DNA from: Eledone cirrhosa
Taxonomy: Eukaryota
Assembly: GCA_964016885.1 (NCBI GenBank)
Contig: OZ024743.1
Location: 68,324,001-68,388,000 of the forward strand
DNA: 64,000 nucleotides
Direction of reading: 5' to 3'
Shown: positions 1-64,000 of the stretch, one piece after another
Layout: every line of letters starts with the position of its first letter
Numbering within the stretch: position 1 is the stretch's first letter
Made by a program: the position numbers and the translations under genes
Notes under the pieces: model-generated
Databases searched by the model: none
The model's input: only the letters and a program-made list of their open reading frames with translations
Told to the model about the DNA's origin: nothing

Positions 1-316
1 GAGTTTTCCTCATCAGTTGTGTACTGGGGGTCTCGGATATTTCTACGCTTTAAAGACAATATATCTACCGCCAAGAGCATCAATAGCTGGATAAAGACAT
101 TGGATTTTCTTACCTTAAGTTGCTCGCACATTGCTCGGTTTGTTGTTGTTTTCTTTCGCTGTTTTCTCTTTTCTTCCCTTTTGTTTTCCTTCCCCCCTCC
201 TCCGTTTTCCCAATAGCTTATCCAGTTATTGACTCTCTGGCCGGTAGATATATTGTCTTTAAAGCGTAGAAATATCCGAGACCCCCAGTAGAAAACGGAA
301 GAAAACTGATGAGGAA
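1..316. repeat. Fold-back element, truncated by the window edge, with a partial HHR core on the minus strand
   Basis: About 22-95 is the reverse complement of about 218-290. The minus strand of 1-16 reads CTGATGAG-GAAAA-CTC; the expected GAAA would lie outside the window. Followed by (TA)n(TG)n. Confidence 0.65.
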
Positions 317-368
317 CCCCCCACCGTTCTTGCTTTCTTCTTATTCCCACTCCATTTTAAGCTATATT

Positions 369-468
<100 letters not shown>

Positions 469-946
469 AGTGTGTGTGTTTGTGTATAAATATATATATT
501 TATATACAAAATACAGAAGTATATATATATATATATATATTTATTTATATATATATATATATATATGTAGATAAATCTACCAAGAGTTTACGGTAGTGTC
601 CAATCCGTATGAAGAACTCAATGTAATCCGGATATCATGGAAAGAAGAGATGCAATGAAAAATCACTTTCGGTGAAAGATAAACGGAATACAGAGTCAAG
701 ATAAAATATAAAAAAAATAATGAATAAAACAATGAAACAGTTCCTTATATTAAACAAAAAAAGTTCATTATTTAACGATCGTTTCTGGAATATATATGTG
801 TTAGAATTGGCATGTATATTTAACAGATCTATGTACAAAATTATACAAAATTATACAAACTATCAAAATTAAATATACATACCAACTCATATATATGCCG
901 TCTTCAGAAATAATAATTTTTTTTAATATTTTTAATATTTTTTTAA

Positions 947-985
<39 letters not shown>

Positions 986-1171
986 TATGTGGACACAAAC
1001 GAAAGTAATTGTACGGAGCATATATATTCGAGAAGAGTGTGTATACGTTTATATGGGCGCACGTGTTTATCTGTTTTTAATAACGTGAATTACATATCCA
1101 TGTACATAAGGTCTCATATAATCAGATTTACATGAGCTTTTACTACTCATTACAGATTTGACAGAAATAAT

Positions 1172-1312
1172 AATTGTTTCTACTTTAGGCACAAGGCCAG
1201 CAATTAACCAGTGCATTACTGGTACTTTATTTTATCGACCCCGTAAGGATGAAAGGCAAAGTCAACCTCGGCGGGATTTGAACTCAGATCGTAAAGGGAC
1301 GTAACTATGCTA
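1172..1312 (-). mobile_element. tRNA-derived Nin-type SINE fragment
   Basis: Motif TTTATCGACCCCGTAAGGATGAAAGGCAAAGTCAACCTCGGCGGGATTTGAACTC (reverse B box) recurs at about 11570, 16079, 16290, 17500, 17702, 20564 and 33413 (-) and at 24644 and 38363 (+). Confidence 0.8.
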
Positions 1313-1978
1313 GAATAATAATGAGTTACACAATACCGAAACTACTACAGAGATAACTCTAACAACAAATGATCGTTATAAAAACATTTTAAAAATAAAT
1401 GTAACATTGTACAATCTATCATAACACATCAGAATGGAAAGTAATCTATGTCGAATATTTCCTTTTCGTATCAAAACCCATTTCCAGAAACGACTAAATA
1501 AAATAAAACCACATAACGGAAAGCTGAAAACTAAACCAAGATATTGCTTATTGTTTTATATTTCTTCTTCTTTCTTAGCAAGAAATATTTCTTGAGCTGC
1601 TATAATTTCCAGCAGCTGTTCGATGAGAGAAATCCAAAGGTTTTTTACTGAAAGTGTCAAGTCTTATCTACAAACATATCAAGGGATACAAACGGTCGGC
1701 ATGCAATTTTCGAAATATGGGGTTATGTTCCATTGTAAAATAACGTTTTTTATGGGGTTTTTTTTGCAAAATACATTATCTACCGTGTTGACGTAATTAT
1801 AGATAATACCATATAAGTTTGCCAGATCAATTCCAATATAAAACCTAACCAACCATTTTCAGAACGTAATGGTGGTTGTTGGAATGCATCACGAATTTAA
1901 CATTTTCATGCAAATTATATATATATATCTGTGCCTGTGTTGGTGTGGGAATATATAAATATATATGTATATATATAT

Positions 1979-2515
1979 ATTGTTATACTTTGGGAGGGTC
2001 ATGTTGCCAATAAGAAACACACGCACCAGTTCTTTCACTCCAATTTATTATAAATTAAATTTATAAATTTAAGAATTTATACATTTCCGGTTGATTGGTT
2101 GGTTCCACAACCGGACGGTTGTTCATATATTGTCAAAGTTCTTTCGTCACACATTATGTAACCTCTTCAGTAACTAGGGATTATTTTCTTTGTTTTGTGC
2201 CTCTCATTTGTTCTGTCCTACGCCATCTTGTTGTTGTGTGTGTTGAGTGTTTCGTTTGCGCATGTGGTACATCCGGCTGTCTATGTGTGTTTTTATTTGT
2301 TTATTTACATGTTACCGTCCGGTTGTCGAACCAACCAACCAACAGGAAATTTATAAATTCTCAAATTTATAAATTTAATTTATAACAAATTGGAGTGAAA
2401 GCAATTGGTGCGTTTGTTTTTTATTAACAACATAACCCTCCCAAATATAACAATATCGGTTTCAACACACGCGCTTCAGATAAAGAATCTTGCTAAACAA
2501 ATTCAGAAACGAAAT
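1979..2515. mobile_element. Non-autonomous PLE fold-back element (family A) between (TA)n tracts
   Basis: Arms 1979-2119 and 2314-2456 are inverted; an extra tail occupies 2457-2515. Minimal HHR motif on the minus strand at about 2132-2174. Same ends as 26071-27003 and 61415-61843. Confidence 0.8.
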
Positions 2516-2749
2516 ATATATATATATATATAGAATATTTTAGTATCGTGAGAGAGTAGAAGGTTTAAAGGGATCAGCGATACATATAGTTAGTTGCCAT
2601 AAGCTGGTGCTTTTGTGCTCAATATCTGTCCCTACAGGGTTAAATATCGGAGGCGTTAATATTTAGGGGGCGAGAATATAAGCTGAGCGGTTACAAATGA
2701 AAGAATTACGAAATAGAATACAGGCTGTTAGAATATGTTTATACAATAA

Positions 2750-2791
2750 GCACCTACGTACGTTTCGCCCGAAAAAGGGCTTCTCAAGGGC
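2750..2791 (-). ncRNA. Type I hammerhead ribozyme, U3-A8 variant (inverted copy)
   Basis: Exact reverse complement of 6491-6532. Confidence 0.75.
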
Positions 2792-3457
2792 ATACAAATC
2801 TAGAGTGTGTTCAATACAAAACCCAGAAGGAGTTTTAAGATGATAACCACATCGAAGTTCATGTATAAATTCAAACATACATGGCTGTTTGCATCACAGA
2901 GCAAGGGGAGTAACTCTGACCGGTGTTTGAATAAGTGTCCCTAAATTATTATCCGTTCACATGATAATTATTCTCCACTACTATTTTATGGGTGCCAACT
3001 TACTACTGCTTAGTCAGGCCGGATCTACGAGGCATAGTTGGTATACAGATGTTTAATTATGCATCCCGTCATCCGGCGTGTTATGGTTTGGTGCAGGAGG
3101 ACCCGGTTTATGGTGTTCAGATATAAACCGGGGTCCAACCATAGAATTACTGCGGTATTCTGTGCCCGCATTTTATCACGGATTCTGCTCTGCTGTTGAT
3201 GAGATTTAGGGGTGCTCTTACGATATGGTAAAGCTCCATGAGACAGAGCTGGCACTTCCTCTTGAAGTTGTAAGGTGTTGCTCTGCTGACAATGTCCCAG
3301 TATGTAGAGAAGCTGATGTTACCTCTGACAAAACCAGGAAGCTGTATAAGATGGACGTGAGCAAGTACACAACAATTTATTTATAACGAATTACACAAAA
3401 ACTATAAAAAACACATCAATTAGTACCTTAAACGACATTAACAGGGTAGGTAACGAT

Positions 3458-4195
3458 ATGCAGACTAGCTTAGACATAGACAAGTACACTAACCCATATG
3501 TCCCTATGACACCTAGATTCTCTCTTAAGGATCACAAATGTAACTTTAATGAAAGCCCCTCTATTAGGTTAATATGTTCCTCTACATCAGATATAGGTAG
3601 GATTAGTAAAGGGATACTCGATAGAGTAATATTTGAACTTAATAGAAAAGCTAAGATCTGTCTCTGGAACAACACCGACCAGGTCATTATTTGGTTCATT
3701 GAGTTGCCCGATAAGACAGCTCTAAAGTTCATCCAGTTTGACATAGATAGTTACTATGCCTCTATCTCCCCCATACTCTTAAACAATGCCTCTATTTTAG
3801 CTAGATTTAACACTAGCCTCACTAAAAATGAGATAGATATAGTACTAGCAGCGCGCAGAACTATTATCCAGTTCGAGGGTTCACATTGGACCATAAACAA
3901 CCGTCCTGATAACTTCGATATCACGATGGGGTTAATTGACTCGGCGCAAGCAACTGATATGGTCGGCATATACCTCCTCCATAGACTTAGGGACGAGATC
4001 CCGGTCCTACGAGAAGGTGTATATAGGGACGACGCCCTATTTACTGTTAGGAACCATAGCCCCGACGCGATAGATAACCTTAACAAGCGCATGCACAGGT
4101 TCTTCAAATCATACGTAACTATAGACCTCAACCACCAGATAGTCAACTTCCTAGACGTGACACTGGAGTTGGATACGGGTCTGTACAAGCCATGA
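3458..4195 (+). pseudogene. PLE reverse transcriptase core fragment
   Basis: Motifs FIQFDIDSYYASI, FDITMG, catalytic YRDD and VNFLDVTL; frame broken downstream. Confidence 0.9.
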
Positions 4196-4277
4196 AATTC
4201 TATCATATATAAATTATGCATCCAACCACACTAAGTCTACTCTCAACTCCATAGTATATAGCATATCCCATAGGATC

Positions 4278-5727
4278 TTGAGGCTATCCGCCAAAGAGAA
4301 CATCTTCAACCTAGCTGCTGACTACTACCATAAAGCCTTGGTGGATGCCGGATATAACCGAAGAATCTCATACCTCCATAACGCAGACTCTAGAAACTAC
4401 CCCCATCATAGGACTAATGCAAGTCATACCTATAACCAAATATGCAGCGGTCATGCTAGAGTCAATAATTGTAGAATAGAAAATAGCACTAAGAAACACT
4501 GCCGTCGCGTTAACTACCTGGGTGGTGGCGTAGACGGTCTACCGCAAAATAAGGGTCAAGATACGGGCAACGGTAGCCGCTGTAACCTACTAGAATTATT
4601 TCCTGCCTATAGTATTAACAATAGTGATGGCCTATTTCCTACACCCTCCAACCGGCGTTTAGCTACACGTAAATGTAACGCAAGGAAAGCTAGTGCACCC
4701 GAACATAAAGCGAAGGCGATGCGCTGTAGGCTGCAGCACAGTTGCAATAATAAGAACGGTGACCTAGCCAACACGACCCGTAATAAGCATACGGCTCCGC
4801 GTAAACGCCAACGTAATGTCCAATGGTTCAATCCTCCCTACTCTTGGAGTGTAGCCTCTGACTTATCTAGAATATTCTTCGAAGCTTTAGAGAAGTACTT
4901 CCCACCCAACCATAAGTACAGAAACATCCTCAATAAGAACAATGTTAAAATATCCTTCTCTACTACACCTAATCTAGCAGACATCATAGGGATAACTAAT
5001 TACAGTAAACTCACCAAAACACGGCACCATAGCAGCGATAAGCCTAGACATGAAAGCACCTCTGATAGCCTTAACGTTTCCCTAGCAGCACTCGACAAGG
5101 TTGTTGGCAGCTCCAACAGACGCAACCGCCAAAACACATCACAACAGACGCAACAGCCAACGACATCACAAAATTGAACGACTAGTACTGGCGACTAGTA
5201 CGGGTTGCAAGGGGGTAGCAGAAGGCGCTGTGAAGCGTGTAGTGTTAATTGTACTACCCCACGTGCCTTTGTATATAATATTACTAACTACGGAGTTAGC
5301 GGCATTGGTGTGGATGATAACGTAGATAGTGATAGTAATAGTCTTACTTCGGGCACTAGAAGCCACCGCAGCGGCAGCGACCGTGGCGGACGCTGCAACT
5401 GTCGTGACCCGGGAAGCTGTCCGCTCATGGGGAAGTTGCCTGACTGACAATGTTATATACAGGTGCATTGTAACTAGCCATAACAGTGTCAAACATTATA
5501 TAGGGGCCATATCTGGCTCGTTTAAAACTAAATTTGGAACACATCTCCACTCTTTTAGAAACAGGAAGCTAAGGTACTATACATCACTCGGCAACTACAT
5601 CACAATATTGAACGACTCCAGCATCACCTTCTTCACATACTGGGAAATTGTCAGCAGGGCAACACCTTACAACTTCAAGAGGAAGTGCCAGCTCTGTCTC
5701 ATGGAGCTTTACCATATCGTAAGAGCA
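4278..5727 (+). pseudogene. PLE RT C-terminus/linker and GIY-YIG endonuclease, frameshifted
   Basis: WFNPPYS...YFPPNHKY...VKISFS; CNCR..CPL; VIYRC...HYIG; CQLC. Confidence 0.85.
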
Positions 5728-6490
5728 CATATTAACCTAATAGAGGGGCTTTCATTAAAGTTACATTTGTGATCCTTAAGAGAGAATCTAGGTGTCATAG
5801 GGTCATATGGGTTAGTGTACTTGTCTATGTCTAAGCTAGTCGGCATATCTTTACCTACTCTGTTAATGTCGTTTAATGATGTGTTTTTTATAGTTTTTGT
5901 GTAATTCGTTATAAATAAATTGTTGTGTACTTGCTCACGTCCATCTTATACAGCTTCCTGGTTTTGTCAGAGGTAACATCAGCTTCTCTACATACTGGGA
6001 CATTGTCAGCAGAGCAACACCTTACAACTTCAAGAGGAAGTGCCAGCTCTGTCTCATGGAGCTTTACCATATCGTAAGAGCACCCCTAAATCTCATCAAC
6101 AGCAGAGCAGAATCCGTGATAAAATGCGGGCACAGAATACAGCAGTCATTCTATGGTTGGACCCCCGGTTTATATCTGAACACCATAAACCGGGTCCTCC
6201 TGCACCAAACCATAACACGCCGGGTGACTGAAGTGCATAATTAAACATCTGTCGTAGATCCGGCCAGACTAAGCAGTAGTAAGTTGGCACCCATAAAATA
6301 GTAGTGGTGAATAATTATCATGTGAACGGATAATAATTTAGGGACACTTATTCAAACACCGGTCAGAGTTACTCCCCTTGCTCTGTGATGCAAACAGCCA
6401 TGTCTGTTTGAATTTAAACATGAACTTCGATGTGGTTATCATCTTAAAACCCCTTCTAGGCTTTGTATTGGAAACACTCTAGATATGTAT

Positions 6491-6532
6491 GCCCTTGAGA
6501 AGCCCTTTTTCGGGCGAAACGTACGTAGGTGC
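6491..6532 (+). ncRNA. Type I hammerhead ribozyme, U3-A8 variant, in PLE 3' region
   Basis: GCCC-UUGAGAA-GCCC(UUUUUC)GGGC-GAA-ACGUACGU-A^GGUGC. Stem III is palindromic; stem I is short and bulged. Confidence 0.75.
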
Positions 6533-6583
6533 TTATTGTATAAACATGTTCTAACAGTCTGTATTCCTTTTCGTAATACTTTC

Positions 6584-6639
<56 letters not shown>

Positions 6640-6643
<4 letters not shown>

Positions 6644-6722
6644 ATAATAATAAAATTGAAGACTAAAATCCAAAGAGGGCTCGATAAGGAAAATATATAT
6701 CAAATATATAAGAACCGTAGAG

Positions 6723-6726
<4 letters not shown>
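6640..6726 (-). mobile_element. 3' tail of family B element inside (TA)n
   Basis: Reverse complement of 41465-41553; also present at about 53134-53283 and 53905-54021. Confidence 0.75.
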
Positions 6727-6784
<58 letters not shown>

Positions 6785-6845
6785 AATATATGTATGTATA
6801 TGTATAGAAAGAAAGTGATTTATCTGAAAACGTGTGCTGAAAGAT

Positions 6846-7190
6846 ATATTGTTATGGATTGGGAAGGTCATGGTGCCAATAAAAAACAAGCGCAGCCGAT
6901 GAAATTCACTTCAATTTATTATTATAAATGTCCTATCATTTAGTTTAATAACCGATTGACTGTTTAGTTGTGAATGGTCATAAAATCTCTTTCGTCATAA
7001 ATTCTGTGACAACCTCGGTGACTAAAACTAGTCTCATTTGTAAGACGTATCATTTGAAGAAATCCCTCTGCACCAACCGAAAATGTGTTATCTGCAGATT
7101 AAGCCCACAGATTAAGTGTAAAACTAGGTACGCTGTATATAGCACAAAATTCATGGAGTGACAATGTAGGAATACGAACAGTTCATAGAT
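6846..7190. mobile_element. Diverged family A PLE remnant (inverted end plus Cys-rich/GIY fragment)
   Basis: Begins ATTGTTATGGATTGGGAAGGTCATG, like family A. 7050-7180 (+) translates CTNRKCVIC...CKTRYAVYS. Confidence 0.6.
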
Positions 7191-7277
7191 ATCAAATATC
7201 AGCCTGGGACATATAAATGAATCGAAACATACGGAGTAATGTTCATTTCCTCCTCTGTATTCTCTGTTCAAATTCCA

Positions 7278-7336
7278 GATGTCTGATGAGGTCATAACTG
7301 TTGCATAACAGTTGTCACCGAAATATACTTAACAGC
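7278..7336 (+). ncRNA. Degenerate type I hammerhead ribozyme
   Basis: CUGAUGA, a 13-bp stem II (GGUCAUAACUGUU/AACAGUUGUCACC, one mismatch), then GAAA. Stems I and III are imperfect. Confidence 0.55.
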
Positions 7337-7509
7337 GATTATGAATAAATGAGGTAAATTATAACCTGTTGACTTGATCTTCACGATTATATCTATATAC
7401 TCCGGAGTAAAGAGAACCACTTGTATACTTCGTGGAATGTTGTGTCCTGCACAAAATCGTGTCGCTGATTAATTAACACAAAATTTACCATATATATTTA
7501 TATATATAT

Positions 7510-8406
7510 AGTACCCTCTTAAGAAAACCAATTGTACTAATAGGAAATGTATTATATGTAAAGTAAAGCCCCGGATAAACTGTAAAACTAGAAACGTAGT
7601 CTATAGCATAAGATGTACAGAGGGTACTTGCAGCAACATGACAACAACATACATAGGCGAGATAGCTCGTAGCATAGGTGAAAAGATAGACCAACAGTGG
7701 TGGGAACTAAAAGGACGAAAACACGGTTCAGTACAATATGAACATGCCAGACAACAAAACGACGGTAACATAGACAACATAAAAATTAGAATAATATCTA
7801 AACATAGAAATGACCCAGCAGATAGCCAAATCAGAGAGGCCAGCGAAATAGGACTTAGAAGGCCAAGGCTAAACAGAAAAAATAAATGGAATAACAACAC
7901 CCAAACAAACAATACTGATCTAAGAGAAGTATAAATAAATAAATAAATACATACACAAGCACAATAACAACAAACACATATAAACACACACTAGTAAACT
8001 AAGAAAGAATACAATAACCAACACACAATCACCCAAACACGAACACACATCAAACACTATACACACACGCAAACGCTTGCGCAGTGAAGACAAAAAAAAA
8101 AAAAAAATAAATAAATAAATAAATAAACAGACTAAATAAATTTGACGTAGGCATACAATACAACGAGAGGAAACATTATAGCACCACTGACGATGTTGCA
8201 GATGTGCAACGAAAGAACTTTATATGTGTTTGTGTCTATATTGTATCTGTATTTTTGACCGTTGGTCAGTCAATGGTAACATTGAGGACCGAATAAATTA
8301 AATTAACCGATATATAAGACACAGAAGCGAAAACCAACCAAACAGTGAGTGTGTTCTGTTATTAATTCTGGCAATATTATTACACAAATATGACCCTCCC
8401 CAAGTA

Positions 8407-8409
<3 letters not shown>
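7510..8409 (+). mobile_element. PLE 3' fragment (family A related): GIY-YIG remnant, 3' UTR and HHR-like core at 8187-8220
   Basis: CKTRNVVYSIRC...YIGEIARSIGE...LNRKNKW; CUGACGA-UGUUGCA(GAUG)UGCAAC-GAAA; ends GACCCTCCCCAAGTATAAC then (TA)n. Confidence 0.8.
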
Positions 8410-8502
<93 letters not shown>

Positions 8503-8505
<3 letters not shown>

Positions 8506-10157
8506 AAAAAGGGATGAAATCGAAAATGCAACTGAAGTCTTATTTTTTTTTAAAATATATATATTTATTTGGTTCCTTTACCGGTTTCGCAGTTCTTCTG
8601 CTTTTCAAAAGGTGAGTTGAGATGGAGGGTCTGTGGTTTTTCTCACATCTAGTTGGTCTCTAAATGTTACTTGTTTTATATGGAAAAAGTGGCTCGAAAA
8701 CCAGGTTTTTCGAGAAGTAATTTGATTGGTTTGTCAATAATTATAATAAATTTCGCGCCAGTTCGCGTTACAATAGTTCTTCAAATAAGAGAGGGGGGGG
8801 GGGTTGTCACAGGTTGTTTTTTCATATATGAGTGTTTGAATTTCTTTTTACTTGAAAAAATGAGGCTCACGAAGGCTTTTTTTTGGTTGGTTATAAATGA
8901 AATTTGGCTGTCACGTGAACAAGTTTTTATTACATTTTTGCGCCCTTATTTGGAAAACTATTCTGTAGTCTTTATAGTGAATGTTATGACAATGGAGAGA
9001 TAGTGGTCAAGGGAAAAGGGATTGGGAGAAATGTTCTGGTTCAGTGAATATGGCCAGCTGTCAGAGTTCAGGTGTCAGAGTTCAGATTTTCTATTGAGAC
9101 TAAAGATATGTGTTTATTTGTGTGCTTGTATGTGTGTATGTGTGTGTGTGTGTGTATGTGTGTATTGGAAGATGATTCTATTAGTAGAGATGGGGGAGGG
9201 AGTTGTGTGTTATGTGTGTGTGTGCGAGTATGTTAGATAGAGAGAATATATATTTTGTGTGTGTGTATATATATATGTGTGTAGGAAAGTGGTTCTATTA
9301 GTAGAAATGGGGAGGTTGTTGTAGGTGTGGGGTTGTTATGTGTGTGTATGGGTGTTATGTGTGTGGGAGTATGGTTAGCATGTTAAGATGAAGAGAATAT
9401 ATATATATATATATATATTGTGTGTGTGTGTATGTGTGTGTGTAGGAAAATGATTCCTTTAGTAGGAATATTTTTGAATGAACATATTTTCCTGACTTTT
9501 TCGTGTTTGCTATTGTATTGCCAGTGCAAACGTATGTTTAAGGTTTATTTAGTTCGGGTTTTTATTTTCTAAAGTAGAAGGTGTTATGTGTGTGTGTGTA
9601 TGTCATATTGTGGTGTTGACATAATGTATATTAAACCTTATTTAATGTTGGTCTATATTTTTGAATAAACATATTTTCCTTATTTATTCGTATTTGTTCT
9701 GTTGTATTGTTAGCGCAAAGGTAAAATGGGAAGACTTGGAATTTGGGTGTCTTATTACTTGTGCAAATGTCTAGATATGCACTTAGTGGTATCTGTCTCG
9801 TGGTTGGATCTCGTAATTGTTGGCGATGAACTGTCATTCTGTTTCTGAGTGTGAGTTTAGTTTGTCCTATATAATCTTCATTGCATCCTTTACATTTAAT
9901 GGCATAAAGTAGATTTTTTGATGAGCAAGTGAAGTGATTTTTTACAGTAAAATTTTGTCCTGATTTAAATGTATACGTGTTGCCTTCAATGAGGTGAGTG
10001 CAGGTTCCACAATTAGAGCGACCACATTTTTTTATACTTGGTTGTGGGTTTGTGGTAGGTAATTTGAACTATTGTAACGCGAACTGGCGCGAAATTTATT
10101 ATAATTATTGACAAACCAATCAAATTACTTCTCGAAGTAATTTGATTGGTTTGTCAC
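8503..10157 (-). mobile_element. PLE 3' fragment (Neptune-like GIY-YIG with CxxC) with inverted 5' segment
   Basis: 10040-9631 translates CGTCTH...CSSKNLLYAIKCKGCNEDYIGQT...RMTVHRQQ...PTLN. About 10067-10135 is the reverse complement of about 8711-8779. Confidence 0.8.
8575..8612 (-). ncRNA. Type I hammerhead ribozyme, U3-A8 variant
   Basis: CCUU-UUGAAAA-GCAG(AAGAA)CUGC-GAA-ACCGGU-A^AAGG. Near-identical copy at 55971-56008 (+); decayed copies at about 29650 and 38648. Confidence 0.75.
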
Positions 10158-10599
10158 TCACATACATATACTCAACAACACCATCAGCTCTCTCTTTTCC
10201 ATTCTCCATCTCCGTCTCCTTCTCTCTCTCTCTATGTCTCTCTTTTAATCTACTCTCTCACAACCACTATCTTTTTCTTTCTCCCTGTTTATGAAAGTAC
10301 CCTGAAAAATCCTATATGTCGGCAACCCGTGCTTCTATTTACGCGAAACTTGTTTAAATTTCATTTGTATTCCCATTTCAGGGTGGACTTCCTTTCAAAT
10401 TATTTTCCCATTATGCGCCGTTTTGGCTGTATTATTATATTACATTACAGACGAGCAAGCAATCACACACAGAGTTTTATAGTATATCGATGTAAATCAT
10501 CCTGGAAATAATAAATTATTTCTAGTTATGTTTCGCCTATTTGTTAAAATTAGTTATGACTATAGTGATTTCAGTTATCATGTGGGTTTATAATATTTA

Positions 10600-11330
10600 A
10601 AAGTTTTCAGGGATTTATGATTACATGAAATAATTTATTCTTGTTTTTTTGTTTAGCAACCTATATTAGGATTTCATTATTTGGAACAGTTCCTGAGAAC
10701 ATAATTGGCATTCCCTTCTTTCGCCTTGGTTAGATTTAGTTCTTTTAAACACACTCCATTCAATTGTGTATGGTATATTTTTCCTTTTAAAATTGCTAAT
10801 ATTCCCCGCTAAAGAGATGGTGTTAGATTATTTAGTATTTTTAAAAGAATATGTATGGGAATAGAACCTTTTCTTGGATGAGTTAGAGGTAGCTCCTATG
10901 TAGGATTGCGTAGAGTCCTTAGTGATTACCTACATTTATACACTATACTGCTAATCCAGCAATTACCATTAAGGGGGCAGTTTGTTTTAATACTATAGTT
11001 ACATCTATTTGCTTGGGATTTGTTGCGTAATTTACTATTATTGTTTATGTTATTACTATTATGTTTGCTACGATCATTAATGGGATCCTCGGTTGTAGTG
11101 GTGTCTAGTTCGTTGGTATTGGGATTATCTGAGGATGATGTTATGGGTACAGAATTACTTGGTATTAGGCTTGTTTGTGTTAGATTAGTCGGTGCTGAGC
11201 TGGTTGCGAGTGCATTTTCTGTGATGGGAAGAGTTGAGGAGAATCTCATGGTTGCTGGATATTTCATTGAGTTGACTTAAGATAGTCTGTATTATGCAGG
11301 TTGTGGGTGTGTAATTAGTATTATTGGATG
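10600..11330 (-). pseudogene. Degraded PLE GIY-YIG region (Nematis-like)
   Basis: CNY...CPLNGNCWISSIVYKC, followed in another frame by YIGATSN..KKRFYSH. Confidence 0.7.
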
Positions 11331-11519
11331 TATTTTGGTTTGATCGAACCTATATATGATGTCTAAGAGTATACAGTTATATAACTGCAATATGTCAATA
11401 TGATAAACCCTCCCAAACGATCGTAAAACAATGATATGTATTGGTACACTAACTTTACTTTGTTATTGTTTGGATTGTTAAATTAATATCTAATACACAC
11501 ACACACACACGCACATATG

Positions 11520-11574
<55 letters not shown>

Positions 11575-12249
11575 TCTATGTTTGGCACAAGGCCAGCAAT
11601 AATCCCAGTGTGTTGCTGGTGCTTTATTTTATCGATCCCGTGAGGTTGAAAGGAAAAGTTAACCTCGGCGTAATTCTATGTTGCAAAGCATGGCATCGGA
11701 CCCTCTACCGGTACTGCCAATCCACCGCCCTGCATATAATGATTGCTTCTAAGGTGACCACACACAGCTAAAGAAGATACAAAAGAAGATGATATATACA
11801 TAGTTTTAATATTCAACAGTTGGTGGAGAATTGGCAGTATCGTTGGTGTGTAGGATTAAATACCTTGATACTTTCTGGACTTTCTGCTTTCTGTGTTTGA
11901 ATCCCGATCCATACTGCCAGGAGTTGTTATTAGTAGATAGTATCTGCAATAGAAAAAACAATTGAAACCTACTTTCCTTTGCCCTGGTGGTACAATCTGC
12001 CTCTTTCCTTTTGTTAATTGGATTCTCCCTTATACAAATTAATATTTTGAAATAGTTCTCACCTAAAGTAACTACTTTATGGTTTCTCCACCAACTAGAA
12101 ACATTAACCAAACTGCTATCCCAAATCCCTCAGTAACATTCTTAGAATTGAATGAAAACGTTTGATTATGTCATCCTAAGTACATCATACTTGAGAGGGT
12201 GAAGGAATATTCACGGCTGATAGGCACTATTCTCAATCAATAACAACTT

Positions 12250-12950
12250 ATACTTGATCAGTTTTATTTGGAAGATAAAGGGACAAAAGTTGGTATTACA
12301 TGTGTTTATTTAAACAGAGCATCGGTGTTTATACGAGCAATGCTATAAGATGTTTTCACCTCAATATATCTATTCACTTGGCAGCACGGAGAAATGCTTT
12401 CATCATACTTTCATTTCCAGATATATCGGTGTCTATAGTGGAAAGTGAAATAAATTTGAATTATGTGAATATGTTAAATCAGATTAAGAGTAAATTTGGT
12501 ATTGCTTTTATTGAGAATCAGGATGATCGGGGCTTTTCTGATCAACTTTTGAACAATTGTTAATATTAATTTCTTCCGTCAATAGATAGAACCAATCAAG
12601 AGTCAGCACAAATTCTTTTATTTTCCATCAATAAACTTTTCATATGGCTCGCACATCTGCTGAACATCATTTAAATATAGCTGGGTTTTTTTCTGAACAG
12701 CCAACAACTATATATAACTGATTCGCAGTTATTCGTTAAATGAGAATATTATTGTGCTTCGAATTTGCAAACAACTTTAAATCACACAGATCTGTTGTAG
12801 TGAATAAGCTTTGTGAGGTAGCTGTTGCAAACCACATTCAGGAATAGCATTCTTCAACTGACACTCACGCCCAGCAAACTGCAGCATTTTTGTGTGAAAT
12901 ATGTAGCTGTGATTGTTGTTTTATACAGATTATAAACAATTAACATAAAG
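12250..12950 (-). pseudogene. Possible degraded hAT (GTF2IRD2/SPIN-like) transposase
   Basis: Broken frames resembling the VEEC and DWFxLxxEExxI (FSLALDESTD-like) motifs. Weak, recognised by eye only. Confidence 0.3.
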
Positions 12951-13514
12951 GTGTATTATGTAGTGGTTACGTTGTTTGGCTCATTCATTGCAAGTTGGGG
13001 TATTGTGTCATGTTTTCCAGCGAGAAAATGATGTCAAGGCGTATTGGCCTATATAATTTCAATTGGGCACAATCAAATAATCTGGAGATGGGAGATTACT
13101 GACACGCTTGGGCAACTGCTGGTCGTTCAAAATCTCTTTGCTCAAGCTTGCTATAGAGACAAGAACATTCCCCCCAAATAACAATCATATAGGCACACGC
13201 ACACGCACACAAACATACATTGATATACATATATTAACATACACTCACTTGAAAGACAACTCAACGACAGAAACAACAAAAACAACAACGGCTCCAATAA
13301 CAGTGTCAAGTTCTTTTCTAAGCATCTAATAGTTAAATTATCAACTTAGACACTATTTAACAAAATTTCTTTCCAATTTTATTTTAGTCACCTTTTGCCG
13401 ACCGATTTGAAACTCATAACAACTATATATATTAATTACAGCTTTATATCAATCTTATATTTTCGAGAACATCAATGTTTTTAAATACGGTGATTCTAAT
13501 ATAGGTTTGCGATA

Positions 13515-14516
13515 TCTACTTATATATATAACCAGCAATTTCTCTGTCTGTCTGTCCGACAGTGGAAACACGTGCGTAGAGAGAGAGTGAGAGTGAAAGA
13601 AGGAGACAGACTACGAGAGGGGGATAGCGGGAGGGAGAGAGGGAGAGAGAGAGAGTGAATAGACGCTAAAACACGTGCTACAGAAATATTACCTTCCCCT
13701 TCCTTTCACCACTTTGGTACTACCAAGAGAAACACTGTCGCTATAGAAACATCACCTTCCCCTCTCCACTGACTTTGGACACTGAGGCCGAGGGAATCGC
13801 TGGTTTCTATAGAGACACCTTGCACAAGCCAGAAGTAACCAGTTCGAGGCGGTTCTGACTTGACACCATGCGAAGAAGGTTGCCATTGAATTTGTGGTTT
13901 GAAGAATGTTGCCATTGAATTTGTGGTTGTTGCTGCTGATAATAAGGACAATTTGAAGAAGGTTGCTGCTGATGAGGTAATTTATTAATCAGATTGCGCA
14001 GTTCCATAACCTACGTTTGATTTGTTCAATTTTTTCTTCAATTTTTTTTGTTGTTTTTTTTAATTTCTTATTGAAAAAATATAAATAATAAAATAAGGTT
14101 AGAAATGTAAATACAATTAAATACGATTTAATTTCCATTTCCAGCAGCCAATGTCCAGGGTTCAATTTCATGAAAAAATTGGAAATAATTTAAAAAATTG
14201 AAGTTTAACTTTTGAACATTTGTTTTGACAATAAAAAAATATTTCCTTATTCACACTTGATGGTATGATTAAAAATGTCATAGGAATATTTTTTTCTAAC
14301 AGCCAATTATTTATTTTCTCCTTTTTCGTTTTAACATATATTTAGTTCAAAGATTTCACCGTATAGATAACATATATATTTATACATGCATAAAAGTCAC
14401 ACCGAGAGACGTTGAACATGTGGTGCCGAAAACATTTCTCATCCAAATCTCAACAATATCAGTATATACACTAGATTTGCTATCAGAAAACCGCCCACCG
14501 GGTGGTTTTCTGCTAG
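13515..14516 (+). mobile_element. Non-autonomous Helitron A
   Basis: A|TCTACT..ATATAA..(CTGT)n 5' end; 3' hairpin CAGAAAACCGCCC-ACC-GGGTGGTTTTCTG followed by CTAG. Confidence 0.7.
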
Positions 14517-15430
14517 TCTATATATATAAAACTGAGGATGTATGTCTGTGTGTGTATGAGTTCGAATCCCTAAAACTCGAGAACCACCTAACCGACTGTT
14601 TTCAAACTTTACACATGTAATGCTTATGTTTCACGGAGTGTTCTGAGCCAAAAGCATTTCACATTTTCTATGCCCCAGGGAACACATTAGGCGATTTAGC
14701 GATCTCGCTCTATAATTCTTAGTCTTTCTCTTTTTAGATAGATACATACTTATAACGTCGTGCCCTTATAATATCTGTCTGTATGTCTGCTGTCTGCATT
14801 ACGTCTCTTCCTTGAGGATGATTGTGTGTGTGAGTTTGAATCCCTAAAACTCGAGAAGTACCCAACCGATTTTTTTCAAACTTTACATGTATATTACTTA
14901 TGTTTCAGGGAGTGTTATGCACATAAACAAATCTACTTTCTCTTTAATCTCCTAGGGCCCGCATTAGGTGAAAAACTGCGTTGTTTAACATTTTTAGGGG
15001 TTTTTTGAGGCGTTACGTCAGGCTGATTTCCTTGAAATTGTAACTATGTATTAGTCAGTCTCTTCTTCATACCGTAAGCAAAGAAAATCCAACTTTCTTA
15101 TGGCCTAGGGCCCACATTAGGTGAAAAACTTCATTCTTTCAGCTTCTTAGGGCTTTTTGGAGGCGTTACGTCTAGCCGATTTTCCCGAAATTTCAAGGCA
15201 TATTATGAACATAAAAAAATTCATTTTCGTGATACCCTAGGGCCCGCATTAGGTGAAAATCTGCATTTATCCTGCTTCATCGAGGAAAATCTTAAAGATT
15301 ATCCAGCCATCAGAGTATTCGGTTTATTTTCTTTACATGTTGTCCAGGCATGCAGCGTTTAGGTCTATTGGTGGCTCGCGTTCCAAAATACCTTAACCCG
15401 TGCAACGCCGGGGCCGGGTACCACTGCTAG
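14517..15430 (+). mobile_element. Non-autonomous Helitron B1
   Basis: TCTATATATATAAAA 5' end; CCCGTGCAACGCCGGG hairpin and terminal CTAG; internal subrepeats CCTAGGGCCCGCATTAGGTGAAA. Confidence 0.8.
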
Positions 15431-16067
15431 TCTATATATATAAAACAGAGGATGTCTGTGTGTGTGTGTCTGTGAGTTCGAATCCCTAAAAGTCGAGAAG
15501 TACCAAACCGGCTTTTTTCAAACTTTACATGTGTATTACTTATCTTTCACGGAGTGTTCGGTACATAAATTCAATTTTGTTATCCTCTAGGGTCCACACT
15601 AGGTGAAAAACTGCGTTTTTTTCAGCTTTTTAGGGGTTTTTTTTGGGCGTTACTTCAGACCGATTTCCTTGAATTATAACTATGTATTAGTCAGTTTCTT
15701 CTTCATACCGTGAGCAAAGGAAATCTAACTTTTTTATGGCCTAGAGCCCGCATTAGGTGAACAACTTCATTTTTTCATCTTTTTAGGGCTTTTTTTAGGC
15801 GTCACGTCTAGCCGATTTTCCCGAAATTTCAAAGCATATTATGCACATAAAAAAATTATTTTTCTTGATCCCCTAGGGCCCGCATTAGGTGAAACCTGCA
15901 TTTTTCCTGCTTCATCGAGCTAAATCTTAAAGATTATCCAACCATCAGAGTATTCGGTTTATTTTCATTACATATTGTCCGGGCATGTAGTTTTTCCAGG
16001 ATTAGGTCTGTTGACGGCCCGCGTCCCAAAATACCTTATCCCGAGCAACGCCGGGTACCACTGCTAG
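15431..16067 (+). mobile_element. Non-autonomous Helitron B2 (homologous to B1)
   Basis: TCTATATATATAAAA 5' end; CCCGAGCAACGCCGGG hairpin; CTAG|T terminus. Confidence 0.8.
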
Positions 16068-16078
16068 TATAATATATA

Positions 16079-16485
16079 GTTGTTTCTACTTTGGGCACAA
16101 GGCCAGCAATTATCCCAGTGCATTACTGTTACTTTATTTTATCGACCCCGTAAGGATGAAAGGCAAAGTTAACATCGGCGGGATTTGAAGTTAGACCTTA
16201 AAGGGTCGTAACTCTATGCTCCAAAGCATAGCGTCCGACCCCCAAACCGATACTGCCAATTGACGCGTTATTAAACTATTTAGATATGATGCTTTCTACT
16301 ATAGGCACACTGCTAGAAATGTTGGTAGAGGGGGAAAGTCGATTAAATTGACTCCAGTACATTTCTGGTACTTTAATTTAACGACACCGTAAGGATGAAC
16401 GGCAACATTACCCTCGGCAGAATTTGAACTCTATGCCGCTAAGCCTGTTCTCCGACGCTCTAGCTATTCTGCCAATCTACCGATT
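16079..16485 (-). mobile_element. Two adjacent Nin-type SINE fragments
   Basis: Homologous to 1172-1312. Confidence 0.75.
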
Positions 16486-17499
16486 TTGATATAATGTTTG
16501 AAATAAATGTTACAGATTAATGAAACTTTGAGATAGCGTGCGGGTCTCTCTCTCCTCACTTATCCTTTACTATAGGGCTTTCACCTCTTATATATCTTTA
16601 TTTCTATATTTCTCTTGTTTTATGTGTATGCAGCAACGCCGAATGGCTGAGATGTTCGCTTTCCAATAAGGTGATGTTTGATTCCTGATCGACCCATATC
16701 TCATCAGAAAATTTAGATTATCTACATACGTTTGTAAGCCTATCAGATATACTGTAACATATAATTTGATGAGTTGTAGTGCACCTGAGCACTGTACACA
16801 ATAATTTCATTATTATTATTTTTAAACACTGTCACACTAAATTTTCAAGTTATTTATGAGGTTAAGAGTAAAACCTTCTTTCGAATGCTCAGTCACTTGC
16901 ACGTTGATTTTATGAAGAGGCTGTTCAGTTGATCAGACAGCTGGAATAGACATCGTCGAAACTGACTGCTGTCCCTTCCATGTATTACTTATTTCCACAT
17001 CTCCCTCACCTTCTAAAATCCTTGTCCATCGTTAACTATGTTAAGTGTTAATTTTGAATATCTGATGCATGATAAATGCTCAGCAATTATATTGGCTTTA
17101 GGCCTACCTGTCCATTCTAGTCATGTACATACTGGGGCAATTGTGGACCTTCAATTAAGAACATCAAATGTGAAATAGACACCGCAAATCATCTCCTCTA
17201 ATTCTTTTAAAGATTCCGCTAATTAGATAACATTGACTGCTCACTTTATTTATCGACCACGAAAGATAGGAAGGAAATTTAACTTTTAATGATTTTACAT
17301 TATAAGAGATTAAATATTAAAATTTCCGTATTGTTACCAGCTTGTGAACGGATTTCTAAAGAAATATAATTTATTTCAATTAATTAATACAGAGTTTGAT
17401 GGATGCTCTGAATTTACTATTAATTTCGATAAACAGTAAATAAAAGAAATAAGAAAGAAATCATTATTAAGTAATTTCATATATAATTCTTCTATGTAA

Positions 17500-17812
17500 T
17501 AATTGTTTCTACTTTTGGCACAAGGCCAGCAAATACCCCGTGCATTACTGGTACTTTATTTTATCGACCCCGTAAGGATGAAAGGCAAAGTTAACCTTGG
17601 TGGGATTTGAATTCAGACCATAAAGGGTCGTAACTCTATGCTGCAAAGCATGGCGTCCGACCTTCTACTGATACTTCCAATCCCCCGCCCTACTATGAAA
17701 TAATTGTTTCTACTTTAGGCACAAGGCCAACAATTAGCCAGTGCATTACTGGTACTTTATTTTATCGACTCCGTAAGGATGAAAGGCAAAGTAAACCTCG
17801 GCGGTATTGAAA
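17500..17812 (-). mobile_element. Two tandem Nin-type SINE fragments
   Basis: Homologous to 1172-1312. Confidence 0.75.
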
Positions 17813-18029
17813 TAATGTTGGGAGCTTTTGATTTAATTGGGAGCCATTATAAGTGAGCGGTTTTGTTTCATAGAACTAGAGCCGGGATTTAGCTGGCTTG
17901 TTATCAAACGGGATTTGCTTGATTTGAGGAAATATATGAGTCTAAAATGTATGCAAGACTGTAGAAACATGAAATTTATAAAGAAACCATCAGTCGTTAA
18001 AAAATCTGGTGACGCGAGTATTGGATTAA

Positions 18030-18260
18030 AAACTATATGAAATCTTAACATTAATTTTTGGGCACGAGCCCAATGATGATGTACTAAACGTGTGGGAAAC
18101 AGAGATAATTTTATTAGACGCCATCAAAGACAGAACTAAAATATGTTAGAACAACTAATTAGAGAAAATGGTTTAGAGAAACTATTAATAGATTGCGAGA
18201 TGAATGGAAAGAGAGGATGTGAATAATCATGAAATGTGTTGATGAATATTGTATCAAGAT
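18030..18260 (+). pseudogene. Degraded RTE-type LINE 3' coding remnant
   Basis: NDDVLKRVG-like and LEKLLIDCEMNGKRG-like fragments. Confidence 0.4.
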
Positions 18261-18555
18261 TTAGACACATTTAAAATATAGCTACTGTATAAAGTCTGTA
18301 GTTGAAATACCGTGAAGGGGTTCCTTATTGTTAATCAGGCTGGGAGTAGAGAATACATAATAACAATGTTGTTATTATATATTCCACTATACACACATAT
18401 ACAACTAGAAACACACTCACACACACATGTGTACATATGTGAAACTCCAGAGTAAGAAGACTCACACTTTAGCCTTAATATCATTAAATCTCTCTCTCTC
18501 GCTCTCTCTCACTCACTCTCTCTCTCTCTCACTCATCTCTCTCTCTCTCTCTCAC

Positions 18556-18654
<99 letters not shown>

Positions 18655-19335
18655 CACCAGTGTGTGTGAGAGAGACAGCTTTTCTCTCTTGCTTTACCTT
18701 ACCACAAGTGTAAGGAAGAAATGTTTCAAATGAATACTAAACAACAAAGGATGTGTAACTGTCAACCATACATATATATAATAATATGAGGGGGTTGTTT
18801 TAAAAGAGAAATATATGAGATGTCCTACACGAGTGTAAGACACCAGTCGCATTTTCGATTTCATCTTTTATATATATATATGCGTGTGTGTGTGTGTGTA
18901 TGTGTGTGTGTGCCTATCATACAATAAATCATTGATGCAATTCCATTAAAGAATTCAGCGTACTGTATCCGCATAGGAATGACTGAGTATTTATAGAATA
19001 ATGAAATACAAGGTAGTTTAGATGTTAGAAAAAAAATATATACATAGTCTTAATGTATAAGCGAACAAAGAATCAATGTTGCATCATATACATATTTAAT
19101 TAGATATTACATATGTTTCACTATTACATATGTTTTAGCTCGAGGGACGATCAACTAATGATCGAACCGAAGGCTGGAATCGGAAGCCCTTTCAGATAAC
19201 GATCTATTAATGATCGAACCGAACTCTGGAATCGAAAGCCCCTCAGATATGTTTTAACATGTCGCGTCTGAGAGTCGGTGAATATTATGCCGGTTCCTTC
19301 TTATATGCTAGCACAAATTCTGTCACCTTAACTTC

Positions 19336-19390
<55 letters not shown>

Positions 19391-19395
<5 letters not shown>

Positions 19396-19819
19396 TGTAT
19401 ATATAGTGTATGTTGCAATACACTGTATGCTTAATTAAAAGCATTTTGAAGACCATACGCTATTGTTTTAAAGTAGCGACATTGTCGCTTACTTAAATTT
19501 TCGGCAGAGAGGGGGAGATAAGTTGACAGCTCTGTTTCGTACTTTTTGGTACTTATCAAAACTCACTACTCTCCCTGTCTGCCGAAAACTATGTGTGTTG
19601 GATTCTTATAGAATTCCAGTAACAATCAGGAACTGATTTTACAGAGCAGTCGCCGGCCCACCAGATATTGAAAATTAGAATTAGTGCTCTGAAATAGCGA
19701 TATATATATATGAAAGTATATATAGTGTATTTTGCAATACTCTGTATGCTTAATTAAAACCATTTTGAAGACCATACGCTATTATTTCACAGTAGCGACA
19801 TTGTCGATTACTTAAATTT
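19391..19819 (-). mobile_element. Partial-tandem HHR element: about 110-bp direct repeats with 319-bp period, flanked by (TA)n
   Basis: 19391-19500 matches 19710-19819. Confidence 0.75.
19521..19563 (-). ncRNA. Type I hammerhead ribozyme, U3-A8 variant, extended stem I
   Basis: AGUU-UUGAUAA-GUAC(CAAAAA)GUAC-GAA-ACAG(AG)CUGU-C^AACU. Stem I extends to UUUUCGGCAGA/UCUGCCGAAAA (about 19498-19588). Confidence 0.8.
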
Positions 19820-19921
19820 ATATATATATATTTAGTTATGTAATAACTTTTTTTTTTTTTTTCACCTTGAACCTTTTTATTTTTTTGTTTTCCTGGACAT
19901 TTCCGACGGAATTACTTCATT

Positions 19922-20015
<94 letters not shown>

Positions 20016-20851
20016 TAAGAGGCATATGAAATCATATACAGTAAGATTATGTAAAGTATCATAATTAAATAGGAAACTCTCTATGGGTGTTTCAAACCAA
20101 TCAGCCCCTAATAGACCTATTAATGACTGTATAAAATCGGGAAGATAATATACCGTGCTGGGCTTCCCTACTGTTTAATCGGCTGGGAACAGAAGAACAT
20201 AATGACAATGTGATTATTATAAATTCTACTATACACTCATACATACATGAACATACAGAAACGCACAATTCTTTTTTAAGCTGTAAATTATAATCAATGT
20301 GGTGTGTTAATTGGCTTACAGTGGCTATGCAGTGGGTTTATTTGCCCTAGATGTCGGGAAGACACTCGGCTTATAACTGAAGGAAAAGGAAATACAAGGC
20401 AGGCGAATTTGGGGGAAGAAATTTCGATTAAATCGACTGCAATGTATTACCGGTAGTTTATTTTATCGACACCGATACTTAAAACAACAGACAAAATTAA
20501 CTGTCGCAAATTATGTTGGTCGACGATTTAACTATTCCTCGAATGCATTGCTCACAATAATATTGATTTCTGCTATAGGCAGAAGGCCTCCAATTTTGGG
20601 GGAGGGTGAAGTCGATTAAATTGACTCCAGTGCGTAACTGGTACTTTATTTTATGAATACCGTAACGGCGGAAGGCAAATTTAACCTAGGCGGCATTTGA
20701 ACTCAGACCGTGAAGGGACGTAACTTTATGCTGGAAAGCATGGCGTCTGACTACGTTAAATCATGACAAAATTGAACTTTAGATTCTCCCACTTACATTT
20801 CTCTATCTATCTCTCTCTCTATCTATCTATCTCTATCTCTCTTTCTCTCAC

Positions 20852-21045
<194 letters not shown>

Positions 21046-21500
21046 ACTGTTTACTGTGTTTTCTTTATTTTTTTATTTTCACTCTCACTATTTCTTTTTT
21101 TTAACTTCAAGACACTGACGGAATGTTATATCTACGATATACAGAGAATATTATAATATACAATTATAAGATACGATATAATACACATTTTCTTCACCAC
21201 GACAGTTTGGAAGCATAATACTTTGTTCCAATCTAAAATATCATATATTCCCCATCATACCATTTTTAGTAACTTTCCAGTCTTTCCGTCTAGCAAAGCT
21301 TTATCTCAGTTGAGAATCAACAGCAACAATTTCTGAATATAATAACTGAATTCCATTGGACAAAGCAAGGAAACAATTCTTTCTCTAAGTGAACTAGATT
21401 AATGTCAATGGATAAAATCTCTTTCTAGTTTTATTGATTTGTTACAAAGGCACCAGCAGATCTCACGTATGTACTCGTCGTTTATATAAAGGGAGGATCA

Positions 21501-23460
21501 TTGAAAATGGTGGTGATGGGAGTGTTGGTGGTGGTCATGCTGATGGTGGTGGTGGTGGTGGTGGTAGTCGTCGTCGTAGTGTTGTTGGTGGTGGTCGTGG
21601 TAGTGATGGTGGTCGTCATGCTGATGGCGGTGGTGGTGGTGGTGGTGGTAGTCGTCGTCGTAGTGTTGTTGGTGGTGGTCGTGGTAGTGATGGTGGTCGT
21701 CATGCTGATGGCGGTGGTGGTGGTAGTCGTCGTCGTAAGTGTTGTTGGTGGTGATGGGAGTGTTGGTGGTGGTCATGCTGATGGTGGTGGTGGTGGTGGT
21801 GGTAGTCGTCGTGGTAGTGTTGTTGGTGGTGGTCGTGGTAGTGATGGTGGTCGTCATGCTGATGGCGGTGGTGGTGGTGGTGGTGGTAGTCGTCGTCGTA
21901 GTGTTGTTGGTGGTGGTCGTGGTAGTGATGGTGGTCGTCATGCTGATGGCGGTGGTGGTGGTAGTCGTCGTCGTAAGTGTTGTTGGTGGTGATGGGAGTG
22001 TTGGTGGTGGTCATGCTGATGGTGGTGGTGGTGGTGGTGGTAGTCGTCGTCGTAGTGTTGTTGGTGGTGGTCGTGGTAGTGATGGTGGTCGTCATGCTGA
22101 TGGCGGTGGTGGTGGTAGTCGTCGTCGTAGTGTTGTTGGTGGTGGTCGTGGTAGTGATGGTGGTCGTCATGCTGATGGCGGTGGTGGTGGTAGTCGTCGT
22201 CGTAGTGTTGTTGGTGGTGGTCGTGGTAGTGATGGTGGTCGTCATGCTGATGGCGGTGGTGGTGGTAGTCGTCGTCGTAAGTGTTGTTGGTGGTGATGGG
22301 AGTGTTGGTGGTGGTCATGCTGATGGTGGTGGTGGTGGTGGTGGTAGTCGTCGTGGTAGTGTTGTTGGTGGTGGTCCTGGTAGTGTTGGTGGTCGTCATG
22401 CTGATGGCGGCGGTGGTGGTGGTGGTGGTAGTCGTCGTCGTAGTGTTGTTGGTGGTGGTCGTGGTTGTGTTGGTGGTCGTCATGCTGATGGCGGCGGTGG
22501 TGGTGGTGGTGGTGGTGGTCGTCGTGGTAGTGTTGTTGGTGGTGGTCCTGGTAGTGTTGGTGGTCGTCATGCTGATGGCGGCGGTGGTGGTGGTGGTGGT
22601 AGTCGTCGTCGTAGTGTTGTTGGTGGTGGTCGTGGTTGTGTTGGTGGTCGTCATGCTGATGGCGGTGGTGGTGGTAGTCGTCGTCGTAAGTGTTGTTGGT
22701 GGTGATGGGAGTGTTGGTGGTGGTCATGCTGATGGTGGTGGTGGTGGTGGTGGTAGTCGTCGTCGTAGTGTTGTTGGTGGTGGTCCTGGTAGTGTTGGTG
22801 GTCGTCATGCTGATGGCGGCGGTGGTGGTGGTGGTGGTAGTCGTCGTCGTAGTGTTGTTGGTGGTGGTCGTGGTTGTGTTGGTGGTCGTCATGCTGATGG
22901 CGGCGGTGGTGGTGGTGGTGGTCGTCGTGGTAGTGTTGTTGGTGGTGGTCGTGGTTGTGTTGGTGGTCGTCATGCTGATGGCGGCGGTGGTGGTGGTGGT
23001 GGTGGTAGTCGTCGTCGTAGTGTTGTTGGTGGTGGTCGTGGTTGTGTTGGTGGTCGTCATGCTGATGGCGGTGGTGGTGGTAGTCGTCGTCGTAAGTGTT
23101 GTTGGTGGTGATGGGAGTGTTGGTGGTGGTCATGCTGATGGTGGTGGTGGTGGTGGTGGTAGTCGTCGTCGTAGTGTTGTTGGTGGTGGTCGTGGTAGTG
23201 ATGGTGGTGGTCATGCTGATGGTGGTGGTGGTGGTAGTCGTCGTCGTAGTGTTGTTGGTGGTGGTCGTGGTAGTGATGGTGGTCGTCATGCTGATGGCGG
23301 TGGTGGTGGTAGTCGTCGTCGTAGTGTTGTTGGTGGTGGTCCTGGTAGTGTTGGTGGTCGTCATGCTGATGGCGGCGGTGGTGGTGGTGGTGGTGGTAGT
23401 CGTCGTCGTAGTGTTGTTGGTGGTGGTCGTGGTTGTGTTGGTGGTCGTCATGCTGATGGC
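21501..23460. repeat. GGT-rich minisatellite, about 70-85-bp monomers in higher-order blocks
   Basis: Monomer GTAGTCGTCGTCGTAGTGTTGTTGGTGGTGGTCGTGGTAGTGATGGTGGTCGTCATGCTGATGGC(GGT)n; blocks of 238, 238, 304, 409 and 406 bp. Confidence 0.9.
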
Positions 23461-23482
23461 GGTGGGGCCGTCGTCGTCGTAG

Positions 23483-23513
<31 letters not shown>

Positions 23514-24318
23514 GGGAGTGGTGGTGTTGGTGGTGGTGGTCGTCGTCGTCGTACTGTCGGTAGTGGTGCTGCTGATGGTGGTAGTGGTGGTAGACGTCGT
23601 AGTGTTGGTGGCGGCGGTGGTGGTCGTCGTAGTGTTGGTGGTGGTAGTGGTGGTCGTCATAGTAGTGTTGGTGGTGGTGGTGATGGTGCAGGTGGTGGTG
23701 GTGGTATTGTTGTTGGTGGTGGTGGTGGTGTAGATGGTAGTGGTGGTGGTGGTAGTGGTGTAGATGGTAGTGGTCGTGGTGGTCGTCGTCGTCGTAGTGT
23801 TGGTGGCGGCGGTGGTGGTCGTCGTAGTGTTGGTGGAGGTGATGTTGGTGGTCGTCGTCGTAGTGGTGGTAATGGTGGTGGTGGTAGTAATAGTGGTTTT
23901 CGTGGTGGTGTTGGTGGTGGTGGTAGTGATGATGGTGGTGGGCGTGCTGATGGTGATGGTGGTGGTGGTGTTGGTAGTAGTGGTGGTGGTGTTGTAGATG
24001 GTAGTAGTGGTGGTGGTGGTGGTGGTAACAGTTTTGGTGGTCGCGGTGTTGGTTGTGGTGGTAGTGGTGGTGGTAGTGATGGTGGTGGTGGTAGTGTTGG
24101 TGTTATTTTTGTCGTTGTTGTGATAGTGGTGGTGGTAGTAATGGTGGTTGTCGTGGTTGTGGTAGTGCTGGTGGTGATGGTAGTGTTGGTTGTTGTTGTT
24201 GTGTGGTGGTGGTGACGGTGGTGGTGGTGATGGTGGTGGCAGTGGTAGAGTGATGGTGGTGATAGTGTTGGTTGTTGTTGTTGTGGTGGTGGTGGTGATG
24301 AGAGTGGTGGTGGTGGAC
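23461..24318. repeat. Degenerate (GGT/GTA/GTT)n trinucleotide tract
   Basis: Seen directly in the sequence. Confidence 0.9.
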
Positions 24319-24643
24319 ATCTCTACATTTCAACCTTCATAGTTTGATATAATATAGTACCAGTAAAATAATGGTGCTGCTTTAATCAACGTTGCCCTAC
24401 ACATAGATTTGTTGAATTTGTGTTTAAATTAGAAACCAATGTTACACCAGGATAATATTGACATAGTTGGAGTGCATACGTCTCCCTTGCCGTCCTCCGG
24501 AGAAAGGTCATCTCCATCCTGTCAGCCTGGGCTGTGTGTGTGTGATGGGGGTGGGGGTGGCATCGCGTACATTCCGTATTTAAGTAATTAAAAGTAAATA
24601 TGTAAAGAAAAAATTAAACAATTATTTTGACAATTCATTATAT

Positions 24644-24822
24644 TGGCAGTATCGGTAGAGGATCGGACGCCATGCTTTCCAGCATAGTTACGTCCCTTTA
24701 CGTTCTGAGTTCAAATCCAACCGAGGTTGACTTTGCCTTTCATCCTTACGGGGTCGATAAAATAAAGTACCAGTAATGCACTGGTTAATTGCTGGCCTTG
24801 TGCTAAAAAGTAGAAACAATTA
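24644..24822 (+). mobile_element. Nin-type SINE
   Basis: TGGCAGTATCGG (A-box-like), GAGTTCAAATCC (B box), TTGCCTTTCATCCTTACGGGGTCGATAAA. Confidence 0.8.
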
Positions 24823-25114
24823 TATAGTTGTAAGTTTAAGTATATATTTTTCACGCCTATCTATTTTTATATGATTTATCTATTCTAAAATAAAGTACCA
24901 GTAATACACTGGGTAATTGCTGGCATTGTGCCTAACGTAGAAACAATTATATGATTGAGTGGAAGAAACAATGAATTATCGTATGAAACTGCACATAAGT
25001 GCATGTATATGTTTGTAAATATATGTTGGTAGCTATAACTCTATGTGTGTGTATTTATGTGTGTATGTATGCATGCTTGTTTGTATGTATGTTTCTATGT
25101 TTGTTGTCTGCATC

Positions 25115-25157
<43 letters not shown>

Positions 25158-25260
25158 GAGGGGGGGGGGCTTATTGTAAGTATGCACGTATGCACTTCTA
25201 TATGTATGTACAATACCCGTTTGGGGTGTCTCTACCTTGCACTAACGATCGTGATGTTTG

Positions 25261-26032
25261 CACACCCCTGAGCTTGACATCTTTAATTAATACCAGATTG
25301 ATACAATATTGATACACGATTCAGCTTGTCTCTGTGGAATATCAATAAGTTGTAATGTGGCTGAGATCGAGTGCAACACGTTTAAGACGACACAGGTATA
25401 AAGAAGATTTATAAATAATTTACATGGATTTTATTTTTATTTTCGTGAATTGCTTCAGAGATGAACAGATTTAGTTTTATGGAAGCATGCATTCAGCGTA
25501 CGGTAGACGTAATGTTCTCTCAGAGTTGGAATTTCGTTACTGCAGAAGTGTTGAGCAACTTCCTATGAAGAGGACATGGTGTACCCTCAGATAGATGTAA
25601 AGTGGCTTCCGAGTAACTGAAGTAATTTTTGCCATAAGTTTCTTAGCAACCACATATAAGGTTAGCACTTCCTACACGAGACACGGAAAGGTTTTGGGAG
25701 AATTAAACTAAAACTACTTTTAATTTATTCTTGTTTTGGCGCAATATACGGGCGTCCACGTTGCGTCCGCAATACAAACCTAAAATAGAAAATGTCTGGT
25801 TGGAATATTTATGTTTCATGCTGTAATGTGTGGACACTGTTGGATAAGAAGAGTGAATATACAGTTGAAGTCAATACAGTTGAAGTCCTTCTGTAGTTTT
25901 GCTGTGGATTCTGTACTAGCAGAGGAATAAAAGATATGTGTATAGTAGGGATCTTGACCAGAATTTGGATAATCTAGAGGAAAACTTCGATGATATTTTG
26001 AATATGGAATCCTAATAAACATTGATCTGCAC

Positions 26033-26035
<3 letters not shown>
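25261..26035 (+). repeat. Repeat with an inverted copy at 31905-32992 and a partial direct copy at 31240-31552; possibly a hAT transposase C-terminal remnant
   Basis: The homology is clear. The hAT assignment rests only on weak motifs ([26 protein letters not shown]). Confidence 0.6.
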
Positions 26036-26070
<35 letters not shown>

Positions 26071-26077
<7 letters not shown>

Positions 26078-27000
26078 ATACTTAGGGAGGGTCATGTTGC
26101 CAATAAGAAACACACGCACCAGGTGCTTCACTTCAATTTATTATATATTTATAAATTTATAAATCTACAAACTTATAAATTTCTGGTTGGTTGGTTGGTT
26201 GGTTCCACAACCAGATAATTGTTTATATATAGTCATATTCCTTTCGTCACACACTTTGTGACCTCTTCAGTGACTGGGGATTCCTTTCTTTGTTTCTGTG
26301 CCTTTCCTTTCTTCTGTCCTATGCCATTTTGTTTCTGTGTGTGTGTTGTGTGCTCAGTTTGCGCATGCGCCACATCCGGGTGTCTGTGTGTGTTTGTGTT
26401 CATTTCTCTATTTGTTTATTTATTTATTTATTTATTGTTGGTTGGTTGTTTGTTCTATGTGTGTGTGTGTTTTCATTTTGTACTTAATTGTAAGTTGTGA
26501 TGTTGCTGTTCCACTCATATTTTCTATTTAATTTTGGTTGTAATTCTTTTATGCTTACTGCCTCTGTAATTTGCCTAAACATTGCATCTTTTCTGTGTGT
26601 GGATTCTATTTTTATTTCTATGTTCTCTAATTTACCCCTGTGCTCTATCTTAGCATGTTGGTAGAGCACAGATGATTCTTTATTATTTTGAAGGTCTCGC
26701 CAGTGTTCATTCATTCGTTCCCCTATACTACGAGCTGTCTCACCTATGTACACTATATTTTTGTTTCTACATTGTCCTTCAGTACATCTTATGCTATACA
26801 CTACATTTCTAGTTTTACAGTTAATATGGGGGCTTATTTTACAGGTTATACATTTCTTATCTATACATGAGGGTCTTTGGAACGGGTATGTCTTGCTAAT
26901 AAGTGTTTCTTATTGGCAACATGACCCTCCCAAAGTATAACAATATCGGTTTCAACACACGATTTCAGATAAAGAATCTTGCTAAACAAATTCAGAAACG

Positions 27001-27003
<3 letters not shown>
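26071..27003 (-). mobile_element. PLE family A fold-back with GIY-YIG fragment (26484-26880) and minimal HHR (26231-26275)
   Basis: YSIRC...VYIGETARSIGERMNEH...RQITEAV...LNRKYEW. Inverted ends 26071-26112 and 26903-26945, plus a tail to 27003. Confidence 0.85.
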
Positions 27004-27042
<39 letters not shown>

Positions 27043-27043
27043 T

Positions 27044-27116
<73 letters not shown>

Positions 27117-27323
27117 TACTTATAGATATGTATGTGTGGTGTGCATGTGTGTGTGTGTGCGTGTGTGCCTGTGAGTCTGTATGTGCATTAACTTTGAAAT
27201 TAAAATTTCGAAATAAAGTCGCCACAAAGCATATGGTACTAATTAAATTTAGCCGATTCGTTCAAGTATAATATATAATTAACAACATTTATGATAAGTA
27301 TCTGCATATATATATATATATTT

Positions 27324-27395
<72 letters not shown>

Positions 27396-27416
27396 ATACA
27401 TATAAATATATATAAA

Positions 27417-28403
27417 TGTGTGCGTGTATGTGTGTGTGCCTTTGTGTGTATGAAGAGTTAGACCTTAATGCGTATGTATATATGAATGTATGTATGTAGT
27501 TTATAATGTTTTACCAATAGAGAGAGAGTCGGTTCTAACATAGTTACAAGTCTCTTTCATTGGAATGTACACAACATCAACAAGGTAGATATGTATGTCT
27601 GCATGCATGCTTGCATGTGTGTGCAGGTATGGATGTTATTGTATGGGTGGATGTGTATATTTTGATTTGTAAGTGTGCATGTGCACATGCTTTGTATCTG
27701 TCCTTGTGTATATGCAGTTATTAGATGCAAAATGTTTGAATGTTTTACATATTTTTACTGTTCCATTAATGGATCGTACTTGTAATGTTCTAACTAGCCG
27801 TGTTCTTTCTGATTCTGTGAAACCTAGCTTTCAAGATCTGTACTGTGGTATATACTATTATATCCCAGTGCCCGAATAACCACAGGTATAGTCTGTGTGG
27901 TGAATCTGTAGATTTCTCAATAGTTCTGCATAGATATTCTCCTTTTCGCTGATCTTTAATATTTTATTGGCATCTGCTGGGCAGTTAACTTCCACTACTG
28001 TGCATGCTTTATTTTCTCTGTCCCATATCATTATATCAGTCTGTTATGTTTGCATTTTATTGGAGTTTTTACTCGAACATTCTACCAGTACTCTTTCATA
28101 TTATGTATATATATATCTTCCACATTGCTGTAACTTTTATATACTTAGGTATAAAAAGCAGACAAAGGGTGAAGAAACTTAATAGAGTCAACGGCCATCC
28201 AAATACCGTGTGTGTAGGTGTATGAGTACTCTATTTGTATATTCTTATGTATATGCATTTTTGTGTGTATGTGTATATGTGTGAGTATGTATATGTACAT
28301 GTATATATATGTATATTTCATATATCCTCGAGTGTCTGTTTGCATACGTATAACTTTATGTATGTATTTTTAACTCTGTTTACCTTTAAAAGTTTTTAAT
28401 CTT
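27417..28403 (-). mobile_element. R4/Dong-like non-LTR 3' remnant (restriction-like endonuclease), left inverted copy
   Basis: Diverged reverse complement of 28458-29477. Confidence 0.7.
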
Positions 28404-28457
28404 AATATAGAATAATATTTTTAATCTTAATAGAGAATATTCGAGATGAAAGATTTA

Positions 28458-29477
28458 AAGATTAAAAATTTGTTAAAGTTAACAGAGTTAAAATGAATAC
28501 ATAAAGTTAAACGTGTGCAAACAGACACTCGAGGATATATGAAATATACATATATACATGTACATATACACATACACACAAAAATGCATATACATAAGCA
28601 TATACAAATAGCGTACTCATACACCTACACACACGGTATTTGGATGGCCTTTGACTCAATTGAGTTCCTTCACCCTTTGTCCGCTCTTTATACCTACATA
28701 CATAAATGTTACAGCAATGTGGAAGAGATATACATACATAATATAAAAGAGTACTGGTGGAATGTTCGAGTAAAAACCCCAATAAAATGCAAACATAACA
28801 GACCTGATATAATTATTTCTACTTTTGGTACAAGGCCAGACAGACCTGATATAATGATATGGGACAGGGAAAATAAAGCATGCACAGTAGTGGAAGGTAG
28901 ATGCCCAGCAGATGCCAATATAATATCAATGATTAGCGAAAAAGAGAATATTTATGCATAACTAATGAGAAATCTACAGATACTCAACACTGACTATAGC
29001 TTCAGATTTATACCTGTGATTATTTGGGGTAGGATATATTAATATATGCCTCAGTACAGATCTTAAAAGCTAGGTTTCACAGAATCAGAAAGAACACGGC
29101 TAGTTAGGAAATTACAAGTACGATCCATTAATGGAACAGTAAAAATATGTAAAACATTCCAACATTTTGCATCTAATAACAGCATATACACATGTACAGA
29201 TACAAAGCATATACACATGCACACATACAAATCAAAATATACACATACACACATACAATAACATCCATACCTGCACACACATGAATGCATGCAAACATAC
29301 ATATCTACCTTGTTGATGTTGTGTAAATTCCAATGAAAGAGACTTGTAACTATGTTAGAAACCGACTCTCTCTCTATTGGTAAAAAAATTATAAAATACA
29401 TACATACATTCATATATACATACGCATCAAGGTCTACCTCTTCAGACACACAAAGGCACACACGCATACACACACAT
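28458..29477 (+). mobile_element. R4/Dong-like non-LTR 3' remnant (PD-(D/E)xK endonuclease)
   Basis: YWWNVRVKTPIKCKHNRPDI..WDRENKACTVVE..CPADANI..ISEKENIY. Confidence 0.75.
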
Positions 29478-29511
29478 ATATATATATATGTATGTATATA
29501 TATATATATAT

Positions 29512-29728
29512 TAGAAAGTGAGGTTTTTTTTTACAAAATGAAAAATAACCGAGGTGTCCTACACGAGTGAAAGTATAAAGAAAAAAAGATAAAAATCGAA
29601 ATTGCAACTGGAGTCTTATTTAAAAAAAATATATATATATTTATTTGGTTCCTTTACCGGTTTTGCAGTTCTTCTGTCTTTCAAAAGTAGAGTTGAGATG
29701 GAGGGTCTGTGGTTTTTCTCACATCTGT
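29512..29728 (-). mobile_element. Copy of the 8503-type PLE 3' end inside (TA)n
   Basis: Homologous to 8503-8650, 38577-38712 and 55951-56146. Confidence 0.8.
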
Positions 29729-29816
<88 letters not shown>

Positions 29817-29843
29817 GTATACATATATATATATATATATATA

Positions 29844-30032
29844 GTTTTAATATAGATGAGATTCTACAGGACTAGAACTGTTTCATTCTTTAGAAATCAT
29901 CATTCCTGATGATTTCTAAAGAATGAAACAGTTCTAGTCCTTTAGAATCTCATCTATATTAAAACTTATATACTCTGCTATGTATTGAGTACCTTACTTA
30001 CTGTGGTTACCTCCGATTCAACCCGGAATAAC

Positions 30033-30033
<1 letters not shown>
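29844..30033 (+). mobile_element. Short fold-back element centred on an HHR (about 29902-29948)
   Basis: Arms 29844-29902 and 29907-29965. CUGAUGA-UUUCU(AA)AGAAU-GAAACAG...; tail ends CCCGGAATAACG then (TA)n. Confidence 0.75.
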
Positions 30034-30083
<50 letters not shown>

Positions 30084-30292
30084 CATGTACACGTAGATAA
30101 ATATATGTATACATACGTACAGTAGTATGTATATATGTATATATACATACAATCACACATATATATATATATGTACATATGGATTCATAGGACATTTAAT
30201 ATAATGCTCGGTGTGTTTGTAAACAAGCATCCCGTATTAAGCCGTAGTGTCTAGCAACTATCGTTGCTCGTTTGTTCAACACTGACAAAGGA

Positions 30293-30335
30293 ACGCTGTA
30301 CTAGTTTCAAGCTAATTAGCTATCTTCAGCAACGT
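30293..30335 (-). ncRNA. Type I hammerhead ribozyme (canonical core)
   Basis: ACGUUG-CUGAAGA-UAGCU(AAUU)AGCUU-GAA-ACUAGU-A^CAGCGU. Confidence 0.8.
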
Positions 30336-30595
30336 ATACCTTACTGCCAGATTGTTGAACGTATATACTTACCTTATGCATATTAACGGCTGAGTAGCCA
30401 AATTTGCATATCGAGTGGGTTATTCGGCCGGGTGCACCGAAAACGATAAACGGAAAAAATGTTTGCATATATGTATGTATACATATATGTATGTACGTGT
30501 ACATACTTATATTTAAGTAACAGCCGTACTAAGAGTGGGAAATAAAACATTTTCCGTTCATATATAAATATATATATAAATATATATATATATAA

Positions 30596-30627
<32 letters not shown>

Positions 30628-30659
30628 GTATATATAGGTATATATATGTATACATATAC

Positions 30660-30731
<72 letters not shown>

Positions 30732-30899
30732 GTATATATGTATATGTATACATATATATATGCACATAGCGATGATAACTGTTGTTAATTATACATTATA
30801 CTTGAACGTATCGGGTACATTTAATTATTATCATATGCTTTGTGGCGACTTTCTTTCCAAATTTATATTTCAAAGTTAATGCACATACAGACACACACG

Positions 30900-30940
<41 letters not shown>

Positions 30941-30982
30941 ACATGCACACCACACATACATTTCTATAAGTAACACACACAC

Positions 30983-31035
<53 letters not shown>

Positions 31036-31037
31036 AG

Positions 31038-31090
31038 GAGCTTCTACAGGACTAGTACTGTTTCATTCACATGAAATCTTCAGGAAGCCC
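31038..31090 (-). ncRNA. Type I hammerhead ribozyme (canonical core) in a short fold-back element (about 31035-31190)
   Basis: GGGCUUC-CUGAAGA-UUUC(AUGU)GAAU-GAA-ACAG(UACUAGUC)CUGU-A^GAAGCUC. Confidence 0.8.
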
Positions 31091-31186
31091 TGTAGAAGCT
31101 CCTTCTATACAATAAATATATTTTACTCTGCCATGTATTGAGTACCTTACTCACTGTGGTTATCCCCGACTCAACCCGGGACCTAC

Positions 31187-31220
<34 letters not shown>

Positions 31221-31559
31221 TCTGAAGAGACGGTGCTGTTTCCAGGACAGGGAATATGCTAATATGTCTTCTATTTACAGACAAAATGAGAACGAGATTA
31301 AACTCTGGCAAGCACAATGGCATTCCTCACATATCATAAGTTGGCTAGGTACTGTCAAGCATATATCATATCCACTAAATAGTTTGAATACAGTTGAAGT
31401 CGTGATGGAGTTTTGGTGTGGATTCTGTACTAGCAGAGGAATAAAAGATATGTGTATATTAGGGATCTTGACAAGAATTTGGATAATCTAACGGGAAACT
31501 TCGATGATTTTTTGAATATGGCAACCTAATATAATAAACATTGCTCTGCGCAGTATATA

Positions 31560-31701
<142 letters not shown>

Positions 31702-31728
31702 AATATATATATATACATATATATATAT

Positions 31729-31791
<63 letters not shown>

Positions 31792-31809
31792 CGTATATGT
31801 ATATGTACG

Positions 31810-31904
<95 letters not shown>

Positions 31905-32992
31905 ATGCAATGTTTTTTGGGATGCCATATTCAAAGTATCATCGAAGTTTCCCGTTAGATTATCCAAATTCTGGTCAATATCCCTAATATACACATCTCT
32001 ATTATTCCTCTGCTAGTACAGAATCCACAGCAAAACTACAGAAGGACTTCAACTGTATTGAAACTATTTAGTGGATATGATATATGCTTGAGAGTATCTA
32101 GCCAACTTATGATATGTGGGAATGCCATTGTGCTTGCCAGAGTTTAATCTCGTTCTCATTTTGTTTGTAAATAGAAGACATATTAGCATATTCCCTGTCC
32201 TTCAGATGACACTAAGACACTTTATGGGATATGGCTACCATTAAAGCATAACACCACAGCTTAGGTTCTATTTATGACAGAGGCCTTAACAAGATACTTC
32301 AAATTTGACATGTCATGCCACAGAGGATGGAGAAATTTATTTCATATCGACTCAGTTTGCGCTCAAGAGGTGTAGCACGATTTGTTATCATATATTCACT
32401 CTTCCTATATAACAGTGCCCACACATTACAATATGAAACATAAATATTCCAACCAGACATTTTGTATTTTACGTTTGTATTGCGGATGCAACGTGGACGC
32501 CCGTATATTGCGCCAAACCAACAATAAATTAAAAGTAGTTTTAGTTTAATTCTCCCAAAACCTTTCCGTGTCTCGTGTAGGAAGTGCTAACCTTATATGT
32601 TGTTGCTCAGAAACTTATGGCAAACATTACTTCAATTACTGGGAAGCCACTTTACATCTATCTGAGGGTACACCATGTCCTCTTCATAGGAAGTTGCTCA
32701 ATACTTCTGCAGTAACGAAATTCCAACTCTGAGAGAACATTACGTCTACCGTACGGTGAATGCATGCTTCCATAAAATTAAATCTGTTCATCTCTGAAGC
32801 AATTCACAAAAATAAAAAAAAAAATCCATGTAAAGTATTTATAAATCTTGTTTATACCTGTGTCGTCTTAAACGTGTTGCACTCGATCTCAGCCACATTA
32901 CAACTTATTGATATTCCACAGAGACAAGCTGAATCGTGTATCAATATTGTATCAATCTGGTATTAATTAAAGATGTCAAGCTCAGGGGTGTG
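31905..32992 (-). repeat. Inverted, longer copy of 25261-26035
   Basis: For example CACACCCCTGAGCTTGACATC at 25261 versus GATGTCAAGCTCAGGGGTGTG ending at 32992. Confidence 0.85.
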
Positions 32993-33013
32993 TAATATTT
33001 GATAAAAAATGTC

Positions 33014-33056
33014 AATATTTGATAAAATTGGCATACTAATCGAAACAGGTAATATT
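33014..33056 (+). ncRNA. Type I hammerhead ribozyme, U3-A8 variant
   Basis: AAUAU-UUGAUAA-AAUUGG(CAUA)CUAAUC-GAA-AC(AG)GU-A^AUAUU. Confidence 0.65.
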
Positions 33057-33412
33057 TCACAAACCATAAATCTATTTAACGCAACAATTACAAAAATATT
33101 CATCCTATCTTAAAATAAACCCACTTTGCCTTTTCACATTTATCTTTTACTTATAATCTCCAATTTGTATGGAATTTCCCCTATATTTTCACCCCCCCCC
33201 ACACACGCACACACACAGACACACACACACACTCTCACATATATATATATATATATGGCATGAAGTATTTTGTCCGACTCTAACGTTTCTGCCAACCTAA
33301 CGCATTTAATATTATTTCTAATTTAGGCACAAGGCAAGCAAGTGTTTTTTGAGGGATGGAGGTCGAGTGAAGGGATTAGATTGCGCCAATTCTCCGACAA
33401 CAATGGTCGTAA

Positions 33413-33598
33413 TAATTGTTTCTACTTTTGGCACAAGGCCACCAATTATCACAGTGTATTACTGGTACTTTATTTTATCGAACCCGTAAGGATGAAAGGC
33501 AAAGTTAACCTCGGCAGGATTTGAACTCAGACCGTAAAGAGACGTAACTATTCTGGAAAGCATGGCGTCCGACCCTCTACCGATACTGCCAATCCACC
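33413..33598 (-). mobile_element. Nin-type SINE
   Basis: Homologous to 1172-1312 and 24644-24822. Confidence 0.8.
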
Positions 33599-34214
33599 AA
33601 CAATAATTAAGATTCATTGTAGTTATTTGAATCATGAGATCTAGTCACTTATATTACCTTCTGACAAAATAACTGGTACAAATAACGAAACATGCTGCGC
33701 ATTTATAATAATTCTTCTTCTTCTTCTTCTTCTTCTTCTTCTTCTTCTTCTTCTTTAACGAGCACACCACACGCACACAAAGTAACGGCTTGTTGAAAAA
33801 ACTCATGGACGTTATCCAACACTTTTGCCCATGGGTTTATTTCTGGGTTTCATCTCGGTTGGTTTTGTCTGTAAAATATGTTCAGCTATAATGCGCAAGG
33901 TAAGGCACTCGCTCCTTAGACGAAGGGAGATAAGTGTAAAGGCTAAACTCCTTTTTTTTCAATTCGGTACCCATACCATCCCATATTTATGGTTATTAAT
34001 GGTGGATAATGACCAAACGAACACTTTTGTAATTTTCTACAATAATAATATATATGCTAAGAAGATTTAAGAACGTTTCTGAATTACAGAACAGAGAGGG
34101 CGTTTTTCCTTGTTATATGTATAGAACAGTCGATCTACAAGATTCTCGACCCCATTCCGTTAAGGAGTGTAGGGGAGGTCATCAAATGGGTACGAGGAAA
34201 CAAGGTTTCCCTTG

Positions 34215-34370
34215 ATCTTTCTGATTATACTATCTTCCGGTTGCAACTCCAGGTAGAAGGAGCAACGTGAAATAAAATGCCTTTCACAAGGACATAACGC
34301 ATCACCCTGTCCGGGAATCGAACACACAACCTTATGATTGCGAATTCAATTCTCTAACCACTCAGCCGCA
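34215..34370 (-). mobile_element. Second tRNA-derived SINE family fragment
   Basis: Minus strand reads GGCTGAGTGGTTAGAG...GTTCGATTCCC (A and B boxes), then GTCCTTGTGAAAGGCATTT. Confidence 0.6.
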
Positions 34371-34802
34371 GCTTCACTAATATATGTATATACACATGGA
34401 AATGTTGTATTTTCACCCATACACATCTTTTCTGAATCTGTCGATCGCCATTCATTAACTTTATTCATCAAATTTTCCGGTCACAGAAGCTTTGAGTCGT
34501 CCATGAATACAGCACTTTATAAGACTATATATACTAATATATTGTTATATAAATATAATAAAAGTAAATCGGGAATAATTTTCGTTATATATATTATATA
34601 TTATGCAAATGTCATCGTATGATATATGTTTATTTTAATGTATGCACCTTTATTTGTTTTTAATTCAGTTAGTCTACACTATATTATATTAATATATACT
34701 GACTGTTATAGTATCTGAAATGATACATCGTTCTTACTTTGCTTTGATATACATACTGGCAGTCACACACACACATGCATACACACGCACACACTCATCT
34801 AT

Positions 34803-34891
<89 letters not shown>

Positions 34892-34957
34892 ATTTATGCA
34901 TATTCATACATATACATTTATATATGTATAAGTGTGTGTATACTTATCCATCATATG

Positions 34958-35011
<54 letters not shown>

Positions 35012-35035
35012 TACACCCATATATATATATATGAG

Positions 35036-35070
<35 letters not shown>

Positions 35071-38000
35071 TTGTTCGTTTGTGTGTGTGCATGTATGTAT
35101 GTGTGTATTTGTGTGTGAGTGTATAGCAGTAGGTATTTAACTATCGTCTGAATGTTATAATGTTTGTTCAGTAAACAACAAGTAAATAGATATATCTGTT
35201 GCTATTTTTCACACTGAAATTGTTGTTTACTACAAACTGTTGTTACAACTTATTATATATTTAATATTTTTTATTTCATAATTTAAAACGAAAAATTATT
35301 TTATTCTCCTTATCTATCAATCTCATAATCTGCTAATTTGTGTTGTTGTTTTCTTTTACATTGCTGGTTTCAGACATAATTCTTATCAATACATCGATTT
35401 AACAGAGGATACATTGTTGTTGTTGGTGCTGTTGTTGTTTACTTTATATATTAACGGAAGTTAACGAAACAAAACCGAATGTAGAAAAGAAAAGTGGAAT
35501 GGCCTTTCCTCGGTTTTAACGATGAATGTTCCAGTGCTTTTAATCAAGGTATCAGCCTACTGAAGAAATGAACATCTGAGAGGTTGTGAGAGTAGATTCA
35601 GCAAGCTAAAAGTACCGTTTATCTAACAAGGTTCCAGACAATTTCCGTCTATCAAATTTCCTTTACATGACCTGGCTTTATCCATGACAGTTGAGAGCGA
35701 ATCCGTAAACTAATGATTGTGAGCGAATCCGTAAACTAATGATTGTGAGAGGCTCTTCATAACCTTATGGTCAACAGGGAAGAAGAAGAATCTGTCAAGA
35801 AAGATCGTTAGAATGCTGGAAAGAAATCTTCACTCACAGTAGAGCCGTCGATACCTGAGGTCAACTAAACAAGCGCCAAGAGCGTATTACACCGGGAGGC
35901 GCAGTACTGAACTTTAAAGCATAACAGTTTTATACTAATTTGTATAATCAAATTAAACAAGCAATGCATTGTTGCGATCAATGCGTATATCATGTTTATA
36001 CATGAAGTAGGTTTAAGTGGGTGTATGTGTATGTGCTAATTTATGTACGTAGAAATAAGGTGTGTGTAGGTTTGTTGAATGTATGCGTGTGTCTCTCCGT
36101 GTATGAGTGTGTAAGTGTAATTGTATAGATACCGAACTATGTGAGCACAGTTTCTATGTTAGTGTTTATAGAAGTGTGTTTGTTAAAGATTGGAGATCTG
36201 TCTATGTGCAGATGTGTCAGGATGTCTTTCTATAAGCCGAAAGACTTAGGAAGCTCATCAAATGCAGTGTATCAGTAATTCAAGTAGTTCGCTTTGTCAC
36301 ACAGTGTATAATACTGAATCTCCCTGAGGGTTACGTTAGCGGCATACATGTTTATGGAATAATCATACTCTTACATGTTAATTTAAGTATTAAGCTGCTC
36401 AGTTGGTCGAAAAAGAATAACACACAACGTCTAAATCTGCGGAGTCCCATTATGTTTATGTGCGCGTATGCGTATTTTTGTGTAATTGAATAATTGCATT
36501 TGTGTGTTTTCTAATGCTTCAATGTGTGTTTACTGGTATGTATGTGTCAGCTTCTGAATATGTGTTTATTATACTCTATACTACTTCAATGTGTATAAGT
36601 GAGGAAGTGGTATGTCTCTCTGTGTTCGCTTTTGTGAATGCGTATCTGGAATTTAGTAGGTGTACATGTGATTATTTCTTTGTTTAAGTTATATATATGT
36701 ATCTATTATGTGTGTGAATGTATATGTGCGTTTGTATCTGAGTGTATGTGTGTGTGTGTGTATATATGTTTGTATTTTTTCACGCATGCATGTGCGTACT
36801 TGTGTGCCTGTGTGTGTATGCACGCCTGTGTGCGTGTGTGTTTATGTTCGTACCCATGTGCTTAACATATATGGATCTATGTTAAATGTGTATTAAAACA
36901 TCTGATATCTCAATACAGTAGAGTTACATGTATAAACCAAGATCGTGATGTTTTATTGTATTAATATACCTGTCGGTGTGTATATACGTGCATGTTTAAG
37001 TGTGTTTGTGTGTGTTTGTGTGCCTATGTGAATGTATGTGTGAGAGTTTCTGGGTGTGTGTGAATGAATGTATGTGTTTGTTTGTCTGTGTGTGAATGTG
37101 TGTGTGAGTGGGGTTGTGTGTGAGACTGTGGGATGGTGTGTGTGCGTGTGCATGTGTGTGTGTTTGCGAGTGTGCATGTGTGAGTGTGTTTGTGTGAATG
37201 TGTAAGTGTCTGTTTGTGTGTGCGTGAGTCTGTGTGTTTGAGTTTATGTGTGTGTGTGTGTGTATTTGTGGGGCTGTGGAATTCATAAATTCGTCAGTAA
37301 TACGTTAATGCTATAATTAGAAAAGTCACTAAATATATAAAATGAATAGCACACTTATATATTGTGTTAGATTTTGTATAACATTTTTAACGGATAAAAG
37401 TTTAAAAGATGAAATGGAGAAAGAAATATCACACAAATATTAGAAACGTTTTATAATTTTTTCTCCGGGAATTAAGTGGAGTAAAAATGTTTAAAGAAAT
37501 TTACTTTGAATAGATATAAATGGGGTAATGGAGTTTGTTGGTTTGAAGTACTATAAATAGCATATCGTGCTGTTCGGGGGAAGAGATAATTGTTCATGGG
37601 GTTATATGTTTTAGCTAAAAGCTAGCAACGATCATTTGGAAATTACTTCGCTGAGCCTTGTAATAATCCCCCCCCCCCCCCAAAAAAAAGAAATAAAAAA
37701 AAAGAAAATTTCTCGAGATACTTTTCTCTAACATAATATCTATCTGTTCACTAAATACATTGATTGAATTTGTGCATGTCGACATGTGGACACAAATTAT
37801 AAAAAAACAACAACAAAAGAACACAGATATTTAACCTAATACTATTATTTCCTACTGTAGGCGGCGAATTGTCGACATTAACGACGTTAAAACATCGGAT
37901 ATAATTGTCTGCGCTATTTACTCCGTCTCTCTGTGCTGCGAGTTCAAATCTAGCACAAACCAAATTTACGTTCCGTTGTTTCGTAGTCGATATAAAAACG

Positions 38001-38741
38001 TTTTAATCTATCTATGTCCTTGATTCTTTTTTACATCAATTTCTCACTTTCTCTCTCCCTCTCCCTGTCCCTCTTGCTGTCCGCCTCTCCCTGTCTCTCT
38101 CAGTCACACAAACTCTCTCAAACCTCTCTCTCTCACACACTCATCTGTCTCTCTCTCGTTTGTCTTTCAAAGAATTAAGTTGTTTAGACCTACTACTCCA
38201 TCAGCATACATGTATACATACAGTTTCTAATGCGTAAATCTTACTCCCTCCTCTAGAAAAATATGGGAAGCTGCTTTCCTTTTACTAATCGCGTGAACCT
38301 CCCTTAAATTCAAAGACATAATAGTGCTGTCACAGATGTACTTTAGTTTATACAATCATCACGGCAGCTAATTGGCAGAATCATCAGAACGTCAGATACA
38401 ATGCTTAGCAGCATTTGTTCCAGATGTTTGCTTTCTGAGTTCAAATCCTGCCGAGGTCAACTTTACTTTCTTCCATTTAAGGTCAGTCAAAATGTATCAG
38501 TGAATTACTGGGGCCGTTTCTTCCTTATAACTCATTCTCACTTCCATCTTTCTCTCTCTCTATATATATATATATAAAGAAAAAAAGATGAAATCGAAAA
38601 TGCAACTGGAGTCTTATTTTTTAAAATATATATATATTTATTTGGTTCCTTTACCGGTTTCGCAGTTCTTCTGCTGAGTTGAGATGGAGGGTCTGTGTTT
38701 TTTCTCACATCTGTGAGCATATATAATCGGCATATATATAC

Positions 38742-38817
<76 letters not shown>

Positions 38818-39036
38818 ATTATATATGCTCACTCCACTTTTCCCTTCACTGCTCTGTATACACACATACACACCCTTATATTAACAAACTTTTGCTAATA
38901 GCTTCGTACTTACATGCACACATACTCTTTTCCTCACATATACCATCTTCCTGCTATAGCAAGCGGTAACCTAATATATCCCTTCCATATACTGTACCGA
39001 TTGTGTTGTTATTTCTGTTTACCTTTTACATATAAC

Positions 39037-39412
39037 AAGCATGCTCCGTTGGATGTGCAATGTCAATGTGCGTGAACGACCAAGCATAGATGAGTTGAGA
39101 AAGAAACTGGGTATAAGAGGGATCAGTTGTAGTGCGCAGGAGAGAAGACTGAAATGGTATTGACATGTGATGCGCATGGAGGATGACCACTGGGTAAAGA
39201 AGTGCCAAGAAATCCCAGTAGAAGGAAGACGCAGTAGAGAAAGACCATGAAAATCACGGGCTGAGGTGGTGAGAGCATACCTCAGATCGCTGAAACTCAC
39301 GGAGAAGATAACGAAAGACCGTGACAAGTGGAGAGATGCTGTGCTGAATAGGACCCTTCCCACCCTTGCAAGCAGGGAAAAGCGGACGTAAAATGATGAT
39401 GATGATGATGAT
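39037..39412 (+). mobile_element. RTE LINE 3' fragment with (ATG)n tail
   Basis: MLRWMC...RRLKWY*HVMR...DRDKWR, followed by (ATG)n. Confidence 0.85.
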
Positions 39413-39660
39413 ATATATATATATCTTTCTCTGGGAGAAATCTGCTGTGTATGAAAGCTGGAGAGGATATGGGATCCGCCAGGTTTAAAACGCCGTATGT
39501 TAATACAGAGCCCCTACAACTCGCTCATGCTTTATGAGTCCGTACACACATACATACAAATATACATACGTATATACATATATACATCCACACATACATA
39601 TATACATATATACATACCTACATGCATGCATGCATATAGACATATTTAAACATTTTTGGA

Positions 39661-39792
39661 TACCGTTGACTCTTATGAATTCTTCCGCCCTTTGTCAGGT
39701 TTTGTTTTTTGTCTTGCAGGGTGTCCAAAATCACCCTCCTCACCAGATAAACTTCGTGGGGTTGCCGGTTTATTCGCAAACGACCCGACCAT
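39661..39792 (-). mobile_element. 5' end homologous to the element at 53320
   Basis: The reverse complement matches GGTCGGGTCGTT..GGCAACCCCAC..GGTGAGGAGGGTGA. Confidence 0.7.
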
Positions 39793-40354
39793 GTGAAAGG
39801 TTTTATTGGGTTACATGTTACGAATAGCACTCAAGAGCACTCAATAGCAACCTGACATAAATATAAATATACAGATACTTACATATGTACATATGTATAT
39901 ACATATTTACACATTTTTTGGATAGCCGTTAACTCTTGAGTTCTACTACCTTTTGTATACATACATACATACATACATACATACATACATACATACATAC
40001 ATACATACATACATACCCACATACATACATACATACATACATACATACATACATACATACATACATACATACACACATACCCACATACATACATCACTTT
40101 ACATCAACCTAACGGAACGAACAATAACAATACAGTATAGTTGACCAGCAGATTTGTATTAAAACCAAAACCATTTCCAACATTCAACACTCCAGGAGTA
40201 AATCAATGCTGACGTTCACCACGGGAAACGACGTTTCTTTTTATTCAATGACAGATTCTATAACTTTTGTTACTATTACGTTTACAAAACAAATCATTCC
40301 AACAGCGTCACCTTTAATACCAAATTGAAATCATTACCTGGCTCAGTTCTCCTA

Positions 40355-40412
<58 letters not shown>

Positions 40413-40432
40413 CTCGCTCGCTCTCTCTGTCT

Positions 40433-40471
<39 letters not shown>

Positions 40472-40474
<3 letters not shown>

Positions 40475-40727
40475 AAAGTTATATTTAAATTGTTGGGTTA
40501 CAACGAGTAAATATTTATAACTGATATAAAAGCACTCAACAAGTATTTGGAGTATATTTACGATATTAAATAAATTGGAAATTATATTTATAAAACCATA
40601 TCTATAAGACTGTCTATATTGTATTTTGTCTGAAGAAGGCATAACATATTGTTAATATGATATCCCTGAAATATATATAATGAAATAGATATGGTTTTAT
40701 AAATATAATTTCCATTTATTTAATATC

Positions 40728-40730
<3 letters not shown>
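40472..40730. mobile_element. Family C fold-back with a complete HHR at 40622-40687 (+)
   Basis: UAUUUUGU-CUGAAGA-AGG...CCU-GAA-AUAUAUAU-A^AUGAAAUA. Arms about 40560-40606 and 40685-40730; homologous to 62381-63617. Confidence 0.75.
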
Positions 40731-40768
<38 letters not shown>

Positions 40769-40771
<3 letters not shown>

Positions 40772-40953
40772 AAGGAAGTGTGGTAAGGATCTGGTGGACC
40801 ATAACGCATCAGAGTACTCAATATTTTGTGTAGTAGAGTGGGCAATAGGAAAATAGTAAGAACCCCGACTGCAGAGCTCCGGAAATAGCTGTCGAGTCCA
40901 GAAGTACCTGTCGAGCCCGCTTCAGTTCTGCCGTCGGGGTTCTGACTATTTTC

Positions 40954-40956
<3 letters not shown>
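40769..40956. mobile_element. Family D short fold-back between (TA)n tracts
   Basis: Arms TAGGAAAATAGT.AGAACCCCGAC and GTCGGGGTTCTGACTATTTTCCTA; related to 57341-57546. Confidence 0.7.
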
Positions 40957-40987
<31 letters not shown>

Positions 40988-40988
40988 G

Positions 40989-41553
40989 TATTTATTAAAA
41001 TAACAGATTAAAGTCTAAGCAAAGAATCGCTGCTTTCACCCTTAACGGGATCTTCTGAAACTAACAAAGTCAATCTGTAAACGCAGAACTGGATATTTCA
41101 AAAAACGTTGCAACCGGAGGAAGACAAGAAGACGATACTTTGGTTCGTGGTAACGTTCGCTGGCAAAGAACGGGAAAAAACGAATAATACGTCATTACCT
41201 CTTTTATACCATAAACGTGGTTTTGTGTTTGCGCGTAATTGTTTTTCATCGCTCCTATTAATGACGTATTATTCGTTTTTTCCCGTTCTTTGCCAGCGAA
41301 CGTTACCACGAACCAAAGTATCGTCTTCCTGTCTTCCTCCGGTTGCAACGTTTTTTGAAATATCCAGTTCTGCGTTTACAGATTGACTTTGTTAGTTTCA
41401 GAAGATCCCGTTAAGGGTGAAAGCAGCGATTCTTTGCTTAAACTTTAATCTGTTATTTTAATAAATATTTGCTCTACGGTTCTTATATATTTGATATATA
41501 TTTTCCTTATCGAGCCCTCTTTGGATTTTAGTCTTCAATTTTATTATTATTAC
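40989..41553. mobile_element. Family B fold-back: 209-bp arms, 61-bp spacer and tail; HHR (CAGAAGA core) at 41394-41444 (+) and 41012-41062 (-)
   Basis: Arms 40989-41197 and 41259-41467 are near-identical. AGUUU-CAGAAGA-UCCC(GUUAA)GGGU-GAA-AGCA(9 nt)UGCU-U^AAACU. Confidence 0.85.
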
Positions 41554-41576
41554 TATATACATATGTATATATATAT

Positions 41577-41704
41577 ACGTTATTCCGGGTCGAATCGGAG
41601 GTAACCACAGTAAGTAAGGTACTCAATACATAGCAGAGTATAAAAGTTTTAATATAGATGAGATTCTACAGGACTAGAACTGTTTCATTCTTTAGAAATC
41701 ATCA
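41577..41704 (-). mobile_element. Copy of the 29844-type element, truncated within the HHR core
   Basis: Reverse complement of about 29907-30033. Confidence 0.8.
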
Positions 41705-41729
41705 TATATATATATATATATATATATAC

Positions 41730-41920
<191 letters not shown>

Positions 41921-42185
41921 GAAAGATTTGAATGGATACAGTTTAGTTGAAAGGAATTTATTGACACGTGTTTCTATAACAGTTACATAACCTAAAACAG
42001 CTGCTGTCTACAAACTTTTAGTTATGGAGACATTCAATATTTCAATGATATTATTTACTGTCATTTCATCAGAATAATATTACTGAGGACCTATTTAGTA
42101 TTTATACAGAATATTAGGAGGGAGGGGTGAAGTTGTTAGAAGAATATATATATATATACATATGTATATATATATATATATATAT

Positions 42186-45100
42186 ATAGATAATTTAATA
42201 TATCAACTAACATAAGCGCACAGATGCACGCCCATGCCAGCAAATACACAGGTTATGTCATAGTACCTAGGTGGTTCAATGCAGGAGAATGCAGAACAAT
42301 AATATAAAGGACGTAAAATAAGAAAATATTTTTTTAAAAAAAATTTAAAAAAAATTTTTTTCTTACTTAAATTTTCACTCCAACTAATTAGTTTCTGCAA
42401 TGGGATAAAGACAGTTACGTAATCCAACTGTCGAGAATTCATTGCGTCATCAGGAAGTCTATTCTCAGTTAAGTCTCCAGGCAATGCGCGGACACTGGCG
42501 GCTCATATAAAAATAATAATAATTCGGTAGATCGAACAGCTTGCGAGGACTGGATTCTATGTACCGAAATTCTCACTGCTTCAAGTCAAATGGCCGATTC
42601 TAAAGAATCAATCACGTGACACCGAGGCTAGTTAGAAGGAATGGGATGGTAAGATGACTGACGCCTACTAACACCCCAAAAAAAAATTTTTTTAGAAGTG
42701 GTTTTGACAAGTTTGCTCGACAAATCAGTGATTTGGAGATAAATATAGATAATTTAATATATCAACTAACATAAGCGCACAGATGCACGCCCATGCCAGC
42801 AAATACACAGGTTATGTCATAGTACCTAGGTGGTTCAATGCAGGAGAATGCAGAACAATAATATAAAGGACGTAAAATAAGAAAATATTTTTTTTAAAAA
42901 AATTTAAAAAAAATTTTTTTCTTACTTAAATTTTCACTCCAACTAATTAGTTTCTGCAATGGGATAAAGACAGTTACGTAATCCAACTGTCGAGAATTCA
43001 TTGCGTCATCAGGAAGTCTATTCTCAGTTAAGTCTCCAGGCAATGCGCGGACACTGGCGGCTCATATAAAAATAATAATAATTCGGTAGATCGAACAGCT
43101 TGCGAGGACTGGATTCTATGTACCGAAATTCTCACTGCTTCAAGTCAAATGGCCGATTCTAAAGAATCAATCACGTGACACCGAGGCTAGTTAGAAGGAA
43201 TGGGATGGTAAGATGACTGACGCCTACTAACACCCCAAAAAAAAAATTTTTTTAGAAGTGGTTTTGACAAGTTTGCTCGACAAATCAGTGATTTGGAGAT
43301 AAATATAGATAATTTAATATATCAACTAACATAAGCGCACAGATGCACGCCCATGCCAGCAAATACACAGGTTATGTCATAGTACCTAGGTGGTTCAATG
43401 CAGGAGAATGCAGAACAATAATATAAAGGACGTAAAATAAGAAAATATTTTTTTTTTTAAAATTTAAAAAAAATTTTTTTCTTACTTAAATTTTCACTCC
43501 AACTAATTAGTTTCTGCAATGGGATAAAGACAGTTACGTAATCCAACTGTCGAGAATTCATTGCGTCATCAGGAAGTCTATTCTCAGTTAAGTCTCCAGG
43601 CAATGCGCGGACACTGGCGGCTCATATAAAAATAATAATAATTCGGTAGATCGAACAGCTTGCGAGGACTGGATTCTATGTACCGAAATTCTCACTGCTT
43701 CAAGTCAAATGGCCGATTCTAAAGAATCAATCACGTGACACCGAGGCTAGTTAGAAGGAATGGGATGGTAAGATGACTGACGCCTACTAACACCCCAAAA
43801 AAAAATTTTTTTAGAAGTGGTTTTGACAAGTTTGCTCGACAAATCAGTGATTTGGAGATAAATATAGATAATTTAATATATCAACTAACATAAGCGCACA
43901 GATGCACGCCCATGCCAGCAAATACACAGGTTATGTCATAGTACCTAGGTGGTTCAATGCAGGAGAATGCAGAACAATAATATAAAGGACGTAAAATAAG
44001 AAAATATTTTTTAAAAAAAAATTTAAAAAAAATTTTTTTCTTACTTAAACTTTCACTCCAACTAATTAGTTTCTGCAATGGGATAAAGACAGTTACGTAA
44101 TCCAACTGTCGAGAATTCATTGCGTCATCAGGAAGTCTATTCTCAGTTAAGTCTCCAGGCAATGCGCGGACACTGGCGGCTCATATAAAAATAATAATAA
44201 TTCGGTAGATCGAACAGCTTGCGAGGACTGGATTCTATGTACCGAAATTCTCACTGCTTCAAGTCAAATGGCCGATTCTAAAGAATCAATCACGTGACAC
44301 CGAGGCTAGTTAGAAGGAATGGGATGGTAAGATGACTGACGCCTACTAACACCCCAAAAAAAAATTTTTTTAGAAGTGGTTTTGACAAGTTTGCTCGACA
44401 AATCAGTGATTTGGAGATAAATATAGATAATTTAATATATCAACTAACATAAGCGCACAGATGCACGCCCATGCCAGCAAATACACAGGTTATGTCATAG
44501 TACCTAGGTGGTTCAATGCAGGAGAATGCAGAACAATAATATAAAGGACGTAAAATAAGAAAATATTTTTTTTAAAAAAATTTAAAAAAAATTTTTTTCT
44601 TACTTAAATTTTCACTCCAACTAATTAGTTTCTGCAATGGGATAAAGACAGTTACGTAATCCAACTGTCGAGAATTCATTGCGTCATCAGGAAGTCTATT
44701 CTCAGTTAAGTCTCCAGGCAATGCGCGGACACTGGCGGCTCATATAAAAATAATAATAATTCGGTAGATCGAACAGCTTGCGAGGACTGGATTCTATGTA
44801 CCGAAATTCTCACTGCTTCAAGTCAAATGGCCGATTCTAAAGAATCAATCACGTGACACCGAGGCTAGTTAGAAGGAATGGGATGGTAAGATGACTGACG
44901 CCTACTAACACCCCAAAAAAAAATTTTTTTAGAAGTGGTTTTGACAAGTTTGCTCGACAAATCAGTGATTTGGAGATAAATATAGATAATTTAATATATC
45001 AACTAACATAAGCGCACAGATGCACGCCCATGCCAGCAAATACACAGGTTATGTCATAGTACCTAGGTGGTTCAATGCAGGAGAATGCAGAACAATAATA

Positions 45101-48100
45101 TAAAGGACGTAAAATAAGAAAATATTTTTAAAAAAAAAATTTAAAAAAAATTTTTTTCTTACTTAAACTTTCACTCCAACTAATTAGTTTCTGCAATGGG
45201 ATAAAGACAGTTACGTAATCCAACTGTCGAGAATTCATTGCGTCATCAGGAAGTCTATTCTCAGTTAAGTCTCCAGGCAATGCGCGGACACTGGCGGCTC
45301 ATATAAAAATAATAATAATTCGGTAGATCGAACAGCTTGCGAGGACTGGATTCTATGTACCGAAATTCTCACTGCTTCAAGTCAAATGGCCGATTCTAAA
45401 GAATCAATCACGTGACACCGAGGCTAGTTAGAAGGAATGGGATGGTAAGATGACTGACGCCTACTAACACCCCAAAAAAAAATTTTTTTAGAAGTGGTTT
45501 TGACAAGTTTGCTCGACAAATCAGTGATTTGGAGATAAATATAGATAATTTAATATATCAACTAACATAAGCGCACAGATGCACGCCCATGCCAGCAAAT
45601 ACACAGGTTATGTCATAGTACCTAGGTGGTTCAATGCAGGAGAATGCAGAACAATAATATAAAGGACGTAAAATAAGAAAATATTTTTTAAAAAAAAATT
45701 TAAAAAAAATTTTTTTCTTACTTAAACTTTCACTCCAACTAATTAGTTTCTGCAATGGGATAAAGACAGTTACGTAATCCAACTGTCGAGAATTCATTGC
45801 GTCATCAGGAAGTCTATTCTCAGTTAAGTCTCCAGGCAATGCGCGGACACTGGCGGCTCATATAAAAATAATAATAATTCGGTAGATCGAACAGCTTGCG
45901 AGGACTGGATTCTATGTACCGAAATTCTCACTGCTTCAAGTCAAATGGCCGATTCTAAAGAATCAATCACGTGACACCGAGGCTAGTTAGAAGGAATGGG
46001 ATGGTAAGATGACTGACGCCTACTAACACCCCAAAAAAAAATTTTTTTAGAAGTGGTTTTGACAAGTTTGCTCGACAAATCAGTGATTTGGAGATAAATA
46101 TAGATAATTTAATATATCAACTAACATAAGCGCACAGATGCACGCCCATGCCAGCAAATACACAGGTTATGTCATAGTACCTAGGTGGTTCAATGCAGGA
46201 GAATGCAGAACAATAATATAAAGGACGTAAAATAAGAAAATATTTTTTTTAAAAAAATTTAAAAAAAATTTTTTTCTTACTTAAATTTTCACTCCAACTA
46301 ATTAGTTTCTGCAATGGGATAAAGACAGTTACGTAATCCAACTGTCGAGAATTCATTGCGTCATCAGGAAGTCTATTCTCAGTTAAGTCTCCAGGCAATG
46401 CGCGGACACTGGCGGCTCATATAAAAATAATAATAATTCGGTAGATCGAACAGCTTGCGAGGACTGGATTCTATGTACCGAAATTCTCACTGCTTCAAGT
46501 CAAATGGCCGATTCTAAAGAATCAATCACGTGACACCGAGGCTAGTTAGAAGGAATGGGATGGTAAGATGACTGACGCCTACTAACACCCCAAAAAAAAA
46601 TTTTTTTAGAAGTGGTTTTGACAAGTTTGCTCGACAAATCAGTGATTTGGAGATAAATATAGATAATTTAATATATCAACTAACATAAGCGCACAGATGC
46701 ACGCCCATGCCAGCAAATACACAGGTTATGTCATAGTACCTAGGTGGTTCAATGCAGGAGAATGCAGAACAATAATATAAAGGACGTAAAATAAGAAAAT
46801 ATTTTTAAAAAAAAAATTTAAAAAAAATTTTTTTCTTACTTAAACTTTCACTCCAACTAATTAGTTTCTGCAATGGGATAAAGACAGTTACGTAATCCAA
46901 CTGTCGAGAATTCATTGCGTCATCAGGAAGTCTATTCTCAGTTAAGTCTCCAGGCAATGCGCGGACACTGGCGGCTCATATAAAAATAATAATAATTCGG
47001 TAGATCGAACAGCTTGCGAGGACTGGATTCTATGTACCGAAATTCTCACTGCTTCAAGTCAAATGGCCGATTCTAAAGAATCAATCACGTGACACCGAGG
47101 CTAGTTAGAAGGAATGGGATGGTAAGATGACTGACGCCTACTAACACCCCAAAAAAAAATTTTTTTAGAAGTGGTTTTGACAAGTTTGCTCGACAAATCA
47201 GTGATTTGGAGATAAATATAGATAATTTAATATATCAACTAACATAAGCGCACAGATGCACGCCCATGCCAGCAAATACACAGGTTATGTCATAGTACCT
47301 AGGTGGTTCAATGCAGGAGAATGCAGAACAATAATATAAAGGACGTAAAATAAGAAAATATTTTTTTTAAAAAAATTTAAAAAAAATTTTTTTCTTACTT
47401 AAATTTTCACTCCAACTAATTAGTTTCTGCAATGGGATAAAGACAGTTACGTAATCCAACTGTCGAGAATTCATTGCGTCATCAGGAAGTCTATTCTCAG
47501 TTAAGTCTCCAGGCAATGCGCGGACACTGGCGGCTCATATAAAAATAATAATAATTCGGTAGATCGAACAGCTTGCGAGGACTGGATTCTATGTACCGAA
47601 ATTCTCACTGCTTCAAGTCAAATGGCCGATTCTAAAGAATCAATCACGTGACACCGAGGCTAGTTAGAAGGAATGGGATGGTAAGATGACTGACGCCTAC
47701 TAACACCCCAAAAAAAAAATTTTTTTAGAAGTGGTTTTGACAAGTTTGCTCGACAAATCAGTGATTTGGAGATAAATATAGATAATTTAATATATCAACT
47801 AACATAAGCGCACAGATGCACGCCCATGCCAGCAAATACACAGGTTATGTCATAGTACCTAGGTGGTTCAATGCAGGAGAATGCAGAACAATAATATAAA
47901 GGACGTAAAATAAGAAAATATTTTTTTTTTTAAAATTTAAAAAAAATTTTTTTCTTACTTAAATTTTCACTCCAACTAATTAGTTTCTGCAATGGGATAA
48001 AGACAGTTACGTAATCCAACTGTCGAGAATTCATTGCGTCATCAGGAAGTCTATTCTCAGTTAAGTCTCCAGGCAATGCGCGGACACTGGCGGCTCATAT

Positions 48101-50683
48101 AAAAATAATAATAATTCGGTAGATCGAACAGCTTGCGAGGACTGGATTCTATGTACCGAAATTCTCACTGCTTCAAGTCAAATGGCCGATTCTAAAGAAT
48201 CAATCACGTGACACCGAGGCTAGTTAGAAGGAATGGGATGGTAAGATGACTGACGCCTACTAACACCCCAAAAAAAAATTTTTTTAGAAGTGGTTTTGAC
48301 AAGTTTGCTCGACAAATCAGTGATTTGGAGATAAATATAGATAATTTAATATATCAACTAACATAAGCGCACAGATGCACGCCCATGCCAGCAAATACAC
48401 AGGTTATGTCATAGTACCTAGGTGGTTCAATGCAGGAGAATGCAGAACAATAATATAAAGGACGTAAAATAAGAAAATATTTTTTAAAAAAAAATTTAAA
48501 AAAAATTTTTTTCTTACTTAAACTTTCACTCCAACTAATTAGTTTCTGCAATGGGATAAAGACAGTTACGTAATCCAACTGTCGAGAATTCATTGCGTCA
48601 TCAGGAAGTCTATTCTCAGTTAAGTCTCCAGGCAATGCGCGGACACTGGCGGCTCATATAAAAATAATAATAATTCGGTAGATCGAACAGCTTGCGAGGA
48701 CTGGATTCTATGTACCGAAATTCTCACTGCTTCAAGTCAAATGGCCGATTCTAAAGAATCAATCACGTGACACCGAGGCTAGTTAGAAGGAATGGGATGG
48801 TAAGATGACTGACGCCTACTAACACCCCAAAAAAAAATTTTTTTAGAAGTGGTTTTGACAAGTTTGCTCGACAAATCAGTGATTTGGAGATAAATATAGA
48901 TAATTTAATATATCAACTAACATAAGCGCACAGATGCACGCCCATGCCAGCAAATACACAGGTTATGTCATAGTACCTAGGTGGTTCAATGCAGGAGAAT
49001 GCAGAACAATAATATAAAGGACGTAAAATAAGAAAATATTTTTTTAAAAAAAATTTAAAAAAAATTTTTTTCTTACTTAAATTTTCACTCCAACTAATTA
49101 GTTTCTGCAATGGGATAAAGACAGTTACGTAATCCAACTGTCGAGAATTCATTGCGTCATCAGGAAGTCTATTCTCAGTTAAGTCTCCAGGCAATGCGCG
49201 GACACTGGCGGCTCATATAAAAATAATAATAATTCGGTAGATCGAACAGCTTGCGAGGACTGGATTCTATGTACCGAAATTCTCACTGCTTCAAGTCAAA
49301 TGGCCGATTCTAAAGAATCAATCACGTGACACCGAGGCTAGTTAGAAGGAATGGGATGGTAAGATGACTGACGCCTACTAACACCCCAAAAAAAAATTTT
49401 TTTAGAAGTGGTTTTGACAAGTTTGCTCGACAAATCAGTGATTTGGAGATAAATATAGATAATTTAATATATCAACTAACATAAGCGCACAGATGCACGC
49501 CCATGCCAGCAAATACACAGGTTATGTCATAGTACCTAGGTGGTTCAATGCAGGAGAATGCAGAACAATAATATAAAGGACGTAAAATAAGAAAATATTT
49601 TTTAAAAAAAAATTTAAAAAAAATTTTTTTCTTACTTAAACTTTCACTCCAACTAATTAGTTTCTGCAATGGGATAAAGACAGTTACGTAATCCAACTGT
49701 CGAGAATTCATTGCGTCATCAGGAAGTCTATTCTCAGTTAAGTCTCCAGGCAATGCGCGGACACTGGCGGCTCATATAAAAATAATAATAATTCGGTAGA
49801 TCGAACAGCTTGCGAGGACTGGATTCTATGTACCGAAATTCTCACTGCTTCAAGTCAAATGGCCGATTCTAAAGAATCAATCACGTGACACCGAGGCTAG
49901 TTAGAAGGAATGGGATGGTAAGATGACTGACGCCTACTAACACCCCAAAAAAAAATTTTTTTAGAAGTGGTTTTGACAAGTTTGCTCGACAAATCAGTGA
50001 TTTGGAGATAAATATAGATAATTTAATATATCAACTAACATAAGCGCACAGATGCACGCCCATGCCAGCAAATACACAGGTTATGTCATAGTACCTAGGT
50101 GGTTCAATGCAGGAGAATGCAGAACAATAATATAAAGGACGTAAAATAAGAAAATATTTTTTTAAAAAAAATTTAAAAAAAATTTTTTTCTTACTTAAAT
50201 TTTCACTCCAACTAATTAGTTTCTGCAATGGGATAAAGACAGTTACGTAATCCAACTGTCGAGAATTCATTGCGTCATCAGGAAGTCTATTCTCAGTTAA
50301 GTCTCCAGGCAATGCGCGGACACTGGCGGCTCATATAAAAATAATAATAATTCGGTAGATCGAACAGCTTGCGAGGACTGGATTCTATGTACCGAAATTC
50401 TCACTGCTTCAAGTCAAATGGCCGATTCTAAAGAATCAATCACGTGACACCGAGGCTAGTTAGAAGGAATGGGATGGTAAGATGACTGACGCCTACTAAC
50501 ACCCCAAAAAAAAAATTTTTTTAGAAGTGGTTTTGACAAGTTTGCTCGACAAATCAGTGATTTGGAGATAAAACGTAACTGTCTTTATCCCATTGCAGAA
50601 ACTAATTAGTTGGAGTGAAAATTTAAGTAAGAAAAAAATTTTTTTTTAATTTTTTTTAAATAAATATTTTCTTATTTTACGTC

Positions 50684-50690
<7 letters not shown>
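42186..50690 (-). mobile_element. Retrozyme-like tandem array: 15 x 559/560-bp units plus an inverted terminal arm (50573-50690), embedded in (TA)n
   Basis: Unit starts at 42186, 42745, 43305, 43864, 44423, 44982, 45541, 46100, 46659, 47218, 47778, 48337, 48896, 49455 and 50014. Units are near-identical and each contains an HHR. Confidence 0.85.
42377..42458 (-). ncRNA. Type I hammerhead ribozyme (unit 1; repeated in all 15 units)
   Basis: ACUUC-CUGAUGA-C-GCAAUG[loop containing hairpin GACAGUU/AACUGUC]CAUUGC-A-GAA-ACUAAUUAGU-U^GGAGU. Predicted cut between 42382 and 42381. Confidence 0.8.
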
Positions 50691-50750
<60 letters not shown>

Positions 50751-50756
50751 GATATG

Positions 50757-50850
<94 letters not shown>

Positions 50851-50856
50851 GATATG

Positions 50857-50903
<47 letters not shown>

Positions 50904-50905
<2 letters not shown>

Positions 50906-52973
50906 CAGGTTTAGTGCTCTGTGTGGAGAGTCAGAGGAGAGAGAGATTGGATGGACTGAGGAGAGTGTGACGAGGAGGTACGGGCACTTCACCAATGCAG
51001 TGGCGAAAGCAAGTGAAACCCTGGTGCCGAGGAAAAAGAACAAAGGGAAGCACGTCAGCTCTGCAGACCCAAAAGTGTGTGCAGCCAGAGAACACCTGAA
51101 AGCTGCCAGGGACCAATTCTATGCTGATCCTACGGAGGAGAGGATGGAGACTGTGGAGGTGATGAGGGAAGAGCTCTGTACCGCTTACACTGAGGTCAGA
51201 GAGGAGGCACTGATAGAGAAGATCAGAAGTGTGGAGAGAGCGGTTGACAGATCTGGATGTAAGGAGAGCTGGATGATCATCAACGAGATCACAGGGAGGA
51301 AGAAAAGGTGTTCGAGTCAGATCCAGGGAACGGGGCCCGAGGATAGGAAGAGGAAATGGCTAGACCATTTTAGGACCCTACTAGGAGAGCCACCCTCCAC
51401 AGCCCAGAGCACTGGGGAGATCAGGCGGCTGTTTGAGGAACTGGATGTTGAGACAGAGCCCTTCACCAGAGAGGAGCTTCAGAGAGCCAAGAAGAAGATC
51501 AAGGAGGGCAAGGCTCATGGAGAAGATGGAGTAGCATCAGAGGTGATGAAGTGGTGTGATTTTGATGATATCATCCTGGGGTTCTGTAACGGGGCACTGG
51601 AGAAGGGAGTTGCCCCGAATCAGTGGAGGATCAGTAACATCGTCCCAGTGCCAAAGAAGGGAGATCTCTCTAACACCAACAACTACCGGGGGATCTCACT
51701 GACGTCACTTGTGGCAAAGACCCTCAACAGGATGATTCTTAACAGGATCCAGCCTGAGATGGAGAAGAAGCTCAGGGACAACCAGAACGGCTTCAGAGAG
51801 GGTAGATCAACCACCAGTCACATCCTGATGCTGAGGAGGATATTAGAGGGAGCTAGAGCAAAGTGCCTTCCTGCGGTCATGGTTTTCATTGACTTTAGGA
51901 AGGCCTTTGATTCTGTGGACCGTTACTGCCTGATGAAGATCTTACAGGCTTATGGAATCCCCAAGAGGATAGTGGACCTGATATCACTGCTCTACACCAA
52001 CACCAAAGCCCAAGTCATTACACCTGATGGGATGACAGAGTTCTTTGAGATACTGGCTGGAGTGCTCCAGGGAGATACATTGGCTCCCTACCTTTTTATC
52101 ATCGTAGTGGACTATTGTATGCGCCTTGCACTGGAGAAACACCAGGACTCTGGCTTTACTGTAGCACCGGCTCAGAGCAGGAGAGTTGGGGCGAAAAAGG
52201 TATCGGATGCTGAATTTGCCGACGACATAGTTTTGGTGACAAATACAGTGAAGGAGGCAGAGGATTTGATGCGGGAGGTTGAGACTGTGTCGATGAGTGT
52301 GGGGCTGAGAATGAATGAGACTAAAACAAAATATCTGGTAGAGAATGTTGAGAAGCCAGAGGGGATCACTAATGTAGGCGGGAAGCCGCTGGAATTGGTT
52401 GAGGACTTCCTGTATTTGGGAGCAAAGATTGGGAATACGGAAGATGATGTGGTTGAGAGGAAGAGCAAGGCCTGGGCAGCGTGCCACAGCTTGAGATCGG
52501 TGTGGAAGTCGGACCTTCGTAGAGACCTGAAAATCCGCCTCTTCATTGCTGTAGTGGAGTCTGTGCTGCTGTATGGGTCTGAGACTTGGACACTGACCAA
52601 GAGACTCACTCAGATGGTGGATGGGTGCTACACGAGAATGCTGAGGATGGCTCTGAACATTAATCAGTATACACTGAGGATGAAAAACTCAGAGCTGTAT
52701 GGGAGCCTCCCAAAAGTCAGCTCAAAAGTGACACAGAGGAGACTGAGGTTGGCTGGACATGCTCACCGACATCCAGAGTTGACATTGCACTCCGTGCTCC
52801 TTTGGGAGCCCCTACATGGACACACTGGAAGAGGAAGACCAAGGTTAACATATGTTGATGCCCTAAGGACAGACACTGGTCTGTTGGAGACGCAGGACAT
52901 GGCAGCGATAATGAGGGACAGAGACCGCTGGAGAGAACTCGTCCATGGATCTCGGGAATTTTACCCGCCTTAG
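50904..52973 (+). mobile_element. 5'-truncated RTE-clade LINE with an uninterrupted RT reading frame
   Basis: [62 protein letters not shown]. No stops; (TA)n on both sides; no APE domain. Confidence 0.93.
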
Positions 52974-52975
52974 AT

Positions 52976-53139
<164 letters not shown>

Positions 53140-53278
53140 TTATTAATCTTCAGAAGATCCCGTTAAGGGTAAAAGCAGCGATTCTTTAATCTGTTATTTT
53201 AATAAATATTTGGTCTACGGTTCTTATATATTTGATATATATTTATCCTTATCGAGCCTCTTTGGATTTTATTATTAT

Positions 53279-53319
<41 letters not shown>

Positions 53320-53322
<3 letters not shown>

Positions 53323-53867
53323 TCGGGTCGTTGGCGACTAAACTGGCAACCCCACCAAGGTTTCTTGGTGAGGAGGGTGACTTTGGCATCCTGCAGGACT
53401 AAAAACAAACCTGTCAAAGGGCAAAGGAGCTCTTGAGAGTCAATGGCCATCCACAATCACCGGGAGAGATGACCCCTTAGCCTTTGTCAAGGCAGAATTC
53501 TAGGAGAGGGAAAACTCTGATATAACACCTGCAACCTGATGGTATCCAATGATGTTGACTTGTTCTTCTTTTTGGTAAATATCATATTGGTTAAGAGAGT
53601 GGGACTGGCTTTGTGCAGTGCCTTTGCTCACTATAAAAGCTTCACGGCACAGGCATTTCTCTATATCTGGAGATCTCTCTGCACTTGTCGTCACATTGTA
53701 CCATGGGCCCAGCACTGTGTGTAAAGCATTGTCACAAGTGTAGTGTTTGTACCAGAGTTTTCAAGTCGCTGGCTGGACTAAAAAGTCACACTCGTTCAGC
53801 GCATCGGTAGGGGTTCTGCTACATGGATATAAAGTAGTGGCCGTACTCGAAAACGAGTTGGCAGCCA

Positions 53868-53870
<3 letters not shown>
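53320..53870 (+). mobile_element. Internally deleted (bipartite) RTE-derived non-autonomous element
   Basis: RTE 5'UTR-like CTAGGAGAGGGAAAACTCTGA joined to a 3' C2H2 remnant CSVCTRVFKSLAGLKSHTRSAH*; (TA)n flanks. Confidence 0.6.
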
Positions 53871-53911
<41 letters not shown>

Positions 53912-54017
53912 TTATTAAAATAACAGATAAATATTTGCTCTACTGTTCTTATATATCTGATATATATTTATCCTTATCGAGCCCTCTTTGGACTTTAGTC
54001 TTCAAATTTATTATTAT

Positions 54018-54092
<75 letters not shown>

Positions 54093-54099
<7 letters not shown>

Positions 54100-54546
54100 G
54101 TGGATTTGTTGCTTAAATATGTATAAATAATTATTTCTATTTTTCATGTCATATATTTTTACCTGAGTTATTTTATCTATTTCAAAAGAGCTGAAGGGTC
54201 AACAACCTCAAGTTCAGTCAAGGGAATTAAAGGTTTTACACACTGATAAGTGTAGACAGAATTGTGTCCCTTGATTCCAATATCAAACTTTCCTTTGTTT
54301 GGAGCTAAAGTTGTCAATGGAAAGAACTTCCCTTTTCCTATATTTATCCTCGTACCCGATGAAGAGTCAGTTTGGAAGTGCCTCCTCCAACATGAAGTGG
54401 TGTCCATTACTGGACTCCGAAACCGATGGTCAGACCTACATGTTAAGTGTATGAAGCATTGTTTATACTAAATAATCATTCGTTCAACAGATTGAGCATA
54501 GTTTTCCTTGAACTTTCATCTACGGAAATCGTACCCCACCTCCAAC

Positions 54547-54614
<68 letters not shown>

Positions 54615-55059
54615 GGGGTGTTTGTGTAGGATTTCCGTAGATGAAAGATCAAGGAAAACTATGCTCAATCTGTTGAACGAATGCTTATTTAGTATAAACA
54701 ATGCTTCATACACTTAACATGTATGGTGACCATTGGTTTCGGGGTCCAGTGATGGACACCACTTCATGTTGGAGGAGGCACTTCCAAACTGACTCTTCAT
54801 CGGGTACGAGGATAAATATAGGAAAAGGGAAGTTCTTTCCATTGACAACTTTAGCTCCAAACAAAGGAGAGTTTGATATTGGAATCAAGGGACACAATTC
54901 TGTCTCCACTCATCAGTGTGTAAAACCTTTAATTCCCTTGACTGAACTTGAGGTTGTTGACCCTTCAGCTCTTTTGAAATAGATAAAATAACTCAGGTAA
55001 AAATATATGACATGAAAAATAGAAATAATTATTTATACATATTTAAGCAACAAATCCAC

Positions 55060-55066
<7 letters not shown>
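54093..55066. repeat. Inverted repeat of about 440-bp arms around a (CA)n(TA)n(TG)n core
   Basis: 54093-54530 versus about 54629-55066. Contains an incomplete HHR-like motif (CCGAUGA...GAAACC-GAU-GGUC). Confidence 0.85.
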
Positions 55067-55111
<45 letters not shown>

Positions 55112-55153
55112 CCCATGCTAGCGTGGTAGAACCGACGTAAAACGATGATGATG

Positions 55154-55197
<44 letters not shown>

Positions 55198-55306
55198 TAT
55201 TTATTCAAAATACAAATATGTATGCGTGATCATTGGTTACAACGTACTGGTGTCATCTTCAGGTCTCTTTCAACAGGCCGTTATGCTGTGTGGATGTTAT
55301 GTGCTT

Positions 55307-55454
55307 GAAGAAGAAGAAGAAGAAGAAGAAGAAGAAGAAGAAGAAGAAGAAGAAGAAGAAGAAGAAGAAGAAGAAGAAGAAGAAGAAGAAGAAGAAGAAG
55401 AAGAAGAAGAAGAAGAAGAAGAAGAAGAAGAAGAAGAAGAAGAAGAAGAAGAAG
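55307..55454. repeat. (GAA)n microsatellite
   Basis: Pure tract. Confidence 0.97.
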
Positions 55455-55907
55455 ATCACAATTAGCAGCAGCAGCCTTTTACATCCGCTTTCCACGCTAT
55501 CACTGGTTGCTTAAGTTATTGGGCCAAGACGATTCAGCTCGGAAAGAAGTCATCCTGCTCATGCATTCCATGTTTTGCATGGTTTATACGGATGGAAACC
55601 CTTCTTAAGACCAACCAACTACCAACTGCCTTTCATTCACTTTTAGTGTCGCAGTGACTGCCATGACATCCAAACGCAAATGAACACAATATTAGTAGAT
55701 TACTATTAATAATAATTGAGAAAATCGGGTAAAATCACATTGGAGAGGCGGAACGTGAACAGAGGTGACTGCACCGATTCGTACCCTGTTGCTGTTAAAA
55801 AAGTTTACTAGCAATTATTTCGAGTAATCAACTATCACTATGGGCACTTGTGTTGATACGTTTACATTACACATTTAGAAAATGTTCACAATGCTGCTTA
55901 AGAAACA

Positions 55908-55950
<43 letters not shown>

Positions 55951-55954
<4 letters not shown>

Positions 55955-56140
55955 CCTCCATCTCAACTCACCCTTTGAAAAGCAGAAGAACTGCGAAACC
56001 GGTAAAGGAACCAAATAAATATATATATTTAAAAAAAAAATAAGACTTCAGTTGCATTTTCGATTTCATCCCTTTTTCTTTATACTTCCACTCGTGTAGG
56101 ACACCTCGGTTATTTTTCATTTTGTAAAGAAAAACCTCAC

Positions 56141-56146
<6 letters not shown>
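55951..56146 (+). mobile_element. 8503-type PLE 3' end with a U3-A8 HHR at 55971-56008
   Basis: CCCU-UUGAAAA-GCAG(AAGAA)CUGC-GAAACCGGUA^AAGG; (TA)n flanks. Confidence 0.8.
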
Positions 56147-56210
<64 letters not shown>

Positions 56211-56216
<6 letters not shown>

Positions 56217-57299
56217 ATTAGAAACACACAGATACATGCGGACACACACATATATACATGAATGCATCCGCACCCAACTGTGAGTTAAGGGTGCCAACTT
56301 CACCGATGTTGCTCAATGAATGACTGGGACAGACCAATTCAGTTGAACTAGACTGAACCAGTATCAGAGTTAAAAATACATTATGAAGAGAGAAGAAACA
56401 TTTAGATATAATTAGTAATAAAATGTATCATACCTAAACTGCTCCTAAATTCCTCGACTACGTAGTTTCGTGGCATAAACAAAAACAATATATCATAAAG
56501 ACATAGAGTCCTTGCGAGGTCTGCCGACTTATCAAGAGGATACCTCATTTTACTAGTCTCAAGAACGCGTCTACACGACGTGAGAAAGAATCCCAAAAGG
56601 CGGAGGGGGAGATAGTCACGCGATATAACGGTCGAGAAACAGAGCCAAGCCTCTTATAACCCCGAAGAAAATACCACGGAGGCGGAGGGGGTATTTATAT
56701 CGAGGCCGTAGAAGAGGTGGTGAAGAAGGCGAGAAGTATGAGTAATGGAAGCCTTCCAGCTGTCCCCACACTTCAAAGATTGCTCGACCAGAGGGAGTTA
56801 TTAACAATATAATTAGAAACACACAGATACATGCAGACACACACATATATACATGAATGCATCCGCACCCAACTGTGAGTTAACTCCCTCTGGTCGAGCA
56901 ATCTTTGAAGTGTGGGGACAGCTGGAAGGCTTCCATTACTCATACTTCTCGCCTTCTTCACCACCTCTTCTACGGCCTCGATATAAATACCCCCTCCGCC
57001 TCCGTGGTATTTTCTTCGGGGTTATAAGAGGCTTGGCTCTGTTTCTCGACCGTTATATCGCGTGACTATCTCCCCCTCCGCCTTTTGGGATTCTTTCTCA
57101 CGTCGTGTAGACGCGTTCTTGAGACTAGTAAAATGAGGTATCCTCTTGATAAGTCGGCAGACCTCGCAAGGACTCTATGTCTTTATGATATATTGTTTTT
57201 GTTTATGCCACGAAACTACGTAGTCGAGGAATTTAGGAGCAGTTTAGGTATGATACATTTTATTACTAATTATATCTAAATGTTTCTTCTCTCTTCATA

Positions 57300-57304
<5 letters not shown>
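56211..57304. mobile_element. Fold-back element with about 424-bp arms whose spacer duplicates its own terminus
   Basis: Arms 56377-56800 and 56881-57304; spacer 56806-56883 matches 56211-56288. Confidence 0.85.
57141..57230 (+). ncRNA. Type I hammerhead ribozyme, U3-A8 variant (inverted copy at 56451-56540)
   Basis: UCCUC-UUGAUAA-GUCGGCA[long loop]UGCCAC-GAA-ACUACGUAGU-C^GAGGA. Confidence 0.8.
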
Positions 57305-57340
<36 letters not shown>

Positions 57341-57341
<1 letters not shown>

Positions 57342-57542
57342 CGGAGGAAATGTGGTAAGGAACCGGGTGGACCATAACGCACCAAAGTACTCAATACTTA
57401 GGGTAGTAGAGTGGGTAATAGGAACGAGTAGGACCCCGACGGCTGAGCTCAAGCTGTTTCGACGGCTAATTCTGGACTGAATTAGCCGTCCAGAATTAGC
57501 CGTCGAAACGGCTTGAGCTCAGTCGTCGGGGTCCTACTCGTT

Positions 57543-57546
<4 letters not shown>
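57341..57546. mobile_element. Family D fold-back containing the 3' half of an HHR
   Basis: Arms about 57418-57477 and 57488-57546. GAAACGGC...GUCGUC^GGGG is present; the CUGANGA half is absent. Confidence 0.7.
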
Positions 57547-57598
<52 letters not shown>

Positions 57599-57602
57599 TA
57601 TA

Positions 57603-57726
<124 letters not shown>

Positions 57727-57731
57727 TATAT

Positions 57732-57852
<121 letters not shown>

Positions 57853-58083
57853 TATACGGGGTAACCAATTATTGTTATAGGTAGTCCACTTAAGTGTAGT
57901 CCAGTTATGGTACTCCGCGTAGTGGATGATATCAACGCTTGACTAAGTTTGACTCAACAAGACGTTTCCATAATGATGCTGCGAGTACGCTGTAATTCCT
58001 ATGTTGTAAACACTTGGAGTAATGATAAATCAGGAAAGAAGAGTGACACGGTTTGCTATACAAAAAAGGTTTTTAATCTCATT

Positions 58084-58189
58084 GCTGACAATTGTTTCTC
58101 TGAACTGGTAGGTCTAGAGATCGCTACCCGCTTATTTTCACGTTATTCGATCACCAATACAAAGTTATAACCAGTCAATTCATCGGAGC
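58084..58189 (-). ncRNA. Candidate HHR with U4C core and long stem II (inverted copy at 60291-60422)
   Basis: GCU-CCGAUGA-..UGACUGGU...ACCAGUUCA..-GAA-ACAAUUGU-C^AGC. Confidence 0.5.
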
Positions 58190-58965
58190 TTGTGAGAATG
58201 TAAGGAATATACAGGCATGGCTACTATATCTAGTAGTAATGGCATTCAATCAGAACAACAACAACAATACTAACAATGCTAGCAATAAATTATTTGAAAT
58301 AATCACAATATCAATCTAGGTCGGAAGTATAGTATATCTACGATTTTAGCGTGTAAAACTAGCTGACATGAGGCAGATGTATAAAATTGACATGTAAAAG
58401 CTGTCATGGGGTGTATTATATATAGTGTAAAGATAAGCCGGTGTCTTTAAACAATATAGGTCTGGTGGCCGTAAGAATCGATTATTATCTGACAGATGAA
58501 GAATTTATCACTGTAGTGAGATTTGTGTGGTCTATATTAGATGAAAGGGTTGTTTGGCTTTCTCATCATCAATAACATACATGTATAAGACAACATTAAC
58601 AGAGTAGCAATATAATGGGCAAGTTAATACAGAGGTTAAGGAGGCAATATATATATATACATACATGCACACAAATATATATATATATATATATACATAC
58701 ACGTATATACATACATATAAAGAGAAAACATGCTGACTATAATTATAACAGGAGGAAGGTAAAGTTCTGTTGTAGTAGTATTTTGAAATGTACTTGGATT
58801 TAGGTTCAAGTGCTGACAGCAGCTGAGAAGGGATACGCTTATGGGTTGATGAGGTACTTACAGACATTAGTGTGGTATAGAACTAAGAAGGCTAGAATGT
58901 ACTTAATGATTATATTTCTGTGGTGGGTCGTGCAGTGTAGTGGGTATCCTAAGTTGAAAGCTAGG

Positions 58966-59410
58966 TTACGTCGGTTCGATTAACGGAGGTTTAAATCTTG
59001 TGAATTTAGTGGTGATCCTGTGTCTGCAGAAGATAGATCTTTCTAACTTGTTGTTAAGTAGCCTTTTAACATTTCTAAGGATATACAGTAATTCTAGATC
59101 ACATAGCCTACAGTGGGAAATACCGGTACTGTAGGTATTTGCGGCCGACAACCTCGACCAGTTGATACTGTAGTTGGTGTTGTTGTCCTTAAGTTCCCAG
59201 ATTTTTTTGGCGAAGGTTGTAGAACCCATCAGTGCACGATTTTTCATCGAGTGTCTGTGTACATACCATCTTTTTTTAAAAGTACCCGCGGTGGATCCAA
59301 TGTAATGCCAAGTGGAGTTGTCTGAGTTGACCGTACACATGTACACTAGGCTCGAATCGAGGCATCTATTCGCCAATGGGCACCTATCCGGTAGATGACA
59401 GTTACAGGTT
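58966..59410 (-). pseudogene. PLE GIY-YIG endonuclease domain
   Basis: CNC..CPL..CL..SLVY...HYIGST..FKKRW..H...IWELK...CRLC..E...LN...CRH. Confidence 0.88.
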
Positions 59411-60493
59411 GAGGTGTTATTTCATGCAGCTTCTACACTGCTGTTTTGTACACTGCTATAAGTGGGTTGTGATTCATGCCCGTTGGGGTTTTGCTGATGC
59501 GTGCTTGTGTGCGCTTGCGGTTGTGATACTGTGAGGTGTTTATGCTTATAATTTGGTGCTATGTTGCACATAGATGGGGCGGATAACCTAGATATATTTC
59601 TGTGGTTGATCTTGCGTATGTGCGATTCTATATTTGCTGCCGTAGAGTATGAGAGTTTTATAGTGTTTCTATTGAGTATTTTATGATATATGTGTGAAAT
59701 AGGGAAGTGTTTATCTATTAGTTTAAAGAATGTAGAAGGCAGTCTGGTTTTTACAGAGGAGTTGAAGATTCGGTTGATTCATAGGTATTTTCTTTCTCTG
59801 ATTGTTCTATTGTTTCTAGGGTTTACATTATTGGTGTTTGGACCGCTTACTCTAGGTGCTACGTGCCTAACCCTTATGTCTAGTCCTGTTACCTCTATTT
59901 TTGTGTGAGCGGTTGGTGTAATTGTTATTAGGTTTGTTTAAGTTGTCTTTATTCGCTATATACTGCAGTTTATCTTTATGTCCAGCCCTATGTAATGCGT
60001 TATACTTACGGCCACCAGACCTATATTGTTTAAAGACACCGGCTTATCTTTACACTAGATATAATACACCCTATGACAGTTTTCACATGTCAATTTTATA
60101 CAGCTGCCTCATGTCAGCTAGTTTTACACGCTAAAATCGTAGATATACTATACTTCCCACCTAGATTGATATTGTGATTATTTCAAATAATTTATTGCTA
60201 GCATTGATAGTATTGTTGTTATTGTTCTGGTTGAATGCCATTACTACTATATATAGTAGCTATGCCTGTATATTCTTTACATTCAAACAAGCTCCGATGA
60301 ATTGACTGGTTATAACTTTGTATTGGTGATCGAATAACGTGAAAATAAGCGGGTAGCGATCTCTAGACCTACCAGTTCAGAGAAACAATTCAGAGAAACA
60401 ATTCAGAGAAACAATTGTCAGCAATGAGATTAAAAACTTTTTTTGTATAGCAAACCGTGTCACTATTCTTTCCTGATTTATATATATATATAT

Positions 60494-60801
60494 ATTATGT
60501 AATAAACAACATAAGTAATTATTCCATTTACCAGTGGTTTCTTAAAAGCAAAAGATTTTGCTTTCAATCCTCAGAATGAAAAAATCCTGGTCTGTTTATT
60601 GAATTTGGATTTTAAAATCCAAATTCAATAAACAGACCAGGATTTTTTCATTTTGAGGATTGAACGCAAAGTCTTTTGCTTTTAAGAAACCACTGGTAAA
60701 TGGAATAATTGCCTTATGTTGTTTATTACATAATAATAATTAAGCTCTGTTACCTACATAGAGCACTCGTTTTTCCTGGACTTTTCCAACGGAATTACTT
60801 C

Positions 60802-60805
<4 letters not shown>
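60494..60805. mobile_element. Spacer-less 240-bp palindrome plus tail; HHR at 60523-60580 (-) and a mutated copy at 60647-60704 (+)
   Basis: Centre at 60613/60614. UUCAUU-CUGAGGA-UUGAAAGCAAA(AUCU)UUUGCUUUUAA-GAA-ACC(ACU)GGU-A^AAUGGA. Confidence 0.85.
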
Positions 60806-60900
<95 letters not shown>

Positions 60901-61326
60901 CAGATATATTTATATCTATGAATATATTTACACATGTATATATATTTGTGTGCGTGTTTGTGTGTTTGAGAGCGCGTGTGTGTGTGTGAATATATAGTAG
61001 TCTCAAGAGTGTGTCTCGCAACAGTGTGTCCTGGCAAAAATTATTGACCAATCGGAAGTGTTTGATGAATCGTTTCAATGTCGCCCATTGTTACTTCAAA
61101 TTCCATTAGAAAACTGCATTAATCATGAACAGTAATAATTCGAAGATTTTGATTAATTTCCATTCTACTAATAAGGATATTATAAAGATATATATCAGCG
61201 CATTAATATTACATCATTTTCCCAATACTATAACAATATCGTGTGAAACTTCTGGTATTCTATATATATGTGCATGCGTGTATGCTTCTACCTATATATA
61301 ATTACATACGTATATATATATGTATG

Positions 61327-61414
<88 letters not shown>

Positions 61415-61420
<6 letters not shown>

Positions 61421-61843
61421 ATACTTCGGGAGGGTCATGTTGCCAATAAGGAACACACACACCAGTTGATTTCACTTCAATTTATTATTATAAATTAAAT
61501 TTATAAATTTATGAATTTATAAATTTATGGTTGGTTGGTTGGTTCCACAACCAGATGGTTGCTCATATATTGTCAAAGCTCTTTCGTCACACATTATGTG
61601 ACCTCTTCATTGACTGGGGATTCTTTTCTTTTCTTTGTGTGTGTGCCTCTACTTTGTTCTGTCCTACGCCATCTTGTTTGTGTGTGTGTTGTGTGGTTAG
61701 TTTGCGCATGTTTTACATCCGGGTGTCTGTGTGTGTTTATATTTGTTTGTTATTGGCAACATGACCCTCCCAAAGTATAACAATATCGGCTTCAACATAC
61801 ATTTTCAGATAAAGAATCTTGCTAAACAAATGCAGAAACGAAA
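61415..61843. mobile_element. PLE family A non-autonomous fold-back
   Basis: Same termini and tail as 1979-2515 and 26071-27003. Confidence 0.85.
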
Positions 61844-61851
61844 TATATATG

Positions 61852-61924
<73 letters not shown>

Positions 61925-62132
61925 GATTCAACGAGAATCGCATTTCGGTGGGCGGGAAAAGCAAAGCGAAACGCAAAAATCAGAAATGATACTGGAAAAG
62001 TGCTCAATAGTTAAAGACCAGAGCTAAACAATGTGTTACGAAGCCATACAAAACTGAAAAGGTGGTCAAGAAATCATTAACCACCCAAGCCAGAAACCAA
62101 ATCAAGCTAGACAGGTCAAAACAAAATAAATG

Positions 62133-62222
<90 letters not shown>

Positions 62223-62231
62223 TATGTGTAA

Positions 62232-62276
<45 letters not shown>

Positions 62277-62341
62277 AACTTTAGAGTGCTACTTACCCGA
62301 TATCTGCATTGCTTTATTGTACTACAATAAAACTCACCTCC

Positions 62342-62380
<39 letters not shown>

Positions 62381-62383
<3 letters not shown>

Positions 62384-62831
62384 AAAGTTCTATTTAAAAT
62401 TGTTGGGATACAACAAGTAAATATTTTTATAACTGATATAAAGCACTCGACAAGTATTTGGAGTAGATATACGATATTAATAAATGGAAACTATATTTAT
62501 AAAACCATATTTATTTCTTTATACATATTTCAGGGATACCAAATTAAATTATGGTATGCCTTCATGAGACAAAATACAATATATAACAGTTTTACAAATA
62601 AGCTTTGACGTACCCTTTTAAAATGCAACCATTATTTTTGGAAGCCATCTGGATAGAGAATTGTTTATATTATTTTAATAAGTCTTAGTGTTAAGGACAA
62701 TTAGAATGTATATATACTGTGAACTTTTTATAACACAAGGAATACATAGCAGTGATTAAGAGAAATCATTTTCGTTTTGTATGTCTATATTGTAGACCTG
62801 ATTAGATATAATTTCTATTTTCACGACGTGC

Positions 62832-62907
<76 letters not shown>

Positions 62908-63614
62908 CTATCTTTGCCGTAAGGTAGTGGTTTCTCTAGCAATGTCTACATTTTGGATGCTTAAACTAAAATTTTAGCATATTGATCTCAAGTTTTAAAC
63001 TAAACATATAATCATTGTTAAACAATGTTTAATTTCTCATATTATATATTTATGTCCCATTCATGAATATTAATATTTATATTTTTATTATTCATTCCAT
63101 ATAAATTGTTAACTCAACTTAATATGACATGACGTAAAGTTTTCATTATCTCCCCCTCTCTCTATATATTATTTCTCTCTCTTGAGTCTTTCTATCTGTC
63201 TGATGACTTGATATCTCTCTGTTGCTTTCCTCTGTTTTTCTTAATTCTTCCTTTTTTTTTTCTTTCTTTCCTCCTGTCTTTATTTATCTCTCTCTTTTTT
63301 TTCCATGCATTTCTCTCTCTCCGATATTTCTCCATGTTTTTTTGTTTTTTTTCTTTTTCTCTCTCCGTCTTTTTTTCTTTCTCCGTCTTTTTCTGACACT
63401 AAGACTTATTAAAATAATATAAACAATTCACTATCCAGATGGCTTCCAAACATAATGGTTGCATTTTAAAAGGGTACGTCAAAGCTTATTTGTAAAACTG
63501 TTATATATTGTATGTTGTCTGATGAAGGCATACCATAATTTTATTTGGTATCCCTGAAATATGTATAATGAAATAAATATGGTTTTATAAATATAGTTTC
63601 CATTTATTAATATC

Positions 63615-63617
<3 letters not shown>
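62381..63617. mobile_element. Family C fold-back; HHR at 63511-63575 (+), inverted copy mutated (CUCAUGA)
   Basis: Arms about 62469-62693 and 63394-63617. CUGAUGA-AGGCAUACCA..UGGUAUCCCU-GAA-AUAUGUAU-A^AUGAAAUA. Confidence 0.8.
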
Positions 63618-63653
<36 letters not shown>

Positions 63654-63873
63654 TACACGAGTGTGTATGATTGTGTATAGAAGATTAAATTAATAATAGG
63701 TATTCCAACTTTGTCTGATTTACTCGTTTTATTTACAATCCTTTAAAATTATAATGATATTATAATGAAATAGTATGGTAGAATATTAAATGTTAAGTGT
63801 TAATTGGACAAGTACTTTAATGCTTTCGCAATCTTCAGGTTCCAATTTTGTGGTGACATTCAAGTATATACAC

Positions 63874-63998
<125 letters not shown>

Positions 63999-64000
63999 TA

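Follow-up and report, generated by a model that had tools for sequence, protein, structure and literature searches.

A young retrozyme family with a hammerhead ribozyme in every unit in Eledone cirrhosa, likely copied into (TA)n by a Hydra-clade PLE

Introduction

A 15-copy tandem repeat in the genome of Eledone cirrhosa represents, judged from its sequence, a single insertion that belongs to a young and mobile family of retrozymes with a hammerhead in each unit. It lies in a stretch of 64,000 nucleotides (assembly GCA_964016885.1, contig OZ024743.1, positions 68,324,001 to 68,388,000), which we refer to as the window in the following. The retrozyme was likely copied into (TA)n by a Hydra-clade Penelope-like element (PLE) that used a predicted 559-nt RNA circle, a reading to which we assign a probability of roughly 0.7. 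A route via a PLE and an RNA circle has long been proposed for retrozymes, and the literature leaves open by what means and through which element retrozymes move, and what role the hammerheads of PLEs have; what is new here is genome evidence on how a family moves. As this family is young and numerous, each step can be read from the genome, namely from its start sites, a motif, a one-template signature and a cleavage fossil.

The array and its insertion site

The 15 units start at 42189, 42748 and so on to 50017, with a spacing of 559-560 bp, and the last base of the array is 50572 (Table 1). An earlier note on this DNA had described 15 units of 559 bp in a (TA)n setting, and both points hold, (TA)n being present on either side; the inverted partial copy that it gave as 118 bp is likewise found at the end of the array, at a length of 119 bp by BLAST. 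The unit is non-coding (longest ATG frame, 79 aa; G+C, 0.36). Inspection by eye revealed no convincing internal promoter in it, and to take the conserved TCACGTGA block for a promoter would be a guess.

Variation among the 15 units is confined to columns 146-151 (a T/A run), 184 and 490, so the ribozyme is the same in all of them. Unit haplotypes recur in blocks within the array, which shows that the 15 copies are not a single reverse-transcription product; the 15-mer was later enlarged by DNA-level duplication after the insertion. The proposed retro-insertion of repeat monomers keeps its retrozyme and PLE reading, but does not extend to all 15 copies as the product of one reverse transcription. 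What the window holds is a satellite being born from a retrozyme insertion.

Table 1. Features of the array, its flanks and related elements, in positions of the window.
Feature	Position	Strand	Basis
Long arm of 15 tandem units (559-560 bp each) in cDNA sense, starting at site B; the RNA corresponds to the minus strand	42189..50572	+	observed unit layout
Short inverted arm: unit positions 114-232 (119 bp), starting from site A where it meets the right (TA)n	50573..50691	-	BLAST
Left (TA)n target	42144..42188		sequence
Right (TA)n target	50687..50904		sequence
Start site B, left junction: (TA)n target and element overlap by 5 bases, ATATA	42184..42189	+	junction
Start site A, right junction: 5-base ATATA overlap; internal copy in unit 1 at 42302-42306	50687..50691	-	junction
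Type I hammerhead of unit 1 (unit positions 189-270), recurring identically at intervals of 559-560 bp; stem II is long, stem III is a palindrome and there is a C.A mismatch	42377..42458	-	descriptor match, covariation
Site of predicted self-cleavage (unit position 194/193), at which arm ends accumulate in other insertions	42381..42382	-	predicted from motif
Well-conserved TCACGTGA block, E-box-like	42609..42618		conservation
Two-part motif TATA-WTTAnCTCC-N(5-14)-GTCGAGCAA, directly 3' of site B on the RNA; common to the retrozyme and two Hydra-type PLE families	42713..42747	-	exact motif search
PLE-2 terminal piece of 229 bp (96% identical) that carries a long-stem-II hammerhead and terminates at site A of PLE-2; array flank	41918..42146	-	comparison with candidate partner PLE-2
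RTE-like LINE	50905-52970		named as example of other retroelement
Decayed two-armed PLE-1 copy, apart from the array; 70-81% when compared with an intact copy	57854..60481		comparison

The hammerhead ribozyme

On the minus strand, each unit reads as a type I hammerhead with stem I ACUUC/GGAGU, the core CUGAUGA, a C.A mismatch, stem II GCAAUG/CAUUGC with an 8-bp hairpin inside it, GAAA, the palindrome ACUAAUUAGU and GUU. The stems and core listed in the earlier note are thus recovered, identically in 15 of 15 units, and the cut that it placed at 42382/42381 falls at the same predicted position, which arm ends of other insertions mark independently.

A descriptor of this hammerhead has a match in the minus strand as it stands and in none of 3000 dinucleotide shuffles. 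In 30 natural variants, 96.5% of 592 cells are paired and 68 cells are changed on both sides, a level of covariation reached by 0 of 500 shuffles; stem II is 100% paired in these variants, and stem III pairing is uninformative in the count, as it was part of the pattern by which the variants were selected. The predicted fold is backed by covariation across subfamilies. A scan with the Infernal Hammerhead_1 model had been suggested as a check; Rfam returned 0 matches in the 64-kb window at gathering score and 14 at E<=10, hammerhead families being absent among them, and it is the descriptor that finds the ribozyme.

The folding energy of the ribozyme is weak when taken alone (z -1.7 on either strand). 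An inactive fold is predicted to be favoured for the isolated ribozyme (-19.9 vs -17.4 kcal/mol); in the predicted ensemble of the whole circle, the probability of stems I and II is close to zero. The C.A mismatch at the base of stem II was counted against the predicted activity.

A dispersed family with two start sites

The copies expected elsewhere in (TA)n do exist: a search in which 40 of 580 candidates were scored gave 210 matches, and the best of these near-identical insertions are 97-100% identical. The young subfamily has 418 ends at site B and 283 at site A in the genome, and a 19-base ribozyme motif occurs there in 12,089 exact copies (controls, 0). The family consists of hundreds of young insertions and, with the older subfamilies, about 12,000 ribozyme copies. 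Its units measure 521-571 bp, and its insertions are mostly two-armed, inverted and set in (TA)n; an LTR-like layout is absent in 37 retrozyme loci. Any target-site duplication would be masked by the (TA)n repeat. The identity of the array as a non-LTR retrozyme, with a predicted minus-strand RNA, is supported. Furthermore, the retrozyme displays traits of a non-autonomous PLE, namely an optional tail from two start sites, an inverted truncated arm and a microsatellite target.

The insertions start at two fixed sites joined to (TA)n, and their far ends are random. For the retrozyme, the range in which both kinds of end are listed contains 63 A and 100 B ends, and all 44 inward-facing pairs there are A+B, as are all 44 such pairs among the 100 A and 84 B ends listed for PLE-2; one A+A retrozyme insertion (L169) departs from this rule. 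The order of cut site, site A and site B is the same in the retrozyme, PLE-2 and PLE-1, with A-B distances of about 118, 115 and 173, respectively (plus 0-2 bases of overlap). From the polarity of the insertions it follows that the hammerhead strand is the template. The published in vitro PLE system did not reveal this strict rule of one site per arm.

Templates and cut-site ends

A survey of private alleles in 347 pieces from 59 loci, which are skewed to long, young insertions, yielded 53 locus-allele cases fixed in all covering units, of which 37 span both arms and 14 are private to one locus. A further 50 cases are single-unit and 4 intermediate, and none of the single-unit alleles recurs in another locus. 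A private change may be fixed over as many as 12 units and in both of the inverted arms, as expected for rolling-circle copying of one monomer. Most retrozyme arrays look as if they were made at insertion.

Passages over the cut site are exact in 459 of 462 instances, one case having one added base, which speaks for a continuous template; terminal run-offs at the cut site carry 0-3 extra bases. By hand count, 34 of 78 arm ends from a targeted search lie at positions 193-194 and both arms end at 192-195 in 17 of 39 loci, compared with about 8 of 36 for the fullest two-base bin in a control stretch. This pile-up is visible in the targeted searches and in a less biased locus set (3 of 65 arm ends at the cut site) only; a set of mostly long loci has 0 of 105 ends at 190-197. 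The heap of arm ends at the predicted cut site would be an indirect trace, a fossil, of cleavage in the cell. In three of the ten cut-site loci that were fetched (L264-L266), one arm crosses the cut site once and stops there on its second pass.

The same PLE machinery could instead have copied a linear multimer made by read-through, either intact or cut in part, the uniformity of units arising by DNA homogenisation or from short founders that expanded later. We consider this unlikely, given that private changes are fixed over so many units and both arms, that no single-unit variant is inherited elsewhere and that no arm-arm junction recurs among the listed retrozyme loci; moreover, without a circle, copy number could only shrink with each jump. 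On the other side, ribozyme cleavage is not needed by the Poseidon PLE of Anolis in vitro, and unprocessed RNA is its main substrate (Frangieh 2024, PMC11167929), the arms of L264-L266 fit a linear dimer with a cut 5' end, and the DNA-level duplication in the window array is a form of turnover that could homogenise units, which counts against the circle. It is quite improbable that the template was a cut linear monomer, with tandem copies made by the enzyme jumping from the 5' end to the 3' end: a single molecule could also fix private changes, and the cut-site run-offs point to the use of linear cut RNA, but the extra bases at these run-offs are at odds with the exactness of internal passages.

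Candidate partners

The two-part motif common to the retrozyme and the PLEs has 4,408 exact matches in the genome (control, 0); among the first 100 listed, 95 are retrozyme-type, 2 PLE-1 and 3 PLE-2. In the PLEs, it is located at site B, upstream of the ATG, and occurs in 0 of 2000 shuffles of a PLE unit. It is likely a protein-recognition element, if still a putative one. Alignable homology of the retrozyme to PLE-1 or PLE-2, the two families covered by the comparison, is absent, with only matches of 10-21 bases (best E, 0.07). In a BLAST search of the unit against 32 PLE loci, the matches were nested retrozyme copies only, and similarity to the PLEs themselves was rejected.

Translations of the candidate partners, read by eye, contain RWK, DKT, CxCX5C and a C-terminal endonuclease, and the elements have hammerheads and (TA)n targets; their assignment to the Hydra clade is based on these features. 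Pfam returned 0 families for the PLE proteins and none for the window frames 3350, 4161, 28497 and 58966. Among the 120 listed of 305 matches in a homologue search, there are relatives at 31-43% identity and two named hosts, a bryozoan and an octopod. A near-universal TGA in the PLE matches was considered as selenocysteine and rejected; it is a real stop codon. Direct tandem copies of PLE-2 within one locus show 1 difference in 1869 bases and 1 in 663, compared with 1.1-1.7% between loci; in a further PLE-2 pair and in two pairs of PLE-1, this gap is not clear. The partner may be PLE-1, PLE-2 or a sister family, and PLE-2 fits best by tail length.

That the mover was another retroelement, be it an RTE-like LINE, for instance that in Table 1, or a PLE from some other family or clade, is highly improbable: the 59,521 first-look candidates for PLE endonucleases in the genome do imply many PLE families, of which two were examined, and long shared sequence is absent, yet the two-site rule, the geometry and the motif all agree with Hydra-type families. 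The same three features bear out the PLE machinery that had been claimed as partner. An ordinary satellite, spread as DNA by unequal exchange or extrachromosomal circles with the ribozyme as a passenger, would suit the block duplications within the window array, but is scarcely credible, since the insertions start at fixed points with a single polarity, stop at random, lie in (TA)n and have inverted arms, and since arm ends fall at the cut site and the ribozyme shows covariation.

Proposed mechanism

If a Hydra-clade PLE copies a 559-nt circle, as we prefer to read the evidence, read-through RNA from the minus strand would be cut by the ribozyme and its ends joined, yielding circles of one monomer. 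Probably acting as a dimer, the PLE protein would bind close to the two sites that lie immediately 3' of the cut and would nick (TA)n, and both DNA ends would prime reverse transcription via the 5-base ATATA match, one at site A and the other at site B. Each enzyme would travel a random distance round the circle, and the two cDNAs would be joined with 0-7 bases of overlap; where the template was cut, unjoined RNA, the arms would run off at the cut site. The window array would then have been enlarged by DNA duplications.

More tentatively, Hydra-type PLEs may themselves replicate via ribozyme-made RNA circles, a protein dimer docking on two marked sites of one circle, with one half on each site, and copying the circle into the two DNA ends at a (TA)n break. 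The low divergence of direct tandem copies within one PLE-2 locus would point in this direction. The retrozyme would then be a minimal substrate and the motif an address label; the inactive fold would guard the monomer circle, and the palindromic stem III would let tandem transcripts cut as dimers. Such a cycle, if true, would explain why PLEs have pseudo-LTRs, tails and inverted arms, and would assign a function to their hammerheads. With a named candidate partner that has intact frames, the proposed life cycle becomes a defined in vitro test of one protein, one 559-nt RNA and a (TA)n target.

Comparison with known systems

The element in the window belongs with the non-LTR retrozymes and is not captured by the Rfam hammerhead families. 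With the animal non-LTR retrozymes (PMC7229834; PMC7761336), it shares non-coding tandem units, a type I hammerhead in each, low G+C (<50%), many loci and the presence of PLEs in the genome; the axolotl Amex2 ribozyme is also mismatched at the base of stem II. The animal units, however, measure 150-450 bp (Cervera and de la Pena 2020, PMC7229834), in contrast to 521-571 bp here, and a long stem II missed by Rfam, (TA)n targets, mostly two-armed inverted insertions and two fixed starts set the present family apart. Circular RNA has been demonstrated for those retrozymes (PMC7229834) and is predicted for the family here. A review (PMC7761336) describes animal retrozymes as lacking a motif that would indicate a partner; here, the retrozyme has a motif in common with its likely partner.

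The Xenopus retrozymes, derivatives of PLE pseudo-LTRs with units of 51-972 bp (Li, Clavereau, Pollet 2026, bioRxiv 10.64898/2026.07.22.740005), are likewise non-autonomous partners of PLEs. Since 559 nt falls within their range, the unit length is unremarkable, and the earlier claim of a unit long for its class stands only against the 150-450 bp of Cervera (2020). The Xenopus link is sequence homology to pseudo-LTRs, whereas here it is an insertion signature and a short motif, with no alignable homology to the two PLEs compared; Xenopus arrays are attributed to local unequal crossover, whereas most arrays here look as if they arose at insertion. In the same study, 8 of 9 retrozyme dimers did not cleave, and the terms 'tail', 'priming' and 'insertion site' do not occur in its text.

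Hydra-clade PLEs (Craig 2021, PMC8557442) have the same domains, hammerheads and (TA)n targets as the candidate partners; they are given there as <3 kb, compared with a repeat period of about 3.6 kb for PLE-1, and the section that describes them does not mention non-autonomous partners.

Poseidon (PMC11167929) differs in its tail of 30-40 bp, compared with about 118 here, in start sites that do not differ between the strands, instead of strictly one of each, in having no homology to its target, where we find the 5-base ATATA overlap, and in yielding no reads at the ribozyme cut, where arm ends lie here. As seen in vitro, it has, like the present family, two internal start sites 3' of the hammerhead that give an optional tail, extension of both target strands, an AT-rich target and a predicted dimer.

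The retrozyme array and its hammerhead ribozyme

The element is, with a probability of about 0.9, a real non-LTR retrozyme. As the earlier note had described, the array is embedded in (TA)n, which flanks it and its terminal inverted partial copy (42189-50691) on both sides; its left flank is the end of a PLE-2 copy, PLE-1 and PLE-2 being two Hydra-type Penelope-like element (PLE) families in the same genome. Every unit carries the proposed minus-strand hammerhead, invariant in sequence across all 15 units, with the predicted cut of unit 1 between 42382 and 42381 (the cut site, positions 193/194 within a unit). An Rfam search of the window missed it. The hammerhead descriptor matched none of 3000 shuffles. 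Among 30 variants, chosen by hand from 67 distinct ribozyme sequences and then aligned, 96.5% of 592 cells are paired and 68 changes are two-sided, cell counts inflated by relatedness and with stem III itself part of the selection criterion. Stem II pair 18-68 occurs in them as GC, UA, CG and AU, and the most variable position among the core variants observed is position 7, which is variable in hammerheads generally.

Structure prediction weighs against the retrozyme reading: the isolated motif is predicted to prefer pairing of its core with stem III (-19.9 vs -17.4 kcal/mol), and stems I and II are disrupted in the predicted fold of the whole circle. With -9.0 predicted for a 10-bp duplex formed by stem III of two units, ribozyme activity may depend on a dimer of units.

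The dispersed copies that had been anticipated are abundant: a search of the 3.0-Gb genome with the unit returned 580 candidates, 40 of which, when scored, gave 210 matches, and exact matches to a 19-base motif of the ribozyme number 12,089 (control 0). Eleven representative monomers of 521-559 nt share 70-91% identity with the window unit, and conservation among them includes blocks at the ribozyme and the two start sites of insertion.

The window array is atypical in its length, 8,384 bp vs at most 4,083 bp for 60 other arms of the family (an arm being one side of a two-armed inverted insertion). Because of this excess and the order of its unit types (a b c d e f d e f b c d a d g), we consider it to have been enlarged through DNA duplication or, less likely, by an assembly error. 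In the run 3' of the ribozyme (unit positions 139-153), the T/A boundary shifts among units from T11A4 to T5A10 at a constant total of 15, which looks like micro-inversion or misincorporation runs; this palindromic tract also contains many arm junctions.

Two fixed start sites

In 37 loci, comprising the window array and its 36 best matches, insertions have one of two starts, site B (unit position 1) or site A (unit position 114), and their far ends are scattered. Each start site overlaps (TA)n by the five bases ATATA, in agreement with the suggested insertion into such repeats. We read these insertions as target-primed cDNA, for which the ribozyme strand would have served as template. Older subfamilies retain both sites, and exact patterns of the young subfamily detect at least 418 B ends and at least 283 A ends genome-wide. 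Pairing was assessed where the two lists overlap (sequence C1, plus C2 up to 154 Mb; 63 A and 100 B ends): within 15 kb, each of the 44 pairs facing inward consists of A and B, and the only other close pair in this range has two B ends pointing the same way. An A+A insertion lies on a third sequence, C3 (L169). Joins between arms mostly overlap by 0-7 bases. Six of 105 arm ends lie at unit positions 260-266, around 263-264 (window ~42451), a stop site that borders the catalytic core on its 5' side.

Probable partnership with Penelope-like elements

A PLE endonuclease fragment of the window has 59,521 first-look candidates in the genome. In PLE-1, open frames reach 812 aa, and both ends are fixed and lie in (TA)n. 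In PLE-2, whose copies are 97-99% alike, two of three loci hold frames, of 777 and 794 aa; its hammerhead combines a long stem II with an A.A mismatch and a palindromic stem III. It has 1,076 B and 1,364 A ends; among 100 A and 84 B of these, 44 of 44 inward pairs are A+B, with three further close pairs not facing inward. From A to B the spacing is ~118 nt for the retrozyme, ~115 nt for PLE-2 and ~173 nt for PLE-1.

On the RNA strand beside site B, the retrozyme and PLE-1 have in common a two-part motif, TATA-WTTAnCTCC-N-GTCGAGCAA, with 4,408 matches (control 0); among the 100 matches listed, 95 are of the retrozyme type, two PLE-1 and three PLE-2. None of 2000 shuffled versions of a PLE unit contains it, a figure that flatters a motif spotted first and tested afterwards. 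Beyond this short motif, we found no homology between the retrozyme unit and PLE-1 or PLE-2. The two-site rule in retrozyme and PLE-2, together with the motif in common with both PLE families, upholds the proposed partnership: the retrozyme is very probably moved by Hydra-type PLE machinery.

A probable single template per insertion

Movement probably proceeds mainly from a circular monomer template. Alleles were compared in 59 young loci, without the locally duplicated L170 and the older, complex L171, after masking of three homopolymer tracts and of 20 bases at the ends of arms. Of the locus-allele cases, 53 are fixed throughout the units that cover them (37 spanning both arms, 14 private), 50 are confined to a single unit and four are intermediate; no single-unit allele recurs in another of these loci. 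Repeated copying of one monomer would produce this combination of fixed and non-recurring single-unit changes. Homopolymer lengths differ between units. Passages across the cut site are exact in 459 of 462 cases (156 loci, a few of them overlapping), which favours a continuous template over jumps from end to end.

Arms also end at the cut site: three of 65 arms from 40 less biased loci do so at 193-194, and in the locus L224 both arms do. Genome-wide, 11 loci have two arms that both stop where the 3' product ends, give or take nothing but 0-3 added bases, and six single arms end there at (TA)n. A search with a wider gap placed 34 of 78 arm ends at 193-194 and both ends at 192-195 in 17 of 39 loci, with a few duplicate or chance rows kept in n. 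In a control stretch the fullest two-base bin holds ~8 of 36, and no position has more than two loci; both sets of figures are hand counts. Ten cut-site loci comprise six first-pass A+B insertions, three with one arm round once more and one cut short. We infer that the pile-up is a fossil of cleavage; stalling at a ligation scar would look alike, and the site would have been used either way.

Other elements in the window and genome

Features of the window (window positions)
Feature	Position	Strand
Retrozyme array, 15 units of 559-560 bp	42189-50572	
Inverted piece, unit positions 114-232	50573-50691	inverted
Hammerhead of unit 1	42377-42458	minus
Hydra-type PLE frame, decayed; short stretches match PLE-1 and PLE-2 at 67-76%	3350-5177	+
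(TGG)-rich array, 2.8 kb, period 75-84	21508-24316	
Three further hammerhead-like motifs, other families	~2175, 26275, 30334	minus
Reverse-transcriptase frame, ~690 aa, RVT_1 E 3e-33, RTE-like by eye	50905-52973	+

The RTE-like frame adjoins the right (TA)n and is without an N-terminal endonuclease. One type of the three further hammerhead-like motifs recurs in the loci L117, L122 and L124, and several frames are open in the (TGG)-rich array, encoding Thr/His-rich low-complexity peptides. Elsewhere in the genome, L117:899-1957 holds a second, distantly similar tandem family of ~572 bp, located in (TA)n at a PLE-1 end; its hammerhead, too, has a long stem II (A.G mismatch, stem III ACCGAUCGGU) and is predicted to adopt the same inactive fold, and the two-part motif is present in weaker form. 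The half-motif GTCGAGCAA occurs twice in a PLE-2 locus (L221 ~4000-4080), one copy following each start site, and in the retrozyme after site B only. The hammerhead at a PLE-1 end (L121:1758-1876) has a very long stem II and a core that departs from the usual one, CCGAAGA (U4 to C), and a mariner-like transposase frame (by eye) lies beside another PLE-1 copy (L222, minus strand 4886-5779).

Relation to published work

This family makes the proposed life cycle of retrozymes testable. Titles and abstract openings, from a search with most subscription journals outside it, report no start-site pairing, shared motif or cut-site run-off for retrozymes; supplements of the cited papers may contain the family or similar end analyses. 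In the parts available of bioRxiv 10.64898/2026.07.22.740005, PMC7229834, PMC11167929, PMC8557442, PMC7761336 and PMC3846280, the route from circle to tandem cDNA and the PLE partner are put forward as hypotheses. By the same partial sources, inverted PLE copies have long been known to bear a tail at one end (PMC8557442, PMC3846280), which is accounted for by two start sites (PMC11167929). Compared with the Hydra clade as presented in the accessible portion of Craig 2021 (PMC8557442), both PLE-1 and PLE-2 bear the marks of that clade, as read by eye.
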